NCBI GenBank assembly: GCA_016839705.1 | Contig: JAEOTR010000043.1 | Span: 1 to 43,242 of the forward strand | Length of the DNA: 43,242 nt | Direction of reading: 5' to 3' | Origin: Promethearchaeota archaeon | Lineage (GTDB): Archaea > Asgardarchaeota > Lokiarchaeia > Sigyniarchaeales > SOKP01 | Shown here: positions 1-43,242 of the stretch, piece after piece | How positions within the stretch are numbered: the first letter of the stretch is position 1 | Layout: the number at the start of each line of letters is the position of its first letter | Made by a program: the position numbers and the translations under genes | Notes under the pieces: generated by a model | The model's database searches: none | What the model saw: only the letters and a program-made list of their open reading frames with translations | What the model was told of the DNA's origin: nothing

Positions 1-2
1 AT

Positions 3-1826
3 AATTCCGAAAAATAACAGAAAGGTAACAAAAAGGAACTCTCCTGTTTTTTGAGGTAAAACTGTACTTCCGAATAGTATACTTTCAATTGAAATTATAT
101 CAACTGTAAGTAAGGAAATTAATGAAAATATAAAAAATGAAGATATTATTTGGATAACTCCAATTATTATGTTAACATTATATATTAATTTTAACTTGGA
201 TTTTTTTAATTCTATTATTCTCCCAACCCCAATATCTATTGCCACTTCTTTCTTAGAAACTCTTTTGATAAAAAAATAAACAACTTCTTTAAGAGGTATA
301 ATATCTAAAAATACAGTACTAATTGTGAATATACAGATAAATATTAAGATACGGAGTAAACCAAAGGAAAACATAGTTGTAAATCCTTGGATAGGAGAAG
401 ATATTGTGCTAAGATTATTTAAGATCCAGATAAAAATCCCAATCAGGATAATTGAGAAAAATTTTAAACCAGCAACAGTAAATACTATTGAATGTCGATC
501 GGCAATTGTCAATAAATAATATGTTATCCCGATAGTGAAAAAGATTATTCCTAGAATAACAGCACTAGTATTTAAAACAAACGATAAAATTAAACAACTA
601 GATCCGATAATTATTGGCAAATAAGGAAAAAAGGGAGCTTTAAACGGTCTATCCAATTCTCTTCTCTTATACCTAAGGTTTACAGCTGCAAAATTTACAA
701 AAGCTAATCCAAAGAAATAAATAAAAGTTGTGATATTTGCTGTAAATCCGATGTCCGCAAAAATTATCGCCAAAATTGTGAAAAATATAGCAATTCCTGT
801 TGAAATTATTAAGGCTAACGTAGGAACTTGTGATTTTTTGTTTACTTTCAATAATTTTTGCGACACATAGTGATCTCTTGCTAAAGCATGCATAACACTC
901 ACAGCTGATCCTAAAGCAGCATTCATTGCAATAAAAGTCGAAATTGTTGCTGCAATACCCATCAATAAGTATCCAGGAAGTCCTAATATGTTGTTCAGAA
1001 TATATGCTAACAATATAGGAGAATCACCATAAACGGTTAGGTTATTTCCAATATTTATCATTACGACTATGGTTATGGATAGATATATAAAAAGAGTTAT
1101 TAAAATTGCAAAAATATTTGTTTTGGGAATATTTTTTGAAGGATTTTTTAAGTCTGCGTTTAGGTAAGCTAAGTTAGATGTAATCCCTGTAAAGAAAATA
1201 AACAAGAGAGAAAACATGAGAATTACGCTAAAAAAATCAGTATTGGAAGATAGGAATGCCATATTATAATTAGGAGCATTAGTAATAGGTGCTATTAGAA
1301 AGCCTGATATGATAAAAATGCCAAAAATAATTAACAATACAATTGTTAAAGAAACTAAGGTTCTTAAAGCTATTTTTTGAGATCTAAACACAACTATTGC
1401 TGTAAAAAGAATAGAGACTATTGCAATAATAATAAAGAAATTCCTCATAAATGGTAAAGGGAAGAAAGCTTCAATTACCGTAAAAAAAGCTTGGGCTGAA
1501 AACGAGAATGTTGCGATATTGGCAATCCATAAAAAAAATCCAATTATAAATGCTAAAAAGCCACCTAATGCCTCTTTACTGAAGTTATACGCACCTCCAG
1601 AAACAGGTAAGCTAGTTGATAACTCGCTATAATTCAAAGCAGTAAAAAATATTAACACACCTCCAAGGATTAGACTAATCAAGACACCAGATTGAGCAGT
1701 AGTGATAGCTGTTCCTAGTAATACAAAAATAGATCCCCCAATTCCACAACCAATCCCATAAAGGATTCCAGTTGATAAATTAATTGATCTTTTAGGGAGA
1801 ACTGCTTCGCGTTCTTTTTCCGTCAA
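3..1826 (-). CDS. APC-family amino acid permease with extra C-terminal hydrophobic segments (runs off the left edge, partial)
   Basis: Not in the ORF track. Manual translation from TTG at 1826, with a GTGAT RBS upstream: MTEKEREAVLPKRSINLSTGILYGIGCGIGGSIFVLLG...NYSELSTSLPVSGGAY...RPFKAPFFPYLP. The N-terminal and C-terminal portions I translated are open and in the same frame up to the window edge (>600 codons). Confidence 0.9.
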   Translation of the reverse strand, partial: MTEKEREAVLPKRSINLSTGILYGIGCGIGGSIFVLLGTAITTAQSGVLISLILGGVLIFFTALNYSELSTSLPVSGGAYNFSKEALGGFLAFIIGFFLWIANIATFSFSAQAFFTVIEAFFPLPFMRNFFIIIAIVSILFTAIVVFRSQKIALRTLVSLTIVLLIIFGIFIISGFLIAPITNAPNYNMAFLSSNTDFFSVILMFSLLFIFFTGITSNLAYLNADLKNPSKNIPKTNIFAILITLFIYLSITIVVMINIGNNLTVYGDSPILLAYILNNILGLPGYLLMGIAATISTFIAMNAALGSAVSVMHALARDHYVSQKLLKVNKKSQVPTLALIISTGIAIFFTILAIIFADIGFTANITTFIYFFGLAFVNFAAVNLRYKRRELDRPFKAPFFPYLPIIIGSSCLILSFVLNTSAVILGIIFFTIGITYYLLTIADRHSIVFTVAGLKFFSIILIGIFIWILNNLSTISSPIQGFTTMFSFGLLRILIFICIFTISTVFLDIIPLKEVVYFFIKRVSKKEVAIDIGVGRIIELKKSKLKLIYNVNIIIGVIQIISSFFIFSLISLLTVDIISIESILFGSTVLPQKTGEFLFVTFLLFFGI

Positions 1827-1888
1827 AGTTAAATCACTAAAATATTATTAATTATCTTATTATAAATCTTCTAATAAATTGTAATACT

Positions 1889-3349
1889 TTATGATTTCTC
1901 AAGATGAAAGATTCCTGATATAATTGAGAGAATTGCTCCAATTAAGAGGAATAATACTATTAAAAATGAATTTATATTTCCTTCTCCTAAGTCAATTACA
2001 TTAGCAAATATACCTACTGCCCATATAATAAAAAATATCCCAAATCCAATTAAAATCCCACCAAAAAATTTAGATGCCCTATAAATAGCAGATAAGACTT
2101 CTAGTCTATGTATTCTGCTCTCCTTATCTCTAATTTCTTTTTCTTGATTTTCTAATTCTTCTTTTAATTGTTGAAGTATGAGTTTTGAATCATTGGTACT
2201 ATTCTCAATCGCTTCTTTAGCTTTAACCAGTTTACCGTGTTCAACATCTATATGTTTCAATTTCTCTGTTAAGGCTTCTAGACGTTGTTCTCTTTCAATA
2301 TATTCTGTGTTCGAAGTTTCTATATCCTTTTTCAAATCTTCAACTCTTTTTTCATTTGCATCTATTAAGTTTTGTTTGTTATTAATTTGTTCATCTAAAG
2401 AGCTTAGATCTTCATCTAAGTCTTGAATACGAGATTCAATTTCTATTAATTGTTGTTGTTTATCTGTAAGCTGAACCTTGTATTTTGCGAGAAGTTCTTC
2501 ATATGTTTCTCTTTGTTTCTCCATTTCAGGAAAGCCTTCATGATAATCTTTAATTCTCTGCTCTATTTCCTTTATTCTTCTTTCCTTTTTCTCAATTTGT
2601 TCTGTTAGTAATTTTTTTTCCTCTTCTTTAGCATCAATTTCAATATTGGAATGCTCAAGTTCACTCTTATTTTTGCTTATAAAAAACTTAAAAGTTTCAT
2701 TTTCAGCTTGTAGGCTTTTCAATTTTTTATCTAAAGCTTCAGATTCTTCCCTTTGCTTATCAAGATTAGCCTCCCCATCTTGAATATCCTGATTAAGTTT
2801 TGTGTTTTTATTTCTTAACTCTTCCTGAATTGATACTTTTTCTTTAACTGAGTCAGTAAGAACAATTAAATCTACCTGTCTACTTTCGTAAGTCTTGATT
2901 AATTGCTCGTTATTTCTTAAGAGCTCTTTATATTCTACTTCTAAGTTATCTTTACTTTCTTTGGTAATATTTAATCTTTCATCTAAGTTATTTATTTCTT
3001 CAGTTTTTCGATTATACTTTTCTTCTAAAGTTGATATTGTTTCCTCAATCGCAGCTAGGTATTCCTCTTTATCATCAATTCTTTTTAATAATGCATCTAG
3101 TATTATTTGAGATTCTTTTATTTCGGTATCTACTTCCTCAGTGGCTTTCACCTCAGTTTCTCCTTTCTCTGTATTCTCCCCATTTGTAATTGTTTCTGAA
3201 ATATTCTCAATAGTATTTTCAAAAGTTCTTAATTTTTTATCGATTAAATCTCTGGAATTCTTTGCTTTAGACAAAAATTCCTTATCTACCTTCTCTATTT
3301 CCTTATCCGATTTACTTTCCTTCTCTTCATCCTTAAATTCGTCTGTCAT
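1889..3349 (-). CDS. Long coiled-coil protein with a C-terminal two-helix membrane anchor
   Basis: About 400 aa of E/K/L/Q-rich heptad pattern, then two hydrophobic segments (FFGGILIGFGIFFIIWAVGIFA; FLIVLFLLIGAILSIISGIF). Confidence 0.8.
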   Translation of the reverse strand: MTDEFKDEEKESKSDKEIEKVDKEFLSKAKNSRDLIDKKLRTFENTIENISETITNGENTEKGETEVKATEEVDTEIKESQIILDALLKRIDDKEEYLAAIEETISTLEEKYNRKTEEINNLDERLNITKESKDNLEVEYKELLRNNEQLIKTYESRQVDLIVLTDSVKEKVSIQEELRNKNTKLNQDIQDGEANLDKQREESEALDKKLKSLQAENETFKFFISKNKSELEHSNIEIDAKEEEKKLLTEQIEKKERRIKEIEQRIKDYHEGFPEMEKQRETYEELLAKYKVQLTDKQQQLIEIESRIQDLDEDLSSLDEQINNKQNLIDANEKRVEDLKKDIETSNTEYIEREQRLEALTEKLKHIDVEHGKLVKAKEAIENSTNDSKLILQQLKEELENQEKEIRDKESRIHRLEVLSAIYRASKFFGGILIGFGIFFIIWAVGIFANVIDLGEGNINSFLIVLFLLIGAILSIISGIFHLEKS

Positions 3350-3667
3350 TGTATCGCGCTTATGAATATTGGATTTATTATATCATTACTTCATATAGAA
3401 TTAGAATGTAGAATGTTAAAAATTAATTATTGTATTTGCAAAAATATCTTCTTTGATCAATTGAGTGTTGATATAAATAGAACATTATTTTGCACTTCAC
3501 TTTATATCTTATGAATAATACTTATTTTAGATATTTAAATTTTGATTTTTTCCCATTTTTTTCCGGGAATTTGGACAAACTAAATGAATAAATTTAAATA
3601 TAACCGATACATTAATGACGATTTGGTTTTCTAATTTTCATTTAATCATTATTTATAAGGCTACTGT

Positions 3668-3749
3668 GCATTTCAACTTGATTGAAAGAGGTTGGGAAGA
3701 TATTATCTACGAATTGTGATCAATATTCCACGAAAACCTCTCTAAATGC
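3668..3749. ncRNA. Candidate structured RNA element (long imperfect stem-loop) directly after the stop codon of the AlkD-like gene
   Basis: Nested complementary segments: GCATTT(3668)/AAATGC(3744), AGAGGTT(3687)/AACCTCT(3735), GGA..ATATT/AATAT..TCC, ATC/GAT. A side hairpin TTTCAA/TTGAAA is also possible. Confidence 0.3.
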
Positions 3750-4682
3750 TCAATCTATTTCAAAAGGTTTAGCTAATCTATTTCTTTTTTCATCGAAATA
3801 CAGCACATAATATTTTCCTAAGATTTTTTCTAGTTTTGGGTGTAATTCGGGATTTTGGTTTTTTATCCACCTCATGCCATGCTTTATCGTCCAAATTAAT
3901 CTTTTTTCTTCTTGATTTAATCCTTTTTCCATTGCTAATTCATCATTTACTTCAATTTCTGCCTTATTTATCCATGACTCTACTAATTCCAAGATTTTTC
4001 CAGGCATATATTTCGTTAAATCTTTCAGATTATTTCCTACGGATTTTCTTACATAAATAGAACGATCTTTTCTTAGAATTGAAAGAATTTCTAATATTTG
4101 ATCATTTTTAGTTGGATCTCGGAGCCATTTAATAGCTGAATGAGGTCTAAGGCTCTCAGAAACTAAACGTCTTAAATACTCATCATCACTTTGGGTCCAG
4201 ATAGATAATAATTTTAATGTTTTTTCAGGAATCTTTTTTAATCCAGATATTATCGAATCTGCTGCAGTTTCTCGAATTGACCAATCTGCATTGCAAGCAT
4301 ATCTTTCAATTAGAGGCACCATTTCATCAAACTTCTCTGGTTTAAAAGATATAAAATCAGCTAAAATATGTAGAGAAAAATGCTGTAAAATAAGACTCTT
4401 ATTGGATTCTCCGTAATTAAATGCAGATTCTATGAAATTAATTATGTATTTTTTCTTTGTATGCATTTCTTTTTTTAATAACTGAAAAATAATTTTCGCA
4501 ACATGATTTGAAATGAATTTAATTCCTTTGCCAATTCGTTCTCGCTTGGGGATAATGCTATATTCCCTGTCAAGAGTCTTATTAATTTTCTTAAATAAAT
4601 CTTCAGTAGGATACCAATTACTTAAGTTTTCAAAAAATTCAAGGGTTCTTTTTTGAATTAACTTCGCAGAGCTATTAGACAT
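3750..4682 (-). CDS. HEAT-repeat DNA alkylation repair enzyme family protein (AlkC/AlkD-like)
   Basis: WTQSDDEYLRRLVSESLRP and LRKDRSIYVRKSVGNNLKDLTK motifs are typical of this family. Confidence 0.75.
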   Translation of the reverse strand: MSNSSAKLIQKRTLEFFENLSNWYPTEDLFKKINKTLDREYSIIPKRERIGKGIKFISNHVAKIIFQLLKKEMHTKKKYIINFIESAFNYGESNKSLILQHFSLHILADFISFKPEKFDEMVPLIERYACNADWSIRETAADSIISGLKKIPEKTLKLLSIWTQSDDEYLRRLVSESLRPHSAIKWLRDPTKNDQILEILSILRKDRSIYVRKSVGNNLKDLTKYMPGKILELVESWINKAEIEVNDELAMEKGLNQEEKRLIWTIKHGMRWIKNQNPELHPKLEKILGKYYVLYFDEKRNRLAKPFEID

Positions 4683-4683
4683 C

Positions 4684-5652
4684 TTAGTGGTTACTTTTTT
4701 TTATAAATTTGATTACCTCTTCATATGAAGTGTCTGACATAGGTCCAAATGACTCTACTTTCAATGCTCCTACTGCATTCGAAAAAATACCAATTTTTTT
4801 AAGATCCCAACCTTTGAGAAAACCCACGATAAATGCACCTGCAAAAGAGTCCCCTGCTCCAGTAGGATCAATTTCATTTACTTCAAAACCATTAATGTGT
4901 ACTCCTTTTAGATTATCAGGAGTAAAAATAGTACAACCTTTTTTTCCTTGTTTAAGGACGATTATTTTTGGTCCCATTTCAAGTAATTTTTGACATGCTT
5001 TTTTAGAATCCTTAAGACCCGCTAGCATTTCAGCTTCCTCTCCACTTGGGAGGAGAATTTCTGTTCTCTCTAATATAGGCATGCTAATCTCTAAAATTTC
5101 ATCTAAATCTAGCATTTCTGGTCTAAGATTTGGGTCAAAAGATATAATTGTGTCTGGATTATTTTTTTTCGCCACATTAATAGCTTTAAAGCAGGCATCT
5201 CGAGATTTTTTGCTGATAGAAAGGGAACTTCCCATAATGTGGAGACTTTTAACATCTTTAAAGTAATTTTCTTTTACATCCTTTAAAGATGTTTCACCTG
5301 CAGCTCCTTTCGCAAATATGAACTTACGAGAACCATCAGTATTATATTGATTAAACGCTATTCCTGTGGGTTCACTTTCCGAGATTCTAATATGCGATAT
5401 ATCAACATCATCTTGTTTTAACTTTCTAATGATACAATCCCCAAACTCATCATTTCCTATTACTCCAATATAACCGGTTTTTAAATTAAATGGTTTTGAC
5501 ATACGAGCAGCAGAACTGATAAAAATAGCCGGAGCCCCACTTGGATAGGGTCCTCTGTAATTAGCACCAATTTTTCCATGTGGAGTATTTAATTCTGTTC
5601 GTATAATTTCAACCAATAATTCACCTAAAGAAATTATATCTGGACACATCAT
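4684..5652 (-). CDS. PfkB-family sugar kinase (KDG kinase/fructokinase-like)
   Basis: GELLVE, PSGAPA, FDPNLRP and the PfkB signature DPTGAGDSFAGAF. Confidence 0.92.
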   Translation of the reverse strand: MMCPDIISLGELLVEIIRTELNTPHGKIGANYRGPYPSGAPAIFISSAARMSKPFNLKTGYIGVIGNDEFGDCIIRKLKQDDVDISHIRISESEPTGIAFNQYNTDGSRKFIFAKGAAGETSLKDVKENYFKDVKSLHIMGSSLSISKKSRDACFKAINVAKKNNPDTIISFDPNLRPEMLDLDEILEISMPILERTEILLPSGEEAEMLAGLKDSKKACQKLLEMGPKIIVLKQGKKGCTIFTPDNLKGVHINGFEVNEIDPTGAGDSFAGAFIVGFLKGWDLKKIGIFSNAVGALKVESFGPMSDTSYEEVIKFIKKSNH

Positions 5653-5731
5653 TCTCTTCCTTTTTTTAGTTTAGCTCTTTTTTACGAAAAATTTTAAGAT
5701 GATACTAAAAATATGAAGATGAAAAGAAAAT

Positions 5732-6643
5732 TCACTTAACAAATTTTTGTTTAAATGATTCAATCATGCTTGAAATTTCATTCAATTGTAATTTGAGTTC
5801 TTTAGGGTTCATTTTTTTCAACTGATCTACGCTATTTATAATTTCTTTCATCTCATCTATCCATAATTTCATAAGAATTTCTCTTTCTTTATCTTTTATA
5901 GCTGTTTTCATTTCGTTAGAAATCCATTCTTTCGCACTTTCATAAATTTGTTTCTTAAGCATATCCATTTTTATTTTTGTTACATCTTGTTGACTTTTGA
6001 GCTCTTCTATAACAGGTTTTAATTCATTTTGAAATTTGATGTTTTCCTCATTATGCTTTTTTTCAATATCTCGTAAAACGGTGTCTTTTACATCAAATTC
6101 TTCTTTAAAGGTTTGGATTTTATTACTAAGATTCTCATTCATTTCTTTGATTCTTTCTAATATTGAGTTAATTTTTATCTCAACTGCTTTAATATTCTCC
6201 CTCAAATTTTGTTCTAAAGATTTAAATCTTCCATCTACTGCTTCTCCAAATTTTTTAAAGCCTTCTACTAACTTTTTATTAATGTTAGTATATCTTTCCT
6301 CTATTTTCTGGTCAAAAGTATTCGAAATTTCATCTAATTCTTGACTAATGTTTTTATTTAGGTTATCAATTTTATTGTCTAGTCTCTTAATTTCCGTATT
6401 TGATTGATCCTCAATTTTTTTAATATCTTTGCTTAAATGGTTTGAAAATTTATTATCTTGCTCATTTAACTTTTCACTTTGTATCTTATTTTGATCGTTT
6501 ATTTTTTCTTCCAGTTTTTGTAATTGATCAGTTAATTTTTGCCCAAATTTTTTAATTTGAGCATCATTTTTTTGTTCAATTTTATTAATCTGTTCTTTTA
6601 ATTCCTTAATTTTTTTGTCAGTAGGGTCTTCTTTACTGGACAT
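5732..6643 (-). CDS. All-helical coiled-coil/apolipoprotein-like protein
   Basis: Amphipathic K/E/Q/L/I repeats over the whole length; GGTGA RBS near 6651; co-oriented just downstream of the GTPase gene. Confidence 0.75.
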   Translation of the reverse strand: MSSKEDPTDKKIKELKEQINKIEQKNDAQIKKFGQKLTDQLQKLEEKINDQNKIQSEKLNEQDNKFSNHLSKDIKKIEDQSNTEIKRLDNKIDNLNKNISQELDEISNTFDQKIEERYTNINKKLVEGFKKFGEAVDGRFKSLEQNLRENIKAVEIKINSILERIKEMNENLSNKIQTFKEEFDVKDTVLRDIEKKHNEENIKFQNELKPVIEELKSQQDVTKIKMDMLKKQIYESAKEWISNEMKTAIKDKEREILMKLWIDEMKEIINSVDQLKKMNPKELKLQLNEISSMIESFKQKFVK

Positions 6644-6685
6644 TTTTTTGTCACCTTTTTTAATCTAATCTTTCAATATCATAAT

Positions 6686-7981
6686 CTAGGATTTTTGTTT
6701 TTTTTTCCATTCTAAAAAGCTTTTTGTTTCCTTACCTCGAAAAACAGCCTTTTTTCCAGGATTAGTTTTCTCATATTTATCATACAGCTCAATTTTTTGA
6801 TCTATGTTTATATGTTTTGATTCAACTTTAATTGTTTTAAGGTTGAGTTTAGCAGGCTTAGATCTCGGTTTGGTTTTAGATATAACCTCAAGAGGTTTTG
6901 ATTCTTGTTTTATTTCTTTATGAATTTCAGGGGATTGTTGTTCTGATATCATATTTTTACCTTTAAGATTAACGGTATCAATTCTTGGTTTATCGTCAAA
7001 TTGATCTTCTCTAATTTTTGAACTAATGATCAAAAGTTCATTTTCTTCTCTTTTCAATTTAATAAATGTTTCTAATTGTTGTTTACTTTTCTTTTCAGAA
7101 ATTTCTAATGATTTTTTTAACTTATCAACTAATTCTAAAGTTGATTTGATATTTTGCTTTTTTAATTGAATTAATTCTTCTTCTGTTTTTTTTATACCAT
7201 CAAGAAAATTATCTGAAATTGTTGTTTTCTGAGTTGAAATTTTTTGTAATTCCTGTTGAATAAATTCATAGTATTTTCTTTCTTTATGTTCTTGAGAGGG
7301 AATATCTTCTATTTTTATTTTCGGTTTTAGATCACTGAGTTTTAGTTCAATAGAACTTAAATTAACTAAATGTCCTCTCAATTCCTCTTCAGTCTTGCCT
7401 ATGAGCTCAATAAACTCTAAACTTGAATTTTCAGGAACTAGATCTGGAAATAAGATCTCGGATTTTTTCAAAAATGTGAAAATTAATAATTCAATACAGT
7501 CACTAACATTTAGGTTAGAATTAGCTGAAGTTATTGAAAAACTCTTTTTTTCCCCTAAGTAATTTTTAACTGCTTTTTTAAAATCGTTATTCAATGAGAG
7601 TTTATCAAATTTATTCCCAACCATAAGAGTAAACGGATCTTCTGAATATCTTTCTAATCTATCTAAAAAATTCTTCTCATGAGATTTTAACGTTAATTCT
7701 GGTCTCGTCATATCGAAAACTATAAGGGCAAGGTCAACATCAGAGAAAAATGCATTATTTATGGTGGGATTAATAGCCCTATTTCCTCCTACATCCCAAA
7801 TATTTAGTCTAAATGTTACACCTGTTTTTTTTAGTATATAATCTTTTCTACTTATAATACTATTAATCGTAGGCGAGTATTCTTTTGGTACTTCCTTTCC
7901 TAGAAATACATTTATTAATGATGTTTTTCCAACTGAACCTTCTCCATAAACGGCAAGTTTTAAATTAACCCTCTTATCCAA
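6686..7981 (-). CDS. Rab/Ras-like small GTPase fused to a coiled-coil region and a basic C-terminal module
   Basis: G1 GEGSVGKTS, G2 PTI, G3 WDVGG, G4 NKFD, G5 TSAN, followed by ~250 extra aa ending YDKYEKTNPGKKAVFRGKETKSFLEWKKK. Confidence 0.88.
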   Translation of the reverse strand: MDKRVNLKLAVYGEGSVGKTSLINVFLGKEVPKEYSPTINSIISRKDYILKKTGVTFRLNIWDVGGNRAINPTINNAFFSDVDLALIVFDMTRPELTLKSHEKNFLDRLERYSEDPFTLMVGNKFDKLSLNNDFKKAVKNYLGEKKSFSITSANSNLNVSDCIELLIFTFLKKSEILFPDLVPENSSLEFIELIGKTEEELRGHLVNLSSIELKLSDLKPKIKIEDIPSQEHKERKYYEFIQQELQKISTQKTTISDNFLDGIKKTEEELIQLKKQNIKSTLELVDKLKKSLEISEKKSKQQLETFIKLKREENELLIISSKIREDQFDDKPRIDTVNLKGKNMISEQQSPEIHKEIKQESKPLEVISKTKPRSKPAKLNLKTIKVESKHINIDQKIELYDKYEKTNPGKKAVFRGKETKSFLEWKKKQKS

Positions 7982-8261
7982 TTCAATATCCGCCTGGTAG
8001 AATTAAATAAAATATTCCAAGGAAGCTTTTAGCATCTAGTTTAAATCGCTTAAAAAAAAAAAGCAACCTAACTCATAAATTCTTAACATGTAAATTATAT
8101 TTAAATTTATTTAGAAAACTGGTTTGATGTTTTTAAAGTGCTTTAATAATTTTATAAAGATTAAGTTGAGAATTAATATTTAAATCTAATTTTTGGAATT
8201 AAACACTTAAATAGCTGTTAATCCTATCCTCAAATACTTGTAATTAAAAACTTATTTAAAA

Positions 8262-8495
8262 ATGAAAGCAAAGAAAAAAATTGAATTGATAGTCAATATA
8301 ATCGAAAGATGTGATGAGGGAAGTTGTTTATATTGTGGTAGTACATTGAATGGAGATTTAGAAGATTATGATGAATTCTATTCTGATGATTGGTGCCCTG
8401 ATTGTTGTGAGAATATAAATCCTGACAATGATTGGGAGGACGCATGTGTAAAAGCAATTGATAAGGTAATTCATGAAGAAAAGTTTAAACCCTAA
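8262..8495 (+). CDS. Small acidic Cys-rich, probable zinc-binding protein
   Basis: CLYC...CPDCC; 7 Cys in 77 aa; D/E-rich. Confidence 0.7.
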   Translation: MKAKKKIELIVNIIERCDEGSCLYCGSTLNGDLEDYDEFYSDDWCPDCCENINPDNDWEDACVKAIDKVIHEEKFKP

Positions 8496-8512
8496 TATAA
8501 CGAGTGAGAAAT

Positions 8513-8623
8513 TTGGTTTTTCTAAAAACAGAGGTGCTTCTTAAAGATTTGTTGTTTCCAGAAAGTCCCAGATGGTATGATAACAAACTCTGGTTTTCTG
8601 TACCTGGTGTAGGACTCCCCTAA
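8513..8623 (+). pseudogene. Internally deleted SMP-30/gluconolactonase-family gene (36-codon remnant)
   Basis: GAGTGA RBS, TTG start, translation MVFLKTEVLLKDLLFPESPRWYDNKLWFS|VPGVGLP*. The family N-terminal motif (L.FPESPRW.D..LWFS) is joined directly to a typical C-terminal tail (VPGxGLP). Confidence 0.75.
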
Positions 8624-8673
8624 TATATAAAATACTTACTATATGTAATATAAAAAAATATATATCACTGCTG

Positions 8674-9396
8674 CTAATGGCCGCCAAACGTTAGCAATAC
8701 TACCATCAAAAGTATTCCTGCTATTATCATTAAGAGTTGGCGAAGGCTATATTTTAAATCAGTATGCTGATGCAAATCAGGTGTTAAATCTGATAATGCA
8801 ATATAGATGAAACTCGAAGCGGAGATTGCTAAGATGAAGGGAACCACTGAACTTATAGCACCAATAATAAAATATCCTATTATTGCTGCAGGTATTGTTG
8901 TAGAACTCGAAATAATATTATAGAGAAAAGCTTTTTTCTTTGAATATCCAGAATGGAGTAAAATCCCGAAATCACCTGTTTCATGAGCAAGTTCATGAAC
9001 CAGAATTGTTAATCCCGCACCAATCCCTATAGTAATATCTGTTAAAAACGCAGCGGCAATCACAATTCCATCTGTAAGATTATGTAATGAATCCCCTATT
9101 AGTATAATAGGACCTGAAGCATGTGAATGAACCTCACACTCCTTATTTCGACAATTTCTCCAAATAATAATTTTTTCCATAAAAAAAAATACTAAAATTC
9201 CTCCCAATACATATGGCATAATCACGTGTGATTCTCCACCCAAACCTTCAATAGCTTCTGGTATCAATCCTAAAAGTGCCGCAGCTAGTAAAATCCCTGT
9301 AGCAAAGGATATTAGAATTGGAACAAGAATTTTTTGATACTTTTCGGCTATAAAAACAAAGGCACCTGCAATACAAATAGCTCCAACGCTTCCCAA
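8674..9396 (-). CDS. ZIP-family divalent metal (zinc) transporter; true start probably upstream
   Basis: GDSLHNLTDG and HELAHETGDF metal motifs, multiple TM helices, His-rich loop CEVHSH. Confidence 0.92.
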   Translation of the reverse strand: MGSVGAICIAGAFVFIAEKYQKILVPILISFATGILLAAALLGLIPEAIEGLGGESHVIMPYVLGGILVFFFMEKIIIWRNCRNKECEVHSHASGPIILIGDSLHNLTDGIVIAAAFLTDITIGIGAGLTILVHELAHETGDFGILLHSGYSKKKAFLYNIISSSTTIPAAIIGYFIIGAISSVVPFILAISASSFIYIALSDLTPDLHQHTDLKYSLRQLLMIIAGILLMVVLLTFGGH

Positions 9397-9636
9397 TACG
9401 CTAAATAGTAAAATTAATATAAGAATTTTTCATCACATCTGAATTTAGTATTTAATATTCGGTAGGCAAATTAAAGAGAAGGTAAATTTAAAGTTTATTA
9501 CGAAATATCATAATTCAGTCTTTAAGGTTTTGCTGCGTTTGTGCTTTTGCACTAGCCATCTTTGATATGTTGTATAGCTACCCAATTTATTATTTATCGT
9601 AAATAAAAAATATGTAAAAATCTATTCTAATAAGTT

Positions 9637-10224
9637 CTATGAAAGGAATATTTTATCAAAAACTTGCGGTAAATTATCAGTTATGTTTTTACGAGCAGCT
9701 ATAATAAATACAATTGCAATAATACCTCCTAAGCCAAATTGAATAATTGCATTTAAGAAAAATTCATATAATGCTCCAGGAGCTCCAAAAATGAAGATTT
9801 CATAGAGAAAATAACCGTAAGTCATTACAATACCCCCAATAATTACTGCAAAAATATCTCTAAAATTTATTCTTGATTTCAAATTTTTAGGATCAGCAAT
9901 TATTCCAACAAGGAAACCTTCTAAACCTTTTATAATTAACGTTGCAGGAGCATATATAGTATAGGTCAAAAAAATATCTGCTAACGCAGAGCCTACACCC
10001 CCTGCGATCCCTCCTATTATCGGCCCGAACATCAAACCTGTAATCATAACACCTGCATCTCCAATATTAATGAAGCCTTGGGTTGCGGGAATAGGGACGG
10101 AAATAACCATTGTTAAAATACAAATCAAGGCAGAGAATATTCCAACAATTGAAAGAGAGAGTGTTTTTTTAGGAAATATATAGCCTATGAATCCTTTTTT
10201 TGTAGAGATATCTTCGTCCACCAT
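9637..10224 (-). CDS. ECF transporter S-component
   Basis: PIPATQGFINIGDAGV, GGVGSALADI and APATLIIKGLEG; GGTGA RBS. Confidence 0.9.
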   Translation of the reverse strand: MVDEDISTKKGFIGYIFPKKTLSLSIVGIFSALICILTMVISVPIPATQGFINIGDAGVMITGLMFGPIIGGIAGGVGSALADIFLTYTIYAPATLIIKGLEGFLVGIIADPKNLKSRINFRDIFAVIIGGIVMTYGYFLYEIFIFGAPGALYEFFLNAIIQFGLGGIIAIVFIIAARKNITDNLPQVFDKIFLS

Positions 10225-10443
10225 TGTTATTTCACCTTTTTATTATTTTATTATTATCTGAAAACTATAATGTTTTAATTCTAACATCAGGCAACTTTTA
10301 ATCACTACTGTGTTTAATAACCTAAAATTATGTGTATAATTTTTTTATTTCAAAATTATAAAGATATAAAATAGTATAATTTATAATTTTTATATAGAAG
10401 AAAATTAAAAATTAACATCTAAATTAAAAAAAAAGTAATAAAA

Positions 10444-10605
10444 ATGTCTGCCGAGGAACGTCAAGCAGTTGAATACTTCCTTGAATGGATAAATGGAGGC
10501 TCTTTCGCACAATGGATAGAGCATTTTTTAAATCAAGGGGATGAAGGGAAGCTTAGACAGGTTAAGGAAGTATTTGATAAAATTAAAAGCGTTTTTGGTT
10601 TTTAA
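10444..10605 (+). CDS. Unannotated 53-aa small protein
   Basis: MSAEERQAVEYFLEWINGGSFAQWIEHFLNQGDEGKLRQVKEVFDKIKSVFGF*. Higher GC than the flanks, AT-rich promoter-like region upstream, T-rich tract after the stop. Confidence 0.7.
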   Translation: MSAEERQAVEYFLEWINGGSFAQWIEHFLNQGDEGKLRQVKEVFDKIKSVFGF

Positions 10606-10718
10606 ATTTTCTTTATTTTTTATATTTGTTCAAGCACCTTCAGTTCTTAAATAGAAAAATTGAAGTTCTTATGTTCATATTATTTTATTAAGTGTTGGCA
10701 CCATAACAGGTTTAATTT

Positions 10719-13382
10719 TTGAGTGTACCTTCAAGAAATTTCTTCATTGTTTTTAATAGGACTCATGGATTAAAGAATGATTTTAATATAAATCTCTTTT
10801 ATCTTAAAAAATTCAAAGAAGATACAGTAAAGTTTACTTATATTAGTGACCCCTTCTTAAGAGGAACTGTTGTTTTTGGTTTAGACTTTAAAAATAAGAT
10901 ACGTCCTTTGAGTTTCAATAAAATTGAGAAAGACGGAGTTATTTCTCCAGTAAATCCTCGCCTTTTTAAACAGTTTTTAGTTTCTAAATGTAATAAATTC
11001 GTCGCGTTTTCAAACCAATCATCTCCTGAAGATTTTACAATTATAAATGAGATGTTAGCTAGGTTTCAATTTGATAAAAATAAAATTATTACTTTAGTTT
11101 TTTGTAAATCCTGTTTAGATTCTCAGAAATTTACAATTTTAAATCAAAACAACCAAATCAAATCATTCAAAAATCAAATCCTCTGCTCTGAATGTGCTTA
11201 TGAAATTGTTCTTAGAGAAGCTAAGATGAGAGGGATAATTACACAAGAACGTATCAGTCCAAAACTAAAGAACTTTTTCATGCATATGCTACTGAAATTT
11301 AGAGATGTCAAGAAAGTTTTATCAATTTTTCAAGCTGATTTTAATCCAGTTAACAATAAAGATATTACTCTTTATGATATTGAAACGAAGCCCCCAATAG
11401 GGAGAGAGTTTCTTAACCAGAAGTTTGATTATCTTGATATACCCCAGGATTTAAAAAATTTATTGAAAAACTTAAATTTAAAGTTATTATTGCCGATTCA
11501 AGCAATATCCGTGAAAAAAGGATTATTGACGGAATATACAAATCAGTTAGTAATGGCACCTACTTCGGGAGGTAAAACACTGGTAGGTGAATTGGCAGGG
11601 ATTTCAAAAGTTCTGAAAAATTCAAATTCAAAAATGCTTTATCTAGTGCCAATCGTTGCTTTAGCCAATTTAAGAACTGACGAATTTAAAGAAAAATATA
11701 AGCAGTTAAGTTTAAAAATAATAAAAAAAATCGGTGAATCATTATTTGAGAAGAGGGAATCCACTGATCAAAAAGATCTACTTAATGCTGATATTATAAT
11801 AGCTACCTATGAAGCTATTGATCACATTTTAAGATGTGGAAATAACGAAGTTTTAGGAAATATAGATACTATTATTATTGATGAAGTCCAGACTTTAATC
11901 GATCCAGAGAGGGGATATTTATTAGATGGTTTTATTGCTCGACTCAAGTTTCTCTACAAAGAAGCTCAATTTTTATATTTAAGTGCCACATTGGGAGAGC
12001 CGTTATTATTAGCGAATAAATTAAATTGTAAATTGATAAGATATAATAACAGACCAGTACCAATTGAAAGACATCTGTTGTTATGTTTTAGTGAAATACA
12101 AAAATATAAACATATTTCTAAATTAGTTAAAGCTTCCTATCTTAAAAAATCTAAGTTTGGATTCAAAGGGCAATCAATAGTATTTACGAACACTCGGAAA
12201 AAATGTGAGACAATCACATCCTATCTCTTAGATAAAGGAATTAAAGTATCTGCATATCATTCTGGTTTAGCCAATGAAGAACGGAAGATTATTGAGGAAA
12301 ATTTCCGCGCTCAAAAGATAGCGGGTGTGATCGCCACAGCTGCTTTGGCTGCGGGAGTAGATCTTCCAGCAAGTCAAGTAATTTTCGAATCTTTATCTAT
12401 GGGAATTAAGTGGTTAACCGTAGCGGAATTTGAACAAATGCTAGGAAGAGCGGGAAGGTTAAAAAAACATGAACAGGGTTATGCCTATTTATTAGTCGAA
12501 GCAGGGAAAATTTACACCCCGAAGATGAAACAGACAGAGGAAGAAATCGCCATTAAACTATTAAATGGAAAAATAAGAGATTTTGAATTACCCCCAATAG
12601 AAAGCAAACTTTTAACAGAACTTTTAGCTTTTATTTCTGTATTTAACCAAGGTGTAAGGAAAGATGATATTCTTAATTTTTACGAGCTGATAATAAATAA
12701 CAACTATGAATTAGATAAATTTTTAAAAAGACTGATTCAAATAAAGTTAATTCGAATAAATGAAAATCAAGTATATAAATCTACACGCTTAGGACAAGCA
12801 GTAGCAAAAAGTTTTCTAACAACTGAGCAATGTTTAGAAATAATAGATACTTTAAGAAAAAAAGATAAAACTATAATTGATATTGCTCTGGAGCTTAAAC
12901 CTATTAAAAATGTATATTTATCAAAAGGTATTGTTGCAGACTTAGCAAAGAATGTCAATATGAGGTATTTAAGTAATAATCTTTTTAGTGGTAGTGTTCT
13001 TTCTTTAATGAATGCAGAGTATGTTAAGAAACGAAGAACTTTTTCTCGTGAATTTATCGAGTTCATTTCGAAATGGGTTAGTGAAATATTTAATTGTAAA
13101 TGCAAAAATAACCCCTATTGTGATTGCGGAAGAATAAACCTTGAAAAAATGATATTAAATTCACGAATAAAACACAATTTATCAATAGAGGAAATTTGTA
13201 GAAGTTTTGAGGATGACTATAAAATTAAAATTTTCAAAGGCGATGTTATAGATTATCTAGAGAATTTAATCTATAGTCTAGAGAGTATTACAAATATTTT
13301 AGAAGGAATTTCAAGAATAGATCCAGTATATCAAGAGGAAATAAATAATATACCCAGGATTATTGAAATGATGAAATACTAA
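10719..13382 (+). CDS. Archaea-specific superfamily II (Ski2-like) DEAD/DEAH helicase with a C-terminal Cys4 site
   Basis: Q motif LPIQ, APTSGGKT, DEVQ, SAT, YHSGL, TAALAAGVDLPA, QMLGRAGR, and CKCKNNPYCDC near the C-terminus. Confidence 0.92.
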   Translation: MSVPSRNFFIVFNRTHGLKNDFNINLFYLKKFKEDTVKFTYISDPFLRGTVVFGLDFKNKIRPLSFNKIEKDGVISPVNPRLFKQFLVSKCNKFVAFSNQSSPEDFTIINEMLARFQFDKNKIITLVFCKSCLDSQKFTILNQNNQIKSFKNQILCSECAYEIVLREAKMRGIITQERISPKLKNFFMHMLLKFRDVKKVLSIFQADFNPVNNKDITLYDIETKPPIGREFLNQKFDYLDIPQDLKNLLKNLNLKLLLPIQAISVKKGLLTEYTNQLVMAPTSGGKTLVGELAGISKVLKNSNSKMLYLVPIVALANLRTDEFKEKYKQLSLKIIKKIGESLFEKRESTDQKDLLNADIIIATYEAIDHILRCGNNEVLGNIDTIIIDEVQTLIDPERGYLLDGFIARLKFLYKEAQFLYLSATLGEPLLLANKLNCKLIRYNNRPVPIERHLLLCFSEIQKYKHISKLVKASYLKKSKFGFKGQSIVFTNTRKKCETITSYLLDKGIKVSAYHSGLANEERKIIEENFRAQKIAGVIATAALAAGVDLPASQVIFESLSMGIKWLTVAEFEQMLGRAGRLKKHEQGYAYLLVEAGKIYTPKMKQTEEEIAIKLLNGKIRDFELPPIESKLLTELLAFISVFNQGVRKDDILNFYELIINNNYELDKFLKRLIQIKLIRINENQVYKSTRLGQAVAKSFLTTEQCLEIIDTLRKKDKTIIDIALELKPIKNVYLSKGIVADLAKNVNMRYLSNNLFSGSVLSLMNAEYVKKRRTFSREFIEFISKWVSEIFNCKCKNNPYCDCGRINLEKMILNSRIKHNLSIEEICRSFEDDYKIKIFKGDVIDYLENLIYSLESITNILEGISRIDPVYQEEINNIPRIIEMMKY

Positions 13383-13397
13383 ATCACTAAATCAAAT

Positions 13398-14594
13398 TCA
13401 TAAAGTGAAGATTTCAACTATATCATTATCGACTAGAACATAATCTAAACCGACCTTCTTACGCCTTTGGCGAGCTCCTTCTCTTATAACTATTGCGTGA
13501 TCAAAAGATTCATAGAATTTGCGATGGATCTTGAGAGCCGCATCTTTAACAGTCGAATCTTCGTCTATAATTAAGGGTTTTTCTGCTATATCTCCCCCAG
13601 AGCTCATAGTATAGATTCGTATTTTCTTTAAAAATTTTAGAATTAACTCGCCAAAATCTTTAGGAAAGGTTCTTTTATGTATACTAATCCCTATTATTTT
13701 TGAAAATTTCTCAGAATATTCTCGCTCTAATTTTTCGAATAATCCTTCAGTATGGGGGAGATCTCCTTTAGTAGCAATAATTATTGCTTTTTTATATACA
13801 ACAGACGGAGTTAAGGCATCAATTATATCATCAAAAGAAATTTCCCCATAAATTTTTACTATAGCATTTTTAATCCCATTTGCATTTACTAATTCTTTAA
13901 CTCTTTCAGTAAATTCTCCAACATCTTCAATATTTTTTGCTTCTTTAGTTAAATAAAGGACTTGAATTTTGTTTGAGCCTGTTTTCTGAATATTTAAAGG
14001 AGGTGGGAGTCTATTGATTCTGATCTCTGCTTTAGTTAATTCATTCAATAACAAATTCATCTGGTCTTTAACATCTCTAGATAAATCAACACACAAGCAA
14101 AGCAAATCACACGATCTAATTTGAGAAAGGATTTCTTTTCCATTTCCTACACCCTCAGACGCACCTCTCATGATGGAAGGCATTTCTACGATTTGAAATC
14201 GAATTTTATTATAATTATAAATTCCAATTTCTGGTAAAGGTGTATATTTACCAATTTTATCTTGCGCTGCTCCCGTTAAATAATTTAGAACAGTAGTTTT
14301 ACCTGCTCCTGGTGTGAAATAGCTACTTATCAATATTATTTGAATGCCTTCTTTTTTAATTGAAAAAGGAGAAACAACTTTTTGAGTAATTTTTTGTCTT
14401 TGTCTTCTTTCTTCTACTTCTCGCTTTAATTTTGAAAGGCGAGATCGATTTAACGCAACGATCTTCTCAGTAGCTTTATGTTTAGGAACTAGAGAGATGA
14501 ATTCTTCCAAATATTTGATTTTTTCTTCCAGAGATCCTGCATCTAAATAGCGACCATAGGCTGCTTGAGCTTCGGCGCCAATATTTGAACTCAA
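13398..14594 (-). CDS. DRG/OBG-family GTPase with TGS domain (archaeal paralog, degenerate G-motifs)
   Basis: N-terminal VPKHKATEK, PGAGKTT, TKGD, and a C-terminal TGS domain (TVKDAALKIH...VGLDYVLVDNDIVEI). Confidence 0.85.
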   Translation of the reverse strand: MSSNIGAEAQAAYGRYLDAGSLEEKIKYLEEFISLVPKHKATEKIVALNRSRLSKLKREVEERRQRQKITQKVVSPFSIKKEGIQIILISSYFTPGAGKTTVLNYLTGAAQDKIGKYTPLPEIGIYNYNKIRFQIVEMPSIMRGASEGVGNGKEILSQIRSCDLLCLCVDLSRDVKDQMNLLLNELTKAEIRINRLPPPLNIQKTGSNKIQVLYLTKEAKNIEDVGEFTERVKELVNANGIKNAIVKIYGEISFDDIIDALTPSVVYKKAIIIATKGDLPHTEGLFEKLEREYSEKFSKIIGISIHKRTFPKDFGELILKFLKKIRIYTMSSGGDIAEKPLIIDEDSTVKDAALKIHRKFYESFDHAIVIREGARQRRKKVGLDYVLVDNDIVEIFTL

Positions 14595-14615
14595 AATCCC
14601 AACCCCTATTAGGTT

Positions 14616-15071
14616 TTAAAATATAGATCTAAATCGATCCTCTGTTTTTAATTTTAAGTCCCCTAAAATTTCATTAATTCGATTCTCAAAATTCTTAAAA
14701 TATTTAGGTTTTTTGGAAAAAATATCGTTGAGTGAAAAGCGATTGAGAAAATGTAACAAAATTTCACCCAAATATTGTTTTACTATCGTGGTATCCGTTC
14801 CCTTTTCAATGATTGCGAATGCTAATAGAGGTTGTTTATTCTCAAGTTCATTTCCGGGTAATTTTATCATTTCACAAGAACATACAAGCTTGAAAGACGC
14901 CAGAGAGATAATAGAGATATCATCACCAAATACTTCACTAGTAAAACTCTCTAATGCCTGTAAAAATCCAGCACGTAAATTTGGATCTAGTACATTATCT
15001 GAAGATGAGTAGTACTTTATCTCAACCAAGTTTTTCATGCCAAAATTGATACCAACTTCTAAAATTGCCAT
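14616..15071 (-). CDS. Longin-like domain protein
   Basis: N-terminal beta hairpin, helix LRAGFLQALESFTSEVFG, further beta strands and C-terminal helices (FLNRF...FENRINEIL); matches the Asgard longin/small-GTPase-associated pattern. Confidence 0.6.
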   Translation of the reverse strand: MAILEVGINFGMKNLVEIKYYSSSDNVLDPNLRAGFLQALESFTSEVFGDDISIISLASFKLVCSCEMIKLPGNELENKQPLLAFAIIEKGTDTTIVKQYLGEILLHFLNRFSLNDIFSKKPKYFKNFENRINEILGDLKLKTEDRFRSIF

Positions 15072-15286
15072 TTTTAAAAAGGAACTTTCTTCTCGTAATC
15101 TGAAATATATTTATAGTTTATAGTAAAAATAATTATTTGTATTACTCTCTTTTTTTAAAAATTCAATTCAATATAATCTTAACTGTTTTTAATGTAGTAT
15201 AAGATTATTATTGAGCAATGACTTTGCTAAAAACATTTGATCATTATAAATTTCTTACCTTAAGTAAAATTGACTCCAGTTTAGTT

Positions 15287-16150
15287 TTAAGAATAATTTA
15301 ATTGCTTTTTATACGCTGTAAATGTATTATGTAATAAAAAATGAACCGTTAGTGGTCCAATACCTCCAGGAGAAGGAGTAATTTTACCACTTTTTTCATA
15401 GATGTCATCAAAATTTACATCTCCACACAATTTTCCATTGACTCTATTGATACCAACATCAATTATTATTGCACCATCTTTTATTTTTTCTTTAGTTATA
15501 AAATTTGGATGTCTTACAGCTACAACTAATATATCTGCTCTTCGCATATGACTTTCAATATTTATTGTGGATGTATGACAAACTGAAATTGTAGCATTCC
15601 GTTTAAGCATCATAAAGATTAAAGGTTTCCCGACAAGGTTTGAACGATTAATGATAACTACTTCTTTCCCTTTTAAATCAATATTATAATATTCTAGTAA
15701 GGTAATAATTCCTGTAGGAGTACATGGCGCTAGAGTTTCATTATAATCGTAAAGTTTACCCTTGTTTACAGGGGTTAACCCGTCTACGTCCTTTTCTGGT
15801 GATAAATTTTCAATATACTTTAGAGTATTGGGGGATTGGGATTTTGGGAGAGGTAATTGTAATAGAATACCATGTACTTTATCGTTTGTGTTAAGTTTAT
15901 TGATTTCTTCAATAATTTTCTCTTTTGAAAGATGATCATCTAATTCCAAAATTTCTGATTCAATACCTACAAAAGCACAGGTTCTCTTCTTCATATTCAA
16001 ATAGACTTTTGAAGCGGGATCTTCACCAATTAAAATAGTAACTAATTTAGGTTTAATCCCAGTTTTTTCAACTACCTGGGAAATGTCTTTCTGTAAAGCT
16101 AAATTCAATTTATCAGCTAAAGCTTTTCCATCCAGTATTTTTTCTTCCAT
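15287..16150 (-). CDS. folD: Bifunctional methylenetetrahydrofolate dehydrogenase/cyclohydrolase
   Basis: ILDGK, HGILLQLPLP, EKDVDGL, PCTP, RSNLVGKP, DVGINR, PGGIGPLTV. ATG at 16150 is preferred to the TTG at 16192 in the track. Confidence 0.97.
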   Translation of the reverse strand: MEEKILDGKALADKLNLALQKDISQVVEKTGIKPKLVTILIGEDPASKVYLNMKKRTCAFVGIESEILELDDHLSKEKIIEEINKLNTNDKVHGILLQLPLPKSQSPNTLKYIENLSPEKDVDGLTPVNKGKLYDYNETLAPCTPTGIITLLEYYNIDLKGKEVVIINRSNLVGKPLIFMMLKRNATISVCHTSTINIESHMRRADILVVAVRHPNFITKEKIKDGAIIIDVGINRVNGKLCGDVNFDDIYEKSGKITPSPGGIGPLTVHFLLHNTFTAYKKQLNYS

Positions 16151-16244
16151 AATTTTGAGAACCAATCTAAATTTGATTATTCTGTATTCCAATTCAATAA
16201 TCTCAATTTGGAATATCTTAGGTTTAAAAAATTGGTATTAATCC

Positions 16245-17357
16245 TTAGATTCTTCTTCTACGCCAAATGACTACACCAACTACCACTAATAAACCAATAC
16301 TCCCCATTATAAGTATTAAAATCCAATAATTAAATTCTACCATCCATATATCAACTGCTAATTTTCTTAAAGATGAATCACAAGTGGCTAATGTTTTAAA
16401 GGCAAAATAGGATCCTATAACGGATGAGGAAAGTTGACTATTTCCTTCAGAGATATCAACAAAACCACCATCTTGAAAGTTTTGTCGGGATATTACCCAA
16501 TTTGCTGTTTGATCAGCATTCAGAAGGTTTTTATTTATAGCTGTAATTGCCATTACACAATAAAATGTACTGCTAAGTATGGGGGAATTTGAATTGAGAT
16601 CTGGTAGAAAACCTCCAACTTTATTGATATCTGAAGGATTACTAACATAAAATGATTGTAAGTATGAAAGAGTTTGATTCTTATTTACTAAATCATCTAC
16701 AGATGTTAAAGAATCTAAAAGAGAAACCGCATAATAAGTAGTAATCACGGTAGAAGTGGGATTCCCATAACCACCATCTGTATGATTTTTTGATAGTATC
16801 CAATCCCTATGCAAGGTTACGTTTTGTATGACTTTCGTGGGGGCTAACATAGAATGAATTTGAACAATAAAAAAAGTTGAACTTAATGTGGGGGTCATTG
16901 TCTCATTTTGAAATGAAAATCCACCACCAATTTGTTCTGTATCATTTAAATATTGAAAAATACTATTTTTCAAACTTTCTTCAATTAAATAATCAGTATG
17001 AAGAGTAAATAATGATCTAAGCAGAAAGTACAAATTGTATAAGTTGACCGCATCATTATTAAACATATAATTTATATCATTTTCTAGCTTAGTTTGAAGG
17101 TCATCAGTAACATGGGCAGTTCTTCCTAAACCAAATAAAATCTCCAAAGCATAAGCTGTTGCTTCAATTGATACTTCTTCTATGGTACTAATGCCATTCT
17201 CAAAACCCTGTCCTTCAATCTCGTTTCTATAGATATAATCTGTTAAGTAAACTCTTCTTGTTTTTCCTAAAACACTCGGAATTATGCTTATTACAGAGAA
17301 AAAAACTAGGAATAAAATGAGAATATTGCGATGATTACTTTTCAATGAAACAACCAA
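16245..17357 (-). CDS. Membrane-anchored extracellular prenyltransferase/squalene-oxidase-repeat (alpha/alpha barrel) protein
   Basis: Signal peptide; repeats such as WILSKNHTDGGYG and WVISRQNFQDGGF; C-terminal TM helix followed by RRRR. Confidence 0.78.
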   Translation of the reverse strand: MVVSLKSNHRNILILFLVFFSVISIIPSVLGKTRRVYLTDYIYRNEIEGQGFENGISTIEEVSIEATAYALEILFGLGRTAHVTDDLQTKLENDINYMFNNDAVNLYNLYFLLRSLFTLHTDYLIEESLKNSIFQYLNDTEQIGGGFSFQNETMTPTLSSTFFIVQIHSMLAPTKVIQNVTLHRDWILSKNHTDGGYGNPTSTVITTYYAVSLLDSLTSVDDLVNKNQTLSYLQSFYVSNPSDINKVGGFLPDLNSNSPILSSTFYCVMAITAINKNLLNADQTANWVISRQNFQDGGFVDISEGNSQLSSSVIGSYFAFKTLATCDSSLRKLAVDIWMVEFNYWILILIMGSIGLLVVVGVVIWRRRRI

Positions 17358-17480
17358 ATTCAGATTAATTAAATTCTAATTTTTTAAATCTACCTTAAAA
17401 TTAAAAATTAACGCTATCTAAAGAACTATGTTTGGTAAAAAATGAGAAAATCCTAAAAAATGATTCTTAATATTTAATTT

Positions 17481-19001
17481 TCAGAGAATTTCGCTAATAT
17501 CTCTATAGAGAAGATCATGATTGGATTGAAATTGCTCATGTGTAATAAAAAGTTTCTGAAATGAAGGTAAACTCCCCAAAATAGCCGCACCGTTAAAGAT
17601 TGCAAATTGAAAATTGTCAGGAACAAAGAATTTTATCACTTTACTAGAGGATTCCATATATTCAGTAAATTCTTGAGCAGGTGTTTTTTCTTTTGGGATT
17701 TCAGGTTTCTCTAATGAATCAATTGACATTCCACAATAAGGACAAAATAGGGAAGTTGTGTCTTGTATTTCATTATTACAGTAAGGACATTTTTCAAGTT
17801 TTTTCTTTGAACCGCCACTCTCACTTCGAGAAGAAAAATCGATCCTTATTTCTGGTAAGGATACTCTTGCTCCACAAGAAGGACAATATTCATTACCAGA
17901 TGACAGATCTATAAGGGCGCCGCAATGGCTACAAGTATCACGTTGTTTTTTAGAAATCTCAACAGCTTGAAGCTTAATCAATTCAGTCTTCACCGTAGAT
18001 AAGGTTGGTTTTGGTTTAGGAATTGAACCTATTTGTGGTAGAACTGCATTGAGCTCTGATTGAAATCTTTGTTCAAAACCGCTATAGGATAAATTCCCCC
18101 CAGAAAATACTATATGGGACAAAAGATCATGCCAGTGTTGATTATCTAAAACTCTTAAACTAGCAATTACAGCTTCTGGAATGTTCATGACATTACTTAC
18201 ACCTAACATACTTGGATCAAAGAGAACTTCTGGGGCTTGATAAAGAACATGATTTGCAATATTGATAGTGGATCCATCAGGCATAGCGGCAGAAAATTTT
18301 TCTCCAGATTTTGGAGGATTATTGGGATCTATGACAAAGTAACAATTTTTCTCCTTTATATCTTGAATAATTTCATCTGCGGCACTACTAGATATATTCA
18401 CACCCTCTCTCATCAAAAGATTTTTTAGATTATGATTTACATCTATTCCTGCTATGGGAATCTTTTGAACAGCATGATCTTGCAAAACTCCGTTAATGAT
18501 TGGAGCTATCCATGTGAGACCATCACCAGATTCTATAACCAATCCCGTAGTTAGACCTACACTGAATAAGGACAACATTGGTGTAGGCATCATTATTAAG
18601 CTTTTAACACCATGAGTTTCAAACAATAATCTAGCAATATATTCTTTGGTTTCTCTATGCATAAAGGGTGATTCACAATAGAATACAGGATAATCTGAAA
18701 GAGTTTCTACTCTTAATAGGGAATAAAAAATATAGTTCAGAATTTCGTAGAAGCTATCCCACGACATAACAGCACCACGCTGAATTGGATGCGTTATCTT
18801 AAGAACACCGCGCATTCTTGAAACATCGTTTCCTACATAGATACTTCTAGCACTGACGTCAACCATCACAGATTTATATTTTTCAGTACCAGTAATGGAT
18901 GGAAATACAAATCTAGGACCAGGTTCTCCTGCAAATCCTATCTTTACATAAGCAGAGCCGATATCCACTATAATTGGTGTGCCGGGGAAAGGTAATGCCA
19001 T
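17481..19001 (-). CDS. Actin-related protein with a double zinc-ribbon insertion
   Basis: DIGSAYVKIGFAGEPGPRFVFPS, ESGDGLT, DIKEKNCY, PEVLFDPS, SGGN and GAAILGSL align with actin. The insert carries CSHC/CPSC/CPYC/CPYC. Confidence 0.95.
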   Translation of the reverse strand: MALPFPGTPIIVDIGSAYVKIGFAGEPGPRFVFPSITGTEKYKSVMVDVSARSIYVGNDVSRMRGVLKITHPIQRGAVMSWDSFYEILNYIFYSLLRVETLSDYPVFYCESPFMHRETKEYIARLLFETHGVKSLIMMPTPMLSLFSVGLTTGLVIESGDGLTWIAPIINGVLQDHAVQKIPIAGIDVNHNLKNLLMREGVNISSSAADEIIQDIKEKNCYFVIDPNNPPKSGEKFSAAMPDGSTINIANHVLYQAPEVLFDPSMLGVSNVMNIPEAVIASLRVLDNQHWHDLLSHIVFSGGNLSYSGFEQRFQSELNAVLPQIGSIPKPKPTLSTVKTELIKLQAVEISKKQRDTCSHCGALIDLSSGNEYCPSCGARVSLPEIRIDFSSRSESGGSKKKLEKCPYCNNEIQDTTSLFCPYCGMSIDSLEKPEIPKEKTPAQEFTEYMESSSKVIKFFVPDNFQFAIFNGAAILGSLPSFQKLFITHEQFQSNHDLLYRDISEIL

Positions 19002-19088
19002 TTTAACTCAATTGTGTGCTATTTTGTAAGATGTATTAATTTTTGATTTTTTTATTTTTATAGTTTTATTAAAAAAATTATAGATTAA

Positions 19089-19517
19089 TTAATTTTTCAT
19101 AAATTCATATAATTTTTTCAAAATCTGGTTTTGTACAATTAAACCAATTAATTGACCATTATCATTTACAACAGGCAAACGCTGGATTTTTTTTTCAAAC
19201 ATCAAATTTAATATATTTCTTACCGTTTCATCGCTTTTAACAACAAAAGGTTCGGAAGTCATTAAATCTTTAACAGTGGTATTAGGTGACTCTAAACTCA
19301 TGGCAAACCTAGCTAAACGTATATCTCTTTGGGTGATTATACCAATAAGTTGCTGATTTTTCTGATCTTTTACGACAGGAAGTCCACCTATTTCTTTTCT
19401 TAGCATTAAAATTTCCGTTTTACTAATTTTTTCATTTGGGGTTAAAAAAATGGGATTTTTCACCATTATCTCGGAAGCTTTTATTTCACCAAATTGCTGT
19501 AAGCGATCTTCCCCCAT
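19089..19517 (-). CDS. CBS-domain pair protein
   Basis: IGGLPVV...GIITQRDI and IQRLPVVND.GQLIGLI. Confidence 0.92.
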   Translation of the reverse strand: MGEDRLQQFGEIKASEIMVKNPIFLTPNEKISKTEILMLRKEIGGLPVVKDQKNQQLIGIITQRDIRLARFAMSLESPNTTVKDLMTSEPFVVKSDETVRNILNLMFEKKIQRLPVVNDNGQLIGLIVQNQILKKLYEFMKN

Positions 19518-19625
19518 TTTTAATCTCCGTGTTAGTACACTTTATATGGTTTATAACTAAACATTTCCTATTACATTTTACTAATATTATTGAAAATAAT
19601 CATCCCTAAAATTAAAATTTATTTG

Positions 19626-20006
19626 TTAATTAGTTTTCACTGTTTCTTCCAGATTTAGTGCGATGTTATTTAATTCTTTTGAGTAATCATTATATTTTTG
19701 TAAGATATAGCTCCCCCACTCATTTAATTTAACCCAGCCCCCACCTCCAGAACCGCCCTTACCAGTTATCACGACGGCCATTCCAGTTCTTTTTTCAATT
19801 CTCTTTAGAATATTCCATGCATATTTATAAGAATAATTACACTCTTTAGCTGCTTGTGTTAAAGAACAGTCTTTATTTCTATCTATATTTTTAAGCAAAT
19901 TGGCCCATCCTTTGCCTAGGATACTTTGATCCTCGAATTCTAACCACAATTTTATTCTAAAACTGAGTTTAGATTTTAATTTATCAATCTTGGGTTCTTT
20001 AGCCAT
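19626..20006 (-). CDS. ModE-family winged-helix regulator (DNA-binding domain only)
   Basis: KLWLE...ILGKG..LLKNI...SLTQAAKECNYSYKYAW...GKGGSGGGG; no TOBE domains. Confidence 0.85.
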   Translation of the reverse strand: MAKEPKIDKLKSKLSFRIKLWLEFEDQSILGKGWANLLKNIDRNKDCSLTQAAKECNYSYKYAWNILKRIEKRTGMAVVITGKGGSGGGGWVKLNEWGSYILQKYNDYSKELNNIALNLEETVKTN

Positions 20007-20099
20007 AATTATTATTAATTTTTTCAATATTAATATTTATATTTTTTATAAGAAAAACATTAAATTCAAGATAATTTAATAGGGTTAAGTGAATAGATC

Positions 20100-20852
20100 A
20101 TGATGTTTTTTGAAAAAGACGAATCAGAAAAAACAGGGAAAGAGGTTATCAAGAATCTATTCTTTTTCTCTGAAAATCAAATGCTAGATTGTAACCAATA
20201 TATTGTTAAAAATGAAGACACTAGTGAATTAATCTTATTTGATGCCGGAAATGGAATATCTCTAGCAGGTTTCTTTAAAGGGATGGAAAAATTGAACCTA
20301 AATTATGAAAACATAACGAAAGTGTTTCTAACACATGAGCACGTGGACCATGTTCTTGGAGTTTATAAATTAATGAATATATTGAAAAACAATCCACCTG
20401 AAATTTTTGCCTATGGCGCTACTACTAAAACATTAGAAGAAGGCGATGAAACAAAGATTCTACCCATAGCTTTAGGTATTACTGCCAGACGATTAGGAGT
20501 TGAAATTATTCCATTAAAAGTAAATGACTTAAGTCAAATTAAAGAAATTAGGATATCCTCGGAATTCAAGTTTCAGATCCACTATACTCCCGGTCATTCT
20601 TTAGGTTCAATATGTTATTATGAACCTGAGAAAAGAGTTTTGATCCCCGGGGATCTTGTTTTCAAGGGAGGGAGTTTTGGAAGATATGATTTTCCAGGAG
20701 GTTCATTAAAGACATTAATAAATTCAATAAAGTATGTAAAAGAACTAGACGTTACATATCTCCTCCCAGGACATATGGGAATATCTGAAAACGGTAATAA
20801 AAACATTGAACTTTCATATAGGATGATCAAATCAATGGGTTCTTTCTATTGA
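20100..20852 (+). CDS. Metallo-beta-lactamase-fold hydrolase
   Basis: THEHVDH, TPGHS, GD and PGH motifs. Confidence 0.92.
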   Translation: MMFFEKDESEKTGKEVIKNLFFFSENQMLDCNQYIVKNEDTSELILFDAGNGISLAGFFKGMEKLNLNYENITKVFLTHEHVDHVLGVYKLMNILKNNPPEIFAYGATTKTLEEGDETKILPIALGITARRLGVEIIPLKVNDLSQIKEIRISSEFKFQIHYTPGHSLGSICYYEPEKRVLIPGDLVFKGGSFGRYDFPGGSLKTLINSIKYVKELDVTYLLPGHMGISENGNKNIELSYRMIKSMGSFY

Positions 20853-21081
20853 TTGACAAGCAAATTAAATTCTAAATGATCTTCAGAGAGTTTTCATTTA
20901 AATTTTGAAACAGTTAAAAGTTTATAGTAAATCTTTTAAGCTTAGAATTCAGATTAGAATTTTTCCAAATCTCTTTTTAAGGTAATTCTAAACGATACTA
21001 ATATTTAAATAACACATCTTTCTATTATTTCTTATAATCCTCTTTAAATTATAAAAAAATAAGGATTAGTGAAAATTTATT

Positions 21082-21753
21082 ATGTCTGAACAAAAAAAAC
21101 CAACTAAACACCCTACTGAAATTTATATCAGGAGCTACCCTAAAGTTATCTTTTTCTGGCCTCTTTTGATCGTTAGCTTTATTCTATGGATCATTCAATT
21201 TGTAAGTGCCAATCCCATCCCAATATTAGGTACCGTGTGGTTTATTGTCTTTTTTATTAATATATTTATCACGGCTTTTGACTTTTCTTCGACTAAATTC
21301 TTTGTTTTAATTCTGGCAATTGTGATTATACTACTACTTGTCGTTTTCTTAGTTCTCCCAAATTTTGCGATATCATTGAATTTGGGAACAATCGACCTGA
21401 GTTTATCCTGGCAGTTCTATTTGGCTATGACCTTAGTTCTCGTTTTTATTTTAGGAATTGTCCTTATTAGCACAAGATTCGATTATTATAAAATTGAAAG
21501 AAATGAAATTATCCATAAATCTGGTATTTTTAGCTCAGCTGAAAGATTTCCTGTAAAGAGCTTAAGATTCAAGAAAGAGATTCCTGATGTTTTTGAGTTT
21601 TTCTTGCTACGGGCCGGCTCTATGACCATAGACCCAGGACACACAGACGAAGTCATGATTTTGCCCACTGTCTTAAATATTAATAAAGTAGAAAAAAACC
21701 TTGATTGGTTACTTAGTCACGTGTCAGTCGAACCCGACGAAATTGATCAGTAA
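21082..21753 (+). CDS. Four-TM membrane protein with a C-terminal soluble (bPH-like) domain
   Basis: Four hydrophobic segments followed by NEIIHKSGIF...KEIPDVFEFFLLRAG. Confidence 0.6.
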   Translation: MSEQKKPTKHPTEIYIRSYPKVIFFWPLLIVSFILWIIQFVSANPIPILGTVWFIVFFINIFITAFDFSSTKFFVLILAIVIILLLVVFLVLPNFAISLNLGTIDLSLSWQFYLAMTLVLVFILGIVLISTRFDYYKIERNEIIHKSGIFSSAERFPVKSLRFKKEIPDVFEFFLLRAGSMTIDPGHTDEVMILPTVLNINKVEKNLDWLLSHVSVEPDEIDQ

Positions 21754-21863
21754 ACAAAAAAATGAAATTTCATAAATTTCTCAATTTTTTTTTAATATTT
21801 TCTTTCTTTTGAAATTATTGAATAGTTAAATTTAAGTTGTAAAACGTACTTTTAAATACACCC

Positions 21864-22589
21864 ATGACTCACCCACCAATAATACTGTTTGATTTCGATG
21901 GTATTATTATCACTCAAAAATCTTTAGAATACACGGCTTCCTTATTTTTAAAAAGTCGATTCTACAACTGGAAAAACGTTGAGAATTTAAGACTTATCGA
22001 TTTAGCACGAATTTTTGAAGAAGCAGATTCAAAAAATAAAATAAAAGCACTGCTAAAAATAGTCAAAATCTATAAGGATTATATCCCGAGTTTATGGAAG
22101 AGATTGCTATTTTTTATGAGATTTAGGTGTACTTATCCACGATACGAAAAATATGAAAAAATAAAACCTAATTTAGAGAAGGTCTTAATTAATCTTAAAG
22201 AGAATAATTTCATTTTAGGGATTGTCTCTAATACTCGTGGGGAACGGATAAGAGATTTCATTCAAAAATTTAATATAGAACAGTTTTTTTCAGTATTTAT
22301 TTCTCGAGACGATACGCCTTTTAGAAAACCAGATCCATTTCCATTATTTGCTGCTTTAAAGGCAATCAAACGAGAATTTAAAATTACAATAGAAAAAGAA
22401 AATGTGTATTATATTGGTGACCTTCCTCATGATATTCAATGTGCTAAGAACGCAGAAATTAATAGTATTGCTTTAATTTCTGGTCATGGGACAAAGACAA
22501 GTTTAATTAATTCAAACCCGACTTTTCTGATTCAAGATATTAAGGAAATTTTGGAAATTGAACCTATCAAAAAATTCTTATTAGATTAA
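21864..22589 (+). CDS. HAD-superfamily hydrolase (phosphoglycolate phosphatase-like)
   Basis: FDFDG, VSN, KPDP and YIGD..HD motifs. Confidence 0.9.
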   Translation: MTHPPIILFDFDGIIITQKSLEYTASLFLKSRFYNWKNVENLRLIDLARIFEEADSKNKIKALLKIVKIYKDYIPSLWKRLLFFMRFRCTYPRYEKYEKIKPNLEKVLINLKENNFILGIVSNTRGERIRDFIQKFNIEQFFSVFISRDDTPFRKPDPFPLFAALKAIKREFKITIEKENVYYIGDLPHDIQCAKNAEINSIALISGHGTKTSLINSNPTFLIQDIKEILEIEPIKKFLLD

Positions 22590-22628
22590 GGATTACTTTG
22601 CATTAAATTTGTTCAATTTTTAAGAAAA

Positions 22629-25364
22629 ATGTTTAACCTGAAAGAATTTCAAAACAATTTGGTTCTAGAACCTATTGTTGATAAGCTTAACAAATTTCTA
22701 AATAAAAATAAAACTCAAAGGATCATACAATTAATTGGGGAGTTAGAAAATTTATTAGATCAACCTGAGCATGACGTTTCTGTAACTTATATTTTAAGTG
22801 TATTAGCAGAGCATCATATTAATTTTATTTCTCAGGATATTCTCCAAAGAATTTTACCTTTTCTTAAATCTGACAATATCAAATTGAAAGTTAATTCTGT
22901 GATAATTTTTGGCTTTTTCCTAATAAACGAACTAAAATTGCGAAATAATTATTTTCAGGTATTTGCAAAATTGTTAACAGACGATTCTAAAGATATTAGA
23001 GACAATGTTCATTTTTTTTTCACGGAACTTGTAAAAAAAGATCCTGATTTAGTCAATTCGATTAAAGATATTATATTAAAAAGTCTTTCTCTTGAAAATA
23101 ATAGAGAAAATGTTATGTCTTTGTTAAAAATACTAGATTTTTGCAAAGAATTAACTTTTGATGAGCTATTTTTGTTTCGCAGAATATCAAAATCATTAAT
23201 TACTTCTTTCCATAATGAGAAAAGTAAAGAAATTTATAATGAAATTGTAAAACTTATTGAGAGGTTTTTCCCCTCTTTATCCTTAGAGGGACAAGCATTA
23301 GAATCCCTTGAAATTAAAAGCTTATTAAATTTATTAGATAAACAATTTCTTATGAAAAAAACAGATTTCACAGAGATTTTAAAAAATACTGAGATTAGTT
23401 TAAAAGATTATTTAAAAGAGCTCAATAAATCAATTGAGCGAGAAAATAAAATATACTTCTATACAAAAACAAAGAAAAATACTATATTTGTTTACGAACT
23501 TGAACTAAATAAACTTGTTAACCTTTTTGAGCGAAGTATAAAAATATCACACGAGAAAATACGACAAACTTTCTTTGAAATAATACAAAATGATGTAGAA
23601 CTGAAGAATTTTGTAAATACATTAATTAAATTAAAGATAATTGATGGATACTATTCTGATATAGGATTTTTTTATTCAACCAGCTATATTAAATCCAGTC
23701 TGGTAAGTGATTTAAACAAAAAAGGAATCATAAAACTGGACAAATTTAATTTCATTCCTCCTCAAGTCCTAGGAGATATAATAAAGGATATTAGGATTTC
23801 CCAAAAGGATGACTTACTTCTTGGTAAAAATAAGATTACCTATTATTCATTAAAAATGATTCAAGAACAAATTAATAGAGAAGCGACAAAGAATAGTGTC
23901 GTTGATTTAAAAAGATATAGAGAAAGTATTACTGAAGAAGATTTTATTAATCTTATTAAAAATTTACCACGAGATTATTTATCTAATTATCATAAAGGAA
24001 CCCAATGGTTAACTAATCTAGGGACTCTTAGAATATCAAAAGAAATACAAAGCTCGAAAGTATTTGGATTCTTTGATATCCCAAAGAACTCAAAAAAGCT
24101 AAATATCGGGCAAATCTTACTATATGATGTGTTTGTTAATATTATTGATGATAGAAGTGGGATTTGGGATAAAAATAAAGAAGTTTTTTACTTCTCTAAA
24201 TATTTAACGGAAAAAATCGAAAAATTAAGCTCAATTTCAGATGAATCAGAAAAGAAAATACAAATTGAAATATTAGCTAAAAATCTTAATATCAATAAAA
24301 ATCACATCGAGACTAAGTTAGATGAAAATCTTAAATTAATTGCGGAAGAAATAATGACAAAAGATCAAATAGAAATTAAAGAATATCTTGAAAAAACCGG
24401 GATGGATTTAGAAGTTTTCATGAATTTTATTGATGAATTAGAAATTAGTTACTTTAGGAAAGTGGATCTACTTATTTTTAAAGAGGAAAAAATTGAGGAG
24501 GCAAAGAATGATATCAGGTATATGTTGTTAGATAGATCAAAATCTGAAGAATTTCTCGATCTAGGAAATTTTGATATTAAATCGAATTTAATAAAAGATT
24601 TAATATTTGATTTACTTAAGGATGGAAAATTGAAAGGATTATTCTATGAAAATGAGGGAGAGCTTCTTTTTTATACAGAAAGAGGAATTCGTAATATGAT
24701 GTTAGAAAATAGTTTCCTCTTTTCATTTAAAGATTTGTTCTATGGAAAAGAATTAAGTTTAGAAGAAATTGACTTAATGAGAAATATATTTGATGATCTA
24801 GTTACCAGAAAAAAATTAAGAGGAAATTTCGATGAGGAATCACTAACATTCTCAAGTGATGAGATTTTATTTGCTAAGGATTATAATACAGTTCTATTTG
24901 AATTTGAGAAAACCGTGAATAGTTATATTCAAACGTTTGAATCGGAATATAATAAAATTAAGAAGATATTGACTAAAAAAGAGGAAACGATATTTCCACA
25001 AGAAATTAAATTAATACAAGAAATTATTGATAAAATAAATGGGAATTATGTGTGGTGGAGAAATGGTTTAGACGCCTTTATCCGGAGAGCTAATGAGAAA
25101 TTATTAAAAGAACAAGGTGTTAGTGTTAAAAAGTATAAACGTATGTTCTCCACTGAGCAAAGAGAGGAGATTAAATCATTTGAAGAAGATCCAGAAGTGT
25201 TTGATCATTTAAATAATTTTAAATCCTGGGTAAAGGTTTTTAATAAGCTCGAAGTAAAATATCCAAGTGTAATCTTTTACCATAAGCGCACATCCACTAA
25301 TCCGGGTGATACGGAATCAAATAAAAAGCTACAGGAATTATTAAAGGAATTAATTTTGAATTAA
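22629..25364 (+). CDS. Large HEAT/ARM-repeat plus tandem winged-helix (PCI/UFL1-like) protein
   Basis: N-terminal HEAT repeats (LLTDDSKDIRDN); repeated motifs LIKLKIIDGYY, LLKDGKLKGLF, LVTRKKLRGNFD; helical C-terminus. Confidence 0.6.
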   Translation: MFNLKEFQNNLVLEPIVDKLNKFLNKNKTQRIIQLIGELENLLDQPEHDVSVTYILSVLAEHHINFISQDILQRILPFLKSDNIKLKVNSVIIFGFFLINELKLRNNYFQVFAKLLTDDSKDIRDNVHFFFTELVKKDPDLVNSIKDIILKSLSLENNRENVMSLLKILDFCKELTFDELFLFRRISKSLITSFHNEKSKEIYNEIVKLIERFFPSLSLEGQALESLEIKSLLNLLDKQFLMKKTDFTEILKNTEISLKDYLKELNKSIERENKIYFYTKTKKNTIFVYELELNKLVNLFERSIKISHEKIRQTFFEIIQNDVELKNFVNTLIKLKIIDGYYSDIGFFYSTSYIKSSLVSDLNKKGIIKLDKFNFIPPQVLGDIIKDIRISQKDDLLLGKNKITYYSLKMIQEQINREATKNSVVDLKRYRESITEEDFINLIKNLPRDYLSNYHKGTQWLTNLGTLRISKEIQSSKVFGFFDIPKNSKKLNIGQILLYDVFVNIIDDRSGIWDKNKEVFYFSKYLTEKIEKLSSISDESEKKIQIEILAKNLNINKNHIETKLDENLKLIAEEIMTKDQIEIKEYLEKTGMDLEVFMNFIDELEISYFRKVDLLIFKEEKIEEAKNDIRYMLLDRSKSEEFLDLGNFDIKSNLIKDLIFDLLKDGKLKGLFYENEGELLFYTERGIRNMMLENSFLFSFKDLFYGKELSLEEIDLMRNIFDDLVTRKKLRGNFDEESLTFSSDEILFAKDYNTVLFEFEKTVNSYIQTFESEYNKIKKILTKKEETIFPQEIKLIQEIIDKINGNYVWWRNGLDAFIRRANEKLLKEQGVSVKKYKRMFSTEQREEIKSFEEDPEVFDHLNNFKSWVKVFNKLEVKYPSVIFYHKRTSTNPGDTESNKKLQELLKELILN

Positions 25365-25654
25365 TTTTTTCGCTTTTTATCTTTCTCGATTTGAGCAAGG
25401 AATTTATCTATTTCTATTTTTTGATCTGTTTGAATTTTATATGTCTTTGGGTTTGTTATTCCATTTAATGCTAATATACCTTTTTCTTCGAGGACTTTTA
25501 GAGCTCTCCAAATGAAATTAATCTGAGAACGATTTGATGATTTGATATTGAAGCATCTTCTAATCTTTTTGGTTGTTACTATATTAACATTGCTCTCAAT
25601 TAGTCTATTAATTGCTACAACTGTATCGCTTAAGTTTTTCATGAAAAAATCCAT
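25361..25654 (-). CDS. Small winged-helix DNA-binding protein
   Basis: INFIWRALKVLEEKGIL....PKTYKI wing motif; stop codon overlaps that of the convergent gene. Confidence 0.7.
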   Translation of the reverse strand: MDFFMKNLSDTVVAINRLIESNVNIVTTKKIRRCFNIKSSNRSQINFIWRALKVLEEKGILALNGITNPKTYKIQTDQKIEIDKFLAQIEKDKKRKN

Positions 25655-25857
25655 TGTTAAAAGAGTTACCCCTCAATTGAAATTAAAAACTTATTCTCTC
25701 CTTGCTGAAATTATAAATTTAAAAAGTAAAATTGATTTTTTGAGTATTATAAAATTATGTTTACGTATATATAAATTTTTTTTTATTTTAAGTCAAATTG
25801 TTTGAAAGGATTAAAGAGTAAAATAGTATAGAGTTGAATTGGTATTGGTTAATTTGC

Positions 25858-27468
25858 TTAATGTCTGAATACTCTCTTCCCACAAAATATTAATGCACAA
25901 CCTAATTCATCAGCTCTTTTAATAATTGAATCATCTCTTATTGATCCACCGGGATTTATTATAGCTTTTGCCCCTGCTTCGACGGCTGCTTCTAAACCAT
26001 CAGCAAAGGGGAAGAAGGAGTCAGTTCCCATAAAGGAATTTCTTAATTCATTTTTATGTCCAAATTCAATTGCTTTTTGGATGGCTAACTTAACTACGTG
26101 CACTCTACTTTGTTGTCCCGCTCCAATTCCAATTGAATAAATTCCATCATCATAAATTTGGGAAAAACATGCTGAATTTGATTTAGCCCATTTTGAAACT
26201 TTATATGCAAAAATCAGTGCTTCTTTCTCGGTTTCATCTACTTTCCTTTCACTCACTACGTTCCATTCTTTGATGATAGATTTGCTATCATATTCTTGAA
26301 TTAGTACACCCCCTAATGTAGATCGTACTTCTAGATTCTTGTAGATTTCATCTCGTTTATCAAGAAAATCACCTATTTTTAATATTCTCATGTTTTGCTT
26401 TTGTTTTAAAATTTCAAGAGCTTCAGGTTCGAATGAAGGGGCTAATAAAACATCTACAAAGACTTTTTCTTTGTTTATGATAAAATCAGCAACCTCTGTA
26501 GTTAATTCTTTATTAACACCCCAGATTCCTCCAAATGCAGACATTGGATCGCAATTGAAAGCTATTTGGACTGATTTTAGCTGATCCTTCTTGTCAAGTG
26601 CTAAACCATTAGGAGATGTATGTTTCAGAATGGCAGTTACATGATGTTCTTGATTAAAATCTAATAACATTTGTACACAAGAGTCAATATCAAGATAATT
26701 GTTAAATGAAATTTCTTTTCCTCCTAATTGTTCAAAATTATGGAGCCCATATTTCGAGGAAATGTCTCTGTAAAATGCGGCAGCTTGTTCCCAATTCTCA
26801 CCATATCTACAATCTTGTACCTTTTCGTAAATTTTTATTATTTGGTTACCTAATTTTATATCGGGATTATAGTAAGTTTGTAAATAACTGGCGATTGCTG
26901 CATTATAGTCTGCCATAATAGCAAATACATCTTGAGCTAATGTGGCTCTAGTGTTATCGGAAATCTTTCCATCATTTTGTCTTAATTCGTTAATTATCTG
27001 AGGATAATACCTTGTATGAGGAACGACGATTACATCTGGAAAATTTTTGGCTGCAGCTCTAATCATTGTAGGACCACCAATATCAATCATCTCTAAAGCT
27101 TCTTCTAACCTTATTCCTGGTTTAGATATTGCTTCCTTGAATTGATAAAGATTACACACTACCATATCTATAGGGGGAATATGATATTTTTGCGCATCTG
27201 CAGCGTCCTTTTCCACATTCCTACGATAAAGAATACCTCCTTCAATTTTTGGATGTAATGTTTTAACTCTCCCCTCAAACATTTCAGGTGATTCTGTATA
27301 TTCAGATATTTTAATAAATTCTATTTCATTTTTCGCTAATAATCTCCCCGTACCCCCAGTTGAAAGAATTTCAACATTAAATTCATTTACTAACACTTTT
27401 ACAAAATCTAAAATTCCTTCCTTATCAAAAACACTAATGATAGCTCTTTTTATTTTCTTCATAAACAA
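25858..27468 (-). CDS. purH: Bifunctional AICAR transformylase/IMP cyclohydrolase
   Basis: STGGT, GRVKTLHP, IDIGGPTMIRAAAKN, RYGEN, SAFGG, KSN, SFFPF.DG, PGGSIRD, RVFRH. Confidence 0.97.
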   Translation of the reverse strand: MFMKKIKRAIISVFDKEGILDFVKVLVNEFNVEILSTGGTGRLLAKNEIEFIKISEYTESPEMFEGRVKTLHPKIEGGILYRRNVEKDAADAQKYHIPPIDMVVCNLYQFKEAISKPGIRLEEALEMIDIGGPTMIRAAAKNFPDVIVVPHTRYYPQIINELRQNDGKISDNTRATLAQDVFAIMADYNAAIASYLQTYYNPDIKLGNQIIKIYEKVQDCRYGENWEQAAAFYRDISSKYGLHNFEQLGGKEISFNNYLDIDSCVQMLLDFNQEHHVTAILKHTSPNGLALDKKDQLKSVQIAFNCDPMSAFGGIWGVNKELTTEVADFIINKEKVFVDVLLAPSFEPEALEILKQKQNMRILKIGDFLDKRDEIYKNLEVRSTLGGVLIQEYDSKSIIKEWNVVSERKVDETEKEALIFAYKVSKWAKSNSACFSQIYDDGIYSIGIGAGQQSRVHVVKLAIQKAIEFGHKNELRNSFMGTDSFFPFADGLEAAVEAGAKAIINPGGSIRDDSIIKRADELGCALIFCGKRVFRH

Positions 27469-27596
27469 TCATTTTACTTATTGGTTGTAAATAATAATAG
27501 TGATTTTACCAAAGTAAAGGTTACTATAGTAAAAAATTAATTAATTGATCCTTAATAAAAAAGCTAAATATCGAGCGAAAAGCAAAGAGATATGTT

Positions 27597-29075
27597 TCAA
27601 AATTTCCCAATTAAATCATGGGGAGCAGTTTCACGTTGACCTACAACAGATACTATACCGAGTGGTACTTTCTTCATATCAGCAATAGATTTAGCTCCTG
27701 CATAAATCATTCCATTTGCTAAACCTTCTTTTAAGGTTGATAATACCCCTAATACATCACCTACATAAGGTACGTAATTAGATACACCCTCTGTTAGCAT
27801 TTTTGAACCCTCTACATATCTATCTGAAATATAACCAGAAGTTCTTGCTTCCTTTGATCCCATACCTCTATAGACTTTTACTTTTCTCCCCGCAATTGTG
27901 TCTATAAAACCTGGAGATTCCTCTGTTCCTGCAAAGAGATGACCTGACATCATTAAATCTGCCCCAGCAGCAAAGGCTTTAGGTAAATCACCTGGATTCT
28001 TAAACCCACCATCTGCAATAAGAGTAAGTTTGGGATTATAATCTTTTATGGCATCTGCCACATGAGCTGTAGCAAATAACGTAGGGGCACCAACTCCTGT
28101 TTGTAAGGAAGTTGTGCATATAGAGCCAGAACCCATTCCTACTTTTAATCCAATAAATCGCTCTTCAACAAAATCTGCTTTGGTGATTAGATACTCCGCT
28201 GCTTGGTATGTACCGATATTTCCTAAAACGAAATCTGATTCTAAAAACTTCATCAATTTTATGGTACCTGTGATATCGTCTATCTTGTAAAAATCTGCAA
28301 CATCAATAAAAAAAATGTCTACATAATCATCTATTTCTTTTAATAATGCTTGGGACTGGGACGAATCTGGAAATCTAGGAGATAAGGCAAGACCACATAA
28401 TAAATGCCCCTGATCATCTTTAGACGCGAAAGGGAACTCTGGAGCTAAATCCTTTTTTGTTATTAAACCTTTTAGCATACCTTTTTCATCAATTATTGGG
28501 AGTTTTTCTTTACGCGATTCATAAAGAATTTTTAAGGCGTCTTCTCGTGTCCCACCTGGTTTAATAGAAATAACGTCTTTAGTCATATAATCTTTTACTA
28601 TTCCATTTTTTATATCATGTTCAAAAAAGGGAATGTCTCTTTTAGTGAAAATTCCACAAACTCTGTTTTCCTCATTAGTAACGAGGATACCGCTTATATT
28701 GTAATTCTCCATCATAAATTTGGCTTTTGAGATTTGAGCATTTGGTCCAATGGTGGCTACGTGCTCGCCATCAATTACGAAAGATCTAGCTCTCTTAACA
28801 ATTCTAACCATTTCTAATTGCCTTTCAAAAGAACAATTTCGATGTAAAACACCAAGACCTCCATGCAGAGCCATATTAATTGCCATATTTTCCTCTGTAA
28901 CAGTGTCCATTGCGGATGACAGTATAGGAAGTTTAAAATGATATTTCCCTAAGGTCGAAGATAAATCAACATCGATAGGAGAAAAATTTGTAAAACCAGG
29001 GAGTATCAGAACGTCATCAAAAGTTGCGATGAGATCATCCGAGTGGATTTTTTTTCTGTAATAATCTGACATCAA
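27597..29075 (-). CDS. guaB: Inosine-5'-monophosphate dehydrogenase with CBS pair
   Basis: TFDDVLILP, SSAMDTVTE, KVGMGSGSICTT (catalytic Cys), IADGG, YRGMGS. Confidence 0.95.
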   Translation of the reverse strand: MMSDYYRKKIHSDDLIATFDDVLILPGFTNFSPIDVDLSSTLGKYHFKLPILSSAMDTVTEENMAINMALHGGLGVLHRNCSFERQLEMVRIVKRARSFVIDGEHVATIGPNAQISKAKFMMENYNISGILVTNEENRVCGIFTKRDIPFFEHDIKNGIVKDYMTKDVISIKPGGTREDALKILYESRKEKLPIIDEKGMLKGLITKKDLAPEFPFASKDDQGHLLCGLALSPRFPDSSQSQALLKEIDDYVDIFFIDVADFYKIDDITGTIKLMKFLESDFVLGNIGTYQAAEYLITKADFVEERFIGLKVGMGSGSICTTSLQTGVGAPTLFATAHVADAIKDYNPKLTLIADGGFKNPGDLPKAFAAGADLMMSGHLFAGTEESPGFIDTIAGRKVKVYRGMGSKEARTSGYISDRYVEGSKMLTEGVSNYVPYVGDVLGVLSTLKEGLANGMIYAGAKSIADMKKVPLGIVSVVGQRETAPHDLIGKF

Positions 29076-29146
29076 TATTCACCAATTTAAAGATATTTTA
29101 TTATTTGTTTCTGAATTAAAATAGTAAAAAGCTTTGAATTTTAATA

Positions 29147-29275
29147 ATAAAGATGATTTAGTTTATAAAACTTTGTGTATGATATAACGCTTTAATCTTG
29201 TTGTTAAAGAAGATTTAGTAAAATAATAGGAAAAAAAAAATTTAAAAATTAAAATGCTAGCTCTCGTTTTTGAAA
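29147..29275. repeat. Direct repeat copy A (permease 3' end FQKRELAF*, T-tract and guaB TATA region)
   Basis: The 22-bp ATGCTAGCTCTCGTTTTTGAAA at 29254-29275 is identical to 30944-30965. Looser similarity extends left to ~29147 at the same 1690-bp offset. Confidence 0.85.
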
Positions 29276-29311
29276 GAAAATTATATCTAATTAATAATTC
29301 AATTCAGCCAA

Positions 29312-30664
29312 TTAATCTGTTTTTTCTTTACTTTCTATTCTATCTAATGCCTTTTGAATCTTATTCAATTTCTCTAATATTAATCCATCTTCTTGATTTT
29401 CTCGAGGTTTTTCTAAATCTTGATCTTGAACATCTATTAGCCGTATTTTATCCCTTATTGCCGTACGAATAAACTCAGATTGTGTTTGATGAAATATACG
29501 AGCATGCTTTTTTATATCTTCTAATTCAGCAACACTCACTACAAATTTGACTTGCTTGTCTTTTAATGCTTTTTCTACTATATATAATTCTTCTCTTCTT
29601 CTTTTTTTTTCAATTTTTCTTTCTCTTAGTTCTTCCTCATTAAGCTTTTCGAGGTAAGTTCCATTAGTATGAGCGGGAATAACATTTTTCTTATATTCAT
29701 TCATGATATCCCTTCTAATATTAGATTCCTGTTTGCGTATTCTGCATGATCCCGCTGATAAATGGAGTGACTTGAGTTCTAATACCGACTTCGGGATATT
29801 CTTTAATAAATTATCATCTACTTCACACATCCTTAGAGATTTTAAGTTCCCTATTGTTTCTGGAATTTTCTCTATTTTATTTGATGCTAATAAAAGAACT
29901 TCAAGTGATGTCAGTTTTTCAATCGACTCTGGTAGAATGCTTATTAGATTATTATTCAAATAAAGAACTTGAAGAGATTTTAAATTCCCTATTGACTCTG
30001 GAAGCGTTTCTAATCTATTATTGTTTAACCAAAAGGATCTAAGCGAAGAAAGGTTCCCTATTGACTCTGGGAGATTTTTTAATAAATTATCATTGAAATT
30101 TATGGATTTGAGTGATTTAATATCTCCTATTGATTCTGGTAGAAATTTTAACTGATTTTGTTGTATTTCTAGGCTCTCAAGAGACGTAAGGTTGCCTATT
30201 GATTCTGGAAGCGTAATTAACTGATTAAGATCGGGGAAAGTATCATGTATATTATTTATTGCAAGGCTTGTAAGAGATTTTAAATTCCCTATTGATTCTG
30301 GAAGTTTCCTTAATCTATTTGACCGAAGATTAAGATATATGAGTGATTCCAAATTTCCTATTGATTCTGGTAATGTTGTCAATTGGTTCCCTAGTATAAA
30401 GAGTTTTGTGAGTGATGTGAGGTTTCCAATCGAATCAGGGAGTTCCGCTAATTTGCTATACCATGCTTTATCATGTAAATTTGGGTAACCCAGGTTTAGC
30501 TCTATTACATGTTCGTTCTCTATTGTCACCCCAAAAGGTGAAAAGGGAGGTGAATTCTTCGTCCCCATTTGAGGAATAGATTTACCAATTAACTCTTCTA
30601 AATCTTTTAGTGTTTTGGCTTCCTCAGTTTTTAGCTTAATCTTATCATTTATTCTTTCACTCAT
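29312..30664 (-). CDS. Leucine-rich repeat protein fused to a C-terminal ribbon-helix-helix (CopG/Arc/MetJ-like) domain
   Basis: About 10 23-aa LPESIGNL-type LRRs, a charged linker, then KQVKFVVSVAELEDIKKHARIFHQTQSEFIRTAIRDKI (beta-alpha-alpha with S-E-F-I-R) and a short terminal coiled coil. Confidence 0.88.
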   Translation of the reverse strand: MSERINDKIKLKTEEAKTLKDLEELIGKSIPQMGTKNSPPFSPFGVTIENEHVIELNLGYPNLHDKAWYSKLAELPDSIGNLTSLTKLFILGNQLTTLPESIGNLESLIYLNLRSNRLRKLPESIGNLKSLTSLAINNIHDTFPDLNQLITLPESIGNLTSLESLEIQQNQLKFLPESIGDIKSLKSINFNDNLLKNLPESIGNLSSLRSFWLNNNRLETLPESIGNLKSLQVLYLNNNLISILPESIEKLTSLEVLLLASNKIEKIPETIGNLKSLRMCEVDDNLLKNIPKSVLELKSLHLSAGSCRIRKQESNIRRDIMNEYKKNVIPAHTNGTYLEKLNEEELRERKIEKKRRREELYIVEKALKDKQVKFVVSVAELEDIKKHARIFHQTQSEFIRTAIRDKIRLIDVQDQDLEKPRENQEDGLILEKLNKIQKALDRIESKEKTD

Positions 30665-30733
30665 TTTTTAATATCCACCTTACTTATTTTTTTAACAATT
30701 TTACTTTATTAATGGGATTGAATCATAAAAAGA

Positions 30734-30757
30734 TAGTACAAGTTTGGTACAAGTTTT
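30734..30757. promoter_or_regulatory. Putative operator box 1, TAGTACAAGTTTGGTACAAGTTTT
   Basis: Two GTACAA repeats 11 bp apart; overlaps the expected transcription start of the LRR-RHH gene. Confidence 0.7.
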
Positions 30758-30781
30758 CTGTAAAAATAATGGTAATTTCCC

Positions 30782-30789
30782 TTTATAAA
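30782..30789 (-). promoter_or_regulatory. TATA box of the LRR-RHH gene
   Basis: TTTATAAA lying between the two 24-bp boxes. Confidence 0.6.
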
Positions 30790-30791
30790 TC

Positions 30792-30815
30792 TAGTACAAA
30801 TTTGGTACAAGTTTT
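30792..30815. promoter_or_regulatory. Putative operator box 2, TAGTACAAATTTGGTACAAGTTTT
   Basis: 23/24 identical to box 1 and 58 bp away; covers the BRE position. Confidence 0.7.
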
Positions 30816-30836
30816 ATTGACAAAGATGTCTAAACG

Positions 30837-30965
30837 ATAAAGATAATTTAATTTATAAAGCTTTTGCATGGTAGAATCCCATAATTTTGGTGTTTATAGA
30901 AGATTTTGAAAAATAATAAAAAAAAATTTCTTTTAGATTTAATATGCTAGCTCTCGTTTTTGAAA
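30837..30965. repeat. Direct repeat copy B (permease 3' end FQKRELAY*, T-tract and TATA region)
   Basis: Homologous to 29147-29275, e.g. ATAAAGATAATTTAATTTATAAAG vs ATAAAGATGATTTAGTTTATAAAA, and GAAGATTTTGAAAAATAATA vs GAAGATTTAGTAAAATAATA. Confidence 0.85.
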
Positions 30966-31187
30966 AATATAAAGAGCTCCCACTAATGCTATTATTCCAA
31001 CAGCAATTACAATTAATAGCTCATTTATCGGCATTGCCCCGGAACTAACTATCGTTCCAGCATTCAGATAGTTAAAAAGTGAGAAAAGTTTTAATGGTTC
31101 AGCATTACTGACCATTCCCCCAACTCTTACTAAAACATACTGTCCAAAAATCACTATCCCTGCTGCAGGTAACGCTTTCTTAGACAA
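30939..31187 (-). pseudogene. 5'-truncated second ABC-2 permease (C-terminal third only)
   Basis: Aligns to the C-terminus of the adjacent permease (LKLFSLFNY vs IRYISIFYY; IFQKREL vs IFNKRDI). An in-frame stop lies a few codons upstream and there is no room for the N-terminal part. Confidence 0.75.
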
Positions 31188-31260
31188 AGCTTTGTGTAAG
31201 AGGAAATCCTATTATTTTGAAATTTAAGAAGAATAAAAAAAAATGTGAATAAAATTTTAT

Positions 31261-32076
31261 CTAAACGGGGATATCCCTTTTATTAAAAATAACTATTGAA
31301 CCTATAGCTACAATGACTGTATAACTAGAAAGGAATACAATTTTTAAAGGTATCGCATCCCAATTACTATTTACAAGGAGATTTGAGACATCAGAGTAAT
31401 AGAAAATGCTTATATACCTAATTCCTTCCATATTCTCCCCAAAACTCTGCCAGAATTGACCAACCGCATAAAAAAAGATAACTACACCGAAACTTAAAAC
31501 AAGAGATTTCTTAGTATTCATGAATGTAGAGAAGAAAAATCCTGTGGTAACAATGCATAAATTCAATAGGATCATTACAAGAAAAGCTGTTAAAAATTCT
31601 GCCCATGGAACTTCATTAGGAGCAACATTTGGCATTATAAAAATACCCAGGATTACTGCCAACATTACTCCACCCAAGACTATAAATGCGCCTATTATTT
31701 GATATAAATATTTCCCAAGCGAAAATTCCCATCGTTTAATAGGTTTAGACAGCATTAGATCGATAGTTTTATTGTCAATCTCTCTTGGAATATCTTGGGA
31801 AGCTTTTAATACAAAATAAATTCCAAAAAAGAATAATGACATTGAAAATAGATAGATGTTCATTAAACCTCCAATTGTACTTAATGAGTAAAATTCACCA
31901 ATCATCTGTCTTATTGCTTCTGGATAAGACTCTAGCAAAGCTTCGAAGTCAGCAAAAAATATTGGATCAAAAATTGAAACAAACCATATGTAAAATAGTC
32001 CTAGTAATGCTGTATATAAAATGAGACCTTTCTTACTTGACAAAAGTTCTTTCTGCATAATTCTAATCGCTTTCAT
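31261..32076 (-). CDS. ABC-2 type transporter permease
   Basis: Six TM segments, REIDNKTIDLMLSKPIKR...GKY, terminal FNKRDI. Confidence 0.92.
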   Translation of the reverse strand: MKAIRIMQKELLSSKKGLILYTALLGLFYIWFVSIFDPIFFADFEALLESYPEAIRQMIGEFYSLSTIGGLMNIYLFSMSLFFFGIYFVLKASQDIPREIDNKTIDLMLSKPIKRWEFSLGKYLYQIIGAFIVLGGVMLAVILGIFIMPNVAPNEVPWAEFLTAFLVMILLNLCIVTTGFFFSTFMNTKKSLVLSFGVVIFFYAVGQFWQSFGENMEGIRYISIFYYSDVSNLLVNSNWDAIPLKIVFLSSYTVIVAIGSIVIFNKRDIPV

Positions 32077-33029
32077 GCAGCTTCACCTCCTTCTGTAGTA
32101 TTATCTTTATAATATTGCATAAAAATATTCTCTAAAGTGGAATGTGTGATTGAAATATCTCTTATCGGAACCCCATCCCAGTTTTTTTCACTAATTGCAC
32201 GCAAAACTTTCCGAGTCTGTTCTGGGGGAACTAAAAATTGGAGCTCAACATGGTAAGATTGTTTCATAATAGTTTCTGGAACTTCAGATGCTAAAAAGTT
32301 TGTAAATGCTTCTAAACCTTTTGGTGTTTCAAAAATTAATTCAATATTTTTCAAGTTCTTGGCTTTAAGCTCCCTGATATTTGATATCTCTGCAATTTTT
32401 CCTTTTTTAATGATTGCCACTCTATTACAAAATTTCTCTATTTCTGGAAGAACATGAGAACATACAAAAACTGTACAGTTTGATTCTTTCTGACGCTCAG
32501 AAACAATTCGATAAAATTCGCTTTGATTTAATGGATCAAGTCCAGAAGTTGGCTCATCCATGATTAATAAATCGAACTTGCCCATTAATGCTACTAGAAC
32601 CCCAGTTTTCTGTTTATTACCTTTACTTAGAACGCCCATCTTTCGCTGCATTTCGATTTTAAGTCTGTCAGCTACTTCATCTACAAATCTCCAATCAATC
32701 TCGATTTTATAAAGCTTCGCAAAATATTTAATTAATTGCGTAGCACTCATCTCCTTGTATATTCCAAGCTCACCTGGTAAATATCCAATTCGATTTCGTA
32801 TTTCTACATCCTTAATAGGATTAATCTTCTGACCAAGAATTGTTATATCACCTGCATCAACATTTAAAAATCCAAGTAAACACCTAATTGTTGTCGTTTT
32901 TCCCGCCCCATTTGGTCCAAGAAACCCAAATCGAGAACCTTCTGGAACTTCAAAAGAAATACCATCAACAGCTTTTACTTTTCCCTTGTTATAATATTTT
33001 TTTAAATTTTTCACTTCGATAGCGTTCAT
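32073..33029 (-). CDS. ABC transporter ATP-binding subunit (drug-exporter/CcmA-like)
   Basis: GPNGAGKTT, LSKGNKQK, MDEPTSGLDP, SH. ATG at 33029 is preferred to the TTG at 33038. Confidence 0.95.
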   Translation of the reverse strand: MNAIEVKNLKKYYNKGKVKAVDGISFEVPEGSRFGFLGPNGAGKTTTIRCLLGFLNVDAGDITILGQKINPIKDVEIRNRIGYLPGELGIYKEMSATQLIKYFAKLYKIEIDWRFVDEVADRLKIEMQRKMGVLSKGNKQKTGVLVALMGKFDLLIMDEPTSGLDPLNQSEFYRIVSERQKESNCTVFVCSHVLPEIEKFCNRVAIIKKGKIAEISNIRELKAKNLKNIELIFETPKGLEAFTNFLASEVPETIMKQSYHVELQFLVPPEQTRKVLRAISEKNWDGVPIRDISITHSTLENIFMQYYKDNTTEGGEAA

Positions 33030-33047
33030 AATTATCAACCTTTAGAG

Positions 33048-33075
33048 TTTTTTATTCTTCATGAATAATAAAAAA
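33048..33075. promoter_or_regulatory. Palindromic operator 1, TTTTTTATTCTTCA|TGAATAATAAAAAA
   Basis: 28-bp inverted repeat with one mismatched pair, just upstream of the ABC operon. Confidence 0.7.
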
Positions 33076-33110
33076 CCTAATATATTAAAATAAACCTGTA
33101 TATATAAATG

Positions 33111-33138
33111 TTCTTCATTTTTCATGAAAGATAAAAAA
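33111..33138. promoter_or_regulatory. Palindromic operator 2, TTCTTCATTTTTCA|TGAAAGATAAAAAA
   Basis: 23/28 identical to operator 1; TATATATAAA (33099-33108) lies between the two. Confidence 0.6.
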
Positions 33139-33175
33139 TTATAAATAATTGTTTGTACATTAATAATATTAAAGA

Positions 33176-33694
33176 ATGATAGATAAGAAACTTTTGAGCA
33201 GAAATCATCTTTTTCAAGGGAAGATTAAAGAATATGAGCAAATATTAATTGAATTTGTATTAGAATCTGGGAGAGCGAAGAGTGTTGATCCAAATCTTCA
33301 ATTAATTCTTGGTTATATTGGAATTCATAAAAGTTTGACCCAAAAAGAGTTAAAAGATCTAACAGGTCTGTCTGCAGGGACAATTTCAAAAAAATTAGGA
33401 GACATATTAACTCTCGGAGTTATAAAAAAGGAGAAAATTCCTAAAACCAATCAATTTTTATATATAAATGCACCGGAAGCATACGTAGATACCGCTGATG
33501 CAACATTAGAGGAATTCATTGAAATTAATGAATTTCTTAAAAAAAAAATCACTGAGATTGAAAAATTTAAAGACAAAAAAGGCGCTGAATTTCTTTCTGA
33601 ACGAATAAAAAGCTTAATAAAGACTTTTGAAACCGTCCAAAATATCTGGTCTGATTTAGAATTTATTTTTACACAAAAAAAGAAAGAAACCTAA
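33176..33694 (+). CDS. GbsR/MarR-like winged-helix transcriptional regulator (paralog 1)
   Basis: LTQKELKDLTGLSAGTISKKL HTH; divergent from the ABC operon. Confidence 0.85.
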   Translation: MIDKKLLSRNHLFQGKIKEYEQILIEFVLESGRAKSVDPNLQLILGYIGIHKSLTQKELKDLTGLSAGTISKKLGDILTLGVIKKEKIPKTNQFLYINAPEAYVDTADATLEEFIEINEFLKKKITEIEKFKDKKGAEFLSERIKSLIKTFETVQNIWSDLEFIFTQKKKET

Positions 33695-33696
33695 TC

Positions 33697-34206
33697 ATGA
33701 TTTTAGAAGAAAAATTTGAACCCGAAATTAAAATTATTGAAAATGAGATAATTGATACCTTATTAAAATATACTGTTTTTTCTGTTCGAGGTGAAATAAC
33801 ATCTAAAATTCTTTTTTATTTTATAACTAGAAAAGACTTATCCCAATCTGAACTCCAAGATTTAACAGGTTTTTCTGCGGGGAAAATTTCTCAGGAGATT
33901 AACAATTTTCTGGAGTTTAATTTAATACGGATCTCTAAAAAATCGAAACCATGGATCTATTCAATGGAATCTGTGGTTGCTGAAACTTTTAGTAGAGCGA
34001 TTAACCTTTTAAAAACGAATGTTAAATGGGAATCAAAGTTCCTTGAAATGAAAGAAGATTTGGAAATAAATAGAGAAAAACTTCAAAAATTAAATGGGTA
34101 CGATGAAGTAAAGGATTTTCTTGAAATAAACTTAATGAGATTCTCTGGATTTAAGAGTATAATAAAACTTTGGGAAGAACTTAAAAAAAAATATGAAAAT
34201 GAGTAA
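33697..34206 (+). CDS. GbsR/MarR-like winged-helix transcriptional regulator (paralog 2)
   Basis: LSQSELQDLTGFSAGKISQEI HTH; starts 2 bp after paralog 1. Confidence 0.85.
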   Translation: MILEEKFEPEIKIIENEIIDTLLKYTVFSVRGEITSKILFYFITRKDLSQSELQDLTGFSAGKISQEINNFLEFNLIRISKKSKPWIYSMESVVAETFSRAINLLKTNVKWESKFLEMKEDLEINREKLQKLNGYDEVKDFLEINLMRFSGFKSIIKLWEELKKKYENE

Positions 34207-34215
34207 AATTTAATT

Positions 34216-34719
34216 TTATCTAAGATTCCAGGTCATTGCACACTCTCCAACTCCACCTTTCTGAACACCTTCGAACCTTAAATTCTTGAAACCAAACTTA
34301 TTTTTAACTTTTGATAGAATTCCCATGATTACTTGAGGAAACATACAAGAAGGGCTGCCATTATCTTGAAATCTGTAATAAGTGTTGGCATAACACATTT
34401 TACAACTATCTTGTTTAGCCTTTAATTTAATAACTTCTCCATTATTATCTCTTACGACATCTACTTCAGCATTGTTAGTTATTGCCCATTCTTGTTCTAG
34501 AAATCTTTGTAATCCGTTTAAAAAATCATGAATATTCTCGATTCCAGTATCATCGAATTCTCTCCCGATTGTACGTCCTATTTTGGTGAGAATTTCTCCT
34601 TTTTTATCAGGAGGGAGTGATTTTTGCAAAGCATACCAAAGTTTGAAGAATGTACTATAGGGTACTGTCTCAAATTGTTTTGGTAATGTTTCTATTTCGT
34701 CTTTTGTTAAAGAATCCAA
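34216..34719 (-). CDS. V4R/H-NOX-like ligand-binding domain protein
   Basis: GRTIGREF, CKMC, PSCMFPQVIMGIL and terminal GECAMTW follow the V4R Cys pattern. Confidence 0.6.
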   Translation of the reverse strand: MDSLTKDEIETLPKQFETVPYSTFFKLWYALQKSLPPDKKGEILTKIGRTIGREFDDTGIENIHDFLNGLQRFLEQEWAITNNAEVDVVRDNNGEVIKLKAKQDSCKMCYANTYYRFQDNGSPSCMFPQVIMGILSKVKNKFGFKNLRFEGVQKGGVGECAMTWNLR

Positions 34720-34749
34720 TTTTTTTCACCACTTTTTTTGATTTAAATT

Positions 34750-35025
34750 CTAGAAGTTTTCAATAACCTTTCCACTCGGAAGAATCTTGTATAAAACTCT
34801 ATCTTCCTCCTCTATTTTCTCGACACAAAAAGTTTGTAGCAAAAAATCCATGTGGTATTTGAAAACCTCTTCACTATCTAAGGTACCATTTGCTTTTAAT
34901 TTCTTTATTAGATTAGGTTCTAAGATTTCCTCTTTTTCGTTTACAAATCTCAGGATTTCTCTTCTAATGGGATGATTTACTGCTTTTAAATGTTGAGCAT
35001 GACCTACTTTTTTCTGTTCTGACAT
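34750..35025 (-). CDS. ArsR-like winged-helix regulator
   Basis: LKAVNHPIRREIL...FKYHMDFL...YKILPSGK; ATG at 35025 has a GTGA RBS. Confidence 0.82.
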   Translation of the reverse strand: MSEQKKVGHAQHLKAVNHPIRREILRFVNEKEEILEPNLIKKLKANGTLDSEEVFKYHMDFLLQTFCVEKIEEEDRVLYKILPSGKVIENF

Positions 35026-35223
35026 TTTTTTCACATATAGAAAATTCAATCTAGATATAGGATTATTTTATATTAACAATAATTAGAGGGAAATAAAATC
35101 TTGAGATTTTAGATTATAAAAAAGCTTAAGAAAAAGATTTAAAATTATCAGAAGAATAAAACAAAAAGTTTTTAATAATTAATCTGGGATGTCTTTTCTA
35201 TTAAAACTAAATAAAATACCTAT

Positions 35224-36132
35224 TTACATTCGATCTAAGTTTTTTCTTGCCATTTTTTTTATTCTATTGGATTGGATATAAGAATCTAAAGTTTTTATAA
35301 ACATCTCACGGTCTTCCTTAATATTTACTGATTCGATATCACAATAATTGCTAACATGATCATTAAATACTTGAGAGGTAACATTATCACCAAGATTTGC
35401 AATGATGTTTCTCTCTTCTTTAAGGTTCTCTAAGGGACTTAATAGAGTGAACTCACCAGATTTTAAATTTTCCCATAGAGGTACACTAGGGGAGATATTT
35501 AGAGTTCGGAACCTAAAAATAGTAGGATTTATTGCCGTTAATACCCTTGCTGTTTCTTTCACGTGCTCTTCTGAATATTTTTGTCCTCCTAAGCCTAAAA
35601 TTATATATAGCGATAAATTAATTCCCGCATTTAAAAGTCTTTTGCCGGCTTTTATAAAAGACTCAGCATTGGTACCTTTCTTCATTAGTCTTAGTACTTT
35701 ATTTGAGCCACTCTCTAATCCCATATAGACAATGTCTAATCCTGCGTTAGCTAACGTTTTTAATTCCTCATCAGACTTCCTTAGTACATCTAGGGCTTTA
35801 GAGTAACAACTCACCCGTTGCACATCTCTAAGTTTAACCCTGACGTATTTAATAATTTCTGCTAGATATTCTGTAGGGGCAGAAGTGGGATTTCCCCCTG
35901 CTAAAAATACTGGAAAGCCATGGTAATTGTATTTAGCAGCTTGATCAATATCCTTTTTGACGTCATCTATAGGTCGTATAGCATAATCTTGAGTAGTGCC
36001 ATACATACCTTTATAGGTTCCGCAGAACAAGCACCTATTCCAAGAACATCCACCGGTTACAGCGATTAAGACGGAGTAAGCCTCAACGGGGGGTCTTATT
36101 ATAATGTGTTCAGCAGGGTATTTTTCAAACAT
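35224..36132 (-). CDS. Radical SAM protein (HemN-like standalone family)
   Basis: IRPPVEA, CSWNRCLFC (CxxxCxxC), YMGLESG, DHVSNY. Confidence 0.92.
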   Translation of the reverse strand: MFEKYPAEHIIIRPPVEAYSVLIAVTGGCSWNRCLFCGTYKGMYGTTQDYAIRPIDDVKKDIDQAAKYNYHGFPVFLAGGNPTSAPTEYLAEIIKYVRVKLRDVQRVSCYSKALDVLRKSDEELKTLANAGLDIVYMGLESGSNKVLRLMKKGTNAESFIKAGKRLLNAGINLSLYIILGLGGQKYSEEHVKETARVLTAINPTIFRFRTLNISPSVPLWENLKSGEFTLLSPLENLKEERNIIANLGDNVTSQVFNDHVSNYCDIESVNIKEDREMFIKTLDSYIQSNRIKKMARKNLDRM

Positions 36133-36253
36133 GACAGTTTATAGAAAGAATTTTAAAAAATTGGTATATATTTTTTAGTTAATTTAAATAAAATTAGATA
36201 TATTTTTAGATATTATTATTATAATTCCTAATTTTTGACTGAAGGTTATTAAC

Positions 36254-37864
36254 ATGAATACAAGATTTAAATGGGATTTCATGTATCCCTCTCAAAGAAT
36301 GCCAATCTTAGCAAGAAACATAGTATCAACATCCCAACCATTAGCTTCTCAAGCTGGACTTCAAATGATTATAAAAGGAGGAAATGCTGTTGACGCTGCA
36401 ATTGCTGCAGCAATTACTTTAACAGTAGTAGAACCAACTTCGAATGGTATTGGAAGTGACGCATTTGCAATCTTATGGGATGGGAAAGAAATCATAGGGC
36501 TAAATGCTTCAGGAAGATCTCCGGAATCGTGGGAACCAGAAATATTCTCAAACCTAAAAGAAATGCCACTCTTTGGATGGGGTTCTGTCACCGTTCCAGG
36601 AGCTGTATCTGCGTGGGTTGAACTTTCTAAAAGGTATGGTCAACTGTCATTTAAAGAGTTGTTTGAACCCGCCATAAAATATGCGGAAGAAGGATTTTTA
36701 GTTTCACCAATAACAGCAGATTTGTGGCAATCTCAAATATTCTCTTATGAAAACTCTTATCCCCAATTCAAAGAAAATTTTCTTGAGTTTTATAATACTT
36801 TTTTTCAGCATGGTAGAGCTCCAAAAAAAGCAGAATTATGTAAATTACCAAATCATGCAAAAACTTTAAAAGAAATAGCGGAAACAGAAGGAGAATCTTT
36901 CTATTATGGAGATTTAGCTAAATTGATTGTAGAGTATGCTCAAAATTCAGGAGGATATTTTACCCTTGAAGATTTCGAGAATCATAAAGCAACATGGGAA
37001 AAATCTCTCACCACGAAGTTCAAAGATGTAGTTTTACATGAAATCCCCCCAAATGGTCAAGGTATAGCAGTATTGATTATGCTTGGAATACTTGAACAAT
37101 TTGATTTAAGTTCAATTGAGCCAGATTCCCCTGAATCACTTCACCTACAAATTGAAGCTATGAAATTGGCGTTTTCTGATGCTTATCGCTATATTTCAGA
37201 CCAAGAATCATTGGAATTTGATCCTGAACATTTTTTAAAATCAAGATACTTGAAGCATAGAGCGAATATGATAAATTTAAAGAGTGCAAGTCTTTATGAA
37301 GCGAGTATCCCAAGTAAAGGAGACACCGTATATTTAACAACTGCAGATTCTGATGGTATGATGGTTTCCTTTATTCAGTCAAATTATAGGGGTTTTGGAT
37401 CTTGTGTTGTAGTTCCTAATACCGGAATTAGTTTTCAAAACAGGGGAAATGGATTTTCTTTAGTGGAAGGGCATCCTAACCAAGTTGGACCTAGTAAACG
37501 ACCTTTTCATACAATTATCCCCGCGATTGTAACTAAAAAAGGTAGACCTTTAATGAGTTTTGGTGTTATGGGAGGAGCTATGCAGCCACAAGGACATGCG
37601 CAATTAATAACACGTATATTTGAGTATGGCCAAAATCCTCAGGTTGCTCTAGATGCTCCACGTTGGCGTATTTCCGAAGGCTTGAATGTTTATCTCGAAC
37701 CGGGATTTAAAGATGAAGTATTCACCGAATTATCTTATTTAAATCATCAAGTATCTATCAAAGATTATACAAATTTTGGGGGAGGACAATTAATTTATAA
37801 TCTTGAAAATGGTTATTTAGGGGCATCAGATTGGCGTAAAGATGGTCAAGCTATAGGTTTTTAG
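36254..37864 (+). CDS. ggt: Gamma-glutamyltransferase family protein (YwrD-like Ntn hydrolase)
   Basis: GGNAVDAAIA, VPGAV, PPNGQG, GDTVY (nucleophile Thr), KRPFHTIIP, GVMGGAMQPQGH, SDWRKDG. Confidence 0.93.
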   Translation: MNTRFKWDFMYPSQRMPILARNIVSTSQPLASQAGLQMIIKGGNAVDAAIAAAITLTVVEPTSNGIGSDAFAILWDGKEIIGLNASGRSPESWEPEIFSNLKEMPLFGWGSVTVPGAVSAWVELSKRYGQLSFKELFEPAIKYAEEGFLVSPITADLWQSQIFSYENSYPQFKENFLEFYNTFFQHGRAPKKAELCKLPNHAKTLKEIAETEGESFYYGDLAKLIVEYAQNSGGYFTLEDFENHKATWEKSLTTKFKDVVLHEIPPNGQGIAVLIMLGILEQFDLSSIEPDSPESLHLQIEAMKLAFSDAYRYISDQESLEFDPEHFLKSRYLKHRANMINLKSASLYEASIPSKGDTVYLTTADSDGMMVSFIQSNYRGFGSCVVVPNTGISFQNRGNGFSLVEGHPNQVGPSKRPFHTIIPAIVTKKGRPLMSFGVMGGAMQPQGHAQLITRIFEYGQNPQVALDAPRWRISEGLNVYLEPGFKDEVFTELSYLNHQVSIKDYTNFGGGQLIYNLENGYLGASDWRKDGQAIGF

Positions 37865-38081
37865 TTAACAGTTTATATGTAATTTAAAATTTGAAAAAGA
37901 AGAAAATTTTAGGTTATGCTCCTATAATTCGATTTTGGGTGTTTTAATTTTGATAGTAATTAATACCCTCAAGCAAAATATATAAGGAGATAATAATTTT
38001 CTCTCATAATTTGGTATAAAATATTAGCTTTACAATCTCAGTTAAGGTTGATATATTAATAAATAAGAGGTATGTTATTAG

Positions 38082-38678
38082 ATGAGTTATGACAGAAAAA
38101 ACATTCTATATAGCTTTAAAATCGTAATATGTGGAAGTAATTCTGTCGGAAAAACATGCCTGTTCAATCGATATTGTTTCAATTCATTTAATTTTGACAG
38201 CTCTCCGACCATAGGAATTAATTTTCATTCAATTAATTTAAAAATTAATAATGAAAAAAATCCTGATATGCTAAGTGAACATTACATTGTGAATTCAATT
38301 TTCGATTTTGGGGGTCAAGAGAGATTCAAACCATTAGTAGGTCAATTTTTGGAAGGTTCTTCTGGAGCTCTTCTAGTTTTTGATTCTGTAAGTCATTCAT
38401 CATTTCAAGAGTTAGATTTTTGGTATGAGCAACTAATTACTAATGCTATAAGCTCCGATATACCAATATTATTAGTGGGAAGTAAAAGTGATTTATTAGA
38501 AAAAACTCCTGAGTCAAATATAGTCGATGAAAAGTTAATCCATAAATATATGGAAGAAAGACAGTTAGATGGCTTTTTCAGAACATCTGCTCTAGAGAAC
38601 TACAATGTTTTAAAAGTATTTAAAGAACTTAATAATTTGATGTTGAAACGACTACGTAAACCTTTCATTGTTGCATAA
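38082..38678 (+). CDS. Rab-like small GTPase
   Basis: GSNSVGKT, PTIG, FDFGGQERF, SKSD, TSA; no C-terminal prenylation Cys. Confidence 0.92.
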   Translation: MSYDRKNILYSFKIVICGSNSVGKTCLFNRYCFNSFNFDSSPTIGINFHSINLKINNEKNPDMLSEHYIVNSIFDFGGQERFKPLVGQFLEGSSGALLVFDSVSHSSFQELDFWYEQLITNAISSDIPILLVGSKSDLLEKTPESNIVDEKLIHKYMEERQLDGFFRTSALENYNVLKVFKELNNLMLKRLRKPFIVA

Positions 38679-38683
38679 TTTAT

Positions 38684-39802
38684 TTAATATTTACGTGTAT
38701 AAACAAATTCTGAAAATTGATTGAAAAAGTCTTTTTGCGCTCTGTTAAGATCTGGATAAATATCCTTTAATTTAGTTTTTGATTGCTCCATTAAATTTTT
38801 AGCGAGATGTTCAGCGATTAATAAGGCATTCGTTTCAGTGAAAATATCTTTGACTTCATTTATATCATTGTTAGTTAAATTCTCAGTACGATAAATTTCA
38901 TTAAGTTTTTTGGATTGTTCTTCATTTGTGTTTTGAACTGCCAGAATATAAACAATTTTTGAGCGATTTCTAGACTTGATATCATCCTCTAAATCAAGAA
39001 TATCATCTCTAATGGCGTGAGCTTGACCAATACTCAATAAAGCATCACTAAGAGGATTTATCTGATAATGAATATTACCCTTTGCTAGAATAGCTCCGAT
39101 TTTTGCTGATTTTTCAAATAACCTTGCTCTTTCCCATTCTGCAATATTTAAATACTGTTCTAAAGTCATAGTTATATTATTATAATTCATATATTCTTCC
39201 ACTAATTGTCCTTTCATTAAGAAATTCATAGCTTGAGTATATTCGTTAATCGCTAATAATTTAGTGTGCTCTGGAAACTTTGCTGATTTTAGTATGTCTA
39301 AACCTAACATATATCCTTGAGTCCCTCCTAAAATACTCATATCTCTTCCATATAATTTAACGATTTCATCCTTTTTCGGGACAATAATCTCTTTATATAT
39401 TTGATTCAGTTCATTCTCTAATTGTATGTGAAAAGTCGGTTTACCCCTTCTTACTATATCGTCATCTAAAAGATCATCATGAATTAAATGTCCACTGTGT
39501 AGCAATTCAACTGAAATAGACACTTCCCGAATCTGGTTTATTTGATCTTCTAAATACATTGGATTTACAATACCAGAAAAAGCAGCACTTAGCAATACAG
39601 GATGGATTCTTTTTGCTTTTTTATTTAAAACGAATTTCTCTAATTGGGCAATAAAATCCTTTAGAAGAATATCCTTCTCTGTTTTGTATAATTGACTAAA
39701 GTATCTCCCCAATTCTGCATCGATATGAGCTTTTTCAGTTTTAAAGAATTCTTCAATCACGCTAAAATCACAAAAATAATCATTAGTACTAATATAAATC
39801 AT
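38684..39802 (-). CDS. Divergent trans-polyprenyl diphosphate synthase
   Basis: AKRIHP, FARM HDDLLDDDIVRRG, GQ, SARM DDILD. Confidence 0.85.
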   Translation of the reverse strand: MIYISTNDYFCDFSVIEEFFKTEKAHIDAELGRYFSQLYKTEKDILLKDFIAQLEKFVLNKKAKRIHPVLLSAAFSGIVNPMYLEDQINQIREVSISVELLHSGHLIHDDLLDDDIVRRGKPTFHIQLENELNQIYKEIIVPKKDEIVKLYGRDMSILGGTQGYMLGLDILKSAKFPEHTKLLAINEYTQAMNFLMKGQLVEEYMNYNNITMTLEQYLNIAEWERARLFEKSAKIGAILAKGNIHYQINPLSDALLSIGQAHAIRDDILDLEDDIKSRNRSKIVYILAVQNTNEEQSKKLNEIYRTENLTNNDINEVKDIFTETNALLIAEHLAKNLMEQSKTKLKDIYPDLNRAQKDFFNQFSEFVYTRKY

Positions 39803-39854
39803 ATAATAATTTAATTTAATTATATCTAATTCCTATTATTTTTATAATAAAGGA

Positions 39855-40379
39855 GTGGTAAAAAGGTTGAAAATTGCAGTTATAAGTGATTCTCATGACC
39901 ATATGAATAACATTCTCCAGACAGTCTCAATAATAAATGAAAGAAAGATTGATGCTGTGATTCATTGCGGAGATTATGTTGCACCTTTTGTTAAAAAATG
40001 GTTTGATAAGCTTGATGAGTCAATAAAAAAGAATTTTTTCGGAGTTTTTGGGAATAATGATGGTGAACGAGTGTTCTTAAAGCAAAATTTAGGTCAAATA
40101 TGCCAATTATCTCAAAATGGGAATGAATTGTTATTAGAATTAGGAGGAAAGAGAATTTTTGTTTCGCACATGCCTAAGCAGGGAACATTAGAAGCATTAG
40201 CTAATTCCAATAAATTTGATATTATATTATCAGGACATACTCATGTTTTGAGAAACGAAAAATATGACAATGGTGTTTTGGTGGTAAATCCGGGTGAACT
40301 TTGCGGTTATTTAACAGGAAACTCGACATTTGCTATAATTGATACAGAAAAAATGGAAGCGGAGATTGTAGAATTATAA
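39855..40379 (+). CDS. Metallophosphoesterase, MJ0936/YfcE/Vps29 family
   Basis: SDSHD, HCGD, GNND, GHTH, NPG. Confidence 0.92.
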   Translation: MVKRLKIAVISDSHDHMNNILQTVSIINERKIDAVIHCGDYVAPFVKKWFDKLDESIKKNFFGVFGNNDGERVFLKQNLGQICQLSQNGNELLLELGGKRIFVSHMPKQGTLEALANSNKFDIILSGHTHVLRNEKYDNGVLVVNPGELCGYLTGNSTFAIIDTEKMEAEIVEL

Positions 40380-40442
40380 AATTAATTTACTAATTTTTTT
40401 CTAAAAATATCTAGAAATGAAATAGACTTGATGATTAACTAA

Positions 40443-41648
40443 ATGCTAAGATTATCCCCTAAGGAAATTTATAAAGATTTCAAAACTACAAAAATTAATA
40501 AGGACAAAGCATCCGAATTATTAATCTCATTAATTGAAAATCCTTTGGAATTGGACAATCGGGAAAGGAATTTATGCATAGAATTAATAGGGGTAATCGG
40601 ATCTAAAGAAAAAAATGTATTTCTTTTCTTAGAGAATTTATTAATATCTGATTTAAATGATTTAATACGGGGAAATGCAGCAATGATTATTATAAGCAAT
40701 TTCCCTGAACATGCATTAGAACCAATTAAATGGGCTTTACGACATGAAGAATCAGAGACGTCCATCGTCTTAATAATCAAAGCATTAGAAAAATCTGGTG
40801 ATTTAAAATTAAGATCATTATTGAAAGATGTTGAATATGTAGAAGTTGAGGGAAAGTTCTTTTTCCCTTATGGAAATTTTCAAAGTATTAATTTAAGTAG
40901 TAGGAATATCATCAATATATTAAAGATTAAGGGATTGGGTAATTTAGTAAATTTAAGTAAACTGAATTTAAATTTCAATGAAATATCAGAAATCGAGGGT
41001 TTGAATGCTCTAGTTAACTTGAAATCTTTACACCTTCAAGGAAATAAAATTAGAAAGATTAAAGGATTAGACCGATTAGTAAGTTTAGAATACTTATACC
41101 TTAATAATAATGAAATTACAAAGATTCAAGGGATCGAGAACCTTTCTAAGCTAAAATCATTGATGATCTATGATAACCAGATCCCAGAAATCAAAAAATT
41201 GGAACATCTTTCAAACTTAGAGATATTAAATCTACGGAATAATAGAATATCTGAAATTGAAGGATTACAGAATTTCACTAAATTAAGAAGATTAGATCTT
41301 AGTAGTAATAATATAAATGAAATTAAAGATTTAGATAACCTTGTCAACCTAGAATTTTTGGATCTTAGCTACAATCAAATTACTGAAATTAAAGGATTAG
41401 ATAGCCTAAAAAATTTAAAGTTTTTAGATCTAAGAAATAACAAGATAAGAACAATCAAACAATTGAAAATATTAAAACAGCTACAACATTTATACCTTGG
41501 TTTCAATAGAATATCATTATTGGAAGATAATGAAACTCTGAATCATAAAAATACTCTTGAGGCTATAGGTATTGAGGGGAAATCAATATCAAACTCACCA
41601 TTTGATTTTTTTTACAAATTTAGATCACGTAAAAACTCAACAAATTAA
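40443..41648 (+). CDS. HEAT-repeat plus SDS22-type LRR protein
   Basis: FLENLLISD...IRGNAA HEAT unit, then about 10 22-aa repeats of the L..L.L..N.I.EI.GL..L type. Confidence 0.88.
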   Translation: MLRLSPKEIYKDFKTTKINKDKASELLISLIENPLELDNRERNLCIELIGVIGSKEKNVFLFLENLLISDLNDLIRGNAAMIIISNFPEHALEPIKWALRHEESETSIVLIIKALEKSGDLKLRSLLKDVEYVEVEGKFFFPYGNFQSINLSSRNIINILKIKGLGNLVNLSKLNLNFNEISEIEGLNALVNLKSLHLQGNKIRKIKGLDRLVSLEYLYLNNNEITKIQGIENLSKLKSLMIYDNQIPEIKKLEHLSNLEILNLRNNRISEIEGLQNFTKLRRLDLSSNNINEIKDLDNLVNLEFLDLSYNQITEIKGLDSLKNLKFLDLRNNKIRTIKQLKILKQLQHLYLGFNRISLLEDNETLNHKNTLEAIGIEGKSISNSPFDFFYKFRSRKNSTN

Positions 41649-41713
41649 TTTCAAATCTTTTCTTGTTTATTTTTAAAAAACTTTTAATTATAAATCCTAA
41701 ATGTTTAATTATT

Positions 41714-42919
41714 ATGATTTTACCTTTAGAAGGAAAAGTGATATTAGATCTCTCAAGGATGTTACCAGGACCATATTGTACAATGATACTAAGTGATCTT
41801 GGTGCAGAAGTAATCCGTATAGAAGATCCTAATTATCCTTATAGTAATCCAGGTCCATATTTTCAAAAAGAAAAGTATCGAGAAAGTGCTTTCCATTCCA
41901 TTCTTATGAGGAATAAAAAATCAATCACTCTTAACTTGAAAAAAGATAAAGCAAGGAAAATATTTTATGATTTAGTAAAGCAAGCAGATGTAGTTCTCGA
42001 TACTTACCGACCTAAAATAATAGATAAATTACAAATTGATTACAATACGTTAGCTGCAATAAATCCATCAATAATTTGCTGTTCTTTAACGGGTTATGGT
42101 CAGTATGGACCCTATGAACAGATAGCTGGTCATGATCTTAATTATATAGGAATAAGTGGAATATTGGATTTAACAAAAGAAAGACCAATTTATCAAAATG
42201 AGCAGCAACAAAGAACCCCTATCAATCCCGGTGTTCAAGTAGCTGATATAGGAGGGGGATTAGTTGCAGCAATAGGGATTTTAGGTGCAATAATTGAAAG
42301 AGAAAACAATCCTGAAAAAAAAGGTCAATATATTGATATTGCTATGACTGACTCCGTTTTCTCATTTATTCCAATGATAGCGGCATATCATTTTTCTAAG
42401 GATAAAAGTGATGGGATAAATATATTACATGGGGATTTTCCTTTTTATTCTGTTTATAAAACTAAAGATGGTAAATTCTTATCTGTTGGTATAATTGAAA
42501 TAAAATTCTGGGGAGAATTTTGTAAAGGTCTCAAACGTGATGACTTAATTCCTAAACAATTTACGGGATTTGCGGACAGAGAAGAAGTTTTTAAAGAAAT
42601 TCAGAAGGAATTTTTAAAAAAAACACAAAAAGAATGGATGGACATATTTATAAACTTAGATGCCTGTGTCATGCCTGTAAAGTCATTCGCTGAAGCCATT
42701 CATGATCCTCAAATTATCGCCCGGAAGATGGTTGTAGATCTAGACCATCCAAAGCTAGGAAAAATTCAAAATATTGCTTCCCCAATTAAATATTCAAGAA
42801 CGGCTTTAACAATTAGAAGCCTTGCACCGAAAATTGGGGAAAATACAAAAGAGATCTTAGAAACTTTAGGTTACACAGATAGACAAATTCAAAATTTTAA
42901 GAAAAATGGGATAATATAA
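41714..42919 (+). CDS. CaiB/BaiF family III CoA-transferase (alpha-methylacyl-CoA racemase-like)
   Basis: LDLSRMLPGPYCT..LSDLGAEVIRIE, RNKKS, GHDLNY, ADIGGG; ATG at 41714 is preferred. Confidence 0.93.
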   Translation: MILPLEGKVILDLSRMLPGPYCTMILSDLGAEVIRIEDPNYPYSNPGPYFQKEKYRESAFHSILMRNKKSITLNLKKDKARKIFYDLVKQADVVLDTYRPKIIDKLQIDYNTLAAINPSIICCSLTGYGQYGPYEQIAGHDLNYIGISGILDLTKERPIYQNEQQQRTPINPGVQVADIGGGLVAAIGILGAIIERENNPEKKGQYIDIAMTDSVFSFIPMIAAYHFSKDKSDGINILHGDFPFYSVYKTKDGKFLSVGIIEIKFWGEFCKGLKRDDLIPKQFTGFADREEVFKEIQKEFLKKTQKEWMDIFINLDACVMPVKSFAEAIHDPQIIARKMVVDLDHPKLGKIQNIASPIKYSRTALTIRSLAPKIGENTKEILETLGYTDRQIQNFKKNGII

Positions 42920-42926
42920 GTTTTTC

Positions 42927-43241
42927 TTATAGAATCTGGAATTCTATTAGAATTATTAGTGTTGCAAATATCAGAGAAATGATAGTAAATACTAATAAAA
43001 CAATGAACATTGGCCAATCTTTTAATTGACCATAAAAACCAGCTGCGTTGATAGTAGAATAAATTGCCATTCCGATAGAGATAAAGAATAATGCCACTCC
43101 CCATGGTTGGTTCATTAAAAGTCCGATTCCCCCAATTATAAGTGAGATAGATGTTAATAATTCAGCAATTAAGTGAAAAAAGATTTGTGTTGGCTTAGTA
43201 GTAAGCTCAGGGACTTCTTTTTTTCCTAATAAAAAAAGCCA
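42927..43241 (-). CDS. Small multi-TM membrane protein (5' end beyond the window)
   Basis: The frame of the 62-aa track ORF stays open to the window edge: ...WLFLLGKKEVPELTTKPTQIFFHLIAELLTSISLIIGGIGLLMNQPWG... Confidence 0.75.
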   Translation of the reverse strand, partial: WLFLLGKKEVPELTTKPTQIFFHLIAELLTSISLIIGGIGLLMNQPWGVALFFISIGMAIYSTINAAGFYGQLKDWPMFIVLLVFTIISLIFATLIILIEFQIL

Positions 43242-43242
43242 C

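Follow-up and report, generated by a model that had tools for sequence, protein, structure and literature searches.

The window analysed here, a stretch of 43,242 nucleotides from a Promethearchaeota archaeon, carries at positions 17481..19001 (minus strand) a gene for an actin-related protein (ARP) of 506 amino acids in which the actin fold is interrupted by an insert bearing zinc ribbons. The protein has kept a Lokiactin-like pointed-end face, whereas its barbed-end face is divergent, and the residues with which actin hydrolyses ATP are replaced. From these sequence features we tentatively propose that it may be a hydrolysis-poor terminal subunit capping or anchoring the barbed ends of Lokiactin filaments, with the ribbons as a tethered protein-binding adaptor. 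The domain fusion as such has been on record since 2020; in the papers searched we found no mention of the internal position of the insertion, the catalytic loss or the asymmetry of the faces.

An actin fold with an internal insert

The gene is supported by its open reading frame, Pfam, alignment to PDB structures, homologues and a structural model. Residues 9-322 match the Pfam actin family (PF00022) with an E-value of 1.5e-65 and 221.9 bits against a cut-off of 27, and the phosphate-1, phosphate-2 and adenosine loops are present, placing the protein within that family. In the alignment to PDB actin, ARP residues 6-323 match and residues 452-493 then pair with actin 323-364. Since the alignment stops at residue 323 and resumes at 452, some 128-130 amino acids are inserted between actin 322/323 and 324/325. 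The first part of the core (residues 1-323; 18033..19001, minus strand) retains the phosphate and adenosine loops, as judged from the alignment and from invariant residues. The insert (residues 324-451; 17649..18032, minus strand) occupies the subdomain-3 loop at actin 322-325, on the barbed-end face, and the resumed core (residues 452-506; 17481..17648, minus strand) completes subdomains 3 and 1 according to alignment and model. The AlphaFold model, a check proposed in the initial annotation, has a mean pLDDT of 79.5 and a TM-score of 0.9 to actin when normalised by target length; the actin core is confident, the ribbons reach pLDDT 60-75, and the linkers, which vary in sequence, stay below 50.

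An actin core with an insert of about 130 residues and four CxxC pairs, as originally described, is thus borne out by Pfam, the PDB alignment and the homologues. The insert is present in close relatives, where its absence would have pointed to an artefact: four CxxC pairs occur in 119 of the 120 homologues listed, and the remaining one has two. We therefore rejected an assembly or frameshift error as its source, and likewise a recent foreign insertion, as the GC content is the same in insert and core (0.359). The 506-residue frame is a genuine gene.

The CxxC pairs start at residues 357, 373, 405 and 420, and none of 20,000 shuffles of the protein yielded four of them. Pfam reports a single DZR match (PF12773) at 357-424, with 34.7 bits against a cut-off of 27.3, which places the segment in that family. 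The four pairs therefore amount to two single zinc ribbons making up one Pfam DZR, and not to the two double ribbons first suggested. Ribbon 1 (C357, C360, C373 and C376; 17874..17933, minus strand) is invariant in all 54 clade members. This agrees with the view of the protein as an Asgard ARP, here of Lokiarchaeia, with a conserved insert. Ribbon 2 (C405, C408, C420 and C423; 17733..17789, minus strand) is found in 48 of the 54 and is absent from Lokiarchaeum and from family f4. The invariant cysteines suggest that the ribbons bind two zinc ions. Because family f4, with ribbon 1 only, branches first in the tree, one ribbon was probably ancestral, the second being gained later and lost again in Lokiarchaeum.

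Folded alone, the insert gives two separate ribbons in no fixed mutual arrangement (pTM 0.31). A PDB fold search with the insert alone returned no match at E 0.001, the best, non-significant hits including RNA polymerase subunits, and a comparison with Atlas features gave no usable match. Among orthologues its net charge varies between -18 and +9, and no basic surface is conserved; this variability makes nucleic-acid or direct lipid binding unlikely and favours the binding of proteins by the conserved ribbons together with short hydrophobic motifs (L344, I385/I387 and E444-F445). Of the adaptor role imagined at the outset, a flexible link to partners thus fits the models, but direct contact with lipid or nucleic acid is unlikely. 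About 25 other proteins encoded by the same genome have similar ribbons, several of them being hydrophobic, membrane-like proteins with the ribbons at their ends, and these proteins are a likely source pool for the ribbons of the ARP.

Replacement of the hydrolytic residues

All 54 clade members keep actin residues D11, G13, K18, G156, G158, E214, G301 and G302 unchanged, which makes nucleotide binding probable. The hydrolytic site is altered: in the window copy T140, E157 and W164 (18510..18584, minus strand) align with actin Q137, D154 and H161. Across the clade, Q137 is lost in every member (to T, S or A), D154 is E in 51 of 54, H161 is lost in 50 and kept in four, and H73 is R in all 54, whereas 35 Lokiactins keep all four residues. 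In actin, Q137 positions the attacking water while D154 and H161 activate it, and the ATPase of a triple alanine mutant at these sites was not measurable (PMC9646518). The ARP thus departs from bona fide actin at its catalytic residues, and given these replacements and the inactive mutant, its ATP hydrolysis is probably weak or absent. Catalytic loss alone is not special, because the other two Loki ARP clades also mostly lack these residues.

Asymmetry of the filament faces

Actin 322-325, which we take to be an intrastrand contact segment, was counted as such. Intrastrand contact segments came from PMC9379983 and PMC10019781. The pointed face matches the Lokiactin consensus with an identity of 0.54, against 0.27 for the barbed face and 0.37 for the remaining positions, with a permutation p of 0.004 that, like all face p-values here, is approximate because positions inside segments are not independent. 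The same picture is seen in 13 deep-lineage rows (pointed 0.55, barbed 0.24) and in families f3 and f4 alone (0.51 and 0.22). As controls, a eukaryotic actin has the reverse pattern (0.44 and 0.70), and the other two Loki ARP clades (0.38/0.45 and 0.26/0.23) have no significant asymmetry. The two longitudinal faces are therefore not conserved together as expected of bona fide actin. Neither this asymmetry nor the loss of the hydrolytic residues was noted in the initial annotation.

On the pointed face, the D-loop (residues 39-52; 18846..18887, minus strand) has Lokiactin-specific residues, the Lokiactin length and a hydrophobic tip, and residues 64-67, corresponding to the actin R62-G63 strand, are invariant. 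The PDG motif is kept in other ARP clades too, so part of the pointed-face signal is structural. On the barbed face, the W-loop residues Y166 and F169 are replaced by variable polar residues and the 287-290 key of segment 283-295 is also replaced; 47 of 54 sequences have a Trp at 290 that is specific to the clade. Conservation of this face within the clade (0.65) is fairly high and fits a function of its own. Cross-strand contacts are divergent from Lokiactin (identity 0.25-0.29). Lokiactin itself is 96-100% identical across the sampled family-f1 genomes. Overall, the ARP shares with Lokiactin and eukaryotic actin the fold, the nucleotide-binding loops, the D-loop length and the pointed-end contact segments; it differs in being a separate clade with 35-38% identity, with Q137, H161 and H73 replaced, divergent barbed segments and the 130-residue insert.

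Relation to Arp2 and Arp3

The phylogeny asked for at the outset, with Lokiactin, other ARPs, Arp2 and Arp3, was computed from the actin core alone under LG+G4, with named Arp2 and Arp3 database sequences, mostly animal, that had been retrieved with two 46-residue Arp2 and Arp3 motif queries; the branches are long. The zinc-ribbon ARPs are monophyletic (100/100) and lie outside the Lokiactins, which form a group of their own (97/97), while Arp2 and Arp3 are placed on the side of the eukaryotic actins (100/97). AU tests rejected grouping with Arp2 (p-AU 0.001) and with Arp2 and Arp3 together (p-AU 0.0007), and rejected grouping with Arp3 weakly (p-AU 0.035), the last being weak because the model is simple and the branches are long.

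The initial annotation had placed the ribbons in the Arp2/Arp3 insertion loop. The loop is indeed the same, but a special tie to these proteins does not follow: their inserts, of about 11 residues in Arp2 and 16 in Arp3, are unrelated in sequence to the ribbon insert and, unlike it, have no cysteines. Arp2 and Arp3 also retain Q137, D154, H161 and an actin-like W-loop, which the ARP does not, and the 8-residue insert of Arp3 near position 147 is absent from the clade. The KPKP at the start of the insert (residues 329-332; 18006..18017, minus strand) had been thought reminiscent of Arp3. We rejected this homology, as KPKP occurs in 3 of 54 clade members and 6 of 120 homologues, with only the preceding L-G-x-x-P retained, and as it opens the insert about 125 residues upstream, whereas in Arp3 it abuts the re-entry strand. 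The Arp2/Arp3 signature set of triad, insert near 147 and KPKP before the re-entry strand is thus not found in the ARP, and the best reading of the shared insertion site is that a loop tolerant of insertions was used independently.

Distribution, orthologues and other ARPs

In the Lokiarchaeia order of the window, 142 of 154 genomes gave a clade-level match, among them 38 of the 39 of high quality, and the gene is single-copy in all of them except G195. Most named homologues carry the label Promethearchaeota or Lokiarchaeota. The best matches examined from beyond the order were Lokiactins that lack ribbons; the ARPs of five sister-order genomes were all of other kinds; and among the best 150 matches of a profile search over 1.8 billion representatives, ribbons at this site were confined to clade members. 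G147 lacks the ARP together with its membrane-protein and ModE-like neighbours (see below); the absence of the ModE-like gene as well suggests an assembly gap or loss of the block. G195 carries, besides its full-length gene, a 385-residue duplicate without the insert (L035; contig C37, 4973-6130, minus strand), nested in the clade on a long branch. It lacks the D-loop and the PDG motif, lies outside the gene block and was seen in this one genome.

Exact sequence look-up identified two members from cultured species, UYP44711.1 of Ca. Lokiarchaeum ossiferum (L040) and QEE17409.1 of P. syntrophicum (L045), and tree, insert site and gene order place both in one orthologous clade with the window ARP. 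UYP44711.1, nested in the clade, differs from the window copy in having one ribbon. QEE17409.1 (557 residues, DZR at 373-430) has the same insert site, two ribbons and gene block, with a longer and more acidic insert. In the Prometheoarchaeaceae, the cultured species among them, the D-loop of the orthologues diverges further and four residues are deleted at actin 200-204.

QEE17409.1 corresponds to DSAG12_03244, which the supplement of Imachi 2020 lists as a fusion of an actin-related protein with a double zinc ribbon (PMC7015854). A prior description, named at the outset as a possible refutation if joined to functional neutrality, thus exists; neutrality was not shown there. In P. syntrophicum the ARP reached an RPKM of 229 against 501 for Lokiactin (PMC7015854). 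Three ARPs appear in Fig. 5d,e of PMC9834061, UYP44711.1 being one of them; the paper places it among 'other ARPs', and RT-qPCR in L. ossiferum found it transcribed and Lokiactin severalfold higher, while the main text never mentions zinc. In the papers searched we found no mention that the ribbons of QEE17409.1 are inserted internally, that catalytic residues are lost, that the faces differ in conservation, or what the protein does, though an earlier description is possible, and a literature search with incomplete coverage of key reviews returned no function for this or any other Asgard ARP.

The genome of the window (G000) also encodes a Lokiactin (contig C32) and a 373-residue ARP (contig C34, 43123-44241; locus L104:421-1542, minus strand). 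In this C34-type ARP, segment 283-295 and the W-loop are Lokiactin-like, the D-loop is divergent and R62-G63 is absent, which makes it a candidate pointed-end binder by sequence; its asymmetry is not significant (p 0.53, five sequences). Both ARPs occur in most f1 and f3 genomes, their genes being unlinked, and four f4 genomes (63-88% complete) that have the ribbon ARP yielded no recognisable orthologue of the C34 type. A fourth, most divergent Loki ARP, present in most relatives, was not found in G000 (93% complete).

Gene neighbourhood

The next gene on the same strand (16245..17357, minus strand) encodes a protein with a signal peptide, an alpha-alpha toroid, a C-terminal membrane helix and a short basic tail. 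This type-I membrane-protein gene follows the ARP in 59 of 62 loci from four families, usually after a gap of 75-190 bases that is T-rich in the window's genome. Its cytoplasmic tail has only 5-7 residues, relatives occur in Thorarchaeota, and no orthologue was found in G276 or G274, both of which keep the ARP. An obligate partnership was rejected, and the linkage is no more than suggestive of a partnership. The conserved block also includes FolD (15287..16192, minus strand; Pfam and synteny) and, upstream, a CBS-pair gene with a ModE-like helix-turn-helix gene (19089..20027, minus strand), this pair being conserved in f1 and f3. At many of the loci FolD and the ModE-like gene are likewise linked to the ARP, and since FolD is a housekeeping gene, the meaning of the synteny is limited.

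Discussion

We infer ATP binding without hydrolysis, Lokiactin binding, capping and any partner in proposing that the ARP acts as a terminal subunit. It would be a low-abundance actin paralogue that binds nucleotide and hydrolyses it poorly. An actin subunit enters a barbed end through its own pointed face, and the Lokiactin-like pointed face of the ARP (D-loop, R62-G63 strand and subdomain 4) could dock in this way on Lokiactin, at the barbed end of a monomer or filament. The barbed face of the ARP, which lacks the W-loop aromatics and the 283-295 key and carries the insert, would then block Lokiactin addition on that strand. Binding of a partner protein by the tethered ribbons could leave the filament end capped, anchored or both, plausibly near the membrane. 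With only the pointed face kept, hydrolysis probably lost and a bulky tethered module on the barbed face, a terminal subunit is the simplest reading. We also count in its favour the near-invariance of Lokiactin, a fixed surface to match, the lower transcription of orthologues than of Lokiactin, and the single case of L035, in which insert, D-loop and PDG motif were lost alike.

The main evidence against capping comes from a cross-linked anti-Lokiactin co-immunoprecipitation in L. ossiferum, in which one profilin, five gelsolins and an ARF GTPase were enriched and the accessible part of the report names no ARP (PMC13716822). Further, part of the pointed-face signal is structural, the barbed face is itself fairly conserved within the clade, one ARP would block one strand only, the cross-strand contacts are divergent, the Prometheoarchaeaceae carry the altered D-loop and the 200-204 deletion, and the cells already have gelsolins that could cap. 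CapZ and gelsolin are barbed-end cappers or anchors that do not have actin folds, dynactin Arp11 caps the pointed end, and we know of no barbed-end capper with an actin fold. These proteins and nuclear Arp4-9 may offer analogies, for an end block or an inert scaffold. More doubtful is the fuller idea that a catalytically dead paralogue ends Lokiactin filaments while its ribbons tie the ends to a membrane-associated partner, as an independent archaeal form of end control that mirrors Arp2/3, perhaps with a second ARP as its counterpart at the pointed end.

Several other roles must be weighed against capping. We consider it somewhat unlikely that the protein is a monomeric scaffold in a non-filament complex, in the manner of the nuclear ARPs or Arp10/11, with an inert actin platform whose insertions block polymerisation and whose ribbons bind proteins, possibly in connection with the neighbouring surface protein. 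The lost hydrolytic residues, the large insert in a contact loop, the silence on ARPs in the accessible part of the co-immunoprecipitation report, the linked membrane gene and the ribbons on membrane-like proteins would all suit such a scaffold, which nonetheless leaves the Lokiactin-like D-loop and the invariant R62-G63 strand unexplained; as for the membrane protein, its minimal tail, its absence from two ARP-bearing genomes, its relatives in Thorarchaeota and the linkage of FolD and the ModE-like gene as well speak against it. That the ARP forms a filament or short oligomer of its own, or enters Lokiactin filaments as a sparse co-polymer whose looped-out insert recruits partners, is less probable still. 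The retained D-loop length and hydrophobic tip, the conserved barbed face with its Trp 290 and the flexible linkers would permit it. However, the D-loop of a homopolymer should drift with its own cleft, yet here it stays Lokiactin-like while the W-loop aromatics have become variable and polar; divergent cross-strand contacts, loss of the hydrolytic residues and expression below that of Lokiactin also count against either kind of filament.

The opposite conservation pattern of the C34-type ARP and its co-occurrence in most f1 and f3 genomes would be consistent with a head-to-tail pair, which would form a closed heterodimer or else make up both ends of a mini-filament like that of dynactin, but with its asymmetry not significant, the genes unlinked and no orthologue recognised in the four f4 genomes we regard such pairing as quite improbable. 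Zinc ribbons are often found in nucleic-acid machines, and RNA polymerase subunits are among the non-significant fold matches; with no match at the threshold, variable charge and no conserved basic surface, ribbons that bind DNA or RNA and give the actin fold a segregation or chromatin role seem highly improbable. Hardly tenable is a relative or precursor of Arp2/Arp3 that nucleates filaments from a pointed-end template. The shared loop and the KPKP of the window copy had pointed that way, but the idea is largely refuted by the AU tests, by the triad and W-loop that Arp2 and Arp3 keep, and by the missing insert near 147. Moreover, nucleation from a template would call for an intact barbed face, and here that face is the divergent one; the polarity predicted for the ARP is the reverse of that of Arp2/3.

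Published work on Asgard actin regulation points to gelsolins and profilins (PMC13716822). Within the order to which the cultured Lokiarchaea belong, the zinc-ribbon ARP is near-universal and single-copy. If barbed-end capping is its function, actin paralogues specialised for end binding would have arisen in archaea without any link to Arp2/3 or dynactin. Being restricted to one order and not an Arp2/3 ancestor, it has no direct bearing on the origin of eukaryotes.

Additional observations

Other actin-like genes met in the comparison differ in architecture. Four sister-order ARPs (L145:202-2703, L147:1174-2634, L148:70-2652 and L149:1-2145) are open frames of 487-861 residues without ribbons and have a weak winged-helix match (PCI or DDRGK-like) after the actin fold, followed in three of them by a long low-complexity tail. 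Three family-f1 genomes have a second Lokiactin-like gene with 83-84% identity (G257:C58, G268:C22 and G239:C46). In G398, a 700-residue frame (L120:991-3090, plus strand) has Lokiactin-like residues 82-379 ahead of 10-84 and is either a circularly permuted or a misassembled actin; G399 is split similarly.

Elsewhere in the window, positions 14616-15071 (minus strand) encode a conserved 151-residue protein without a Pfam match, longin or Roadblock-like by eye, whose gene is linked throughout family f1 with those for FolD and a DRG-type GTPase. A 431-residue protein (6686-7981, minus strand) has an N-terminal Ras/Roc small GTPase domain and a long C-terminal part to which no domain was assigned, and its gene adjoins that of a 303-residue helical-repeat protein. 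A 911-residue protein (22629-25364, plus strand) matches a HEAT-type family (Cnd1) and, weakly, the beta2-adaptin appendage, which makes it a possible coat or adaptin-like protein.

Follow-up and report, generated by a model that had tools for sequence, protein, structure and literature searches.

Familiar ribbon-helix-helix (RHH) regulators with an input part are NikR (ACT, nickel), MetJ (SAM), PutA (an enzyme) and the antitoxins RelB, ParD, AtaR and TacA. Each of them, like the protein described here, combines an RHH and a part that binds a ligand or partner within one chain. In archaea, RHH repressors work by covering the BRE and the start site, and our locus shares with Arc, Mnt, CopG and the archaeal viral proteins SvtR, AvtR and F55 the RHH, the tandem short subsites and operators over the BRE and the gene's own start site (PMC5569661). 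Proteins of the Arc/CopG/SvtR type stand alone at ~50-100 aa, whereas in the window (the whole stretch of DNA that was analysed, 43,242 nt from a Lokiarchaeia genome) the RHH is C-terminal in a 450-aa chain, behind leucine-rich repeats (LRRs) and a further module, W (Table 1).

In our proposal the gene is a mobile cassette of Loki-type Asgard archaea that regulates itself. Its RHH repressor would bind pairs of GTAC subsites 11 bp (one helical turn) apart, probably with one dimer per subsite, and with one pair over the BRE and the other over the start site it would block TFB/TBP and RNA polymerase. The N-terminal domain would be an exchangeable partner-binding part, an LRR with a fast-changing face here and a switch-less Ras-like domain or none in relatives. 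A protein partner on the LRR (or on W) would remove or weaken the repressor, making synthesis proportional to partner supply, as with RHH antitoxins and NikR-type regulators, and the circuit would put out the protein plus whatever gene comes to lie behind its promoter. We give this model as a whole, with a self-repressing RHH, an exchangeable partner-binding front end and partner-dependent derepression, a probability of about 55%. Repression of its own promoter by the LRR-W-RHH protein is very probable; whether a partner modulates that repression is an even bet, and the LRR as main input is less likely than not.

Domain architecture of the 450-aa protein

Table 1. Predicted features of the locus, in window coordinates
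Feature	Position	Strand	Evidence
82-codon remnant, ABC-2 permease C-terminus-like	30939..31187	-	sequence
Upstream copy of ~130-bp direct repeat: 3' end of permease-like gene, T-rich tract, guaB-type TATA	30837..30965	-	
Operator box 1 (GTAC-N7-GTAC), predicted	30792..30815	.	sequence; same geometry in homologues
TATA box TTTATAAA of predicted promoter	30782..30789	-	sequence; TATA-like element at equal offset in homologues
Operator box 2, predicted, at or just past expected start site	30734..30757	.	sequence; homologues
Shine-Dalgarno-like AGGTGG, 11 nt 5' of ATG	30675..30680	-	sequence
Gene for 450-aa protein (N-cap/LRR/W/RHH/coiled-helix)	29312..30664	-	ORF call; homologues; purifying selection on LRR core and RHH
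N-terminal LRR cap, residues ~10-60, helix and beta hairpin	30485..30637	-	AF2 model; alignment A4
Ten 23-residue LRRs, residues 75-303, Leptospira/SHOC2-like	29756..30442	-	Pfam, repeat alignment, structure matches
W module, residues ~313-369: helix, G-x-x-L-x-K motif, charged helix	29558..29728	-	profiles and model
RHH domain, residues 368-412, recognition strand QVKFVV	29429..29563	-	Pfam sub-threshold, AF2, Foldseek
C-terminal amphipathic helix, residues ~428-447	29324..29383	-	conserved ELxxIRxxL pattern; helix in both models
Downstream direct-repeat copy, contains native guaB promoter region	29147..29275	-	81% over 149 nt to empty site, G093

Homologues of the LRR-W-RHH protein are P0002-P0004 and those of about ten further genomes, and the N-terminal cap is kept among them (alignment A4). 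There are ten LPxxIxxL repeats, spaced by 23 residues, and an 8-residue loop is inserted in one of them; LRR_14, LRR_8, LRR_4, LRR_13 and LRR_1 of Pfam are all above cut-off, and Pfam and the AF2 model agree on a curved solenoid of tandem LxxLxLxxN-type repeats. Copy number among homologues is 8-10, and the loop of repeat 3 differs in length (31, 37 and 51 residues in P0001-P0003). The NCBIfam effector matches XopAC and XopL cover the LRR part only and lie far under cut-off. The nearest solved folds found by structure search are Leptospira LRR proteins and SHOC2; Leptospira LIC11098 and LIC10831 and SHOC2 have the same 23-residue LRR solenoid but carry nothing that binds DNA. Although Ras is a ligand of SHOC2, a common ligand does not follow from similarity of fold between LRRs.

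The C-terminus is modelled as an extended strand, helix, turn and helix (AF2 monomer, residues 368-412), and essentially all of the 50 listed Foldseek matches are RHH proteins, with CopG leading (probability 0.99, rmsd 1.7 A). The top matches, which include Rv0298 and TacA, have probabilities of 0.97-0.99 and rmsd of 1.1-1.9 A over 36-48 residues; their E-values are weak (E > 0.2) because the RHH domain is short. Atlas RHH_1 clusters match the region at 0.85, and in a wide structural search RHH antitoxins came up at Z ~5, which by itself is not decisive. By sequence, the Pfam NikA-like family (PF21983) reaches 22.5 bits, under its cut-off of 27, RHH_1 (PF01402) is not listed, a profile of the RHH has zero RHH matches in the PDB, and aCcr1 is a weak match (E 0.04). 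The final helix is a probable oligomerisation helix. The preliminary description of this DNA had read the protein as about ten LRRs, a C-terminal RHH-like domain and a short coiled coil, and the ORF, Pfam, AF2 and Foldseek bear out the repeats, the RHH and a short helix, with the RHH fold itself supported by the AF2 monomer and Foldseek on residues 368-412. Its fusion of LRR and RHH in one chain also stands, but the linker is not plain, since W is a separate conserved module between the two.

Operator boxes and the recognition strand

The two boxes are 58 bp apart and bracket the TATA box. On the minus strand box 1 ends 3 nt before it and so lies over the BRE position; the expected transcription start, ~30759, is placed from the TATA spacing. 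The same geometry holds across the family, where box 1 ends ~3 nt before the TATA element and the start of box 2 lies 49-58 bp beyond box 1 (40 in one case), so that box 2 falls on the expected start site. The preliminary description had two 24-bp boxes, identical at 23 of 24 positions, flanking the TATA box over the BRE and the start site, each holding a GTACAA direct repeat. The boxes and their placement hold up; the direct repeat does not, and the conserved element in the family is the palindrome-like (ta)TGTAC-N7-GTACA(ta).

An exact GTAC-N7-GTAC lies at most 300 nt upstream in 36/40 relatives' genes with a Q[VI]KF strand, and two boxes are present in 25, against a background of 1/2275 ORFs of the host genome, the one being the LRR-RHH gene itself. 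The pairing of box and RHH that the preliminary description had proposed to look for is found in other genomes. Two of the four exceptions are frameshifted fragments with misplaced starts, one of which has both boxes; the third is a pseudogene with a decayed box, and the last has its box one gene farther upstream. Metagenome loci, which partially overlap the genome set, have the box at 23/26. In four loci (L003, L007, L008, L010) a conserved 47-58-codon mini-ORF or remnant, beginning MTQMLLKKPEQEE and resembling part of W, lies between box 2 and the LRR gene and displaces the boxes 200-290 nt from the start. Elsewhere a box lies between XerC/D-like recombinase and SDR genes (L088:2219-4233 in G024; L089 in G025), one gene upstream of a Ras-W-RHH-W gene with two W copies, possibly an RHH-controlled small operon.

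No other target came to light. A scan for GTACAA-N5-GTACAA, proposed from the outset, finds in the 3.36-Mb genome just the two promoter boxes, and the best weight-matrix matches elsewhere in it score at most 16, against a training median of 27. Over 135 genomes the box is not enriched genome-wide relative to a reversed control. Nothing therefore points to a regulon, and the genome scans detected the gene's own promoter as the only target. A sigma-70 scan was at chance and is irrelevant to an archaeal promoter.

Relatives of the RHH occur in 57/134 host-family genomes and in one neighbouring family; all further families sampled within the phylum gave none. Within this range the recognition strand and the operator motif change together. 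The clade of the LRR-RHH gene has Val in place of Leu in the strand and a variant box spacer. Paralogues with an F[IV]K[IV]M strand have the GTAC box in 0/16 cases; each has at least three GATC in 150 nt, and the stretch from TATA to start codon holds three to six such repeats. A gene with a QITFW strand has TATATAG repeats, and QIKFL genes group with the GATC clade yet retain GTAC. Since all GATC genes belong to a single clade, the number of independent changes behind the co-variation is about three rather than dozens. The RHH tree, built on 49 columns, lacks the resolution to put the domain swaps in order. Stand-alone RHH-W paralogues (L035, L036, L044, L051-L053, L147-L159) carry tandem TGATCA with a ~9-bp period from TATA to start codon. 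The co-variation is the pattern expected if the RHH strand reads the motif. Together with operator conservation it gives comparative support to the autorepression first suggested for this gene, and autoregulation by the RHH through boxes in its own promoter appears well supported. In the least exciting case, the family would still be a clean natural example of an RHH recognition strand and its operator changing together.

Exchangeable front ends and the W module

The same RHH and operators occur in LRR-W-RHH, Ras-W-RHH, Ras-RHH, W-RHH and RHH-W architectures. Most fused genes sit at a single locus behind a glycyl-radical enzyme gene, with an LRR, a Ras-like domain or no front end depending on the genome, and two W-RHH genes that keep both boxes nest among the LRR genes in the tree, having apparently lost the LRR. 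The Ras-like domain is above the Pfam Ras cut-off, keeps G1 and G4, and is without the switch I Thr and the DxxG Gly; such switch-less fusions with the same operators are found at L012-L014, L016, L018-L027, L030, L042 and others, and ~20 Ras-RHH members are without W. At this orthologous locus the operators are kept where the LRR has been replaced by a Ras-like domain or lost, and they are intact in W-less members too. The circuit can therefore do without the LRR, and neither module is needed for its core. A Roco arrangement (LRR-Roc-COR) was rejected: LRR and Ras-like domains alternate and never co-occur, and the longest RHH-family representative found has 459 aa.

At concave LRR positions pN/pS is at least 0.8 in 6/9 pairs and at convex positions at most 0.52 in 9/9, with a strongly constrained LRR core; the pairs are few, uncorrected and not independent, and the ratios are sensitive to repeat shuffling. 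A concave face near neutrality on a constrained convex scaffold fits what a variable surface for a protein ligand would look like, as the preliminary description had guessed. The front end could also have nothing to do with DNA binding. The RHH and operators might serve as a dosage tag, fixing a low level and dimerising the protein while the LRR or Ras-like part works elsewhere and DNA binding stays unchanged. Domains swapped or lost over unchanged operators and the single detected target agree with this, as does the join between LRR and RHH, which is flexible and of low confidence in the AF2 model (pLDDT < 50 at residues 305-321 and 330-338, no confident packing of the two domains). Yet a small stand-alone repressor gene would suffice without fusion, both fused domains are of the interaction type, and the repressor would in any case be titrated by a partner that is large or localised. 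We regard a pure dosage role as unlikely, and continue to prefer the partner-responsive cassette.

Most RHH architectures include W, which may precede or follow the RHH. By profile comparison it is homologous to a stand-alone ~50-aa WH2/thymosin-like peptide: a profile from the fused linkers alone has a W-type match in 123/134 family genomes, with peptides mostly at E 1e-8 to 1e-12, and the peptide profile scores 23.3 bits on the linker of the 450-aa protein, against at most 8.8 in 2000 shuffles. The best PDB match of the peptide profile is the N-WASP tandem WH2 (E 0.0028), WH2 makes up 3/8 matches, MIM WH2 included, and among named Atlas clusters thymosin matches it best (0.89, with 171 features in common). 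Its invariant residues coincide with the I-x-x-G-x-x-L-x-K-V positions of WH2. In the host genome a 51-aa peptide (G000 C25:30377-30529; L085:3378-3530:+) lies between a RimI-like acetyltransferase and pelota; the stand-alone peptide has 416 related protein-database clusters and equal synteny in several genera. In genus g11 a long-form W is fused to Asgard profilin (E 6e-10 to 5ZZA) with a further C-terminal domain (L236:776-1531, L238-L241), and G016 encodes a 505-aa protein of ~10 tandem W repeats with no Pfam match (L228:1330-2844), reminiscent of tandem-WH2 actin nucleators or multi-repeat thymosins. A word-index search, a weak one, gave no longer peptide fusions; it was the genome search that yielded the profilin fusions.

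This ancestry opens a reading in which the repressor would be an actin-monomer sensor: W would bind G-actin like WH2 or beta-thymosin, actin would alter operator binding, making a single-protein counterpart of the MRTF-SRF loop, and the LRR would be accessory. The peptide homology, the fusion to profilin, the tandem copies and the spread of W among architectures all lean towards it, as does the invariance of G335 and L338 in LRR fusions. So does one locus in G030 (C166), where a duplicate, 99% identical Lokiactin gene begins 15 nt after a box-bearing W-RHH gene (L086:4162-5829), G030 having another actin copy on C241; the junction is repeated on two metagenome contigs (L278, L280), and in close relatives actin is absent there. 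Against this, actin adjacency is confined to one lineage, thirty ordinary actin loci checked have zero boxes, and the ~20 Ras-RHH members do without W. Neither peptide nor linker matches Pfam WH2 (PF02205) or Thymosin (PF01290), and the linker profile has no WH2 match in the PDB. The layout of helix and G-x-x-L-[KR]-[KR]-[VT] is near-canonical in the peptide and profilin fusions, but in RHH fusions the helix before the Gly has a Pro and usually not the key Ile, and the second helix is 3-4 residues farther off than in profilin fusions; the W of the 450-aa protein keeps G, L and K with a degenerate WH2 helix. From these features, actin binding by this W looks doubtful, and control of DNA binding by actin, the core of the sensor reading, is improbable. 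Equally so is the broader idea of an Asgard factor that would use a WH2-like module to sense the pool of free actin monomers and the LRR to sense a second, variable protein ligand (nucleotide state through the Ras-like domain in relatives), feed both into repression of its own promoter and, in one lineage, control an actin gene copy. If true, it would be a prokaryotic cytoskeleton-to-transcription feedback loop, and a W that binds actin would make the protein an archaeal analogue of actin-sensing transcription. The main Lokiactin is 96-100% identical family-wide, and some genomes have another copy at 81-85% (L084:4132-5274, L094-L123). About 10 kb from the LRR-RHH gene the window encodes an actin-related protein (17481-19001, minus strand; E 1e-65 to Pfam Actin) that ends in double zinc ribbons at its C-terminus.

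Genomic setting and comparison with known systems

In many genus members examined, an ABC-2 permease gene and guaB are separated by 100-190 bp. The host genome has ~2 kb there: the permease-like remnant comes first, and then the operator and gene between two copies of the guaB-upstream region. No full copy of the remnant's permease was found in the host assembly. The host is of the Loki type, and relatives of one of its peptides bear the label Promethearchaeota. The flanking copies are 79% identical over 130 bp, so the cassette was inserted with duplication, and not recently. The three closest relatives lie at other loci, and hence this clade of the gene moves. In several genus members other, unrelated genes occupy the same interval (L173, L178, L183, L185, L172, L192), which suggests that it is an insertion hot spot. 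A same-clade pseudogene with deleted LRRs, a frameshift and a decayed box lies beside a VapBC-like pair in G105 (L092:3980-4680). Elsewhere in the window are two tandem MarR-like winged-helix genes divergent from an ABC transporter operon (33176-34206, plus strand), a gene start that by eye resembles the C15 HEAT-like plus LRR proteins (40443-41648, plus) and, also by eye, two small-GTPase-like genes (38082-38678, plus; 6686-7981, minus).

A lineage-specific insertion between direct repeats, with pseudogenes and frameshifts in the family and RHH antitoxins among its fold neighbours, could be taken for an antitoxin-like or selfish element, in which the RHH would autoregulate a toxin-antitoxin or defence module or be a passenger without host function. 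We consider this very improbable. The next gene in the window is guaB, the loci read have no recurrent toxin neighbour, and most members occupy the one stable locus behind the glycyl-radical enzyme gene; the 2-kb insert contains no transposase or integrase. No relative was found in viral contigs and there is no PADLOC match; these searches give no sign of the viral link raised in the preliminary description or of a defence link.

The proposed self-repressing cassette can be set against several described systems. Compared with NikR and the antitoxins, it has eukaryote-type inputs (LRR, Ras-like, WH2-like) that are swapped among relatives, no toxin gene and a C-terminal RHH. The Sulfolobales cell-cycle regulator aCcr1 is also an RHH protein (PMC9976878) and shares the fold, as a weak match, but it stands alone and has a regulon, whereas for the LRR-RHH protein none was detected. 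WH2-like motifs are carried by Asgard gelsolins (PMC9433394); W has the WH2/beta-thymosin order of helix, G-x-x-L-x-K and helix, clear in the peptide and profilin fusions, with the pre-Gly helix here degenerate, lengthened and sub-Pfam. Animal MRTF-SRF, with its RPEL, offers a possible functional analogy, from cytoskeletal state to transcription, with no homology to RPEL or SRF.

In the literature searched, with most subscription papers outside the search, there is no description of LRR-, Ras- or WH2-like-RHH fusions in Asgard archaea and no report of a WH2 domain fused to a DNA-binding domain. What is new is the LRR form within a swappable set, the co-variation of strand and motif, the homology of the linker to a WH2-like peptide and the placement of actin in G030. 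Very little has been described of the ways in which Asgard archaea connect their eukaryote-like LRRs, Ras-type GTPases and actin regulators to regulation. This family, which joins LRR, Ras-like and W parts to a plain prokaryotic repressor, is a candidate for coupling sensing parts of eukaryotic style directly to the control of a gene. Because the operator is already defined, any input could be read with one short DNA probe, and the natural variants (LRR, Ras-like or none; with or without W; GTAC or GATC) are built-in controls. By analogy, we infer that the protein works like an Arc/CopG autorepressor to which an input domain has been added.
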